Source: Eledone cirrhosa
Lineage: Eukaryota
NCBI GenBank assembly: GCA_964016885.1
Contig: OZ024740.1
Location: 60,512,001 to 60,576,000, forward strand
Length of the DNA stretch: 64,000 bases
Reading direction: 5' to 3'
The translations under genes and the position numbers were made by a program. The notes beneath the pieces were generated by a model. That model saw only the letters and a list, made by a program, of their open reading frames with translations, did no database searches and had not been told where the DNA came from. Shown piece by piece: positions 1 through 64,000 of the stretch (position 1 is the stretch's first letter; the number at the start of each line of letters is the position of its first letter).

Positions 1-6
1 GTTTCA

Positions 7-185
7 TATAATTGTTTCTACTTTTGGAACAAGGCCAGCAATTACCCAGTACATTACTGGTACTTTATTTTATCGACCCCGTAAGGATGAAAGACAAAGT
101 TAATCTCGACGGGATTTGAATTCAGACCGTAAAGGGACGTAACTATGCTGGAAAGCATGGCGTCCAACCCATACTGCCAAGTCAC
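7..185 (-). mobile_element. tRNA-derived SINE, dominant family (family A)
   Basis: Reverse complement of consensus GGTGGATTGGCAGTATCGGTAG...GAGTTCAAATCCCGCCGAGGTTAACTTTGCCTTTCATCCTTACGGGGTCGATAAAATAAAGTACCAGT...GGCCTTGTGCC.AAAGTAGAAACAATTATT; B-box-like GTTCAAATCC. Confidence 0.85.
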
Positions 186-607
186 CTTCATATAATGTCA
201 CAAAGTTACAGACAAAAAATTTAAATATATACAAATACACGTTACATATGCTAGATATTAAAATGTATGCCACATTTGACAATAATAATTCTTTTCTGTA
301 TAAATGCCTGCTGAGTTTTGAACAAAACATTAAGCGGCGTCACTGCATTGTTTGTTTGTTTTTTTATCTATATTTGGTTTTCTGTTTTAAATATCGGAGA
401 TTATGATGATGTAAATAGAATTTTCAAATTTCAAAATAAAAAAAAAATTTTTTCATTTTTTTTTTTTGTATACGCAACCGATTGTAACATTTTCTCTCTT
501 TTCTCCTCTTTTAAAGATATCAAATTATGATTCTGCAAAAATAAAAGGAGTTAGAGTTTAGAGTCTGGGTCTATTGCTAAGTTTAGATTTGAGGATTAGT
601 GTGAAGT

Positions 608-1094
608 AGAAGTCAAACGAGTCACTCACATAGTCAACGAAATAATACATGATGGTTTCATACTTAATGACTGTTACCAGAGATGTACAAGAAGTTCTAT
701 ACAAATGGCAGGCATACACTATACAGCACAGAATTAATCATAATTAACTGAGTGATGTCTAAAAACATCTGACTGATGATCATATTGGTAGCCTCCTCAC
801 AGCCCCGGCGGACAGAATGGAGAAGGCGTTTCTCCGGAGTTCGGCAAGGGAGACGCGCTGGTAAAGCCATTCCAGCTCGCGAGGCTCACACTTGCGGCTG
901 GCCAGTTCAGCGCCTTTGGTGATGAGTAGGGAGGTAGTCCTAGGGCCGAGGACACCAGAAGTCTCTACTGCCAAGGGCACCACCGTGAATCTGTCGGAGA
1001 GCGACCGGTATTTGAGGAGTTTGGCCTCCTCAGCCCGACGTGCAGCGGAACCTGGGTTAGTCGCAGACTGCACCAGGTTGCGGCTGGAGAAGTC
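608..1094 (-). mobile_element. CRE-clade (RLE) LINE 3' fragment
   Basis: ORF 780-1073 has AEEAKLLKY..LSDRFTVVPLAVETSGVLGP..RVSLAELRRNA, typical of the CRE RLE C-terminus; AGAAGTC occurs at both ends (608-614, 1088-1094). Confidence 0.75.
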
Positions 1095-1700
1095 TATGGT
1101 TAGGTTTAAATTAAGGCATTATGGGCAAGGGTTTTAAGATTAAGGATTATAGTTAGTAGTAGAGATATGGTTTAAGGATATGGTTAGGGTTTTTGGTTTA
1201 TCGCAAGCATTATTGTCAGGAATACAAAAAGGTGGCTGGGATGAAAAGAAAAGTGAATTAGCGAAAAATCATTTTCGTGGTAGATTATAATGATTTAGAA
1301 AACCATTATCTAATCTGTATAACCAAACTTTAGTAAGAACTATTCGAATAAAAACTAAAAATCCCAAAAAGTTTATGAGGGTTGTTAAGTCAGAAACTCT
1401 ACTAAAATAGCATAGTAAGAAAAATTAAAGCTTTAAAGTGCGAAACTAAATAGTCTCTAGTTTTGTATTTGATATTCACTTTGATAGCGATATATCTTAA
1501 CTTTACATTCTCTCTCTCTCTCTTTATATTTATATATATATATATATATATGTACCCCCCCCCCCCCCCCCCCCTTCTATCTCTCTCTTCCATGAATTTA
1601 TTCTCAGTTTTTTAATAACTCCCGATATTAATTACATTTGCATCGGTGACGACGTTAGTGTTTTGTAAATGAAGATTATTTAGTGCAGATTCTTGACAGA

Positions 1701-1701
<1 letters not shown>

Positions 1702-1774
<73 letters not shown>

Positions 1775-1795
1775 TCACACACACACACTCACACA

Positions 1796-1883
<88 letters not shown>
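1702..1883. repeat. (CA)n-(TA)n compound microsatellite
   Basis: Seen directly. Confidence 0.95.
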
Positions 1884-1884
<1 letters not shown>

Positions 1885-2264
1885 GTTGAGACAGTAAACA
1901 AAAAAGAACGTGGAAGGGAAGAGGCAGTACAAATGTTGGTATTCGTTTCACGCTTGATATATATATATTTAAAAAGCGGCTGACTTAAGAAGATTTGGAA
2001 AAATAGAGGATTTAAAATGTGTGTAAAATGATCATAATAATTGTCGATATATTAGTGTTTGCGATAAGAAATGCCAGAGGGGAATAATTCAGTGCATGTA
2101 GTCTGTCTTACCCAACCCCGAACTGTCTCCGTCAGTATATTTATGAAATAATTCACTACTAAAGCTCGACGTGTTTAAAGAAAAGTAAATGAAAAATAAA
2201 GTCTAATGGCTATAAGTTTCAAGCTTTGTTAGAGTATTATTTCAAAAGAGAAAGACGGTGAGGG

Positions 2265-3110
2265 ATTGGCAGACTCATTAGAGCGCCAAATAAAATATTT
2301 TGCAGTTTTTGTTCTTTAGTTTAAATCCCGTCGAGGTCGACTTTGCTTTTCATATTTACGGGGTTGATAAAATAAAGAACCAGTAACGCATTGAGGTTAA
2401 TTTAATCGACTTTCCCCACCCCCAAGATTGTTGGCCTTATGCCTAAATCAGAAATCAATATTATTATTAAGGGGTGGTAGGGCGGTGGATTGGCACTATC
2501 GATAGAGGGTCGGGCGCCGTGCTTTGCAGTTTAGAGTTACGGTCCTTTACGGTCTGAGTTCAAATCCCGCCGAGGTTAACTTTGCCTTTCATCCTTACGG
2601 GGTCGATAAAATAAAGTACCAGTAACGTACTGGGGTCGATTTAATCACTTTACCCTCACCCAAAATTACTGGCCTTGTGCCTATACTAGAAATCATTATT
2701 AAGGGGCGGTGGATTGGCAGTATCGGTAGGGGGTCGGACGCCATGCTTTCCAGCATAGTTACGTCCCTTTACGGTCTGAGTTCAAATCCCGCCGAGGTTG
2801 ACTTTACCTTTCATCCTTACGGGGTCGATAAAATAAAGTACCAGTAATGCACTGGGTAATTGCTGGCCTTGTGCCTAAAGTAGAAACAATTATTAAGGGG
2901 TGGTGGATTAATAGTATTGGTAGAACGTCGGAAAACATGGTTTACGGCATAGAGCTACGGCTCTTTACATTCTGATTTTAAATCTCGTCGAGGATAGCTT
3001 TGCCTTTCATTCTCACGGGGTAGATAAAGTGCGAGTAACGCACTAGAGTAGATTTAATCGACTTTCCCCTACCCCAAATTGTTCGCCTTGTGACTAAATC
3101 CGAAACCAAT
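2265..3110 (+). mobile_element. Head-to-tail array of four family A SINEs
   Basis: Copies at about 2265-2460, 2480-2700, 2703-2893 and 2897-3110, separated by ATTATT tails. Confidence 0.9.
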
Positions 3111-3369
3111 CTTTCAAAAAAGAAATGAAATTTGATTTTGTGGTTTTCATAACGTGTATGATATAACAAATACAAAGAACCTTTCATATCCTCCGGGACA
3201 ACGTTTTCTCTATTCTGTCCACTAAGACCACGAAGTGGCCTGTGTATGGGCACTCACACACTAAAATACGCTCCCCTACACAGGTAGTAACGTTGAGTTG
3301 TAGACTTGTTGAATGAATGACACTACAAATGATTGATTTTCGGTTTCCTTTTCACAGAAAATCCTACTT

Positions 3370-3564
3370 CAGACCTGCCAACCTCTAAAAACCCAAACAG
3401 GGAATGCTATAAAAAAAAGTGCCCTAAAACGGGGAGAAATGAGGCAAAATTAGGAGATTTTACATAATGAGAGCTATACCCATTTTCACAAGAGAAGACA
3501 TCTCTCACCCACCCCAAAGTGGGTGGGAGATCTCCCCGTCGGACGGGGAGAGTTGACAGGTCAG
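3370..3564. mobile_element. hAT-like MITE
   Basis: Imperfect TIR CAGACCTGCCAAC / GTTGACAGGTCAG; CTACTT on both flanks. Confidence 0.55.
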
Positions 3565-3859
3565 CTACTTCAATAGAAATATCCGCTAATACACACAGGA
3601 ACACGCACTAAAATCTTGGGTAATCAGCGAATTAGCTAGTTAGAAGAAATATAAACTGGGGATAAGTTCTGTTAGAGAAACTACCATCTGGTTGACGAAA
3701 TAGGGTTATATAAATTGCAGTCGAGCGTGAGTCAAGGATTACAGTGTTGCTGCTTATTGGAACCATATATACCATATTAACGGTAGGATTATGGCAATTT
3801 ATTAATTAAAACTCAAATATTATAGAATATTATGTACAGTATTTTAGCAAGCTAGGAGT

Positions 3860-4610
3860 TGTTGCTGTTGTTGTTGTTCCTGCCGTGACCATCTCCACTT
3901 TTAGGAGTATGTACTAATGACTATGAAACATTTTCTTATTTATGACTCTAGGTATGATTCGAGGGAGATTTGGCTGCTATTTCTAACAAGTCAGGCGTGT
4001 ATGTATAGGCTTTATCGTCATTGTTGTTGTTTAGCCGTAAATCAAGCCTGATCCAATAGAATTATGATCAATGACATTCCTGTCGTGACCATCTCCTCTT
4101 TTTAGGAGTATCTAAGACAGTACTCTCTAATGATTCCTTTCTTTATTTATGACAGTAGGGGGTGATTTGGCTGCTTTTTCTAGCAAGTCATACTGCTATG
4201 TAAAGGCTTCATTATTTCCTCATACTCTCGTTAGTTTTATACTAATAGTTTATATTATTGTTTAGCTCCAGGTGGATTGGCAGTATCGGTAGAGGTTCGG
4301 ACGCCATGCTTTGACGCATAGAGTTACGGCCCTTGCCATTCTGAGTTCAAATCCCGCCGAGGTTAACTTTGCCTTTCATCCTTACGGGGTCGATAAAATA
4401 AAGTACCAGTAATGTACTGGGTAATTTTCTGGCCTTGTGCCAATTGTAGAAACAATTATTGTTTAGCCCCAGGTCAGACCTATGATCAAAAGAAATATGA
4501 TATTAGCAGTAATCATCAAATGGTTTTTTTTTTCATACTATATTTTTAAAAGATGATAGGATGTGATTAAGGGAGGATTTGACTGCTGCTTCTGGTAGGT
4601 TTAGTAACTA
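3860..4610. mobile_element. Second interspersed repeat family (SINE-like), several degenerate copies, with a family A SINE nested at about 4270-4460
   Basis: Recurrent GCCGTGACCATC...GGAGATTTGGCTGCTATTTCTAGCAAGTC; also at 58540-58860 and 59230-59350. Confidence 0.6.
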
Positions 4611-5030
4611 GGATCAATAGTTTGAATATAGATTTTACTAATGATTATCTATCGTATTACGCTAACATAACATTTTTTATATTTTGGAAGAAACTATTGA
4701 TTTTCTAGGTGTATCTAGAATTTTTGCAGGGATTAATAGCACAGATATAAACTAACATATGCTATATATTAATAATATTAAATGTCCCATCAGAACAGTC
4801 TTTCACCGAGGAATAGCCAAAAGATATTGGATATTTTAAATAGCATGACATTAATCTTAGTGCTATTAAATTTCATTTTTTTTTTTTTCGTTTTTATCAT
4901 AAGTAAAATATTTTTATCCAGCTGTTGGATTTGTGATCCACAATTCGATAAGTGCTTACGTTGATCTTATTTTCTTTTCAACAATGCAATCACTATTCCT
5001 ATAAAGTTTATATTTATTGAGCGTATGTGT

Positions 5031-5140
5031 AATAATTGTTTCTACTTTTGGCACAAGGCCAGCAATTAATCCAGGGTATTACTGGTACTTTATTTTATCG
5101 ACGCCGTAAGGATGAAAGGCAAAGTTAACCTCGGCGGGAT
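5031..5140 (-). mobile_element. 5'-truncated family A SINE with TSD
   Basis: TGTGTAATAA duplicated at 5026-5035 and 5141-5150. Confidence 0.85.
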
Positions 5141-5503
5141 TGTGTAATAAGTTGATAGAGATAGAATATCACGAGTACTAAGTTGAAGGATGAGAGAACA
5201 CGGTGTTACAGAAAAATGGGTACTGATTTTGAAAGTTCCTGAAGAAACAAAACGTCAACATAGTAGTATTATTATACTTGTTGCATTTTTAGGGTTTTAG
5301 CCTCGAAGACAGATGTGATTCCATTCTGATCTTTCGAGATATCTACTTGTATTCTAAAGTTACCCTGAAAGCCTTCGCGTGTAAATAAACTAAATTCATA
5401 TCGATGTTAAAAACCTTTGTTCAATATATCTGGGGTTTTTTATTCACTGTCTAAAGGATGGAAGATATATTTTTCTAACGATTTAGTTTCTTTAGAAAAT
5501 CGA

Positions 5504-5609
<106 letters not shown>

Positions 5610-5626
5610 ACGTGTGTATGTGTGTA

Positions 5627-6542
5627 CGAGGTGCTATCAAAAAGTCCCCGGACTAGTTGTATTTAAAACAAACTAATATATTTACCTAAGTTTTAACATA
5701 ATCTCCTTCGAAATAGTCACCTTGCACAGCAATACACAGGTCCCAGCATTCCTGCCACTTTTTAAATCAGGCCTGGAAGTTGTTTTCGGTAAGCGAGTCG
5801 AGGACCTTCTGCGATTCGCTCTGCATGTCGGCAACCGTGCTAAAACGGCGACCTTTGGGCTGCATTTTCAGTTTGGAGAAGAGAAAGAAGTCCGTATGTG
5901 CTAAATCTGGCAAATAGGGTGGGTGCGGAAGCGATGCAATGTTTTTTGGCGAGAAACTTACGAATGAGGAGAGCTTGGTGACAGGATGCATTGTCATCTT
6001 GAAGAATCCAATTCTTCGTGCTCCATAGATCCGGTCATTTTCGCCGAAAGTCGTCCCTCAAACGCCTCAAAACGTTGCAGTAGTAATCTCGATTAACGGT
6101 CTGGCCCTGGGGCACGAATTCTCGAAGCACAATGCCGCGGATTTCGGAAAAAAAACGATGAGCATGCTCTTGATTGAGCTGCGGCTCTGTCATACCTTCT
6201 TCGAAGCGCCCGTTTCATTCGAAACACTATGTACGACCCATTGCCTCATCATCGTAAGCTTGCCGAAGCATGCTCAATGTCTTTGTAGCAAACTTCCCAA
6301 CTTAAATGCAAAATTTCACGTTGGACCTTTGTCGAAACTTCCTGTTCATGACAAAATCGCAGGCTACAGCATACACGTAATCCCCAAAACACATATTTCC
6401 CAACTTGCGAAGTGAACACAGCGATGTCACTCGGCACACTGGCATATGAAGGTCACTGCTAGCTCTCACTGCGCGCGCAACCGTGTGTCGCCATTTGTTG
6501 GCGCGCTACAGAACTAGTCCGGAAAAGTGTTAATACCACATC

Positions 6543-6543
<1 letters not shown>
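5627..6543 (-). mobile_element. Mariner DNA transposon, internally deleted and inactive
   Basis: TIRs CGAGGTGCTATCAAAAAGTCCCCGGACTAGTT / AACTAGTCCGGAAAAGTGTTAATACCACATCG; TA at left end; minus-strand HPPYLPDLAHTDFFLF (YSPDL-like motif). Confidence 0.9.
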
Positions 6544-6582
<39 letters not shown>

Positions 6583-6789
6583 TAGGATTAATCTCTCTAT
6601 ATAAAAATATATATTATAATTAGATTTAATCTCTATATATTTATATATATAAAAATATAGATTAAGTAGAGTCAAGGTCAGTGTTGCAGCGTATGTATAA
6701 AAACTTTATTGGCATATTACAATGGTTCACTATCAATCAACACAGGGTACAATGAAGGTGATGGGGCTTAGCTCTTTTTCGATATCGCG

Positions 6790-7440
6790 TAAGATATGCG
6801 AGTATATAACTCTGCATCTGTTAGTCTCTTGTTTCTAAGAAGATCTCTTCTCACCATTGCAGTTTGTTTTCGTCCAGGTTTGGTCTCCTTTCAGGATTTC
6901 ATTCCCTCCATACCCTAAAAGAATTTACTGTGTGTTTTGATTCCCATGGTTTACCCAATGAGTTATACAATGCTTCTTTATACTCTTCTCGAGTCCATTT
7001 GATACGTTGAGCTTTTTGTGCTTCTTCTGGTGGTAAACGTGAAGAGGTTGGGTTGAGATTATTCTCGGTCTAGTGACCATTCAAGTCAGTATTTGGAGAA
7101 GAGCTCGTTTCAGCTGTAGACTTTTCGACCCTAGGCTGATTCCTCCATGAGGGACACGGCCCTTGTTAACTCGAGCGACGACCGATCCGGTATGTGCTTT
7201 TGTCCGTAGACATTATGGAACTTTTTTGTTGTTTCTTTTTGCGTTTAAATTAACAAAATTACCGCCATGGGGTAATTTCGTTCAAGATATGATCTCTAAG
7301 ACGATTATCAAACAAGATCAGTGAACTCGTCCTTTCCTTGTGTGTGACAGCTCACACCTATGCAGGTTTAGCTGGCCTCCCCTAAGGTATATCTCGTTGG
7401 AGGTGTCTTGGGTAGTTTAATGATAGGGACCCCAATCCTA
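6790..7440 (-). mobile_element. R4/Dong-like LINE 5' portion (UTR plus decayed N-terminal domain)
   Basis: Manual translation gives QRIKWTREEYKEALY..VWRE*NPERRPNLDENKL/AMVRRDLLRNKRLTDAEL, resembling R4-clade N-termini. Confidence 0.65.
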
Positions 7441-7449
7441 TCATCTCAT

Positions 7450-7590
7450 TTCTACAGCTGAGTAAACTGGAGCAACGTGAAATAAAGTGTCTTGCTCAAG
7501 GAAACAACACATCACCCGATCCGAGAATTGAACTCACAACCTTTCGATTGCAAGGCCAATGCGCTAACCACTAAGCCATGTGCCTTCACA
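7450..7590 (-). mobile_element. tRNA-derived SINE family B (5' part)
   Basis: Minus strand has GGCTTAGTGGTTAGCG..GAGTTCAATTC..TCCTTGAGCAAGACAC; related copies at 42760-42880 and 54070-54335. Confidence 0.7.
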
Positions 7591-7726
7591 GAGCTTGAGA
7601 CACAGCTACTCCCTGTGGGTTGCCAGAGGATTTGTTAATGTTAGTGCCGTCCTTAATGTTTTCTTCGTGTAAACCCTTTCTTGTCAATAAACAAATCATT
7701 ATCACCATTATCATTAATCCTATTAA

Positions 7727-8545
7727 AGGTGGTGGATTGGCAGTATCGGTAGAGAGTCGGACGCCATGCTTTTCAGCATAGAGTTACGGCCCTTTACGGT
7801 CTGAGTTCAAATCCCGCCGAGGTTAACTTTTCCTTTCATCCTTACGGGGTCGATAAAATAAAGTACCAGTAATGCACTGCGATAATTGTTGGCCTTGTGC
7901 CAAAAGTAGAAACAATTATTATTTTTATTTTGACAGTATCCATAGAACGTCGGACAACATGCTGTGTAGCATAGAGTTACGGCCTTTTACATTCTGAGTT
8001 CAAATCCCGCCGAGGCTAACTTTGCCTTTCATCCTTACGGGGTCGATAAAATAAAACACCAGTAATGCACTGGGGCTCGATTTAATCGACTTTCCCCTCC
8101 CCCAAAAAATGATTGGCCTTGCGCCTAATTCAGAAACCATTATTGGTGAATTGGCAGTATCGGTCGAACAATGGACAATATGCTTCGCAGCATAGAGTTA
8201 CAGCCCTTTACGTTCTGAGTTCAAATCCCGCCGAGGTTAGCTTTGCCTTTCATCCTTACGGAACCAATAAAATAAAGTACTAGTAATGCACTGGGATCGA
8301 TTTAATCGACTTCCCCACACAAAAATATTGCTGGTCTTGTGCCTATAGTAGAAATCATTATTATTATAAGCGGTGGATTGGCAGTATAGGTAGAGAGTCG
8401 GGCGCCATGCTTTCCAGCATAGTTACGTCCCTTACGGTCTGAGTACAAATCCCGCCGAGGTTGACTTTGCCTTTCATCCTTACGGGGTCGAGAAAATAAA
8501 GTACCAGTAATATACTGAGTAATTGCTGGCCTTGTGCCTATAGTA
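7727..8545 (+). mobile_element. Head-to-tail array of four family A SINEs
   Basis: Four consecutive consensus matches. Confidence 0.9.
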
Positions 8546-9351
8546 TTATGATATTGTGTATTGTGAAGAGGAGTTCGGTCAATTGTCTGTCTAAAAGTCT
8601 TATACACGTAATGTTGTTAGTGGAAAGTTTTGCTTACCCCTTGTACATATATTTCAGCAGAACTTACCGCCTTTAGTCATGCACTTAACGAGAAATGTTG
8701 ATGTAGATAAACACGGGAAACACAGCGACATAACAGACATCGTGACATAAATGACAACATTTAATGTAATCTAGCAGACGCATCTGGTCTTGCTTGCGAT
8801 TATTATTTACCTAAAATAAATATAATCTCATGATTTCACTATATTCTTGATATATTGCTTTAAAAAGATGTTGACACTCTTCAATTTCTCTGGGAATGTT
8901 GATTCACTAAGGCTTGTTGCAACCAAGCCCGTCAGAAGACGGTTTAAAATCGAGATATATAAATATAGGCAAAAAATAAATAAGTATAGACAAACAAGTA
9001 TAAATCCTAAAATAAAATATTACTCTTACCTTTTTTTTTTTTCGGAAAGCATATATTTTTTTCAAAATACTGTTCTAATTTATGTAATTACTCTAACTGA
9101 AATATTTTTCTAATCAGTATTGTTTGCTAATGTCTATTAAAGTGCTTCAGGCTATACAACATTCTTAGTTTTCTGTCTATAGCTGAAAAGAACACATTTC
9201 AGAAAAAAGATCACACAGCTTGAGTTTTTCTTTGAAAATATGCAAACTTTCAGATACCTAGATACAAAACTGCAACCTATAACTCGGAACATATAAGATG
9301 GCGACAATAAACAAAGGATATAAGATTAAACCATTATAGCTTAAACTTTAA

Positions 9352-9545
9352 GGGCGGTGCATTGGCAATATCGGTAGAATGTCAGATACCATGCTTTGCA
9401 GTATAGAGTTATGGCCCTTTACGTTCTGTGTTCAAATCCTGCCGAGGTTAACTTTGCTTTTCATCCTTACGGAGTCGATACAATAAAGCACCAGTAATGC
9501 ACTGGGGTAATTGCTGGCCTTGTGCCAAAAGTAAAAGCAATTATT
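9352..9545 (+). mobile_element. Family A SINE
   Basis: Consensus match. Confidence 0.85.
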
Positions 9546-10252
9546 GTTTAAACCTCACAAAAGAAAAAAAGAATTGCATACATACAAACAGACACATTAC
9601 ATTCGTACAGAAGCAATAGATTCAATCTACCGTACTCGAAATAATAGGTTACAGGCTTCTATCTTTGGATTTAATTGGTACAGAACCTGGCAATCCAGGA
9701 TGGAGAGAAAGATCTTTAGGAATTATAGAATATAGAAATTATATAAACAGAAAGGTCAACACGTAGGAGACCCAAGGTTAGACAAAGAAGCAAAATGAGC
9801 TTGGCTGGTCACGCTTGGGGATCCAGCCGAATCAGTTGGAGACGGTTGCTTCTGACATGACCCACTGGAAGGAGTGCTTGAGGACTCTGTCCCCACGACC
9901 TTCTCAGAAGAAGAAGAAGAAGAAGAAGAAAGGCCACGTGTCTAATTGGTATAAAATCCTTTATGGACATGTTTCAGCCTCTGGCTTACTGACGTGTTGT
10001 TTGTCACCTTTCTCTGACTTTTCTATCGCTATTATATACGTGTGTGTTAGATAGTTATCAAGGTACGTATTTGCACTTTGATTTATATTTTTAATTATTG
10101 TGTGTCTACTTTGCCTTCCATGGGTTATAGATTCCATACACTGGTGTTTTTTCCCTGTTTGACTGATGGCGCACTATCTCTCTCTGGTGTGTTATCTTTT
10201 CTACATATTATATTATAAAGGGCTCGGGATTCCTTCTCCTTTGAGCACATTA

Positions 10253-10437
10253 TTTATTTCTACTTTAGGCACAAGGCCAGCGATTATCCCAGTGCATTAC
10301 TGGTACTTTATTTTATCGACCCCGTAAGGATGAAAGGCAAAGTTAACCTCGGCGGGATTTGAACTCAGATCATAAAGGTATGTAACTATGCTGCAAAGCA
10401 TGGCGTTCGACCCTCTACCGATACTGCCAATCCACCT
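10253..10437 (-). mobile_element. Family A SINE with 15-bp TSD
   Basis: CCTTTGAGCACATTA at 10238-10252 and 10435-10449. Confidence 0.9.
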
Positions 10438-10519
10438 TTGAGCACATTAATGACAGGGAATAACGAGAGTCTGTGGGTCCGTTAATTTATCGTGATATAT
10501 ATATATATATATATATATT

Positions 10520-10662
<143 letters not shown>

Positions 10663-10814
10663 TGTTTCTACTTTTGGTACAAGGCCACCCAGTACATTAC
10701 TGGTACTTTATTTTATCGACCCCGTAAGGATGAAAGGCAAAGTGATTGTCAGCAATAAAATGATTTGAACATAGCTTTGATTATTGTGTAATATATATAT
10801 ATATATATATATAG

Positions 10815-11509
10815 ATAGATAATTTAATATATCTACTAACATAAGCGCACAGATGTACGCTAATGCCAGCAGATACACAGGTTATGTCATAGTACCTAGG
10901 TGGTTCAATGCAGGAGAATGCAGAACAATAATATATAAGACGTAAAATAAGAAAATTTCTTTAAAAAAATTTAAAAAAAAAAAAAAAAAGAAAAAAAGGT
11001 ACTATGACATAACCTGTGTATTTGCTGGCATTAGCGTACATCTGTGCGCTTATGTTAGTAGATATATTAAATTATCTATATTTATCTCCAAATCCCTGAT
11101 TTGTCGAGCAAACCTGCCAAAACCACTTCTAAAAAATTTTTTTTGGGGGTGTTAGTAGGCGTCTGTCATCTTACCATCCCATTCCTACTGACTAGCCTCT
11201 GTGTCACGTGATTGATTCTTTAGAATCGGCCATATGATCAGTGGCAGTGAGAATTTTCAGTGGCTGGAATCCAGTCCTCGGTAGCTGTTCAAGTTGCCGA
11301 ATTATTATTATTTTTATATGAGTCCCCAGTGTCCGCGCATCGCCTGGAGACTCGGCTGAGAATGACCTCCCTGATGACGCAATGAAATTCTCAACAGTTC
11401 ATTACGTAACTGTCTTTATCCCATTGCAGAAACTAATTAGTTGGAGTGAAAATTTAAGTAAGTTAATTTTTTTTTTTTTTTTTTTTTAAGAAATTTTCTT
11501 ATTTTACGT

Positions 11510-11518
<9 letters not shown>
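10815..11518 (+). mobile_element. PLE pLTR-like insert with two interleaved inverted repeats, in (TA)n
   Basis: IR 10815-10897/10997-11079; 10931-10996 is the reverse complement of 11467-11518; contains an HHR followed by GTAAGT. Confidence 0.65.
11367..11446 (+). ncRNA. Type I hammerhead ribozyme motif, long stem II
   Basis: CTCC-CTGATGA-C-GCAATG..CATTGC-A-GAAA-CTAATTAG-TT-GGAG. Confidence 0.7.
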
Positions 11519-11568
<50 letters not shown>

Positions 11569-11620
11569 CCTTGTCACTTCAATTTTGGATTACCTGCTGA
11601 TTGTAACCTTATTATGTAAG

Positions 11621-11702
11621 AAGCTGTCTGATGAGATCATGGCACTGGGTACTACGTGGAATTGCGTGGCCACTGTCGTCATCGAAATATGTATCACGGC
11701 TT
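11621..11702 (+). ncRNA. Type I hammerhead ribozyme motif
   Basis: AAGCTGT-CTGATGA-GATCATGGCA..TGTCGTCATC-GAAA-TATGTA-TC-ACGGCTT; AATAAA at 11707. Confidence 0.8.
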
Positions 11703-11774
11703 TATCAATAAAGGACTTTAACATCTAAACTACTTTGTATTTCCTTATTCTCTCTCTATATATATACAACGCAC

Positions 11775-11873
<99 letters not shown>

Positions 11874-12551
11874 CATATAACTCCTGAGTCGTAGAGGCGC
11901 CACACCATCGTTTTGGGTACTTTAAGCATGGCGGTGTCCATACCCTCTCCTGGCTGGAAACCAGCCCACTTCTTCCAGAGATGGAGCGAGGGTGCTAGAG
12001 AAAAGTAAGAAAAATATATAGAAAAAGAATTTACCCCAGTACTGGATTGATACATTTTTATAGACACACATAAGCAAAGTATCGGTAGGATTTGAAACTA
12101 GATAGCGGAGAGAACCAAAACGAATACCACAATTCGACCCTCTCCGTAACTGTATGTCAAAAATATCTAGGTATTTGATGGAGTTCAATAAAATAAGTAC
12201 TAAATGGGATGAAATACTGGGCTTAACTTAAACGACTAAAAAAGTAACTTAGCAATCGATAAAGATCGATAAAATATATACCAGACTGCTAAGTTACATG
12301 TCATTCTTTCTGTTTGTCACTGAAAACTCTGGGTACAAAGTTTGCAAACATTTTGCACATGTTCAGATCTTCATGAATAATTCTGTGCACAGTTGCCACA
12401 CCAACTCCGAAAGTCTATGTTTATTGTCTTTAAAGAGAATATTCATCCAGGTACTGAGGTAGATATGATCAATAAAGGTCCTCCTCTGTATTTCCATAAA
12501 CAAAGTCACTGATTAAAAACCAAGTAAAATGCTTTATCAATTGAAGTGTAG

Positions 12552-13043
12552 GTGGTAGAGGCACTTAGGTAGGTAAAAAAGAGTGTTAGGTTGGTAGATC
12601 TCCACACACAAACTATATCAATCATATAAAGAATTTGCCACCAGATCTACCAACCTAACACTCTTGTTTACCTACCTAAGTGCCTCTACCACACATATCT
12701 CTCTGCCACACTATATAAACAAGACGCACATGCTTGCCACACATATAACATTTGCACTATATAACCGCTTATCTTCATGTTGTATTTTAACCTGTATTTT
12801 TGATTTTTGATTGTACCTCTTAATATGAATGTAATCTCGAAGTGTGTACTGCCACTCTAAATTCTGTAATGAATGTTGACCCACAATATTTGCATATGTA
12901 TCGGTATGTCTCTTGGCTGAAAAGGAGGTCATATAACTGTCCATGCATTAATAAATTGCTCCGAAGAATCCAAACCTCGGTTTGGAGGAAACAGCTTTAA
13001 GCACAATAATGTTTTGAACAGTTCTTTGATTCTTAGATTTCAT

Positions 13044-13050
<7 letters not shown>
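12552..13050 (+). mobile_element. PLE pLTR-like insert with 50-bp fold-back and HHR
   Basis: IR 12552-12601/12643-12692; 3' part homologous to 38739-38899; ends at (TA)n. Confidence 0.65.
12957..13003 (+). ncRNA. Hammerhead motif, CCGAAGA core variant
   Basis: TGCT-CCGAAGA-A-TCCAAAC-CTCG-GTTTGGA-G-GAAA-CAGCTT-TA-AGCA. Confidence 0.65.
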
Positions 13051-13116
<66 letters not shown>

Positions 13117-13185
13117 AAAAAGAGATGAAATCGAAAATGCAACTGGAGTCTTATTTTTTTTTTAAATATATATATTTATTTGGTT

Positions 13186-13223
13186 CCTTTACCGGTTTCG
13201 CAGTTCTTCTGCTTTTCAAAAGG
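13186..13223 (-). ncRNA. Minimal type I hammerhead, U3-A8 core
   Basis: Minus strand: CCTT-TTGAAAA-GCAG-AAGAA-CTGC-GAAA-CCGG-TA-AAGG; host segment 13113-13260 is homologous to 34985-35120. Confidence 0.75.
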
Positions 13224-13382
13224 TGAGTTGAGATGGAGGGTCTGTGGTTTTTCTCACATCTGTATATGTATATGTATATATATATATATAACGAAGGAAA
13301 TGTGGTAAGGAACCAGGTGGACCATAACGCACCAAAGTACTCAATACTTGAGGTAGTAGAGTGGGTAATAGGAACCAGTAAG

Positions 13383-13476
13383 ACCCCGACAGCTGAGCTC
13401 CAGCCGTTTCGACGGCTAATTCTGGACTAAATGAAAATTTATCCTGGTATTTAAATAGCCGATCTTCTCAAGGGGT
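13383..13476 (-). ncRNA. Type I hammerhead, U3-A8 core, stable helix III
   Basis: Minus strand: ACCCC-TTGAGAA-GATCGGCTA..TAGCCGTC-GAAA-CGGCTG-GAGCT-CAGCTG-TC-GGGGT. Confidence 0.8.
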
Positions 13477-14588
13477 AATTCCATATATGGTCAAAGTGAT
13501 TGTCAAAAATCAGTAGTAATTCTGTGGTTGCAAATTAGTAGGGGAGATGGTGGCTAAACCTGCCAGTAGGAGAAAGAGGGGAGGGGGTGGAGTAGACCCA
13601 ATCAAGCGTTGGTAGTGCCAGCTACAGCTGGGCATGAGGTCAAAGAAGATACAGGGGAGGGGGAGGGGGAGGAAGTCGGAACGGTAGGTAGAACAATGGG
13701 GGGTAGAAATATATAGGAAAGAAAAAATACTGAGAGTGAAGAAAAGCAAATAAGTGTAAAGAAAAAAGTAAAGTAAATTAAATTCTACGACCTAGGTCTC
13801 AGGCTATTGTTAGGCTAGAATAAAATAAAGAAAGAAAGAAAGTAGTAAAGAAAGAAATAAATAAAGAAATAACGAAATAAGTAAAAGAACTAGGTGGGAC
13901 GAAATAGGCAAGGACCCTTTTAAGAGGTATAAGTACGTAAATGATACGGTGACGGGTCAACAAAAGGGGCCAAAATACTAAAGAGACTACCACGAAATAA
14001 ACAATAAAGGTTTCCATCCCGGGCCAGCAACGACCCAGTGCAGCAAAATGAACTTGTACGAGATAATAATTCTGAGTCCCGAGAAAAATATATACTAATG
14101 CTAACTCTAAAAGATCTAAAACAAGCTACATGAAAGTTCGTACGAAATAAAGGTAGAATACGGAGAAATAAATTCAGAATCCACCCCGCCCAGAAGAAAA
14201 GCGAAGCAAGAAATACTGAAACGAAAAAATAAGGCATAAGTGCCACTAAGAAATATAGAGGGCACAGAGAATAGTGGGAGCGGTCGGAAAAAGGGGGCAA
14301 GTATCCGGGGTATAAGCCAACTGCTATAAAGGGCGGAGTCCGCCAAATCTATCATAGACTAGGGGAGGGGGTGGTGGGGGTACTAAGGCTACATGGGGCC
14401 AAAGGGCAGCCTCGGGTGGGCGAGAAAAGACGCCGACAAAGGAGAAGAGCTGGGGTAGAAGGACTAAGGAGAGAGGGGGGAAGGAAATAAAGGAAGCGAT
14501 AAAAGAATACAAAGAAGATCTTACGTCTTCCTTGGCAAGCAGGGGTTACCCATTGCAAAATCGGCAAGTGGGGTGTTATAGCCCTAGT

Positions 14589-15728
14589 CTACCCCCTCGG
14601 GTCATTATGGGGTTTGAGGGCGAGGTAAGTCCAACGCAATCTATGTTTACATGCAGTGACCAGTTCATCTTTCTTGTTTAGGAGTTGGTCCGTCGAAAAC
14701 AGCATTTGTAAAGTTTCCTCCGAGCATAAATTGCACGGACGGCGTCCTCCCGTGTAAGAATTGGCTCTGGACAGTAATCTCCAAGTGAGATCATAGGTGA
14801 TGTTGTTGTCCTTGAGGTCCCATATGTGGCCCGAAAGTGTAGTGGCGTGACGCCGGGCCGGGTTTCGGAAGGTATGTCTATGTTGGTATAGCCGGGTCTT
14901 GAAGTCACATGCGGTAAGTCCTATATAGGCTTTGTTGGAGGTATCCGTCCTCACGTTGCACTGGTAGATCACATTACGGTCTCTGCATCTATTGTCGAGT
15001 GGGCAAATAGATCTATCCGGGCAGTTACACCTCCTGGTCGGTTCTCCACTGCTATTTAGGTTATTTCTGCCATCGGGGTTGAGTTTTTTGTTGTTAGAGG
15101 AGACGATGTTTTGTGCGAAGTTTGGTGTAGTGCTGTAAGAGAGTTTGTTGGTATTTTTGTTAATTATGTTGTGGTAGCGGTGTTGTAATGGGAAGTGTTT
15201 TTCAATGAGCCTAAAGAATAGTTTCCCGATGGGAGTTGTCACCTCTGCGTTGTGGGGAGGATTGAACCATGTTACATTGCGTGAGCGGCGGTGTCTCCTG
15301 CTGGTTCCGCTAATGGGAGCTGGACAGTAGGATATTTCCTCCCGGAAACCACTCCGCTTGAGGGCCTGGTTGTAATAAGGCGCATGTTCATCGAATATCC
15401 GCTCATTAGCTGACAAACGGGATATGCGGAGGGAGATGTTTTTGACCAGGTTGTTTGTGATGTTCCTAGGATGGTTTGATCGGCGGTGGATGTAGTGCAG
15501 ATTGTCATTAGGTTTCCTGTATGGGTAGTACAGGTCGTTATCGAGGTCGAGGGTCACGTCCAGGAAGTTTACTCGGGTCAGGGACGTTTGTAGGGTTATT
15601 TTAAATCCCCAGTCGCGGAAGAATCTGATTAATTGTTTCCGGACCCGATCTGTACTACTGGAGTTGTACCCTTTAAGGGTAAGGAGCCCATCATCACGGT
15701 ACAATCCACCACCGAATGCAGGAAACAT
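14589..15728 (-). CDS. PLE RT (C-terminal half) plus GIY-YIG endonuclease, truncated
   Basis: [31 protein letters not shown] linker, [20 protein letters not shown]. Confidence 0.9.
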
Positions 15729-15766
15729 ATCAGTGAGTTTGGCTATTAGGAATAATCCTATAAGAT

Positions 15767-16134
<368 letters not shown>

Positions 16135-16279
16135 CTTCTCTAAATATCAAATCTTCTCTAATATTTAACTCTTCTAACCCAAGCACTGAGCACACTCCGC
16201 TTCGGCTATTGGCATTTAGTAATCTGTATCGCACTTCTCTGTATCTCTCTATCGCTTCTTCTTCAGTGATATTATACCC

Positions 16280-16462
16280 TTTGGCAGTATCAGTAGAGGA
16301 TCGGACGCCATGCTTTGCAGCAAAGAGTTACGGCCCTTTATTATCTGAGTTCAAATCCCGCCGAGGTTAACTTTGCCTTTTATCTTTACAGGTTCGATAA
16401 AATAAAGTACCAGTAATACACTGGGATAATTGCTGGCCTTGTGCCAAAAGTAGAAACAATTA
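16280..16462 (+). mobile_element. Family A SINE
   Basis: Consensus match. Confidence 0.85.
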
Positions 16463-16472
16463 TATATATATA

Positions 16473-16768
16473 TACTAGCTAAACTACCCGTCCTTTGGAC
16501 GGTTCATGTAGCTTTCGATGTAGCTCATTAAACTAAACAAAGTAAATTTGAATACATAGAAGAAAAACGTACTTTATGTAAACATGAAAACCTTAGGCAC
16601 TATTCCAGCGAAATGATATTATTATCTTTGTTTCAAGTAGTATAAATTGCTGGTTGTGAAGTTATTATCTTTGTTTCAAGTAGAAGATTATAGATTGCTG
16701 GTTGTGAAATATACGAAATGATATTGTTATTATCTTTGTTTCAAGTAGAAAGAGTAAATTAAAACCTT
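16473..16768 (+). mobile_element. Non-autonomous Helitron/Helentron-like fragment
   Basis: Starts ACTAGCTAAACTACCCGTCC with a CCGTCC-TTT-GGACGG hairpin; three internal TTATTATCTTTGTTTCAAGTAG repeats. Confidence 0.45.
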
Positions 16769-19215
16769 TCATATTCCTTCAATAAGGTGCCGACCACCTC
16801 GATTTCTGAGGTGTTCGACACCATCACGGTGATGTCGCCCGCATAAGCCGACACCGCCTTTCCACGTCCCGGTCATGCCCTGCAACAGCTCCAGCTTCCG
16901 CAGTAAAGGCTCAAGAGTCAATACGTACAGAAGGGAAGAGAGAGAGCACCCTTGACAGACCGATCGGGAGAGCCGAAATGGTTCCGAGAGGTGGCCATTA
17001 ACCTTGACCACCGAGCGTGTGCCGCTGTGCATTGGAGCGATCCAGCTTCTGAAGACAGGGCCGAAGCCAGCTGCATTGAGGACAAATTCCAGATACCGAT
17101 GGTCGACCCTATCGAATGCTTTCGATTGATCTAAATTGATCATTGCCCCACAGAAGCCAGGTTTACACCCTACCCTCTCTATGATGTATCGCATGAGGTG
17201 GAGATTGTCGTGTATGGACCTGGCTGGGATTGCGCAAGTTTGCGCCTCCCCAACCAAATCCTCGACGACAAGCGCCAATCTCTTTGCTAACACCTTGGCC
17301 AAAATCTTAAACTCTGTGTTGAGCAGAGTTATGGGCCTGAAGTTGTCTAATGTATCCCTCTTGTTCTCGTCTTTCCTTATCAGCGTCACCACTCCCCTGC
17401 TCACAGAACTGGGAATACTCCCATTCTGCTGCCAGTTATAGTAAAGTGCTTCGAGGAGTTCGGAGAACAAGTCTGGCATATTTACGTAAAGCTCGTAGGG
17501 CAGGCCATCCAAACCGGGTGACTTGCGCCTCATGCAGCCGACAAGGGCGTCCTGAATTTCGGCTGAAGTAATCGGCCTTTCGCAGCGCTCAGCGTCGACC
17601 GTCGAGATGCGCGGCAAGCCGTCAAGGGAGGGACTGAAATCCGCTACTCTCTCTGACTCACCACTCTCCCCGAACAACCGAGCAAAGTGCTGGCGAAAGG
17701 CCTCACACATCCGCTTGGAATCGCTTATCTCGTGTCCGTCTCGGTCCGCCAAAGACCGAATTGTGGTTTTATTACCCCGCTGCACCTCCTCCACGCGGGC
17801 CCATCGAACAGCTTTGGTTCCCTCGTTTCTCAGCGCACGCGCCTTAGCTCTGACAATGCAACCTTCGTGTTTCGCATTGAAGAAATGGTCTAATGACATT
17901 CTCGCCACTAGCACGTCAGTTGCAATGCCACTATAAATAGCCTCATCTAATTTATCTACCAGCTCCCCCTCCTTTCTAGTTTTCTCTAACGCTAGTTCTT
18001 TGCTGAACTCTATCGAAGTTACTCTAATCTTTCTTTTGAGAGCCCCCACCATCTGTTGTTGATGATCCCCATGTCAACTTTTGCTTAACTAAATTGTTGA
18101 CTCGGTCCCTGTGAGCCTTACGTGCCGGAAATGACATGTTCAGCTTCCAGTAACCCGGTCCTAACCTACGCGTTTTATCTAGGTCGACCGTACAGATCAC
18201 AAATTTGTGATCTGAAGAGGCGACCGTTTTAAAAAGTGGGCAACCTACACTATTTCTATCTATTTTCCTAATGAAGATCCTGTCTATATACGATCTAGAT
18301 GACCCCATTCGGTTGGTCCATGTCCATACTGGCACATTGGGGAAATCTAGTCGATACCTGTCTGACATTTGGAACTGGCTGAGTAGGTGCTTGAGGCTTT
18401 TGCACCCCCCGCTCCTATCGGCTACTCCCACACGATCCCAGCATGCGTCTAAGATGCCATTCCAGTCCCCCACTAACAGTAAAGGGCGAGACATACCCAG
18501 AAAGGTCTCCAGGCGCCTAAAGAAGTCAGGTCGTCCGGCCCCTGTAGGGGCGTAGACGGCCAGCAGTCTAAAGGCACCACCTTCGCTACTGCTCACATCC
18601 AAGACCACCAACTTACCGTCCGGATCCCGGAAGATCGACCTTACCTCGAGATCCAGTCCTTTCCTAAACAGCACTGCCACCCCACCCCCCATTCCCGACC
18701 TGCTAACAGATGCGAAGATCTGATAGTCGTCGAAAATGGGGGCTAGTGCGCGCGTGTCGGAAATTCTGGTCTCGCTTACGGCAATCACATCCATTTCCAG
18801 CGACCGGAGGTCGTTGAGCAGGTGACCCTGCTTCCAGGGTGACCCCAGGCCGCGAACATTTAAACTTCCTACTCTTAATATGGCCATATTGGTAAGCTAA
18901 GAGAGAGAGAGGGAAGGTTTACTTACCTCCCGGGTCTTGTGAAGGTCGGGTGGTTCGACCTCCATGGTTGGTGGGGTTTCTTTTGGGAACCCCTTTAAAA
19001 GTCTTGATGTGCGTTTCACATTCGGGGTTCCCACGTCTTGAGGAAAGCTCTCTCGAATTTCTTTGAAGGAATTGAGTTACATTCGGACCATAATCAAATC
19101 TTCTGGCACGCAAAATGTGCTCATTTCAAAAATCTCTCCCTCTGTTTGAATGTCCTCGCTTCGCGCTAAGAGGGCCATCAGTTTATCGTTGGCCCTTCTG
19201 ACAAGCACGAAGTTT
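16769..19215 (-). mobile_element. L1/Tx1-clade LINE fragment (probable ORF1 end, APE, RT), disrupted
   Basis: 18024-18887 APE (SLNVRGL, SET, GDWN, SDH); 16769-18052 RT (KSPGLDGL, NFRPITLLN, DQSKAFD, QGC); frameshifts; YADD reads YAGD near 16840. Confidence 0.92.
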
Positions 19216-19216
19216 T

Positions 19217-19605
19217 TAATAATAATAATAATAATAATAATAATGAAATTATTTTGTACTGTGCTCAGGTGCTCTACAACTCATCAAAGGTGCATGTATA
19301 GTACAGAGAATAATGTTCTAATGTCAGGAAAATGAACAGTGTATGAATCATGAAATACTTGTGTGCCTGTGTATGAAGGGGGGATATCAGGTGTAGTGTT
19401 GGCGAATCTCGGGAAGCATGGAGGTTTTAAAGGATGCAGTGTCTCGACAGCTAACAACTGATGCAGGTAGTTTGTTCCATGCTTCAGCAACTCTGAGCGT
19501 GAAAAAATGTTTCCGAAAGTCATGGGAGCTGTGCTGTTTTCTGACTTTGTAGGCATGCCCACGTGTGTTAGACACATGGAAATCAAAAAGTAGCATCGAT
19601 GTTGG
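19217..19605 (-). mobile_element. CR1-group LINE 3' end with (TAA)n tail
   Basis: TRGHAYKVRK..RKHFFTLRVAEAWNKLP..SFK. Confidence 0.85.
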
Positions 19606-19862
19606 TAATTAATTAAGATATATAGTATTACATATATATATATTAGTAGGTCTAGCCGAGGTTTTTATTCACATGGAGTAATCTAATTAGCTTAGTTATG
19701 ATTATTTTAATGTATATGTGGATGTAATAAACGATAAATGTGAAAATTGAATGCACTACATGAAAGATAAGGATATATTGAACTAAGTATATTCTCCCGG
19801 GATATCATACTGCTTCGATACCGATTTATCTCTTTAGTATTGATAAAGAGGGGGTATATATA

Positions 19863-20005
19863 TATTAAAATAACAGATTAAAGCTTGAGCAAAGAATCGG
19901 TGCTTTCACCCTTAACGCGTTCAATCCTGGTCAAGAGTTTCAGAAGATCCCATTAAGGGTGAAAGCAACGATTCTTTGCTGAGACTTTAATCTGTTATTT
20001 TAATA
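19863..20005. repeat. Fold-back inverted repeat (53-bp arms), pLTR-like
   Basis: 19863-19915/19953-20005; degenerate HHR-like CAGAAGA-TCCC..GGGT-GAAA at the junction. Confidence 0.75.
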
Positions 20006-20093
20006 AATATTTGCTCTAGGGTTCTTATATATTTGATATATATTTATCCTTATCGAGCCCTCTTTGGATTTTAGTCTTCACAGTTATCATTAT

Positions 20094-20145
<52 letters not shown>

Positions 20146-20394
20146 TGGTGGGATAGGTCTAAAAATATTGGTTGCCAGATGAAGTGGGCCTACCTACATA
20201 TAGAATGCTATCATTTAATTTTTATAATGAATGAATACCATTTTCAAAAGATACATAAGTAGAAACAAAACAGTGCAATCAAATTTTTGCGGAAAAATAT
20301 CTTACCTTCTCCAATAAAGAATATTGCGTATTTCCAGAGACTTTCAATAATGATCTTTGGTCTTTCACACCCATTCAATATCTGTGTGTGTGCA

Positions 20395-20447
<53 letters not shown>

Positions 20448-20454
20448 ATGTATA

Positions 20455-20603
<149 letters not shown>

Positions 20604-20649
20604 TATATATATATATAGTATAAATATATAGTATATATATATATATTAT

Positions 20650-21481
20650 ATATATATATATAGTATAAAAAAACGAAAAATCAGTGATGCATCTGGACTC
20701 AGTTTATTGCGTGTTACAACTGCTGCGCCAGCAGGTAGCTCGAGACATGATCACTGTATGGATCTGGCTGATTCTACGGAATGACCGTTACTGACCCCAC
20801 GTGGGGCTCGGCAAGGGAGGCGACCCTTATTTTAGGCGGATGAATTCAGTATGTGTATAAAATTGCAAGAATGCAAAACATAACAAAACGAATAAAGCTC
20901 TCAACAGAATGGTTATAAGTTAACATAAGCTATTCATCAGTCGAAAGAATCAACTAAAAAAATCAAGAAAATTAACTGGTCAATAGCTAGACTCTGGAGA
21001 TTAATACAAATATAAATTAGCGAGAATCGTATTTCGGCTGAGGAATTAACGAAAAACAACTTCCGAGATGTGTGGCAAGCGCTCAATGATTCAGATGAAC
21101 CAGAGCTACAACATACGTTAAAGGGCAAACACACTGAGACGATGGTTAAACAATCATCCGCACAACCATAAAAACGACCAAGTTATTCGGGTCAAACAAA
21201 TAAAAATATATGTGATTGAAAATTTACCCGGACCCCTGGATGGTTGGTAAAATCCAGCATTTGGGTTTCTGCGACTCCTAAATCGAGTACTGTCCGATTA
21301 CACAAATAATGTTAGGCTTCTGGTAAGATGATTGAACAAGGAAGCCACTTTTTCTACAGGTTTTAGTTCGAGTGCAAATTTAAGGAATGACCGTTACCGA
21401 CCCCACGTGGGGCTCGGCAAGGGAGGCAACCCTTATTTTAGGCGGATGAATTCAGTATGTGTATAAAATTGCAAGAATGCA
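20650..21481 (-). mobile_element. Partial-tandem pLTR-like unit in (TA)n
   Basis: 98-bp direct repeat 20778-20875/21384-21481; degenerate CTGATGA..GAGAGCTT on the minus strand near 20895-20945. Confidence 0.55.
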
Positions 21482-21912
21482 TATATATATATATATGTGT
21501 ATATATATATATATTTATATATTTACTCTTGGAGCAACAGATATGAACTTTCCCGATATAAGGTATGACTCTCTTTGTTTATGTTTTATATGAATATTGA
21601 TTGTTTGTTCTTGTATCTTATTCTGTTATTTTACCCGAGAAAATATCTATGTGTGTCATCAAGCGATGCGCACACATGGTTATTTTTTCATATCCAATTG
21701 AGTTCTAGCACGTGGCTTGAATTCTTTTCAGAATTCATTGACCTGCGTATGTATTGTTTTTTGGCGGTAATCTCCTTCCTCCTATTTTCGAGACAGTGTG
21801 ATATTTTCTTTAGAGCTGCTGGACTAACAACCTAGCAGCTCCCCCAAGCACTGATGGTGATTATCGCTAAATATTGATGTTCATTTGATTATCAATATTA
21901 ATATTATTGGGC

Positions 21913-22037
21913 TCCCACTGAAGAATTATAAGAGCCCATTTGAATAAGTATCTGTTGATCTTATACAAGCTTCTACATAAATTGGCATAATTTCACCCAA
22001 CTTGTAGAAATCTTATAGTGAAACGAGTCGTCTGGGA
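21913..22037 (+). ncRNA. Type I hammerhead with a stem II domain of about 95 nt
   Basis: TCCCA-CTGAAGA-ATTATAAGA...TCTTATAGT-GAAA-CGAGTCG-TC-TGGGA. Confidence 0.75.
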
Positions 22038-22249
22038 AGAGATATATTTGATATATCTCATATGAAATGATACAGCCAATTTTCCACACAATACAATTAG
22101 TTAGCACCCCGAACGTTTAAATTAGGAATATACTCAGGTATTTCCTAATGTTTGTTGAGTGAGTTGGAATTTGGCCGGAGTATCGCTATTAGCTTTCTCC
22201 GATTATGTATTTATATATATATATATATATGCTAAATATATATATATAT

Positions 22250-22638
22250 ACACACGAACACACATCAAACAAAACACTATACACACACGCAAACGCATGC
22301 ACAGAGAAGACAAAAAAATAAACAAATAAATAAATAAATAAACAGACTAAATAAAGATGGCGTAAGCATACAATACAACGAGAGGAAACATAATAGCACC
22401 ACTGACGATGTTGCAGATGTGCAACGAAAGAACTTTGTTAGACTATATATATGTGTTTGTGTCTATATTGTATCTGTATTTTTGACCGTTGGTCAGTCAA
22501 TGGTAACATAGAGGACCGAATAAATTGAATTAACCGATATAAAAGACACAGAAGCGAAAACCAACCAAACAGTGAGTGTGTTCTGTTATTAATTCTGGCA
22601 ATATTATTACACAAATATGACCCTCTCCAAGTATAACT
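22250..22638 (+). mobile_element. HHR-like pLTR family ending ATGACCCTC.CCAAGTATAAC
   Basis: CTGACGA-T-GTTGCA-GATG-TGCAAC-GAAA-GAAC-TT at 22402-22435; related copies at 37718-37920 and 40391-40690 (minus). Confidence 0.6.
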
Positions 22639-23494
22639 ATATATATATATATATTATGTATGTTTGCATGCATGAATGAATACACTACGCTTTAGATCTA
22701 GTAGAATAAGAATGTACAACCACTAATTCCAGTTATTTGCACTATCGTATATTTTGGATTCTAGAAATTCCCTGGGGAAATGGTTGACCAAATGTTTTGC
22801 TTAATTGTTTTATATAGATTTTTTTTATGTTATTCTTTCTCTTAGATTTCAGGTATTTTTTTAAAGCAAAGCATTGGCCCCTAAAATATTACAGTGGGGC
22901 TTACAATGCTACTGTGGGCCCTCTGGGGCCCAATTGGCATTGGGCAACCTGGCAACCTGGCCAGTCCGCCACTGAATGTATGCATGTGTGTGTATGCGTG
23001 CATGCATGTGAGTATGTGTGTGTATGTGTGCGTGCGTGTGTGTGAGTATGTGTGTGTATGTGTGCGTGCGTGCGTGTGCGTGCGTGTCTATGTGAGTATG
23101 TGTGTGCGTATGTGTGTGTGTGTGTGTGTGTTGTATAATAGTAATGTGTCAACAGTTGTCTATACTTGTTTTTGATGAGGAGTTTGTAAATTAAGCTCTC
23201 ACGAGGAAGATTCATTAAAACGTTGTTATCTTCCCTTGTTACTTTAAATATCTTCAAATTAAATTTACATACGCTCAACAAATACACATCTTTTATACAC
23301 AAGTACAATCTCTCTCTTCTCTTTTACATACATTCATACATACATACACACATACATACATATATACATACATACACACATACATACATATATACATACA
23401 TACAGCTTGCCTGAACCTATTCCTCCAACATCATTGTGAAAATAATAATTGTTTCTACTTTAGGCACAAGGCCAGCAATTACCCAGTGCATTAC

Positions 23495-25735
23495 TATCAT
23501 CACAGATGAACGAGCAGCTGGAAGGAAAGGGGTTTGGGGATGTGCTGAACAACTCCTAATCAACAAAACTGCGATGTCAGAGGTGCGACAACTTAGGAGG
23601 AATATGACTACAGTCTGGCTGGACTACAGGAAAGCTTTCGATTCTGTTCCCCACTCTTGGATGATAGAGGCTCTCCAACTTGCTAAAGTCCCAGACATTG
23701 TTGTCAGAGCCATAGAGAAGCTGTCTTCTTCTTGGGCTACTATCCTAGGGTTAAAGACAGAGAGGGAGGACTCTATTTTCACTGATAAAATAAAATATTG
23801 CAGGGGTATATTTCAGGGAGACAGTCTCTCTGTGATATTATTCATCTTGTCATTAAACCCTTTGTCCTTTCTGCTCAAGAGATGTGAGGGATACATCATT
23901 GGCTCACAGGAGGACAGAAATATGAACCTAACCCACAATTTCTTTGTGGACGATCTGAAACTCTATGCCAAGAACATGGATTGGATAAAGAAAAATCTTG
24001 ACCTGGTTACAACGTTCTCAAAGGATATAGGAATGGAGTTTGGCCAAGATAAATGCTCATACATGACTGTAAAGCGGGGAAAAACAACAACCCAATCTAG
24101 CAACATTGTCATCAATGGCCTAACTGTTTCACCGATATCTGATGAGGACTGCTACAGATACCTGGGGATAGATGAGAACATATCCTATAATGGTATCTGT
24201 AATAAAGAACGCGTAACCAGGGAATACTACACCCGATTAAGAAAGATATGGTCATCGGAACTCTCTGCGCAAAACAAAATAGTGGCTCACAATGTGTTTG
24301 CTGTGCTTGTCCTAACACCAACGTTTGGAATACTCAATTAAACGATAGACGAAATCCGAGCAGTTGATGTTGGAACTCGAAAAATGTTAAACAACACCAG
24401 AAACTTCCACATCAACAGTGACATAGACCGCCTTTACTTGAAACGTAAGCAGGGAGGCAGAGGCCTAACATTAGTCCAGACAACATTTGAATGTCGCATC
24501 CTATCTCTACAACATCTACGAACCTCAAAGCGTAGGAACCTGTTTCTCGAGCAAGTCTATCTGCATGAAACAGATAAGATCATGAGATTTGGGAAGGAAC
24601 ACTTCGAGAGATATTCCCTGTGTGATAATCAAAACTCACACCCAGGGATGTCGCTCAGCAGTATCGCAGTGAATTCATGGATGAAAAACTGCATGCTTAT
24701 AAGCAAAAGATCATGCCTGGATATGTTGCCAGGAAGCTCCAGAGTGAGAGTAATATAGATAAGGAAAGTAGTCTATCTTGGACCAACAACCGCTATATTG
24801 GCTCCCACTTTGAAGGATATGTTTTTGCAATCCAAGAAAGGAGATTAGCACGAAATACCTGATTCACAAAAGATATAGGGATGCAGGCAAAACACCTAGA
24901 TGTGATAACAAGTGCAGACTCTGCAGAACTAGCATCGAGATTATCACCCATGTCATCAGCGGCTGTCCAAAGATGTCATCGCGGTACTATCTACCTATGA
25001 GGCATGATGTAGTGGCCAAAACACTTTACAATGCAGTTCGTAAAAAAAATAGCCCCGATAATAAACACATTAAAAGCTACAACAATGTGGAAGACATCCA
25101 TGGACATAATATGAAAGAGTACTAGTGGAATGTCCCAGTAAAAACCCCAATAAAATGCAGGCATAACAAACCAGATATTATGATATGGGACAGGGAGAAG
25201 AAAACATGCACAGTAGTGGAAATTAGCTGCCCAGCAGATGCCAATATAATATCAAAGATTAGCGAAAAGGAGAATATTTATGCAGAACTGATGAGGAATC
25301 TGCAGATACTCTAGCCTGATTACACCTTCAGATTTATGCCTGTGATTATTGGGGCACTGGGATATGTTAGTAACTGCCTCAATACAAATCTTGAGAAGCT
25401 AGGCTTCACAGGAACAGAAAGAACACAACTAGTTAGGAATTACAAGTACAATCCATTAATGGAACAGTAAAAATATGTAAAATGTTCCAAACATTTTGCA
25501 TCTAATAACTGCATATACACATGTACAGATACAAAGCATATACACATGCACACATACAACTCAAAACATACACATCCACACATACAATAACATCCATATC
25601 TACACAAGCAGACATGCATACATAATCTACCTAGTTGATGTTGTGTAAATTCCAATGAGAGAGTTTGAGTCTATGTTAGAAACTGACTCTCTCTCTATTG
25701 GTAAAACTTTGTGAAATTATAAAACCAGAAGAACA
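23495..25735 (+). mobile_element. R4/Dong-clade LINE, 5'-truncated, ending in (ACAT)n
   Basis: RT (WLDYRKAFDSVPH, GIFQGDSLS, FFVDDLKLY), CRLC..H..SGC knuckle, KPDIMIWD..VVEISCP RLE; stops and frameshifts. Confidence 0.92.
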
Positions 25736-25869
25736 TACATACATACATACATACACTCACACATACATACATACATACATACATACATACATACATACAT
25801 ACATACATACATACATACATACATACATACATACATACATACATACATACATACATACATACATACATT

Positions 25870-27720
25870 AGAATAGCGACTGATCTGGAGGAGAGATATG
25901 GAATAAAGCCTGATATAAATCTCTCACCCAGAGAAATCGGAAGATCCTATTCAATGTTCAAACAAGATAAGAAAATTGACCAATTTACAGAAAAGGTTGT
26001 GCATGGATACTTGAGGCGTAAAACACAGACCATAGAGGGGATAAACCACTCAAAAAGCCTGGCATGGAGTTCTGACGAGTTTATGACATCACACCTTGAG
26101 GGATATCTCTATGCAATACAGGAACAAGAACTCCCTACAAAATATCTGCTTCACAAAAGAGGAGGGCCAGCAGCTGACAATAAATGTAGGCTATGTAAAA
26201 CAAAGATCGAGGATGTAAGCCACACTGTTGCCAGCTGCGAAAGAATGTCATCTCGCTACTACCTCCCCATGAGACACGATGGGATAGCTAGAACCATCTG
26301 GAACGCACTTCGGAAAACAAAATTAACAACAAACGAGGAAGAATATATTGAGACAGATGGCACTAAGGAATACTGGTGGAACCTGAAAATAAAAACTGCC
26401 ACCAAATTAAAGCACAACCGGCCTGATATTGTAGTTTGGGACCACACATTGAAAACGTGTTCTGTTGTGGAGATCAGCTGCCCACTTGATGTAAACGTTG
26501 TCAGAAAAATACAGGAGAAGGAGGACATCTACGGACCATTGATGAGGAGTTTACAAATCCAGTATCCAAGATACACCTTTAGCTTCATACCCATCATTAT
26601 TGGTGCTACGGGTTATATACCAACCCGCTTGGACCAAAGTAGGACTGAACTTGGATTTGCGGACAAAAAGCGCAGCTCCCTAATTCATAGTCTGCAAATG
26701 GCTGGATATGTTGCCAGGAAGCTCCAGAGTGAGAGTAATATAGATAAGGAAAGTAGTCTATCTTGGACCAACAACCGCTATATTGGCTCCCACGTTGAAG
26801 GATATGTTTTTGCAATCCAAGAACAGGAGATTTACACGAAATACCTGATTCACAAAAGAGATAGGGGTGCAGGCAAAACACCTAGATGTGATAACAAGTG
26901 AAGACTCTGCAGAACTAACATCGAGGATATCACCCATGTCATCAGCGGCTGTCCAAAGATGTCATCGCGGTACTATCTACGTATGAGGCATGATGTAGTG
27001 GCCAAAACACTGTAGATTGCAGTTCGTAAAAAAGATAGCCCCGATAATAAACACTTTAAAAGCTACAACAATGTGGAAGACATCCATGTACATAATATGA
27101 AAGAGTACTGGTGGAATGTTCCAGTAAAAACCCCAATAAAATGCAGGCATAACAAACCAGATATTATGATATGCGACAGGGAGAAGAAAACATGCACAGT
27201 AGTGGAAATTAGCTGCCCAGCAGATGCCAATATAATATCAAAGATTAGCGAAAAGAAGAATATTTATGCAGAACTGATGAGAAATCTGCAGATACTCCAG
27301 CCTGATTACACCTTCAGATTTATGCCTGTGATTATTGGGGCACTGGGATATGTTAGTAACTGCCTCAATACAAATCTTGAGAAGCTAGGCTTCACAGGAA
27401 CAGAAAGAACACAACTAGTTAGGAAATTACAAGTACAATCCATTAATGGAACAGTAAAAATATGTAAAACGTTCCAAACATTTTGCATCTAATAACTGCA
27501 TATACACATGTACAGATGCAAAGCATATACACATGCACACATACAACTCAAAACATACACATCCACACATACAATAACATCCATATCTACACATGCAGAC
27601 ATACATACATATCCACCTAATTGATGTTGCGTAAATTCCAATGAGAGAGTCTTGTGTCTATGTTAGAAACCGACTCTCTCTCTATTGGTAAAACTTTGTG
27701 AAATTATAAAACCAGAAGAA
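25870..27720 (+). mobile_element. Chimeric R4/Dong insert (second subfamily fused to a copy of 24716-25735)
   Basis: 25870-26700 has a divergent CCHC plus RPDIVVWD RLE; 26702-27720 is near-identical to 24717-25735; (ACAT)n flanks. Confidence 0.88.
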
Positions 27721-28006
27721 CATACATACATATATACATACATACATATATACATATATACATATATATACATACAAGACCAAAATCCAAAAGATAGATA
27801 ATATAGTTATATAAGATGTATCGATAAATATATGAGGGCGAGAAAGAGGGGGAGGAATAGATCAGGTATGGGGTGTAGGAAGAGATAGAGGAGGGAAAAG
27901 GTTTAAGTGGAGAATGTTGACTTTATCTCTTCTCTATCGTTGATCATTTCATCAGCATTATCGATCACATACAGATGTTACACAAAACAAGCCGATGCAT
28001 CTATCG

Positions 28007-28043
<37 letters not shown>

Positions 28044-28080
28044 TAGAGAGAGAGAGTTAGATAGATTGATAGATAATTGC

Positions 28081-28136
<56 letters not shown>

Positions 28137-28296
28137 CGTCTGTGCGTGTGTGCGTGTGTGCGTGTGTGTGTGTGTGTGCGTGCGTGGTGTGGGTGTGTGC
28201 GTGTGGGTGTGTAAAAGATAAACAGAAATAATAACGCAATTGGTACAGTATATGGGAGGAATATATAGGTTAACGCTTGATATAGTAGGAAGAGGG

Positions 28297-28332
28297 TCTT
28301 AACGTTTCGGATGTAAGTCCTTCATCAGAAGA
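28297..28332 (-). ncRNA. Minimal type I hammerhead
   Basis: Minus strand: TCTT-CTGATGA-A-GGA-CTTACA-TCC-GAAA-CG-TT-AAGA. Confidence 0.75.
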
Positions 28333-28801
28333 AAGAATGAGAAATAAGTTAGATTGAAGTGACGGGCGGGCTGGAATTAGAAAAAATGTCTTTCGATAAA
28401 AATAACAGGTTCATTCATGTTGACATCTCTTTGAAAATTGTTGATGCTGGCGTTTTGTGTATGATATATTATACCTGTGTGAGAGTTGTAAATGAAGCCA
28501 CATAATATATATTTTTATCTACAATAAACTTAGAAGAGTCTCACTATGGCTGTTTCAAGCTGTGATCATGTTACATCTATCTCAGTAGAAGGAGAAAATA
28601 CCAAAAGCTTGTTTCTGGATTTTATCCGTCATGAGTGACATTTACTCATTCACTAATGAGACAAGGATAAGCTAAAGCTTTTATGCATTTTTGCCATTGA
28701 AACATTGGCTAGTGATTCTCATTACCATATAGTATGAGCCTAACAGGCTTGGGTTAATTAGCAGTAACACTATAATGAATCACTCTATGTTAGTGTTATT
28801 G

Positions 28802-28897
<96 letters not shown>

Positions 28898-28926
28898 AAG
28901 AGAGAGATATATACTGAGAGAGAGGG

Positions 28927-28985
<59 letters not shown>

Positions 28986-30360
28986 AGAAAGAGGGGGATG
29001 GGAGAGAGGGCGGAGAGTTGCGAGAGACAGAAAGACAAATAACCCGAGATAGTAAATAGTTATTCACAATAGTGTGTGTAATGAAATATGTTTTACACTA
29101 TAACATTTTATACTATTAAGAAATTAAATAAAAGTTAATATAACGGTAAATGTTGTTTATTTTAAAGGTTAAAACAGAAGGGAAAACCTCAATGCTCATG
29201 AGCTTTTTCTTAGCTTTCGATACTCATGGTAGAGAGGAAGTTAACGTTGGACTGGATACCTTCTTGGAACGAATAGAATATGCTAGGTGCCACACGTGGT
29301 TGGTGGTGTTAAATCGTGTGACTAATTAACTCTCCTCTCCCACCAACACCAAATAACACAGATTCTTTCCAATACATTGGAGAAAAAGTTTATTTGTCCG
29401 AGGTGGATTAAGATAAATTAAATTATTGTGTTTACAAGTCTTTACATTTTATGCTCAAATCATTCCACAATCGATAAAATAATGTACTCGTAAATTATTA
29501 AAGGTCGATATATATTCCTATAAATGCATCCTTCAAGATTTTTTTTTATCAGAAAGAAGGAGCTACGCGTATGACTTTCGCAGGTTCTCCGGCAGCAATG
29601 ACATCTGATAGTATCAACATCGATAGTATCAACGTATGGCTTTCGCATGCCTTCCAGCACCAATGAGATGAACATATTGCGTTTGTACACCATCTAAGAC
29701 CGATGATTTCAAAGTATGGCATTTGAAGGTCGTTTAAAGTCGATTAAATCAAAATGTGGCGTTAATAATTCCTCCGGGACCAATAAAATTTACGTAGTCA
29801 ATATTCTTTTTGGTAAATTGTAAGTTGATGGTATAGGGAAAAACATGGCAAGAAAGGTATTACTGTGGTGAGAGTGAGAAAGAATAGGGAATAGGAGTTA
29901 ATGCATTGCTTGTGGAGAGACACAATATAGGTAACGAGAAGAGGAGTGCCTAGCTTGAAATATATATGTAAAAACTACAGACAACAGACATCCTAAAGGG
30001 AAGATGACAAAAACAACCCAAATAAACTGGATTCTACAATACTGCTAATAATTCAAAATGAGATGAATAATGCGTGTGACAAGGAAAAGGAAGCGTAACT
30101 GAACAACTATTGTAATGTAAAAAAAAAAATTCCATTTTTGTAGCTTTGCTTTCATAAAATACATTTAGTTGTAAAAAAAAAAACCTTATTCTATTTTAAG
30201 GGAAACTATAGTTTTGCATTCATTTCGCTTAAACATGTACATGAATTAATAAATTAGAAACTGCTATGGTCTTATTTTTTAATGTGAACAATGTACACAT
30301 ACCGCCAGAAGACGGAATCTGGATTATCCAACAGTATTGTGAAAGAAGAGTAAGTAGAGA

Positions 30361-30393
<33 letters not shown>

Positions 30394-30694
30394 CGTGTGG
30401 GGGGGGGGGTCTCTGACTCTGGGTTTGTCTTTTTCTGTCTGTATGTGTGTGTGTATATATGTATGTGTGTGTGTGTGTGTGTATATATGCATGTATCTAT
30501 GTATGTGTGCATGTATATGAGTATATAAATATATATATATATAGTTAAAAGAATAGAGGTGTAACACACAAGTTATTATATACTGGTAAACGGAATAGAA
30601 AATGCTGACAAATTGTTCACAGTGAAAAATAGTTTAATTAGGAATAAGTGAGAATTAGTAATAGTATTGGTTAGTATTCAGTTGTGGTTTTAAG

Positions 30695-30730
30695 TTTTAC
30701 CGGTTGCGCATTTCTAATGCTTTTCAAAAA
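30695..30730 (-). ncRNA. U3-A8 minimal hammerhead with GAAA>GCAA mutation
   Basis: Minus strand: TTT-TTGAAAA-GCATT-AGA-AATGC-GCAA-CCGG-TA-AAA. Confidence 0.55.
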
Positions 30731-31078
30731 TAATTTTGAGATAGAGCGTCCGTGTTGTTTGCTCTGATCTGATTAGTTTTGGGAATTCTACCTGTTTTTA
30801 TGTTAAAAAAATGGCTCCAGCGCTATTAAAATTATTTTTTGCGCCAATTCGTGTTGCAAAAATTCTTGTGGTCAAAACAATTTTGATTGGTCGGTAGAGG
30901 TCATGTGAATGTAAAAAATTGATTTTGCGCCAAGACTGAGAAATGACTCTTTCACAACAAATATGTGTGTGTGTGTGTGTAGTAGTAGTAGAAGTAAAGT
31001 GTTCGTTGTTGTGATAATGGTTAGCAGGGATGTGTGTGCGAACCGCAGCCTGTTGACAGTTCAAATGCCTATTAAGAT

Positions 31079-31172
<94 letters not shown>

Positions 31173-31279
31173 CAGAGTAATTCGTGGTAGAGGGATGGTC
31201 AGTAGGAATGTGTCTGTAAGGGAGTGGGGGATATTTTAACATGTTAAAAGATATTTTTCAGCTCTTGTCTTATACGGAG

Positions 31280-31330
<51 letters not shown>

Positions 31331-31561
31331 AGTCTCTTTGTATGTTAATGAACGCATGTGTATGTGTGTGTGTATATATGTGTGTGTGTGTGAGAATGTG
31401 TGTGAGTGGGTGGACCAGTATTTTTTTCCTGGTAAAATGGTGTACATTATTCGATATTTTCAGTAAAATCGATTCTCTCAATAGAACATCAAAAACCTTA
31501 ACAATAAAAGGTGTGAAATGATATTCACTATAAAAATATATATATATACATATATTCACTA

Positions 31562-31595
<34 letters not shown>

Positions 31596-31709
31596 TTTGT
31601 GTTGCACCATAGAACATGTGTGTTTACGTATGTCATTGTGTTTATATGTGGGTAGAGATGTGTGCTGATGTAGGTATGTATGTTGACGTGTGTATGTTGT
31701 GGGTTCGTC

Positions 31710-33374
31710 TTAGGGAGAATTGTTTAGACGGGGTCCGTATTTGTTAATAAAGTAAGATTCCTTGCTGATGCGCTGGGTGTGGGTGGCATTATCTTTAAAT
31801 TTGTAGAGGGGAAAGATTCTGAAGTTGGGGTGATTTTGGGCGGCACAGGTATCAATGTGTTCACTCAGTGGTATTTTCCTGTATTCCCGTATTTTAATTT
31901 GGGATCTATGGACAGTCATGCGTTGGCGGAGGCTGTTTTTGGTCTGGCCTATGTATTGTTCTCGACAACCTGAGCAAGTTAATACATATATTAGATTTTC
32001 CGATGCACATGTGAAATTGTGTTTTACTATAAAACGTTGTCCTTCTTTGAAATAGAATTCCGAACCCTCTATTAGGTTGATGCAAATGCCACAGTTGGGT
32101 CTATCGCATTTTTTTACTGTGGGTTTCGTTGTTGTGGTTGGCAGTACTTTGGCATGTGTTAGGATGTTTTTCATTGATTTAGATTGTCTTTTGCTCTTTA
32201 TGATATCGTGTGTTCGTAGGATTTGGTTCATTCTATGGTCCTTTTTCAACACAGGGATGTTCTGGAGGATGGTGTCAAAGGCCTCATTGTTGAGGGGTTG
32301 TGTGTGGAGATGTATGGAAGAGCTTTTAGTTTCGGTTGATTTACTTTAGGGTGTCTAAGGTCCTGGGTACTGAGTTTTAGGGCACGTTGGATTCCATTGT
32401 CAATTAGTGATGCAGGGTAGTCCCTGCCTATGAGTGTCCTTTAGTTCTTGTAGCCGTAAGTAGCAGGTGTTTTTATTGGAGACTATAGTACAGATTCTCT
32501 TGGCTAAGTTGTAGGGAATATTAATTTTAACGTGTCTAGGGTGGCAAGAGTTGAAAGGAAGATATTGCTTGGAGTCTGTGGGCTTGTAGTATATGTCTGT
32601 TTCTATTTTTTTGTTATGGATCTTAATGAGGATGTCGAGGAAGGGGAGTTGTTGATGGCTGTATTCCATCGTGAAGTTAATATTCGTGTTGAGCCCATTT
32701 ATAAGGGTGTGAAATTCTTTAAGTTTTTCGATGTTTTCGTGCCAAAGGATGAAGCAGTCATCTAGATATCGCTTCCAGTTCCTTTCTATGTGTAAGTGGA
32801 GAGTGTTTCCAAATTTGTTTAGGACTTTAGTGTAGTGGGTGATTTCCAGGTATCCCATGACTAGGTTGGCATAAGTGGGGGCTGTTTTCGTTCCCATAGC
32901 GGTCCCAGATTTCTGCCTGTAGGGTTTGTTATTGAAAATGAAGTAATTGTTCTCCAAGATAAATTTGAGTCCCTCTATCACGAATTCTTTTTTGATGCGT
33001 TGTGGGAGTTCATTGTGGAAATTATCCAGCCAGAATTGGATAGCTTCTATTCCTAGGTTGTGGGGGATGTTGGAGTATAGGTTGACTACATCGAACGTCA
33101 CTAGTAGGGTTTGTTCAGAAAGTGGCATATTAGGGAGGTGATTGAGCATATCTAGGTCGTCCCTTATATAGCTTTTGATGTGTTTGAGAAAGGGCTTGAG
33201 AAGGGTATCAATGAAGTTGCTAAGGCGGTGGGTTTCGCAAGCGGGGCCTGCTATTATAGGTCTTAATTTGAGATCATTGGGTGAGGGGACATTGATGACT
33301 ATGTCTGTGGCTTCCTTGCATGCCTTACTTATTAATTCGCTTTTATGTACTTTAGGGATACCGTAGAAAACCAA
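31710..33374 (-). pseudogene. PLE RT/GIY-YIG ORF, frameshifted near 32300-32420
   Basis: FYGIPKVHK, GTAMGTKTAPTYANL, WKRYLDDCF, LPFLDI; CDRPNCGIC linker; LIYVLTC..YIGQT..RQRMTVH. Confidence 0.92.
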
Positions 33375-33471
33375 AACTGAATACTAACCAATACAATTAC
33401 TAATTCTCATTTATTCCTAATTAAACTATTTTTCACTGTGAACAATTTGTCAGCATTTTCTATTCCGTTTA

Positions 33472-33532
<61 letters not shown>

Positions 33533-33534
<2 letters not shown>

Positions 33535-34195
33535 TGGTTGTCCATCGTAAACGATGATGACATCTTCTTTATTGTTGTTCCCGTCTGCCGTGGACACGAA
33601 GGTGGCTGTGGAAGACGATCCTTGACTTGCAGGTCCGAGGACAGTTGAGGCAGGGGAAGAGACCGGAGTCAGACCGGCAACTCCCAGAGATTACCTCCAC
33701 CTCTCGCCCATCGCCGCAGGGCTTTGGGAGTGCACACTAAAGAAGAAATCCGTGCGGGAAAGGTTTATAGTGGGAGGGCCAGTGCACAGTGACGGTCCCA
33801 CTCACTCGGCGGCAGAAGCCAGAATCCGGTGGTACGGAGGACCGTCACGACCAGGGACTTCCTTGGCTGCAGTGGATGGCCACGACGTCTGTAGTACCTT
33901 GCCATGCCCTAGCACTCCACATCGCTTGCTGTCGCCACCTTTGTGATCGTTGGACGATGTTGTCCTCCTCCACTCACTCTACCGGGTCCAGTCTTCGCAT
34001 GCAGGGGCAGGCACCCCCTATCTAACTCACCGGGGGGTTTCAGACCCGTCCGGCTACCCTCAACCTGGTTCGGCCCGCCAGCCAAGGCGGTTTATTGGGG
34101 TGTGGCAGCTGTCGCATGCTACAGCTTCTTCGGGTCACAGGTGAGAGCTGAGTGTCAGGTGGGACCCAATGCAGGAGGTACATGCCCCTCCCTCA
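33533..34195 (-). mobile_element. Bipartite (internally deleted) RTE derivative
   Basis: RTE-type 5' UTR joined to a C-terminal C2H2 segment (FPCLNCPRTCKSRIVFHSHLRVH*) and a GTCATCATCGTTTACGATGGAC tail. Confidence 0.7.
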
Positions 34196-34249
34196 CACAC
34201 GCATATACATACACATACATATGTACATGTGTATATACATATTTACACA

Positions 34250-34443
34250 TTTTTGGTTGGCCATTGACTCTATGAGTTATTCCGCCCTTTGTCAGGTTTT
34301 GTTTTTTGTCCTGCAGGGTGTCCAAAATCACCCTCCTCACCAAGTAAACTTGGTGGGGTTGCCGATTTAGTCGCCGACCACCCAACCATGCGACAGGTTG
34401 TACTGGTTTACATGTTACCAGTAGCACTCAAGATGGACCTGAC
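34250..34443 (-). mobile_element. Short RTE-like non-autonomous element
   Basis: 5' TACTGGT..ACCAGTA hairpin and RTE-like tail; recognised from recall only. Confidence 0.4.
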
Positions 34444-34515
34444 ATATAATATACATATATATATATATGTGTGTGTGTGTGTATAATTATCATAATAATT
34501 TCATTTATTGGCCAC

Positions 34516-34785
34516 AATAATAAAAGGACGATTTGTTTTGTCTTCATTATGTTTAATGAGTAGTGACGTGCGTTTCGCTATTGATTAGCTCAAGGTTCGT
34601 TCTGTATGGATCTAGCCCGACTCTGGAATCAAAAGCTCGTCGAACCACAGCAGCAGTACGACGAGCTTTTGATTCCAGAGTCGGGCTAGATCAATACAGA
34701 TCAAACCTTGAGCTGATCAATAGCGAAACGCACGTCACTACTCAATAAACATAATGAAAACATAGCAAATCGTCCTTTTGTTATT
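34516..34785. repeat. Fold-back palindrome (about 127-bp arms, 16-nt loop) of an HHR-like pLTR
   Basis: 34516-34642/34659-34785; AGCAGT-ACGACGA-GCTTTTGATT..GATCAATAGC-GAAA-CGCACG-TC-ACTACT-C-AATAAA. Confidence 0.85.
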
Positions 34786-34882
34786 ATAATTACACTCTGC
34801 TTCGTTCTATACCTTTTTCCGCCTAGAAACTATGCATCAAGTGCTCACTCGGGTGAACCTAAAGTAACTGCACCTTACATTA

Positions 34883-34989
<107 letters not shown>

Positions 34990-35022
34990 GAGAAAAACCA
35001 CAAACCCTTCATCTTAATTCTA

Positions 35023-35059
35023 CTTTTGAAAAGCATAAGAACTGTGAAACCGGTAAAAG
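35023..35059 (+). ncRNA. U3-A8 minimal hammerhead, second copy of the 13186 family
   Basis: CTT-TTGAAAA-GCA-TAAGAAC-TGT-GAAA-CCGG-TA-AAAG. Confidence 0.6.
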
Positions 35060-35178
35060 AAACAAACAAATATTCTTAAAAAGACTCCAGTTGCATTTTC
35101 AATTTCATCATTTTTCCTTATACTTTCACTCGTGTAGGACATCTCGTGTTTGTTTTCATTTAAAAACAACCTCATTTT

Positions 35179-35224
<46 letters not shown>

Positions 35225-35379
35225 ATATATATACAGTCTTTAAACTTTCATACTTGTTTTCATATATGATCTAAACTATCTATAAACTTGACAGAAATAT
35301 TGTTAGTAAAAATGCCGACTAAGAGTTTGATTTTGTCATTATGTACATAAAACACTACACAAACATTTTACGGAGTATG

Positions 35380-36660
35380 CTACGGGACAGTGCATAATGA
35401 ATAAACCGAATATTACAAACTTGATAAAATGATGAAACTACCTATTGATTTACTACACCCATACAGAAATTGTCAAAACGGTAAGTATTTAGATTATGTC
35501 ACCAATTTTAGATGTGAAGCAAGTAGCATCTTTAGACTGCCTAAAATACACAAAATGGATTAATTAATGGAACATTCGAAAAGACGAAAATCAGTTGATT
35601 TAAAACAAAAATACATTATAACAGGGCTGAATACTTTCTTACTGAGTCCTTTCCTCAAACAGATTCGAACTTTATAGGAAATGATATAGTCATATTCATC
35701 CATCGAAATAAGATCAACGAAAAAAACCTACATTGTTTCGTTGGATGTTGTAAACCTACATAGCAACACTTCTCATGACTATAGAATCGAGGCTATTAAA
35801 TACTAGCTAGACTCGTTCCTTTGTGAACTACCAGACCGTGTTGATAGAGATTTTATAATAGATGGTCTTTAAAAAAACAGTTATTTCATGTAAGATGAAA
35901 CAGCCTACCGACAAAATTCAGGATCAGCCATGGGAACAAAAGCTGCACCAACATCTGCCAACTTAGTTATGGGTTACCATGAATTAAAATTCTACGAACA
36001 ATCCTCACAAATTTAGTTGTTATATAAAAGAAAACTGGAAAAATATCTGATCGACTGCTATATTTTGTGGAGGGAAAATATTGATAAATTGAATCTAAAA
36101 ACTTAAATGATATAAACCCTAACACACTATTTACTATTGAGTTCAATAACGAATTAGATATTCTAATAGCAAAAAGAAGCACAAAACTAGAAACTGATAT
36201 ATATGTTGAAGTTACAGACTCCTGGTAATAACCTTTTTTTAACATCCTCTTATCCAACATATACCCGGACTAACATTCCACTCAATTTACCTAATCAAAT
36301 CTGCACAATAGTTTTAAACCCAACAACAAAGGACCACAGACTAGAAGATGTAAAAAAAATATTGGAAATATCTGCTGAATTTAATCAATTATAGTATTCA
36401 AAAAGCTAGACGAATTAACATCCAGGAACTCCAAAAACAAAAGAAAAAGTGCTATATCATATATTTCAACAAAAAACACCCAGATCTACGCGCACATACA
36501 TCTAAACCTATCTATTCTAGTAAAGGATAAAAATCAAAAACATCTTACAATTACAAAAAAGTAAAAGACAGGAAAAATCACTAAAAATATATCGATGAAT
36601 GCAAAGCTTCATATCCTAATTAAAGATTCTGAAGTTAGAATATTCAACAGACCAATACAT
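35380..36660 (+). pseudogene. Heavily decayed Neptune-like PLE RT
   Basis: Remnants RLPKIHK (about 35535) and YRQNSGSAMGTKAAPTSANLVMGY (about 35905-35980). Confidence 0.8.
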
Positions 36661-37256
36661 ACAATGTAGAAACCACAGATTACAAACATCATAAAGTTTA
36701 TTACTGAGCCTGTGCCATCAACATTGATGGTGGTTCAGAGATATATATTAAAAGTTATTCATATTCATGACATATGCAACAAAGACAACAAAGGAAAAAA
36801 ATTACTTTTATACCCCTAGAAATGGATGCATTGAAGTGGAAGAGAGTGGAACTTCATAAGTATATGTCATTATGTAATTAGAGACCAACATTGCATTAAC
36901 TTTTGTTGGTATATTAATTAGATTCGCTATAAATATACAAAAGATATATGACCGTTGTCTGAGCCACGCATTTAGTTAATGTAATGCTGGTACAAAGTTT
37001 AAATAAACTCCATTCTTGAACTTTTACCCTCTCAAAGCCCTCTAACCGCGTCTCTATCTCCCCACCCCCTCTCTCTCACTCTCTCTCTCTCTCTCTCTTG
37101 TCATGAAAACTGTAGTCTGTAAGGCATTATGCTCACGCATAAATATATATATTTATATAGCAAAGCAAATGACGGTAGAATGAAAATATATTATTAGTTT
37201 TACGCTTGATATAAATATATGTATATATATATATATATTGTTCCAGTCTTTCTTAG

Positions 37257-37319
<63 letters not shown>

Positions 37320-37570
37320 TACCTATCTATCTATCTATCTCTTAGCACAACAACAGAGCCTCTATGATGATCAGGAAGAGAGGATTTGTCAGTAAAGACG
37401 TAAGAAAAATAGAGGGATATTGTAAAAAGGTTACGCAGAGAGAATATATATATATATATACAGACACACTATGCGTACTATTATATTGAATATATGTATG
37501 TACGTAGTGTGTGTAAACACACAAAGAGGAGTGGAAATATATATATAGATATATACATATATATATAGAT

Positions 37571-37690
37571 AACGAAGGAAATGTGGTAAGGAACCATGTG
37601 GACCATAACGCACCAAAGTACTCAATACTTGAGGTAGTAGAGTGGGTAATAGGAACCAGTAAGACCCCCAGGGGGTCTTACTGGTTCCTA
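37571..37690 (-). mobile_element. Mini-copy of the 3' end of the 13290 PLE with a 20-bp fold-back
   Basis: 37571-37668 matches 13290-13387 (one mismatch seen); palindrome 37650-37690. Confidence 0.9.
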
Positions 37691-37717
37691 TATATATAGA
37701 GATATATATATTATTAT

Positions 37718-37920
37718 ACTTTGTTAGACTATATATATGTGTTTGTGTCTATATTGTATCTGTATTTTTTACCGTTGGTCAGTCAATGGCAACATTGAGG
37801 ACCGAATAAATTAGATTACCGATATAAAAGACACAGAAGCGAAAACCAACCAAACAGTGAGTGTGTTCTGTTATTAATTCTGGCAATATTACACAAATAT
37901 GACCCTCCCCAAGTATAACA
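37718..37920 (+). mobile_element. Mini-copy of the 22250 family 3' part
   Basis: Close match to 22432-22638. Confidence 0.85.
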
Positions 37921-37978
37921 ATATTTGTTTCGGCACACGATTTCATATCAAAACCCTCGCAAAACTAATTCATCGCCG

Positions 37979-38052
<74 letters not shown>

Positions 38053-38342
38053 TGCCTTAGCTCCTGATCAATGATTAGCACCTGATCAATGGAACAATTG
38101 TTAATACTTGAAATAAAGCTCCTTGTTGTACAGCCGACCATGTTATTCTTCAATCTTTCACTATATATATATATATATATATATATAGTATTAAGGGTAC
38201 TATTTATGGTTATGTATGCTGGTAATATATTATATATACACAAACCCTAAATAGTGAGAGATAGTCTTTAATTACTATCCTATTACCAGTAAGTTAAATA
38301 GCTCAATGTAATAACATCAGTTGTTATACAGAGCAGTTATAT

Positions 38343-39050
<708 letters not shown>

Positions 39051-39068
39051 TGCAAACAAATATATATG

Positions 39069-39152
<84 letters not shown>

Positions 39153-39232
39153 TACATATATATATGTATATATATATATGTATATATATATATATGTATA
39201 TATGTGTGTATGTATGTATGTATATATATATG

Positions 39233-39263
<31 letters not shown>

Positions 39264-39588
39264 GCGTTTGCGTAAGAAAGAAGCGCCATATCTTAATGGA
39301 TAGCATTTCTTAGCGTTTGACTCCTTTTACTTGATCGTACGATTGTTACCTTGTAATCTTTAGGAAGACAATTATATTTCCTATAGAGATAACTATAGGT
39401 TGCTGAAACCCAGCTGCTGCACAGTTTCTATGAATTTCACAAGCCACTGGGTAACAAATGAATCATTGTATACCAAGTTAACCAAGCTTTTGTTATGACT
39501 TATCGTATATTTTCAAAGCAAACAGATCAATGTCACAATCTGCTATGCATTACTCCACTCTCTCTTTCTCCCCCCCCCCTCTCTCTCT

Positions 39589-39687
<99 letters not shown>

Positions 39688-39777
39688 GTATATGTTGGTT
39701 GTATACCAACACCTCAGTATGCAGATTGGAGCACTCGACGAGGTGCGCAGGTTGGTTTGGTTACTTCGGAGTAATGT

Positions 39778-40283
39778 AAAATAAAATATAATATAAGTCA
39801 AATGTTTAAAATTTGGCTTCGTTTATTACTGCTATATATATTTCGGTGACCTCTTCAGGCAGTCCGAATTAGTGTGGTAGAGACGAGTACACATGTTGTT
39901 GAGGTGTCAATACTCTGATATGCCCAGTTCCTGGTTGGATTGTTGTTTCACTGAGGAACTGGAATCATATGAATTTAAACAAACGAATTTCAGCGTCAAA
40001 GGACATCTTCTCCTCTGACCAATGAGAGGAGAAGATGTCCTTTGACGCTGAAATTCGTTTGTTTAAATTCATATGATTTCAGTTCCTCAATGAAACAACA
40101 ACCCAACTGGGCATAGAGTATTGACAAAGTTAAACACCTCAACAACATGTGTACTCGTCTCTACCACACTAATTCGGACTGCCTGAAGAGGTCACAGCCA
40201 AAGATGGCTGTCACCGAAATATATATAGCAGTAATAAACGAAGCCAAATTTTAAACATTTGACTTATTTATTTTATTTTATTT
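39778..40283. mobile_element. Fold-back pLTR palindrome (about 240-bp arms, 8-nt loop) in (TA)n
   Basis: 39778-40016/40025-40283, with an HHR in both arms. Confidence 0.88.
40178..40232 (+). ncRNA. Type I hammerhead
   Basis: ACTGC-CTGAAGA-GGTCACAGCCA-AAGA-TGGCTGTCACC-GAAA-TATATA-TA-GCAGT-AATAAA. Confidence 0.82.
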
Positions 40284-40289
40284 TTTTAT

Positions 40290-40768
<479 letters not shown>

Positions 40769-40769
40769 G

Positions 40770-41385
40770 TGCACTCGCATCTGTGTGGCCCAACGCTTGG
40801 GCCTCAGCGTGGGTGAGCAACATTATTACTGGTGTGGAGTTGTCGTCAATGAGTTTGGCCTGCACCCATTATGATGCCGCCAGAACGCAGACCAGTCCCC
40901 TGCCATGCCACTCTCAACAACATAATGAGAAGGAACCTCGACTTCCCGTCACAACTGGAGCCAGTAAGCTTCGACCGTAGTGATGGCCCCCACAGAATTA
41001 CCCTCTTCCTTTTCGAAGGAGGTAAATCTCCCATCTGGAACGCGATATGCTGTGACACGTTCTCCGCGTCCAACTTTGTCGCCTCGGCCACAAACTCCGG
41101 TACCGTGGCTCGCAATGTAGAGTACAGGAAGACAAAAGCAAATACCAGAGCAACTGTCCAGCCGCTTCCTCATAGCACCGGTCACCATCGAGACCTCAGG
41201 CATCCTCGGACACAGCTGACCTCCTCCGTAAAATCAGATTGATAGCAGCCAGTCTGAGGAAGGTGCTCCCCAAGGTGGAATGGCTGTTGTAGTGGGTGTC
41301 GCAGGTCATTGACCGTAGAAATGCCTTTGCTATTTTGTCCGCGGGGCGTAGCCGAGACACCGCTCTGACCTAGGTGTAGAGTCTG
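40770..41385 (+). mobile_element. Decayed CRE-clade LINE 3' fragment
   Basis: LEPVSFDRSDG..ITLFLFEGGKSPIWNAICCDTFSASN, resembling the RLE motif region. Confidence 0.7.
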
Positions 41386-42189
41386 TCGCACCCCTAGCTT
41401 TCTTCCTTTGTCTAGTAGTCCTTCTCTTCCTCTCCTTTCCCTCTCATTTATAGCATTTATAGTCCTTTCCAATACTGCTTTCTTTTTCTGTATGTTTAAC
41501 CGATTTATACTTATATCAATAGAAATATTCTTCAAAATAGATTGTAATTCGATAATTATTATTAACAATCAATAAATTTCAACTAATCAATCGGTTTAGC
41601 TAACTGCATGTACTTTTAATTTTAGAAATGTGTTTTAAGGTGTACATGTATACATACATAAACACTCAGACATACACACATACATATGTACACACACACC
41701 TGTCGTTCTATGAATCAGGTAGAGAACGACAGTGTACAAATGAAAGGAGATAGAATAATACTAGATTTACTCAATTCCTATTTCTTTCTCTGTTAAGCCC
41801 AAATCAAACCATTGAAATTTAAATTCAGTTGTTATGGATATTGTATATTTGGCACTTTCTCTTAGAATCCACCATCTTTGAGAGGATGTATCTCCTAGAG
41901 GCGAGCTGGACACATACGACACGCTCTTCTCGAGCAGGATTATAACAACAGGTCTTTACATTCTACACTTTACGAGCAGCATCGCGCGATTTAATATTTT
42001 TCAGTATGGCGGTTGTTACTTGAAAACATACATGTCTGGGCTCTTAACTCCATAAGGAGACATAGCAGAAGAATCAACTTCAGTAATAGACAAGTACTTT
42101 ATTCATTCACTTCGAAAAGATGAAAGGTAAAAATTGACCTCCGGGGGATTTGAATTCATAGCGCAAAAAGCCAGAATGAATACCCTAAG

Positions 42190-42376
42190 GCATACCGCGG
42201 GCCGCATATGGAATTTACAAGCACACCTGCAGCCGCACAAAGGTTTTTACAGCGCGAGCATGTTTTATCTTCGTAAAATTAGTTGCAATGTGCGCAATTA
42301 GTTGTCGTGTGTGGCCCTCAGACAACACATATGTGACTCATGCGTCCCTCAGGCGACCCTCAGTTTGACATGCCTG
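42190..42376. mobile_element. hAT-like MITE fragment nested in a degenerate SINE
   Basis: GCGGGCCGC subterminal motif and AGTTTGACATGCCTG end. Confidence 0.45.
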
Positions 42377-43199
42377 CCCTGAAGCATTCTATCCGACTTG
42401 TTCATGACTTTCCCAATCCTCCGCTTTGCTGCTATTTGGTTCGTTAATCAGTCTAGTTGTTTGTGTAACGCAAAAAGGGAGGTGAAGATGTGAAAAATAT
42501 TTCATTCTGTTTCTTTTCTCCATGCCCCTTCTCTCTATATTTCATTTAGAACAGAGGTTCTCAAAGAGGGCGCTACCGTCCACCGGGGGGGGGGGGCATT
42601 GAGAAAGTGCAGAGGGGCGGTGTGGTCTAAGGGGGCGGTGGGCGGTAGAGACGATATAATTTAATATCAAATGATACAAAGCAAATAGTCGGACCGAGGA
42701 AACAATGTTTCCATTGGTCTTTCCAATTGCTAATACTATCTATCGGTCACAACTCCAGGTAGAAGGAGCAACGTGAACTAAAATGTCTTGCTCAAGGACA
42801 TAACGCATCGCTCGGTCTGGGAATCGAACTCACAACCCTACGATTGCGAATCAAATTCTCTAACCACACAGCCACACGCATTATAAATATAGCAAAATAA
42901 AAGATTTATTTATACAATTTATATATTATATTATTTATATATAAATTGACGGTTTTATTTATTATATATTATTTACAATTATGTAGGTAGGTCTCTCTGG
43001 AAATAGGGTGGGGGTGGGGGCTGAGGGTATTACATGGCTGTGAAATATTAATGAAATATTGCTAAAAAAAGATAAAAGGCAAAGAGCTATTAACCCATGT
43101 TGGAATGGTAGCGGGACCGTCCTGATATATGGGGTGTCTTGGACATTTTAAAATATGTCGGAGCCTATCCCCCTGCAGGCTAGAACACAGACGGTTTCT

Positions 43200-43298
43200 T
43201 ACAGAGAGAGAGGGGGGGGGAGATAAACAGAGAGAGAGAAAGAGAGAGAGAGAAACAGAGGGAGAGAGAGAGAGGGAGAGAGAAACAGAGAGAGAGAG

Positions 43299-43357
<59 letters not shown>

Positions 43358-43424
43358 CAGAGAGAGAGAGAGAGAGAGAGAGAAAAGCAGAGAGAGAGAG
43401 AGAGAAACAGAGAGAGAAAGAGAG

Positions 43425-43507
<83 letters not shown>

Positions 43508-43556
43508 CAGAGAGAGAGAGAGAAACAGAGAGAGAGAGAGAGAGAGAGAAAGAGAG
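43200..43556. repeat. Interrupted (GA)n tract
   Basis: Seen directly. Confidence 0.95.
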
Positions 43557-43789
43557 GGGGTCAGCCAAATACTAGACTTCTATTTTATCGATCGTGAAAG
43601 GATGAAAGGCAAAGTTGACTCCGGCGGGATTTGAGCTGATAATGCAGTGAGCCGGAACATATAATCATCACCATGACTACCACTACCATCATCATCATCG
43701 TCAATACTCCCGTCGTCATACTCATCATCATCAGCGTTATACGTATTTCTGTTTCTTATCTGTCATAATCATCATTATTATCATTGTCG

Positions 43790-44803
43790 TTCAAATCCCG
43801 CCGAGGTTGACTTTGCCTTTCATCCTTACGGGGTCGATAAAATATAGTACCAGTAATACACTGGGTATTTGCTGGCCTTGTGCCTAAAGTAGAAACAATT
43901 ATCATTGTCGTTATCATCTTCAGCACCAACATCATCGTTGTTGTCGTCATCATCATCATCGCCATCGTTGTTGGCGTTGTTGTCAACACCATCGTCATCA
44001 TCATCATCACCATCGTTGTTGTCAACACCATCGTCATCATCATCATCACCATCGTTGTTGTCAACACCATCGTCACCATCACCAACACCATCGTTGTTGT
44101 CATCACCATCGCCATCATCATCATCACCATCGTTGTTGTCAACACCATCGTCACCATCACCAACACCATCGTTGTTGTCAACACCATCGTCATCATCATC
44201 ATCACCATCGTTGTTGTCAACACCATCGTCACCATCACCAACACCATCGTTGTTGTCAACACCATCGTCATCATCATCATCGCCATCATTGTTGGCGTTG
44301 TTGTCAACACCATCGTCACCATCACCAACACCATCGTTGTTGTCAACACCATCGTCACCATCACCAACACCATCGTTGTTGTCATCACCATCGCCATCAT
44401 CACCAACACCATCGTTGTTGTCATCACCATCGTCACCATCACCATCGCCATCGTTGTTGTCAACACCATCGTCACCATCACCAACACCATCGTTGTTGTC
44501 ATCACCATCGTCATCATCACCATCGCCATCGTTGTTGGCGTTGTCGTCATCATCATTATCATTATCGGTAAAGTTACGGCCCTTTACGTTCTGAGTTCAA
44601 ATCTCGCCGTGGTTAGCTTTGCCGTTCCTTCTTACGGGATCGATAAAATAAAGTACCAGTAATGCACTGGTGTCGATTTAATCGACTTTCCCCTCCCCCA
44701 AAATATTGCTGGCCTTGTGCCTGAAGTAGAAACAATTATTATCCATGTCGCAATTACCGAGGACGTCATCATCATCATCATCCTTGTCGTAATCGTTGTT
44801 GAC

Positions 44804-44835
<32 letters not shown>

Positions 44836-45172
44836 ACATCATCATCATCACCTTTGTGCTGGTCTATCACAATTGTTTTACGCCCTGTCCTCTCACTCAT
44901 TTTCATCACCTCTATTACCACCACCTTACAAGCGTCACTCTGCCCGCCACCACCTTTAATAATGATTTCTAGTATAGGCACAAGCCCAGTAATTTGGGGT
45001 GAGGGGAAAGTCGATTAAATCGACTCCAGTACGTTACTGGTACTTTATTTTAACGACCCCGTACGGATGAACGGCAAAGCTAACCTCGGCAGGATTTGAA
45101 CTCAGATCGTAAAGAACCGCAATTCTATGCTGCAAAACATGGCGTCCGACTCTCTACCGATACTGCCAATCC
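43790..45172. mobile_element. Family A SINEs (43790-43900 +, 44570-44740 +, 44960-45172 -) around a CAT/CAC/GTT minisatellite (43900-44565)
   Basis: Consensus matches; repeat unit CACCATCGTTGTTGTCAACACCATCGT. Confidence 0.85.
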
Positions 45173-45535
45173 AAGACTGTTAGGCGAGAGAGAGAACGGT
45201 ATCCTTAGATGCAAGACCTGATCCGATTGCTTGCAATAGACTGAGATGCTCAAGGGCCAGACGTTGCCGTTACACTGAGCGATGGGGTAAGTCTTACTAC
45301 CAAAGTAGGACACAACGAGATTTGAATTCACAAAGCAATAAATTCGTGCAAATACTACAAACAATTCCGTCAGTTGACCCATCTATTTCCAGCAGATAGA
45401 GTGACTGTACAGAAGCTCTCTCGTTGGGCCAGATAGGCGGGCAAATAGCTGGTTTGGTAGACAGATGAGTCAGTAATGTCTACTTATATTATTAGAATAT
45501 ATAGATATATCTTCATTATTTCTAGTTTTGTTACC

Positions 45536-45586
<51 letters not shown>

Positions 45587-45917
45587 TATATATGCAGGTG
45601 AAACTCCAGAGTAACAAGGCTCACTGCTTAGCCATATATATATATATATATATATATATACTATAATACTTGAGTAATTGATGTAGGTTTATACACACGC
45701 GCACCAACACACACACACACACATATATACATACATACAAATACATATATATATATATATACCCACATATACATACATATATATAGAGAGAGAGAGAGGG
45801 AGAGAGAGATATATACATACATATATACATATATATATATATGTATGTATGTATGTATATAAATATATATATATATATTATATTATATTATATTATATAT
45901 ATATATATATATATATA

Positions 45918-46011
<94 letters not shown>

Positions 46012-46191
46012 TATATATATATGTATATGTGTGTGAGTGTGTGAGTGTGTGTGTTGGTGCGGGTGTGTATAAACCTCCATCAGTTACCCAAGTCTTATAG
46101 TACAGTGCTCAGATATACTTGTCACACTGTATAGCCACAGAGAAACCGGGGCTCTAGAGTGAATCATCAATCTAGGCAATAAAAAGGAGGC

Positions 46192-47405
46192 TCACTCAAC
46201 ACACGTACACACACCGTACTATGGACACACACACCTATCTCTCACTCTCACACACACACACACATATCTCTCACTCACACACACATACACTCACACACAC
46301 ACCTATCTCTGACTCAACACACGTACACACACCGTACTATGTACACACACACACATACACTCACACACACACCTATTTCTCACTCAACACACGTACACAC
46401 ACCGTACTATGGACACACACACCTATCTCTCACTCTCACACACACACATATCTCTCACTCACACACACATACACTCACACACACACCTATCCCTGACTCA
46501 ACACACGTACACACACCGTACTATGGACACACACACACATACACTCACACACACACCTATTTCTCACTCAACACACGTACACACACCGTACTATGGACAC
46601 ACACACCTATCTCTCACTCTCACACATACACTCACACACACACACCTATCTCTCACTCACACACACATACACTCACACACATACACACACACACACCTAT
46701 CTCTCAGTCGACACACGTACACACACCGTACTATGGACACACACACACCTATTTCTCACTCTCACACACATACACTCACACACACACCTATCTCTCACTC
46801 ACACACACATACACACACAGACACACACTCACACACACACACACGATACATATGGACACACCTATCTCTCACTCTCACACACATACACACACAGACACAC
46901 ACTCACACACGCACACACACTCTCACACACGTACACACACGTACACACACTCATACACGCACACACTCACACACACCCATATACACACTCACACATACAT
47001 ACACTCACACACTCTCACACACGTACACACCCATACACTCACACACTCACACACTCACACACTCACACACGTACACACACCCATACACTCACACACTCAC
47101 ACACTCACACACACACACTCTCACACACATACACACTCACACATACACACACACTCACACACACACACTCACACACACATACATACTCACACATACACAC
47201 ACACTCACACACACACTCACACACACATACATACTCACACATACATACACTCACACCCTCTCACACACGTACACACACCCATACACTCACAAACACATAC
47301 ACACACCCATACACTCACACACTCTCACACACGTACACACACCCACACACACATACATACACACACACACACAGACACCTACACACTTACACACTCACAC
47401 ACACA
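46192..47405. repeat. CA-derived minisatellite
   Basis: Repeated ACACACGTACACACACCGTACTAT(G) and CACCTATCTCTCACTC modules. Confidence 0.9.
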
Positions 47406-47484
47406 GACGTATGCGAGAAGAACAGTGGTAATTGTGTAGGGAATAAGTAGTTAGCTGGCAATACATAGGAAGACAGCTGGGAAG

Positions 47485-49735
47485 ATGATGGTGGTGGTGG
47501 TGGTGGTGGTGGTGGTGGTGTTAATAGTGATGGTGGTGACGGCGATGGTGATGATGGTGGTGGTGGTGGTGTTAATAGTGATGGTGGTGACGGCGATGGT
47601 GGTGGTGGTGGTGGTGGTGTTAATAGTGATGGTGGTGACGGCGATGGTGGTGGTGGTGGTGGTGGTGGTGTTAATAGTGATGGTGGTGACGGCGATGGTG
47701 GTGGTGGTGGTGGTGGTGGTGGTGGTGGTGGTGTTAATAGTGATGGTGGTGACTGCGATGGTGATGATGGTGGTGGTGGTGGTGTTAATAGTGATGGTGG
47801 TGACGGCGATGATGGTGGTGGTGGTGGTGGTGGTGGTGGTGGTGTTAATAGTGATGGTGGTGACGGCGATGGTGGTGGTGGTGGTGGTGGTGGTGGTGGT
47901 GGTGGTGGTGGTGGTGTTAATAGTGATGGTGGTGACTGCGATGGTGATGATGGTGGTGGTGGTGGTGTTAATAGTGATGGTGGTGGTGGTGGTGTTAATA
48001 GTGATGGTGGTGACGGCGATGGTGATGATGGTGCTGGTGGTGGTGAGGAGGTAGTCGTGATGGTAGTGGTGATGGTGGTGGTGGTGAGGAGGTAGTGGTG
48101 GTGGTGGTGATGGTGAGGAGGTAGTGGTGATGGTTGGGGTGAGGATGTAGTGGTGATGGTGGTGATGGTGAGGAGGTAGTGGTGATGGTGGAGGTGAGGA
48201 TGTAGTGGTGATGGTGGTGATGGTGAGGAGGTAGTGGTGGTGATGGTGGTGAGGAGGTAGTGGTGATGGTGGTGGTGGTGAGGAGGTAGTGGTGGTGATG
48301 GTGGTGAGGAGGTAGTGGTGATGGTGGTGGTGGTGAGGAGGTAGTGGTGGTGATGGTGGTGAGGAGGTAGTGGTGATGGTGGTGGTGGTGAGGAGGTAGT
48401 GGTGGTGATGGTGGTGAGTAGGTAGTGGTGATGGTGGTGGTGGTGAGGAGGTAGTGGTGATGGTGGTGATGGTGAGGAGGTAGTGGTGATGGTGGTGGTG
48501 GTGAGGATGTAGTGGTGATGGTGGTGATGGTGAGGAGGTAGTGGTGGTGATGGTGGTGAGGAGGTAGTGGTGATGGTGGTGGTGGTGAGGAGGTAGTGGT
48601 GGTGATGGTGGTGAGGAGGTAGTGGTGATGGTGGTGGTGGTGAGGAGGTAGTGGTGATGGTGGTGGTGGTGAGGAGGTAGTGGTGATGGTGGTGGTGGTG
48701 AGGAGGTAGTGGTGGTGATGGTGGTGGTGAGGAGGTAGTGGTGATGGTGAGGAGGTAGTGGTGATGGTGGTGGTGGTGAGGAGGTGATGGTGAGGAGGTA
48801 GTGGTGATGGTGGGGGTGAGGATGTAGTGGTGATGGTGAGGAGGTAGTGGTGATGGTGGGGGTGAGGATGTAGTGGTGATGGTGAGGAGGTAGTGGTGGT
48901 GGTGGTGGTGGTGAGGAGGTAGTGGTGGTGGTGGTGATGGTGAGGAGGTAGTGGTGATGGTGGGGGTGAGGATGTAGTGGTGATGGTGAGGAGGTAGTGG
49001 TGGTGGTGGTGAGGAGGTAGTGGTGGTGGTGGTGATGGTGAGGAGGTAGTGGTGATGGTGGTGGTGAGGAGGTAGTGGTGGTGGTGGTGATGGTGAGGAG
49101 GTAGTGGTGGTGGTGGTGGTGAGGAGGTAGTGGTGATGGTGGGGGTGAGGATGTAGTGGTGATGGTGAGGAGGTAGTGGTGGTGGTGGTGGTGGTGAGGA
49201 GGTAGTGGTGGTGGTGGTGATGGTGAGGAGGTAGTGGTGATGGTGAGGATGTAGTGGTGATGGTGAGGAGGTAGTGGTGGTGGTGGTGGTGGTGAGGAGG
49301 TAGTGGTGGTGGTGGTGATGGTGAGGAGGTAGTGGTGATGGTGGTGGTGAGGAGGTTGTGGTGATGGTGAGGAGGTAGTGGTGATGGTGGTGGTGGTGAG
49401 GAGGTAGTGGTGATGGTGAGGGTGAGGATGTAGTGGTGATGGTGGTGATGGTGAGGAGGTAGTGGTGATGGTGAGGAGGTTGTGGTGATGATGGTGAGGA
49501 GGTTGTGGTGATGGTGGTGGTGAGGATGTAGTGGTGATGGTGGTGATGGTGAGGAGGTAGTGGTGATGGTGAGGAGGTTGTGGTGATGATGGTGAGGAGG
49601 TTGTGGTGATGGTGGTGGTGAGGATGTAGTGGTGATGGTGGTGATGGTGAAGAGGTAGTGGTGGTGGTGAGGAGGAGGTTGTGGTGATGGTGGTGGTGAG
49701 GAGGTTGTGGTGATGATGTTGATGGTGAGGAGGAA
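47485..49735. repeat. Two-domain (GGT)-based minisatellite
   Basis: GTGTTAATAGTGATGGTGGTGACGGCGAT units to about 48030, then GTGAGGAGGTAGTGGTGATG units. Confidence 0.95.
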
Positions 49736-49749
49736 AGTAAGATGTAAAG

Positions 49750-50282
49750 CTAACGGCAATAAAAGGGTGATCGGTAGAGGGTCGGACGCCATGCTTTGAC
49801 CCATAGAGTTATGGCCCTTTCCTTCTGAGTTGAAATGCCGCCGAGGTTAACTTTGCTTTTCATCCTTACGTGGTCGATAAAATAAAGTACCAGTAATGCA
49901 CTGGAATAATTTCTGTCCTTGTGCCAAAAGTAGAAACAATTATTAAAGATGGATAATGTAGACCTAGATGCACTGTTTAGAAAATAAAAGACGGAATGGT
50001 TATGGCTAGAATGTCTTATGTAATAGGTCTGCTTCATCCAAGAATACTTATGGTTATACAACAGCAGAAACAATAACGGTTTCAGATTTAGGCACAAGGC
50101 CATCAATTTAGGGGAAAGGAAAAGTCGATTAAATCGACCCCCACTACGTTACTGGTACTTTATTTTATCGACACCTTAGGATGAAAGGCAAAGCTAACCT
50201 CGGTGGGATTTGAAGTCAGAATGTAAAAAGCCGTAACTCTATGCCGCGAAGCATGTTGTTCGACGCTCTACCAATACTGCCA
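49750..50282. mobile_element. Inverted pair of family A SINEs
   Basis: 49750-49945 (+) and 50075-50282 (-). Confidence 0.85.
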
Positions 50283-51173
50283 CAACAACTTTACGAGAAC
50301 ATTTGTCTGTTAGTTTATAGACTGGGCAATAAAATATTCCTTAATCTCTTGGTTTCGTTTAGAATTGAACGTAGAAAATACATATATATCATTTTTTTTT
50401 ATTTTCAAGCAAGTGCGAATGCTAGATAACAAGGGGAGGGGGGCTCTACGTTGTCGTTGGAAATAACAGCCAAATTACCCTTAAACCAAGAAAAAAAAGT
50501 CACACTGAGTAATGTAATCGGATTTCAATGAAATAAGAAAAATGAAATTAGTTCGTCAAATTCACGGATTTATTTTGCATGATCCTCATACACACGTGTA
50601 CCGACAAGGGAACCCTAATCCCCACGAACTCTAACCTTAACTCTAACTCTATACACTCAACGAATTCTAAGCCTTTTATATATACTATTAACAAAAGCTA
50701 TTTGTGCATATTTATCTAAGTGTTTTAGATTACACATCACAGCGATGGCTATAATGTGTATTGTTTATCTATAAAATAAGACTGTGCCTCCATGTGGGAC
50801 GGCCAGCTCGTGGAACTCCATTTGCTCATAATAGAGAGAGATGGGGCGGGCGAGAGATATGGAGGCGATGATAGTGGGAGTTCGGCTCTTCTGTATTCAG
50901 ACCTGGTGTACAGCATCAGTTGTCTGTAAGGAGCTAGTTATTCATTTACTATTATAGAGTAGATATCTGCCTTATTTTTGCCATGAAAAATTGAAGTACT
51001 GCATGTGGTCATTTAAGGTTACTTTGACACGGTCGAACTATTAATGAGTTTTCTATCGAAAATAGAGATTTGACATAGATATTGAAAGCTATTCCACAAT
51101 ATAGATTGAAAGACATTTTTCGAATTCGCCATCCCACATCCAAACAGTACGAGAAACTCACAGACACGGACGT

Positions 51174-51223
<50 letters not shown>

Positions 51224-51384
51224 GCGCAATAATGCACGCACACAGGCACACACACACGCACACGCACACACACTATACCCAGACCCTTGACACACCTGGA
51301 CATACGTTATATATCATAAAAACGAAACACAAACAAGTTATATGACACGAAACACCCACAGAAATTAAAATAACTATAAACATT

Positions 51385-51950
51385 CTGGTACTGAAACGAT
51401 AGACTTTTTCAGAGTGCAGATGTACCTTGTTTACATCAGAAGATGCTGGTGTAATCGGGTTTAGAAGATCAGCAAAGTATTCTCTCCACCTCGCGAGGAT
51501 GCACCTCTCTGAATAGAGGAGAACCACAGAGGCGATCCTGATAGCAGGTGTGGAGAAGAACTTTTTATTATGAAGTCGGTGGATGGTCTGCCAGAAAACT
51601 TTGATGATCTGAAATCGGATTCCAACTTAACCCCAAAGTCAATAGTATCTGCATACCTCGTCCTGAATTTCTTATCCACCAATGCTTCCTTCTTTAGTGG
51701 GCTAATGCAATGGCAGTCGAGAGTGATAATCCCAATGTTCAGAAAGGGAGACAAGAGAGACTGTTTCAATTATAGAGAGATCCCTTTGTTAAGCCATCTC
51801 GTTAAAGTCTATGCTGAGTGTCTGACAAAGATATGCAAGGAGATTGTCGAGTCGAAGCTAGCTGAAGAACTGCCGATTTCGCCCCGGATGCAGCATAGCT
51901 GACCAAATATTCACACTGCAGCAGGTCTTCGAGAAATCGTGGGATGAGAA
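51385..51950. mobile_element. Rearranged RTE-group LINE fragments
   Basis: Minus ILARWREYFADLLN; plus WQSRVIIPMFRKGDKRDCFNYREIPLLS; related to 56078-56625. Confidence 0.7.
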
Positions 51951-52339
51951 GAAGAAGAAGAAGAAGAAGAAGAAGAAGAAGAAGAAGAAGAAGAAGAAGA
52001 AGAAGAAGAAGAAGAAGAAGAAGAAGAAGAAGAAGAGAACATTATATAGAGATTCATAGAGTAGAAGACGGCGAGAGAGACACCAAGTGAGAGAGAGGAG
52101 AGGGAGGGGGAGATAGTCAGAGAGAGAGAGAGAGAGAGAGAGACAGGCAGAGACAGAGACAGAGAGAGTGAGAGAGAGAGAGAGCCATAAAATAAAATAA
52201 AAAGTAAGATTGAAAAAAAAAATATTGTCAGAGAGAAACATGAATGTGTATGCATGCGTGTATGCGGGCATGTGCGTGAGTGTATCTGTATGGGATATTT
52301 ATATATTAAAAAGTTGCAATTATGAAAATTTGTCGGAAA

Positions 52340-52935
52340 TATTTACAAGTGAATGCATATACAACACTAATGATGATGTAGTAAATGTAGAAAAACGGTT
52401 TTTCTTTGTAAAATAATCACTCCAGATATTTTAGCAGCTTATTTGCGTAGAATTTGAAGTTGGTGAAAATCGTCAAAATATTGGTCATCGATTTCTTGGT
52501 CACATATTCCTCGAAATGGTCATATATTTAGGTATATGTGACCATATCCACGTTCCAGCGGTCTAGCAGCTGTTTGATTATCCAGTCATAAAGCTGCAAA
52601 AGCTGCGTAAGGCAACTTCTACCCGTGTGAAAATCATGCTGGTTGTCAGTTAGAAGACCATTTTCCTCTAGAAAAGTAATGTTTCTTTCTAATAATTCGT
52701 TCCATGACTTTGCTGATATGTGAGATCAGGGAGATAGGTCAGTAGATTTTAACATCTGCCCTGCATCCTCTTTTATGGATATGACATATATCTTCTTTAA
52801 GTTTTCCTGATAGTTTACCACTTGCAAGGGATCTTTAGAGGAGGATCTGCAGTGGTTTTGCTAGTGTTCGCTTACATGTTTTTGGGGATTGCTGGGAAAC
52901 TACCAGGGCCAGTAGCTGGCTCCGGTCTCATTCAT
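52340..52935 (-). mobile_element. Decayed CR1-group LINE RT fragment
   Basis: Frameshifted remnants GPGSFPAI..IHKRG..PISLISHISKVMERI. Confidence 0.65.
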
Positions 52936-52940
52936 GTGCT

Positions 52941-53508
52941 TATGGTATTGGTGGTGGTAGTGGTGGTGATATTGGTGGTGGTGGTGGTGGTTTAGGTGGC
53001 CATGCTTCCCCTGGCCCACGTTCACACAGTCGCTATGAACAAAGGTCGCCCGAAAGAAGGTCTGCTGAATACAGACAAAGACAACGATACCAAAGATCTG
53101 GTGGTCAACGCAGTGGTGGTGGTAACGCTGGTTATGGCGGTGGTGGTGGTGATGTTATTGTTGGTGAGGGTGATGGTGAAGGTGGTGGTGGTGGTGGTGG
53201 TAGCGATGGTTGTGGTGGTGGCAGTTCCTGGGCCTCCAACAGACCATATGGTGGTGGTGGTTGTGGCAGTCAAGTTTCCTGAAGCCATGAAGGCAACTAA
53301 AATGGACAAGGGGGTTCTTCATCTCAATTTTGTGGTTATGGAAATTGGGGTTACGGCAGCAGCTCTAATGACCAGGGTGGTGGTTATGGCAGTGATAGCC
53401 ACTCAGTGGGAACAAAACTACAACCAAATTTATTATCAGGGTTAAGACAGTGGCAACAACTAGAGCCAATATGGTGGTAAATGGTACGGCAATAGCTATC
53501 GAAGATAG
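52941..53508 (+). pseudogene. Gly/Ser/Tyr/Gln-rich C-terminal pseudogene fragment (RNA-binding-protein-like)
   Basis: GGHASPGPRSHSRYEQRSPERRSAEYRQRQRYQRSGGQRSGGG..GYGNWGYG..QWEQNYNQIYYQG*..SQYGGKWYGNSYRR*; in-frame stops and a frameshift. Confidence 0.5.
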
Positions 53509-53594
53509 GTATTCACCTACTTTCTTTCACCACTCATCTTCTTTCCCTAAAACAGGTAGTAGTAAAAGCAGCTGTGTCACCTGATGATATATAG

Positions 53595-53750
53595 CAGCGG
53601 TCGCCAACTTTTCGGACCTCACGGACCACTAAACTCATAATTTTAAATTCCGCAGACCACTAATATTATTTTATTTGAAAAAATAAATTCATTAAAATTT
53701 TTCTGCGGGCCACCAAAATTTTCCCGCGGACCACTGGTTGGTGACCACTG
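53595..53750. mobile_element. hAT MITE with 8-bp TSD
   Basis: TIR CAGCGGTCGCCAAC / GTTGGTGACCACTG; ATATATAG on both sides. Confidence 0.9.
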
Positions 53751-54069
53751 ATATATAGGTTTATCTACAATTATCTTCTCTCCTCATATAAGATGATATA
53801 TATCTTTTGGTAATTTTAACCGTACCTATTTTCTCAGTTACTGTAGCTACATTATTGATTTTTAAAAAAAAAATGTTTAAAGCAATGGATGTGTGGTCTA
53901 TGGGTTTGTTTTATCTCTCCATTCATTTGAAAAAAATCATTTGTACTGCATTTTTATTTTATAACTGTTCTCTGTATTCAAAACGTTGAATCCATTGTAA
54001 CAGCAAAAGCTTTGTTTATAGGTTTTTCACATAAATCGGTAACTATTGTTGCATCATCTCTATTATGCT

Positions 54070-54335
54070 GTATTCTTGCACAAGATACGTTATTTCACGT
54101 TGCTCCAGTTTACTCAGCTGTAGAAATGAGTTGCGACCTCACTGGTGCCAAGCTGTATCGGCCTTTGCCTTTCCCTTGGACAACATCGGTGGCGTGGAGA
54201 GGGGTGACTGGTATGCATGGCCGACTGCTGGTCTTCCACAAACAATCTTGCCCAGACTTGTGCCTCGGAGGGGAACATTCTTGGTGCAAAACCCATGGTC
54301 ATTCGTGACCAAAGGGGGTCTTTACCCTCTTACCC
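54070..54335 (+). mobile_element. SINE family B body and tail
   Basis: TTTCACGTTGCTCCAGTTTACTCAGCTGTAGAAATGAG shared with 7450-7490 (reverse complement); TTTACC-like tail. Confidence 0.7.
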
Positions 54336-54591
54336 TATATTATGCATGTTTAGCACCTACTCCCTTAATTTCAATCAAATAATTTTCATAGCTTTTTAAA
54401 TCTATATTTTACACAATTATAAATTACTGTCTTTCAGCATATTTTCTAAATTCTCTGATCCTTTATTCTATCACTCTCCATCCATAGCGCATAACAGATG
54501 GGTTCCTCTTACAAAATGAGATCTATTTCATTTAAACAAGCCCCCAACCTTCTTCAAATTCTGCGTGTTCCTTAATAAGTGCCTATGCACC

Positions 54592-54622
<31 letters not shown>

Positions 54623-54878
54623 ATATGTATATATATATAAATATGTACATTGAGAAATAAGCCAAACACTGCTAGCTATATCATATTTTAATTTACGTGC
54701 GTTTCATCCTTAATATTACGATTCCTCAAACCTACATGAGGTATAGCTGCCTTAAATATGACATTATGTACACAAATTATATAACATAACAGTGTCGCTT
54801 TGTTTACATTTAAAAAAGAAATCGCTACACCATCTATAATTATTTGATTTCGTATTTGAAATCATATTACTTTATTTA

Positions 54879-55101
54879 TATATATATATATATACATGCT
54901 ACTGTACGTCTGTATACATATATGTATGTACGTATACATACATACTTACATTTATATATATATATATATATATATATGGAAAAGAATGAAACGAAATTTC
55001 ATTTCTCACTCTTAGTACGGCTGGTACTTAAATGTAAGTATGTATGTATACGTACATACATATATGTATACAGACGTACAGTAGTATGTATATATATATA
55101 T
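54879..55101. repeat. Inverted repeat, about 75-bp arms
   Basis: 54879-54954/55029-55101. Confidence 0.8.
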
Positions 55102-55147
55102 CCACACATATATATATATGTACGTATGGGTTTACCGAACATTTATT

Positions 55148-55268
55148 ATAATTGTTTCTACTTTAGGCACAAGGCCAGCAATTATCCAGTTCATTACTGG
55201 TACTTTATTTTTATCGACCCCGTAAGGATGAAAGGCAAAGTCAACCTCGGCGGGATTTGAACTCAGAT
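55148..55268 (-). mobile_element. Truncated family A SINE
   Basis: Consensus match. Confidence 0.85.
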
Positions 55269-55530
55269 GCTCGGTTTGTTCGTAAACAAACAAACCGAAT
55301 TACGCCGTACACTGTTCAGGCAACCATCGTCACCTTTTTGTTCAACACTGACAAGGAACGATGTACTAGTTTCAAGCTTATTAGCTAACGTCAGCATCGT
55401 ATACCTTTCTGTCAGATGGTTGAACGTCTGAAAGTATATACTTTCCTTATGCATATTAATGGCTGAGCAGCCTAATTTGCATATTGAGTGAGTTAGTCGG
55501 CCGGGCGCACATATATATATATATGTACAT

Positions 55531-55603
55531 AACAAAGAGGGTGTGGTAAGATACCAGGTGGATCTAGCTGTCGAAACGGCCGGAGCTCAGACGTCGGGGT
55601 CCT
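55531..55603. mobile_element. Micro-fragment of the 13290 PLE family with an inverted junction
   Basis: Terminus-like TGTGGTAAG.ACCAGGTGGA joined to an opposite-orientation HHR 3' half (GTCGAAACGGCCGGAGCTCAGACGTCGGGGTC). Confidence 0.7.
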
Positions 55604-56077
55604 GAATATTTTCATATATACATACATATATATATATACACTCAAATTTTAGGTATCATAATATATATATTATGTATGATGTTTGTGCTTCTCAATGGAA
55701 AAGCTCAATGGACATTTATCCAGAGATTCAATAATTCAAATTTATAGATATATATAGAGACACAGAGAGAGACAGCCATATATCTTTTGAGAAGACAGTA
55801 TTTCGTGCACACACAAAATGAACATAATATTTAGGAAGAATACATACTTCAAATCATGATCGATTGCTTAGATCGATTTTAAGTTGTGGTTCTTCTTGAA
55901 TCATGAAATCGACATATGGAAATAAGAAGTTGTTCCATAGGTATCAACAAACATAGAAATAAATACTAGGATAGATATGACCGACTAAACCCTTGAAAGT
56001 AATCTCACAGCATGGCTGCAGCCCAATGACTGTTATTCTTCTTCTTCTTCTTCTTCTTCTTCTTCTTCTTCTTCTTG

Positions 56078-56625
56078 CGTCCGGAGCGAAAATCACACTG
56101 GTCATGAGCTAGCTTGGACTAGGCAATCTCACCACATCTCTTTGCCAGGCACTTAGTATTGATTTTACCCGGGAGGGTTAACAAGGAGATCCCTCTATAA
56201 TTGGAGCAATCTCTCTTTGATTCTGTGCTTGATGTTCGTGTTAAGAGAAGAGCTGAGCAGTCAACTGATCACCACCTAGTTATCTGTAACTCCTGACTAC
56301 ATAGAGCCAAAGAAGCCCAGAAAAGTGGCAGGTCCATGTCAACCTAGAGGATAAAGTGGGAAACGTTGGAGGATAAGGAAGTCAGGACCACGTATGCAGA
56401 TACTGTTGCATCCAAATTCAGAGAACTCCCAGAGCAAACTGAGGACGTTGAAACAGTTTCTGTTTCAGCTGTTAAATACTGCAGGCGAAAGAAGCATGGT
56501 CTGATGCTGGATGGCGGGAGGACCCCTTGGTTCACTCAAGAGGTCAAAGAAGGAGGACTTCAAAGCTTGGCTTGGAAATAAGTCTTCCTTCTTGCACTTG
56601 CGGTACAAACAGGCACGAAGAATCG
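56078..56625 (+). mobile_element. Decayed RTE-group LINE fragment
   Basis: VRVKRRAEQSTDHHLVIC (APE end) and RTPWFTQEVKE. Confidence 0.65.
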
Positions 56626-56782
56626 CATACACACACACACATTTTATTTATTTACTAGTTATATATATTTTATATGTGTGTGTGTGTGTGTGTGTGTGAA
56701 TGTATGTATATGCATGCGCGTGCGTGTTTGTGTGTGTCTGAGTAAGTATGTATTCCTGCCCCATGGACCCCACTATAGAATG

Positions 56783-58540
56783 AACACCACCACCACCATC
56801 ACTACCTACACCACCACCACTATCATCATCACCATCACCACCAACAACAACAAGACCAACACCACCAACACCACCATCATCATCATCCCTATCATCACTA
56901 CCACAAACACCCACCACCGCCATCAACACCACCAACATCACCACCATCATCATCATCATCGTCCCTATCATCACTACCACAAACACCACCACCACCACTA
57001 TCGCCATCACCATCACCACCACCATCATCATCATCATCCACTATCATCACTACCACAAACACCACCACCGCCACCAACACCACCACCATCACTACCAACA
57101 CCACCACCACCACTATCGTCATCACCATCACCGCCACTAACAACAACAACACCAACAGGCAACACCAACACCAACAACATTTTTTTTTTTTCTTGAATTT
57201 ATAAAATTTCTTAGAAAACAAAAGTTGAAACAAAATAAATATACGAAACGGTTGTTGGAAAGCGCTTAGCTGTGTTCTCACTGCTGAATGCCTGTACAGC
57301 GAGCGAGGTGGACGGCTTGCAGACGACTGCTTTAAAAAATTGTCCCGCGGTGAATGAAACAGTTATGGCGGCTGTAGGTAAGGATATAAAATATGGTGGT
57401 GGTGGTGATGGTGGTGGTGGTGGTGGTGGTGGTTGAGATAGTGTTGTTGGTGGTGGTAGTGGTGCTGGTGCTGGATGAGGTGATGGTGCTTGCGCTGGTG
57501 GTGGTGGTGGTGGTGGTTGAGATGGTGGTTGAGATAGTGTTGTTGGTGGTGGTAGTAGTGCTGGTAGTGGTGCTGGTGCTGGATGAGGTGATGGTGCTTG
57601 CGCTGGTGATGGTGGTGGTGGTGGTGGTGGTTGAGATAGTGTTGTTGGTGGTGGTAGTAGTGCTGGTAGTGGTGCTGGTGCTGGATGAGGTGATGGTGCT
57701 TGCGCTGGTGATGGTGGTGGTGGTGGTGGTGGTTGAGATAGTGTTGTTGGTGGTGGTAGTAGTGCTGGTAGTGGTGCTGGTGCAGGATGAGGTGATGGTG
57801 CTTGCGCTGGTGGTGGTGGTGGTGGTGGTTGAGAGAGATGGTGGTGGTGGTAGTGGTGGTGGTGTGATGGTGGTCGTGGTATTGGTGGTGATGGTGATGA
57901 TGGTAGTGGTAGTGGTGGTGGTGGTGGTAGCTGATGTGAGTGTGTGTGTGTGGGGGGGGGGGGGGGTTATGTAATATATGAAGAACAAGAGGGGGTAAGG
58001 AAGGGGTATGTGAGTGAACTATGTCAGGATGGTAAATTTGACGATGGGAGATGACTGTGTGGCGGAGGTGGGGGAATGGGAAGGAGGGATGGGGTTAGGG
58101 CGATAAAGAGGGTTGTTGAATGGGTGTCTGGGGTAAGGTTGGTGTCTAGTTGAGACACGTGGGTTTAGGCAGAAGGAGAATCAGGAGGGGGAAGGATGGA
58201 TGGGTGGACGGGTGGTAGGCAATGACTTCACAGGGTGGAGTACACACAATTATCTACCACTACTACTACTACTAACGCTGCTGCTGCTACTACTACTACT
58301 ACTACTATTACTACTACTACTGCTACTACTACTACTATTACTACTACTACTGCTACTACTGCTGCTGCTACTACTACTACTACTACTACTACTACTGCTA
58401 CTACTACTACTACTACTACTGTTACTGGTATTGTTATTGCTGGTGTTGTTGCCACCAGCTTCAGCACCATGTGCACAATTAAACATCAGCATACCGCCAG
58501 CTAGGCTTGTATTGTTATTGTTGTTGTTGTTATTGTTGTT
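56783..58540. repeat. Trinucleotide-derived tracts: (CAC/CAT) 56783-57180, (GGT) minisatellite 57393-57930, (CTA/CTG) 58255-58420
   Basis: Seen directly. Confidence 0.9.
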
Positions 58541-59492
58541 TAGCAGCCACCCCTCCCATGTCAGCGCTTGATCGTGTGCTGACAAGCATCTGATCAAAGG
58601 CATTCCTACCGTGACCATGCCGTTTTTTTTCGTTTTTTTTTTTACCTCATATGCATTATATCTAGGACTCCATTATACATGTGTTCCCTTCGCAATTTTT
58701 ATTTTTATCTTTTTGTTTTAGTAAACGGTAACAGGAATTTAGCTGCTATTTCTAGTGACTTCAGAGACTACATAGGCGCTTCCTAGTTGACATTTTCACA
58801 CTCTGTGTTATTGTTGTTTAGCCCAGGTCAACTCGGATCGAGTTAAGCTTATGATCCGCCACGATCACCCCAACATAGGGAGATTACATTTCTCCCTCTA
58901 TCTGCAAAATACAGCAGGAAAATCTTCCCCAAATCCTATCACACCTACTATGTAAAAATAAAAAAGACACATTGGGTAATAAATATAGTTCTGGAAATAA
59001 AAGATAGGGATGGTCATAACTTAAAGGATCGTATGTTGTCTCCGTTAGTGTTAACTTGGGCTTAAACAACAACACCAACAATAATAATTGTTTCTAGTTT
59101 TGGCACAAGGCCAGCAATTACTCTAGTGAATTGCTGGTGCTTTATTTTATAGACCCCGGCGGGATATGAACTCAGAATGTAAGAGGGTGTAACCATATGT
59201 CAATCCCCCGCCAACAATAAAAATAACAACTGCCCTGTTTGTTTTGGGTACTAGGACTACATCATCTAATATATTCTTTCCTATTCTATGACGGTATAGG
59301 TGTGATTTGAGGAAAATGTGGCTGCTATTTCTAGCAAGTCGAGCGATTGCTGGTTGGTTTGCCACAGTTTGTGTAGTTGTGGCAAAGAGTGAGTCTATTT
59401 GGGTAGTTAGAAGTCATCGATACGACGACGGCGACGTCCAGCCATGTTCAGGCGTGGGTTTCTTCCTCGCCTGTCTGTAGCCTGTGGTGGCT

Positions 59493-59559
59493 ACTATTGC
59501 AACAACTGGGAGTAATGTTGATCAAATTACCTTTAAGAACTTACTCCCAGCTATATAGT
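59493..59559 (-). ncRNA. Candidate pre-miRNA-like hairpin
   Basis: Minus strand: ACTAT-ATAGCTGGGAGTAAGTTCTTAAA-GGTAA-TTTGATCAACATTACTCCCAGTTGT-TGCA-ATAGT. Confidence 0.3.
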
Positions 59560-60201
59560 GATCTATCTACCAATCAACTGACGAAACAGAGAGAAAATTA
59601 AAAACAAAAACAAAACAAAACAAAAACCCTGGACGGACGGACGGAATCATTTTAAAAAATCGGGGGTGAAAAAGGAAGGGATATTGGGCGGTCGGAGGGG
59701 CGTGCGGGTGTATTAGGTCGCTATCGGACAGATTCTGGCAGAAACTGTTCTAGTGGCACCGTCACTGCTGCTTGCTGCAGCTGCTGCTATTGCTACTCGT
59801 TCAACTACTGCTCTTATTGATTACGGACCATTCCAGTTGTTTGGTTCCGCCGTTCTTGGCATCGGTTTAACTCCAGCACCAGTCAGTCACACAAACACAC
59901 GCGCTCGCAATCTCACACACACATTCAAAGAAGCAACAGCCGGTTTCTTTTTGTCTAAAACATCCACAATTATTAAAGAATATTTTACTTTATATCGCTC
60001 TCATTCTCGCTCTCTCTTTTTTTTTTCAACAAAGGCGCCCAGACGTCAAAAGAAAAGACAAAACTGTTTCGATGGATATTCGATTTTATATCGATATATA
60101 TTATAACATATAACATATATACATACAGACAACACACATACACACACATACATACATACATACATACATACATACATACATACATACATACATACATACG
60201 C

Positions 60202-60248
<47 letters not shown>

Positions 60249-60768
60249 TACATACATACATACATACATACATACATACATACATACATACATACATACA
60301 TACATACATACATACATACACACACATAGATTATACCTTGAAGTTTGAATCATCTACTTCACCTGAGAAAGGGAAATGTTTTTTAACCATCAGGCGCTGA
60401 CAGATTCTATTTATCGACTTGTAAATAAACGAGAGAGAAACTCAATGAACAGATGAAGTAGAGAGAGAAGGAGAAAAGCGAGAGAAAGAAAAATAGACAC
60501 TGTGAAAGAAGTAAAGCATGTAAGAAGTTGTTGAATAGGAGATTACAAAGATCGCCAGCAAATGAGAATCACAAATAAAAGTAAGTTGTACTTTTAATAT
60601 TTTAATATAATGTTGTTTGTTCAATAAACAGAAACAATTAATGAATTTTACTACATTGACAAAATAAAGCTTAACGTTGATATACACATGCACATAAACA
60701 TGTATGTATATCTGGATGTACGTATATATGTATGTCTGAATGTATCTATGTATATATGCATGTATGTG

Positions 60769-60843
<75 letters not shown>

Positions 60844-60997
60844 GTATGTATGTATGTATGTATATGCTTGTGTATATGGGGTGTGCATATATAAGAAACA
60901 AATGCGTGTATAAAAGAATAGTAATAGAATGTTTGTTTATGTATAAATAAGTATGGTGGATATCTCTCTCGGTCTCTCCATCTCTCACTCTCTTTCT

Positions 60998-61034
<37 letters not shown>

Positions 61035-61137
61035 CAGGGCGTTCCAAAAAAATGTATACACAAAGGTTGTGCATTCTAATAAATGTAGTCTGTCTGTACA
61101 GGTACTCGAAGTATGTATACATTTTTGGGACGCGCTG
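61035..61137. mobile_element. 103-bp Tc1/mariner-type MITE
   Basis: TIR CAGGGCGTTCCAAAAAAATGTATACA / TGTATACATTTTTGGGACGCGCTG; TA TSD. Confidence 0.8.
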
Positions 61138-61165
61138 TATATGTGTGTGTGTGTGTATGTGTGTA

Positions 61166-61207
<42 letters not shown>

Positions 61208-61784
61208 TGTGTGTGCCTGTGTGCGTGTGTGCGTGCGTGTGTGGGTGTATGTGTGTGTGTGTTATGTATGCTCGTATGTATGCATCCATTCATCTATGTA
61301 TGAACGTATGTGTCAGTGTGTCAACAGATGTAGTTATATTTACAAACACGAGCTGATGTATAAGCGAAAGAGAGTCAAACAGGGGACATGTGTGTCCGTG
61401 TGTGTATGTGTGTGGATGATAGCATCTATGAATACATATTGTATGCAAATGGCCAGTGTACGTACGACCTAAGACCTCAGTGATCAAATTATGCTATCCG
61501 GTTTCGATTTCCAGTCACAAACACCTCAATTAGTTTGCTTGCTAATGTGTGTGGGGAAGGATTGAGTGTCACCATTTCTCATTTACCTCGTTTTGTGTGT
61601 ATACAAAAAATACATTATAAGAACATACATACATGTATATATATATACATAGGCATACATACACGTATATATATATATATATATATATAGATAGATATAG
61701 ATATAGATATATACAGATATATACATACATATACACGTATATATACACACATACACAAACACACATATACACAACCACACACAC

Positions 61785-61841
<57 letters not shown>

Positions 61842-62611
61842 AGGAGCGAAAGAAAGACAGCGAGAGGGATATATATATGGATAGATAAACATTTATATAT
61901 TTGTGTAAGCGATATATATATATATACATATATGTATATACGTGTGTGTGTGTGCGTGTGTGTGCATGTGTGTGTGTCCGGATACCACATCTCTTACCAT
62001 TTGGTAGGCACACACGGATACTGACAGTTAAACATGCTTACACAACTACATACACACACACGCGCGCGCGCAAACAGATATACATTAAAAAAATTCACAA
62101 ACACATATGTAGATACACACACGCATACTTCCATCAACCGTGCACATAATACGTACACACACACATCCAGACACACACACACTCAGAAGAAATATCACGA
62201 ACGACATGCACACCCACAAAATGCACCCTATCTGCACACACGTAACGGTACTAATGATACACCTGGACTATTCACCTCTGCCCCCACCTACACCCTGCTG
62301 TCCTTACACATCTTAAAAAAACTTTTTTTTTTCTCTCAAACCTTCCCACCTCCGATTTTCTAACCTCATCACACTCCGAAGTTTACTCTTTCCTGATGAA
62401 GGACATATGTCCGATATGTTGAGTCATTTATTTACTTTATTTTTTCATTTTCCTTTATCTTCATTCCCAAACATGAACATAATAAGATTTTGTATTTTTG
62501 TATCGATGTGTTTGTCTTGTTTATTATTGAAGAATATATATAAAGATAGATTATTTGGTCATCCAACGTTTCTTTATTTGAATAATAGATAGATAGAAAG
62601 GAGGGAGGGGT

Positions 62612-62765
62612 GCAAGCATGGCTGTGTGGTTAAGGAATTCCCTTCGCCACTACGAGGCAGAGGGTTCAGTACCACAGCCCGACACCTTGGGCGAACGTTG
62701 TCTTCTGTAGCTTCGTGTTGTCTAATGCCCTGTAAGTGAAATTTGGTAAACGTGAAATATAGAAG

Positions 62766-62770
<5 letters not shown>
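62612..62770 (+). mobile_element. Degenerate tRNA-derived SINE (another family)
   Basis: TGGCTGTGTGGTTAAG..GGTTCAGTACC..CACCTTGGGC. Confidence 0.55.
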
Positions 62771-62830
<60 letters not shown>

Positions 62831-62833
<3 letters not shown>

Positions 62834-62950
62834 GAGTTCAAATCCCGCCGAGGTTAACTTTGCCTTTCATCCTTACGGAGTCGATAAAATAAAGTACCAG
62901 TAATGTACTGAATAATTGGTGGCCTTGTGCCAAAAGTAGAAATAATTATT
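62831..62950 (+). mobile_element. Truncated family A SINE
   Basis: Consensus match. Confidence 0.85.
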
Positions 62951-63033
62951 ATAACAATATATGTATATATATATATATAATATATATATATATAGAATAT
63001 AACATAATATATATATATAAATAAATTATATAT

Positions 63034-63114
<81 letters not shown>

Positions 63115-63139
63115 AATTATATATATACATATATATATA

Positions 63140-63185
<46 letters not shown>

Positions 63186-63187
<2 letters not shown>

Positions 63188-63253
63188 ATTTTTCTGATGA
63201 ATGAAGACAGACATAAATATCTGTCTTCAAGAAACCACTGGTAAATGAAATAA
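63186..63253 (+). ncRNA. Type I hammerhead in a roughly 100-bp insert within (TA)n
   Basis: TTATTTTT-CTGATGA-A-TGAAGACAGA-CATAAATA-TCTGTCTTCA-A-GAAA-CCACTGG-TA-AATGAAATAA. Confidence 0.72.
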
Positions 63254-63296
63254 TAATCTTATGTTATTTATTATATAACTATATATATATATATTT

Positions 63297-63330
<34 letters not shown>

Positions 63331-63407
63331 CAATATATATATACAATATATATACACATATATATACATATATATATACATATATATATATACATATATA
63401 TATATAC

Positions 63408-63566
<159 letters not shown>

Positions 63567-63908
63567 TATATATATATATATAAGATATACACATGGATGG
63601 TTTTAGTCATTGCAAAGCAACTACTGAATACAGCGACAAATATGAAAAGGACAAGGATTGGGTACATATGTTGAATCTCAATGAAAATTAAGTAAAATAC
63701 ACAGTTATGTCTGACGAGTCGCTGCACCCGAAACCTCAAAATAATTCTGTATTATTGTCTTATAAATTACACAAACACCCGTACTTACATATCCACAGAG
63801 ACACATACATACATATATACATGCATGCATACATACATACATACATACATACATACATACATACATACATACATACATACATACAGACATATGTCTATAT
63901 ATACAAAC

Positions 63909-63940
<32 letters not shown>

Positions 63941-64000
63941 ATATACATGTAAATATATATATATGTGTGTGCATAAATAACTATAGGTATATATATATAT

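Follow-up and report, generated by a model that had tools for sequence, protein, structure and literature searches.

The stretch of DNA analysed here, called the window in the following, comprises 64,000 nucleotides of Eledone cirrhosa (contig OZ024740.1, positions 60,512,001 to 60,576,000) and contains a palindromic insert of 123 bases with its arms at 37571-37691, which consists of two back-to-back partial copies of a Penelope-like element (locus L079); the bases 37569-37570 can be assigned to either the element or the target. Positions in the element are counted from the predicted cut of its hammerhead ribozyme, with +1 as the first base past the cut (window 13387, minus strand) and -1 as C17, the C of GUC. 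The insert and its flanks are composed as follows:

37561..37568, plus strand: left 8-bp target-site duplication ATATATAG, within a (TA)n tract
37571..37668, minus strand: long arm, +1 to +98 of the predicted hammerhead 3' product, 97/98 identical to 13290-13387
37669..37671, plus strand: untemplated junction filler CAG between the long and the short arm
37672..37691, plus strand: short arm, +1 to +20 inverted, ending at the second fixed end of the family (sequence comparison)
37692..37699, plus strand: right 8-bp target-site duplication ATATATAG, flanking the insert

Both insert ends lie in (TA)n, and the 8-bp flanking duplication had been absent from the first-pass annotation. There, 37571-37668 was described as exactly the 3' product of the ribozyme; the match indeed runs from +1 to +98, with one mismatch to 13290-13387, a G>T at 37597. 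The one extra G that had been recorded is correct as far as the long arm is concerned, and there is one extra base on the short arm as well. The junction reads CCCC-CAG-GGGG and can be taken as 21-bp arms about one A or as 20-bp arms about CAG, the latter being the perfect 20-bp inverted copy at the cut site that had been described, although its right edge is 37691 and not 37690. The run to the element end, given as 98 nt, measures 97-100 because the bases TAT are shared between this end and the (TA)n target. The filler CAG would be explained by an addition of CA to one cDNA and of CT to the other, with a 1-bp overlap.

A longer copy of the element lies elsewhere in the window:

13290..15758, minus strand: autonomous element, 5'-truncated copy, with a 3' UTR and with its pLTR ending at +98 on (TA)n (sequence comparison)
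14589-15758, minus strand: C-terminal part of the reverse transcriptase, Cys linker and endonuclease-like end of the element

In the 3.0 Gb of genome searched, the 20-mer from +1 to +20 has 15,634 exact copies, and the insert may therefore derive from another copy than the one at 13290. Many genomic ORFs are 98-99% identical to that of the window element, and the family is young and abundant. A tandem array (L216-L217) has a period of 3,531 bp with an ORF of 717 amino acids, and partial tandems occur as well, which is the arrangement of pLTRs. The first ATG of this ORF is at +191, and the ORF carries the motifs DKTG, FDIESYY and YRDD, and AYIG at the C-terminus. A Pfam search of the element's own ORF gave no match, and a GIY-YIG match above the cut-off was found on a homologue with 39% identity to it. 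A Cys-rich linker (CNC..CPL..C) precedes the endonuclease-like end, to be compared with the Neptune and Nematis clades, and the pLTR contains a hammerhead, as is characteristic of EN+ Penelope-like elements. All 15 long loci with both ends visible (15/15) have an inverted 5'-truncated copy with a one-ended tail of 78 nt.

The window and the other loci examined contain further elements. A short, decayed copy of an older subfamily of the Penelope-like element lies at 55531-55620, and a 224-bp tandem of -123 to +53 plus a piece of the 3' UTR lies at an insertion junction elsewhere in the genome (L226:1-754). A different family has inserted head-to-head at 39811-40260 of the window, where there are a minimal C3-G8 hammerhead at 40178 (plus strand) and a palindrome of 83 bp that has its centre near 40020; a further C3-G8 hammerhead-like motif lies at 11623 (plus strand), and several more hammerhead families are present among the genomic loci examined. 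Long near-perfect inverted repeats at 38343-38899, 34516-34785, 10809-11085 and 40619-40768 are possibly further head-to-head insertions, and 16769-18896 (minus strand) is a non-LTR retrotransposon with an endonuclease-like frame and an RVT_1 frame (E 5.9e-18).

The ribozyme of the Penelope-like element is located in its pLTR:

13383..13476, minus strand: type I hammerhead motif with U3-A8 core and long loop II (descriptor scan, fold)
13387..13388, minus strand: predicted scissile bond GUC/GGGG (position in the fold, breakpoint peak)

The predicted fold has three stems, with ACCCC/GGGGU pairing, a UUGAGAA core, GAAA, and GUC before GGGGU. It thus shows what defines a type I hammerhead, i.e. 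three stems, core positions 3-9, GAAA, G10.1-C11.1 and an NUH triplet, with U3-A8 in place of C3-G8, and this U3-A8 core is a published variant of Penelope-like hammerheads (PMC4209133). The folding z-score of 13383-13476 is a modest -1.69, with an equally good fold in 14 of 200 shuffles, so that the fold alone is weak evidence for a hammerhead, and an Rfam scan gave no hammerhead match, only microRNA-type matches on repeats and hairpins.

The breakpoints of the genomic copies were compared with the predicted cut. Loci were retrieved by a pattern anchored on a (TA)n-abutting short arm and a long arm, and counted by the spacer between the two, the spacer being 18 if both arms end at the cut. 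There are 243 loci with spacers of 0-30, 313 with 31-60, 1,493 with 61-90 and 2,845 with 91-120, and none in the reversed controls; these 4,894 short palindromes cover spacers of up to 120 nt and thus only part of the family. The exact pattern with both arms ending at or beside the cut occurs at 137 loci (about 3% of the 4,894) compared with 0 for the reversed control genome-wide, which rules out a chance pattern. Among the first 100 of the 243 loci in the shortest bin, the spacer is 17-19 in 56 and 22-30 in 6, and 37 of 70 loci from this bin are other than cut/cut. Both arms end at the cut in about 134 loci, whereas about 6 would be expected for independent arms, an excess of about 20-fold, with the expectation based on a discordant count of about 70 that was extrapolated from a hand tally (22 of 100 rows).

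A hand tally of the first 50 of the 137 cut/cut loci gave 20 blunt junctions, 23 with untemplated fillers, 6 in which bases of the upstream template are present as such or mutated, and 1 ambiguous case. The blunt CCCC/GGGG class is ambiguous as such, because the CG that spans the cut is its own complement, whereas the filler class is unambiguous. In the 70 loci evaluated by script, the arm ends at filler junctions are at +1 in 43 of 62 cases and at -1 in a single case, and therefore copying stops before C17. Single insertions can also show two or three stops at +1 (L351, L352, L353, with L351 having two), just as other single insertions show repeated stops near -41 (L350, L355, L356), and in L283 an arm of near-unit length begins at the upstream cut. 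ORF-ward arms that begin at the cut are rare (3 plus L283, versus 155 with upstream sequence). The peak is weaker and blurred in the older subfamily (about 9/59 by eye), and an unrelated, third hammerhead family had 0 of 9 loci with the cut/cut pattern, which are too few to decide on generality. A BLAST-type search, in which 40 of 227 candidates were scored, was biased to long matches and is unfit as a breakpoint histogram.

It is conceivable that the peak arises without any cleavage, if the reverse transcriptase stalls at the folded ribozyme, at the base of stem III, or if repair joins the arms within the G run or where the CG forms a palindrome. The cut is indeed only one base away from stem III, the 20 blunt junctions among the 50 are equally explained by joining at the CG palindrome, and other palindromic words are hotspots as well, with spacer 38, corresponding to the stem III hairpin, in 16 of 100 rows. 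But a stall at stem III should include the copying of C17, which is at odds with the +1 ends of the filler junctions, most arms read through stem III, microhomology cannot yield fillers, the concordance of the two arms is far in excess of independence, and the repeated +1 stops with template jumps behave like the stops at -41. An origin without cleavage is thus unlikely. The same holds to a much greater degree for a few amplified master palindromes, i.e. a non-autonomous element, or for assembly fold-backs. Recurring junctions could be seen in favour of master copies (CCCCGGGG, and also GGACTGAATT, which makes up about one fourth of the listed rows), but there are more than ten junction sequences, and since the long arms of the cut/cut copies belong to three haplotypes and their junctions are of many types, these copies do not stem from one amplified master (9 of 160 rows with more than 8 differences were dropped from the haplotype comparison). 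The asymmetric arms and the 8-bp duplications speak against both variants, and in the case of fold-backs a short-read contig that covers 37640-37695 without any difference adds to this, although it has less than 31 letters on either side and its source may be the same sample, so that this explanation is hardly tenable. The breakpoints therefore point to a hammerhead that likely cleaves in vivo, in germ cells.

The tandem copy L352:5074-5430 repeats +1 to +160 with three identical +160/+1 junctions, which may be due to rolling-circle copying of a circle of 160 nt with its ends joined at the cut, a repeated jump, or a later duplication, the latter being possible because two units share a substitution.

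The first-pass annotation had suggested mapping the 5' breakpoints of all copies in the expectation of a sharp peak at the GUC site. This peak exists, with 137 loci, but it is a minor one: weighted by bins, about 70% of the arm ends are at -35 to -45 and 3.7% at +1/-1, so that the cut accounts for about 3-4% (shares sampled from 70, 30, 30 and 30 loci of the bins with 243, 313, 1,493 and 2,845 loci). At the centre of the main peak, 5,924 genomic matches diverge from the common template just after -41, and about one tenth of the first 100 of these rows represents a template variant with C at -42. Two sequences near this position, which we take to be promoter motifs, are located as follows:

13425..13430, minus strand: initiator-like TTAGTC (TCAGTC in the variant), with the A at 13428 corresponding to -41, the centre of the main peak
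13450..13457, minus strand: TATA-like TATTTAAA, 29 nt upstream of -41 and inside loop II of the ribozyme, with a putative promoter function

Copying of an RNA cap is expected to give untemplated C, and among the 100 rows at -41, those that remain unexplained have untemplated 18 C, 8 G and 5 T (hand tally), which is a modest enrichment of C. Together with the motifs and the breakpoint edge, this suggests that -41, in loop II, is likely the transcription start. TATA and Inr motifs have been noted in pLTRs before (PMC3846280). An RNA starting at -41 would lack the 5' half of the ribozyme, and therefore only read-through RNA would cut in cis. A junction of -41 to -35 without obvious overlap recurs genome-wide in about a quarter of the listed rows.

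With respect to the second arm, the first-pass annotation had proposed snap-back or second-strand priming at the RNA 5' end. If it was snap-back, the ribozyme would cut, the cDNA would run off at +1 and copy itself to +20, and its end would then be trimmed or annealed to the target. This accounts for both arms stopping at the same base, a C/T variant at -4 mostly agrees between the arms where both have it (by eye), and low-frequency snap-back junctions do occur with an R2 protein (PMC11331408). However, the 20-bp arm stops at +20 as a fixed end of the family in all size classes, and in many cases it extends beyond the +98 arm in the upstream direction. Of 20 long insertions, 15 show both ends, and each of these 15 pairs one +20 end with one +98 end (in the other 5 there is a single arm, or an end is broken). 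In four non-tandem long loci (L276, L289, L290, L293) the +20 arm extends further upstream, by kilobases, as in L276 with a +20 arm of 2.6 kb and a +98 arm of 120 bp. Neither arm can be a copy of the other in these four, because the +20 arm is without +21 to +98 and the +98 arm is without the upstream part, and hence the second arm is not contained in the first cDNA. In the short palindromes of the three longer bins (n=86, with 4 of 90 rows dropped for gaps of at least 20), the +20 arm extends at least 5 nt further in 25 loci and the +98 arm in 15, whereby an off-centre deletion of the palindrome after insertion could mimic part of the asymmetry. The fillers also appear to be added from both sides: multi-base fillers are of the form (A/C)n(G/T)m in 8 of 10 cases, compared with 3.7 expected (P=0.002, with the shape chosen post hoc), which fits additions to two separate 3' ends. 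Snap-back is thus unlikely, to about the same degree as an origin of the peak without cleavage, and second-strand priming is nearer to the data, with the difference that the second cDNA would start at +20, with the other end of the target as its primer, and not at the RNA 5' end. Double priming is likely the better reading, for the cut/cut copies by analogy with their siblings. A base difference at -14 between the arms of L005-L008 had been considered as proof of two templates and was dropped, as these loci had been ranked by their likeness to the window copy.

Head-to-head structures would also result from self-priming on an antisense template, as has been proposed for rotifer Penelope-like elements on the basis of junction palindromes and intron retention (PMC3846280), but such a template does not predict the pile-ups at -41 and +1, which are predicted 5' ends of sense RNA, and this origin is therefore very unlikely in Eledone; the result favours sense RNA as the template.

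The preferred reading is that a read-through transcript with the whole hammerhead cleaves itself after GUC, and that both strands of (TA)n are cut in a staggered way by the endonuclease of the element, as suggested by the target duplications (5 informative ones among 142 loci, all of 8 bp, with a shuffled mean of 0.29 and a maximum of 3; 18 of 160 rows without a clean +98 end were dropped). The observed arm ends at +20 and +98 would be two priming sites, one per target end and each with a TAT overlap, from which two cDNAs would run off the 5' end of the RNA with terminal additions, as indicated by the +1 stops and added bases. The two cDNA ends would finally be united by a microhomology-type end-joining, in agreement with the overlaps of 1-9 nt, the trimming and the templated fillers seen at junctions. 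The far more common siblings would take the same route on RNA that likely starts at -41 and has no 5' half of the ribozyme. We assign this model as a whole, i.e. a staggered (TA)n break whose two ends prime on ribozyme-cut RNA and whose cDNAs are joined, a probability of about 0.7 on the basis of the sequences. The self-cleavage and subsequent reverse transcription proposed by the first-pass annotation agree with it, as the peak is base-precise at the scissile bond and accompanied by untemplated bases and repeated +1 stops, with cleavage itself as a predicted step. In a more far-reaching form, double priming would be obligatory, with a dimer extending both ends of an 8-nt staggered break at two fixed sites of one RNA and the host joining the cDNAs, and the promoter would lie inside the hammerhead, so that normal transcripts stay uncut and read-through transcripts are cut; the genome would then preserve the two RNA 5' ends with base precision, and possibly also circles closed at the cut. 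For this combination taken jointly the odds are about even.

Whether the hammerheads of Penelope-like elements cut in vivo has been stated to be an open question (PMC4209133, PMC8557442, PMC11167929), and so has the origin of the head-to-head inverted repeat with its one-sided tail (PMC3846280, PMC8557442). The 137 inserts likely record in DNA that the ribozyme cuts in living germ cells, and copying of the element likely proceeds from the two broken ends of the target. In this young family the predicted cut is represented by 137 junctions and the likely start site by thousands, and as many intact ORFs are present, both questions are directly testable. The role of the ribozyme is limited, as no more than a few percent of the junctions are attributable to cut RNA. 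Tails, microsatellite targets, and pLTRs that are inverted or contain a hammerhead have been known already (PMC8557442, PMC3846280, PMC4209133). A literature search that covered few subscription journals, so that an earlier mention is possible, found neither a breakpoint peak of a Penelope-like element at the hammerhead bond nor a double-priming account of the inverted structure.

Like EN+ Penelope-like elements with an inverted 5'-truncated pLTR and a tail, the Eledone element has tandem pLTRs, a head-to-head inverted copy, a one-ended tail, duplications within the range of 8-10 bp, TATA- and Inr-like motifs and a hammerhead in the pLTR, and microsatellite targets (PMC8557442, PMC3846280). 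Its tail is longer, with 78 nt as compared to 30-40, and the thousands of two-short-arm insertions with junctions at two predicted RNA 5' ends set it apart from the elements of these papers. There, the inverted structure has been attributed to endonuclease resolution or to antisense self-priming and not to two target-primed cDNAs (PMC8557442, PMC3846280). The long stem III of its hammerhead resembles that of the fungal and protist forms, and promoter-like motifs lie in its loop II (compare PMC4209133).

The Poseidon protein of Anolis carolinensis cuts and extends both strands in vitro, and two internal reverse transcription starts define the tail (PMC11167929). Double priming in Eledone would fit this double-strand extension by analogy, and an AT-rich target, a predicted dimer and, on the preferred reading, two internal starts and the cutting and extension of both strands are common features. 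In Anolis, no RNA-seq reads were reported to begin or end at the hammerhead cut, and ribozyme mutants inserted normally in vitro (PMC11167929), whereas the Eledone junctions peak at this site. In Eledone, stem III of the ribozyme is complete and the core is of the U3-A8 type, and the first ATG of the ORF follows at +191, whereas in Anolis PAc the cut is within the ORF (PMC11167929).

Non-LTR retrozymes consist of tandem units with a whole hammerhead in each (10.64898/2026.07.22.740005), whereas the insert of the window holds only the hammerhead 3' product and is no retrozyme in this sense. In another locus (L349:1286-3523, G000:C2:356029786-356032023) there is a 299-bp tandem of -99 to +220 with a shortened loop II and a whole hammerhead per unit. 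As it runs from -42 to +98 on (TA)n and has the tandem organization of retrozymes, it is a retrozyme-like derivative of the Penelope-like element.

In the twin priming of L1, the second target strand primes internally and the inverted segment is joined with microhomology, which gives non-overlapping inverted segments from one RNA. The mode of working is alike in Eledone, but the arms overlap, as +1 to +20 is in both, so that L1-type twin priming in the strict sense does not apply, and the two proposed priming sites are both fixed and their joint use is not confined to a minority of events but is the rule. R2 elements with an HDV-like ribozyme are similar in that the ribozyme determines the 5' terminus of the template, and this terminus shapes a 5' junction with untemplated bases (PMC11331408). 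Most templates of the Eledone element are uncut, in contrast to what is described for R2, and while R2 joins its cDNA to the upstream target DNA (PMC11331408), the Eledone element appears to join it to a second cDNA.
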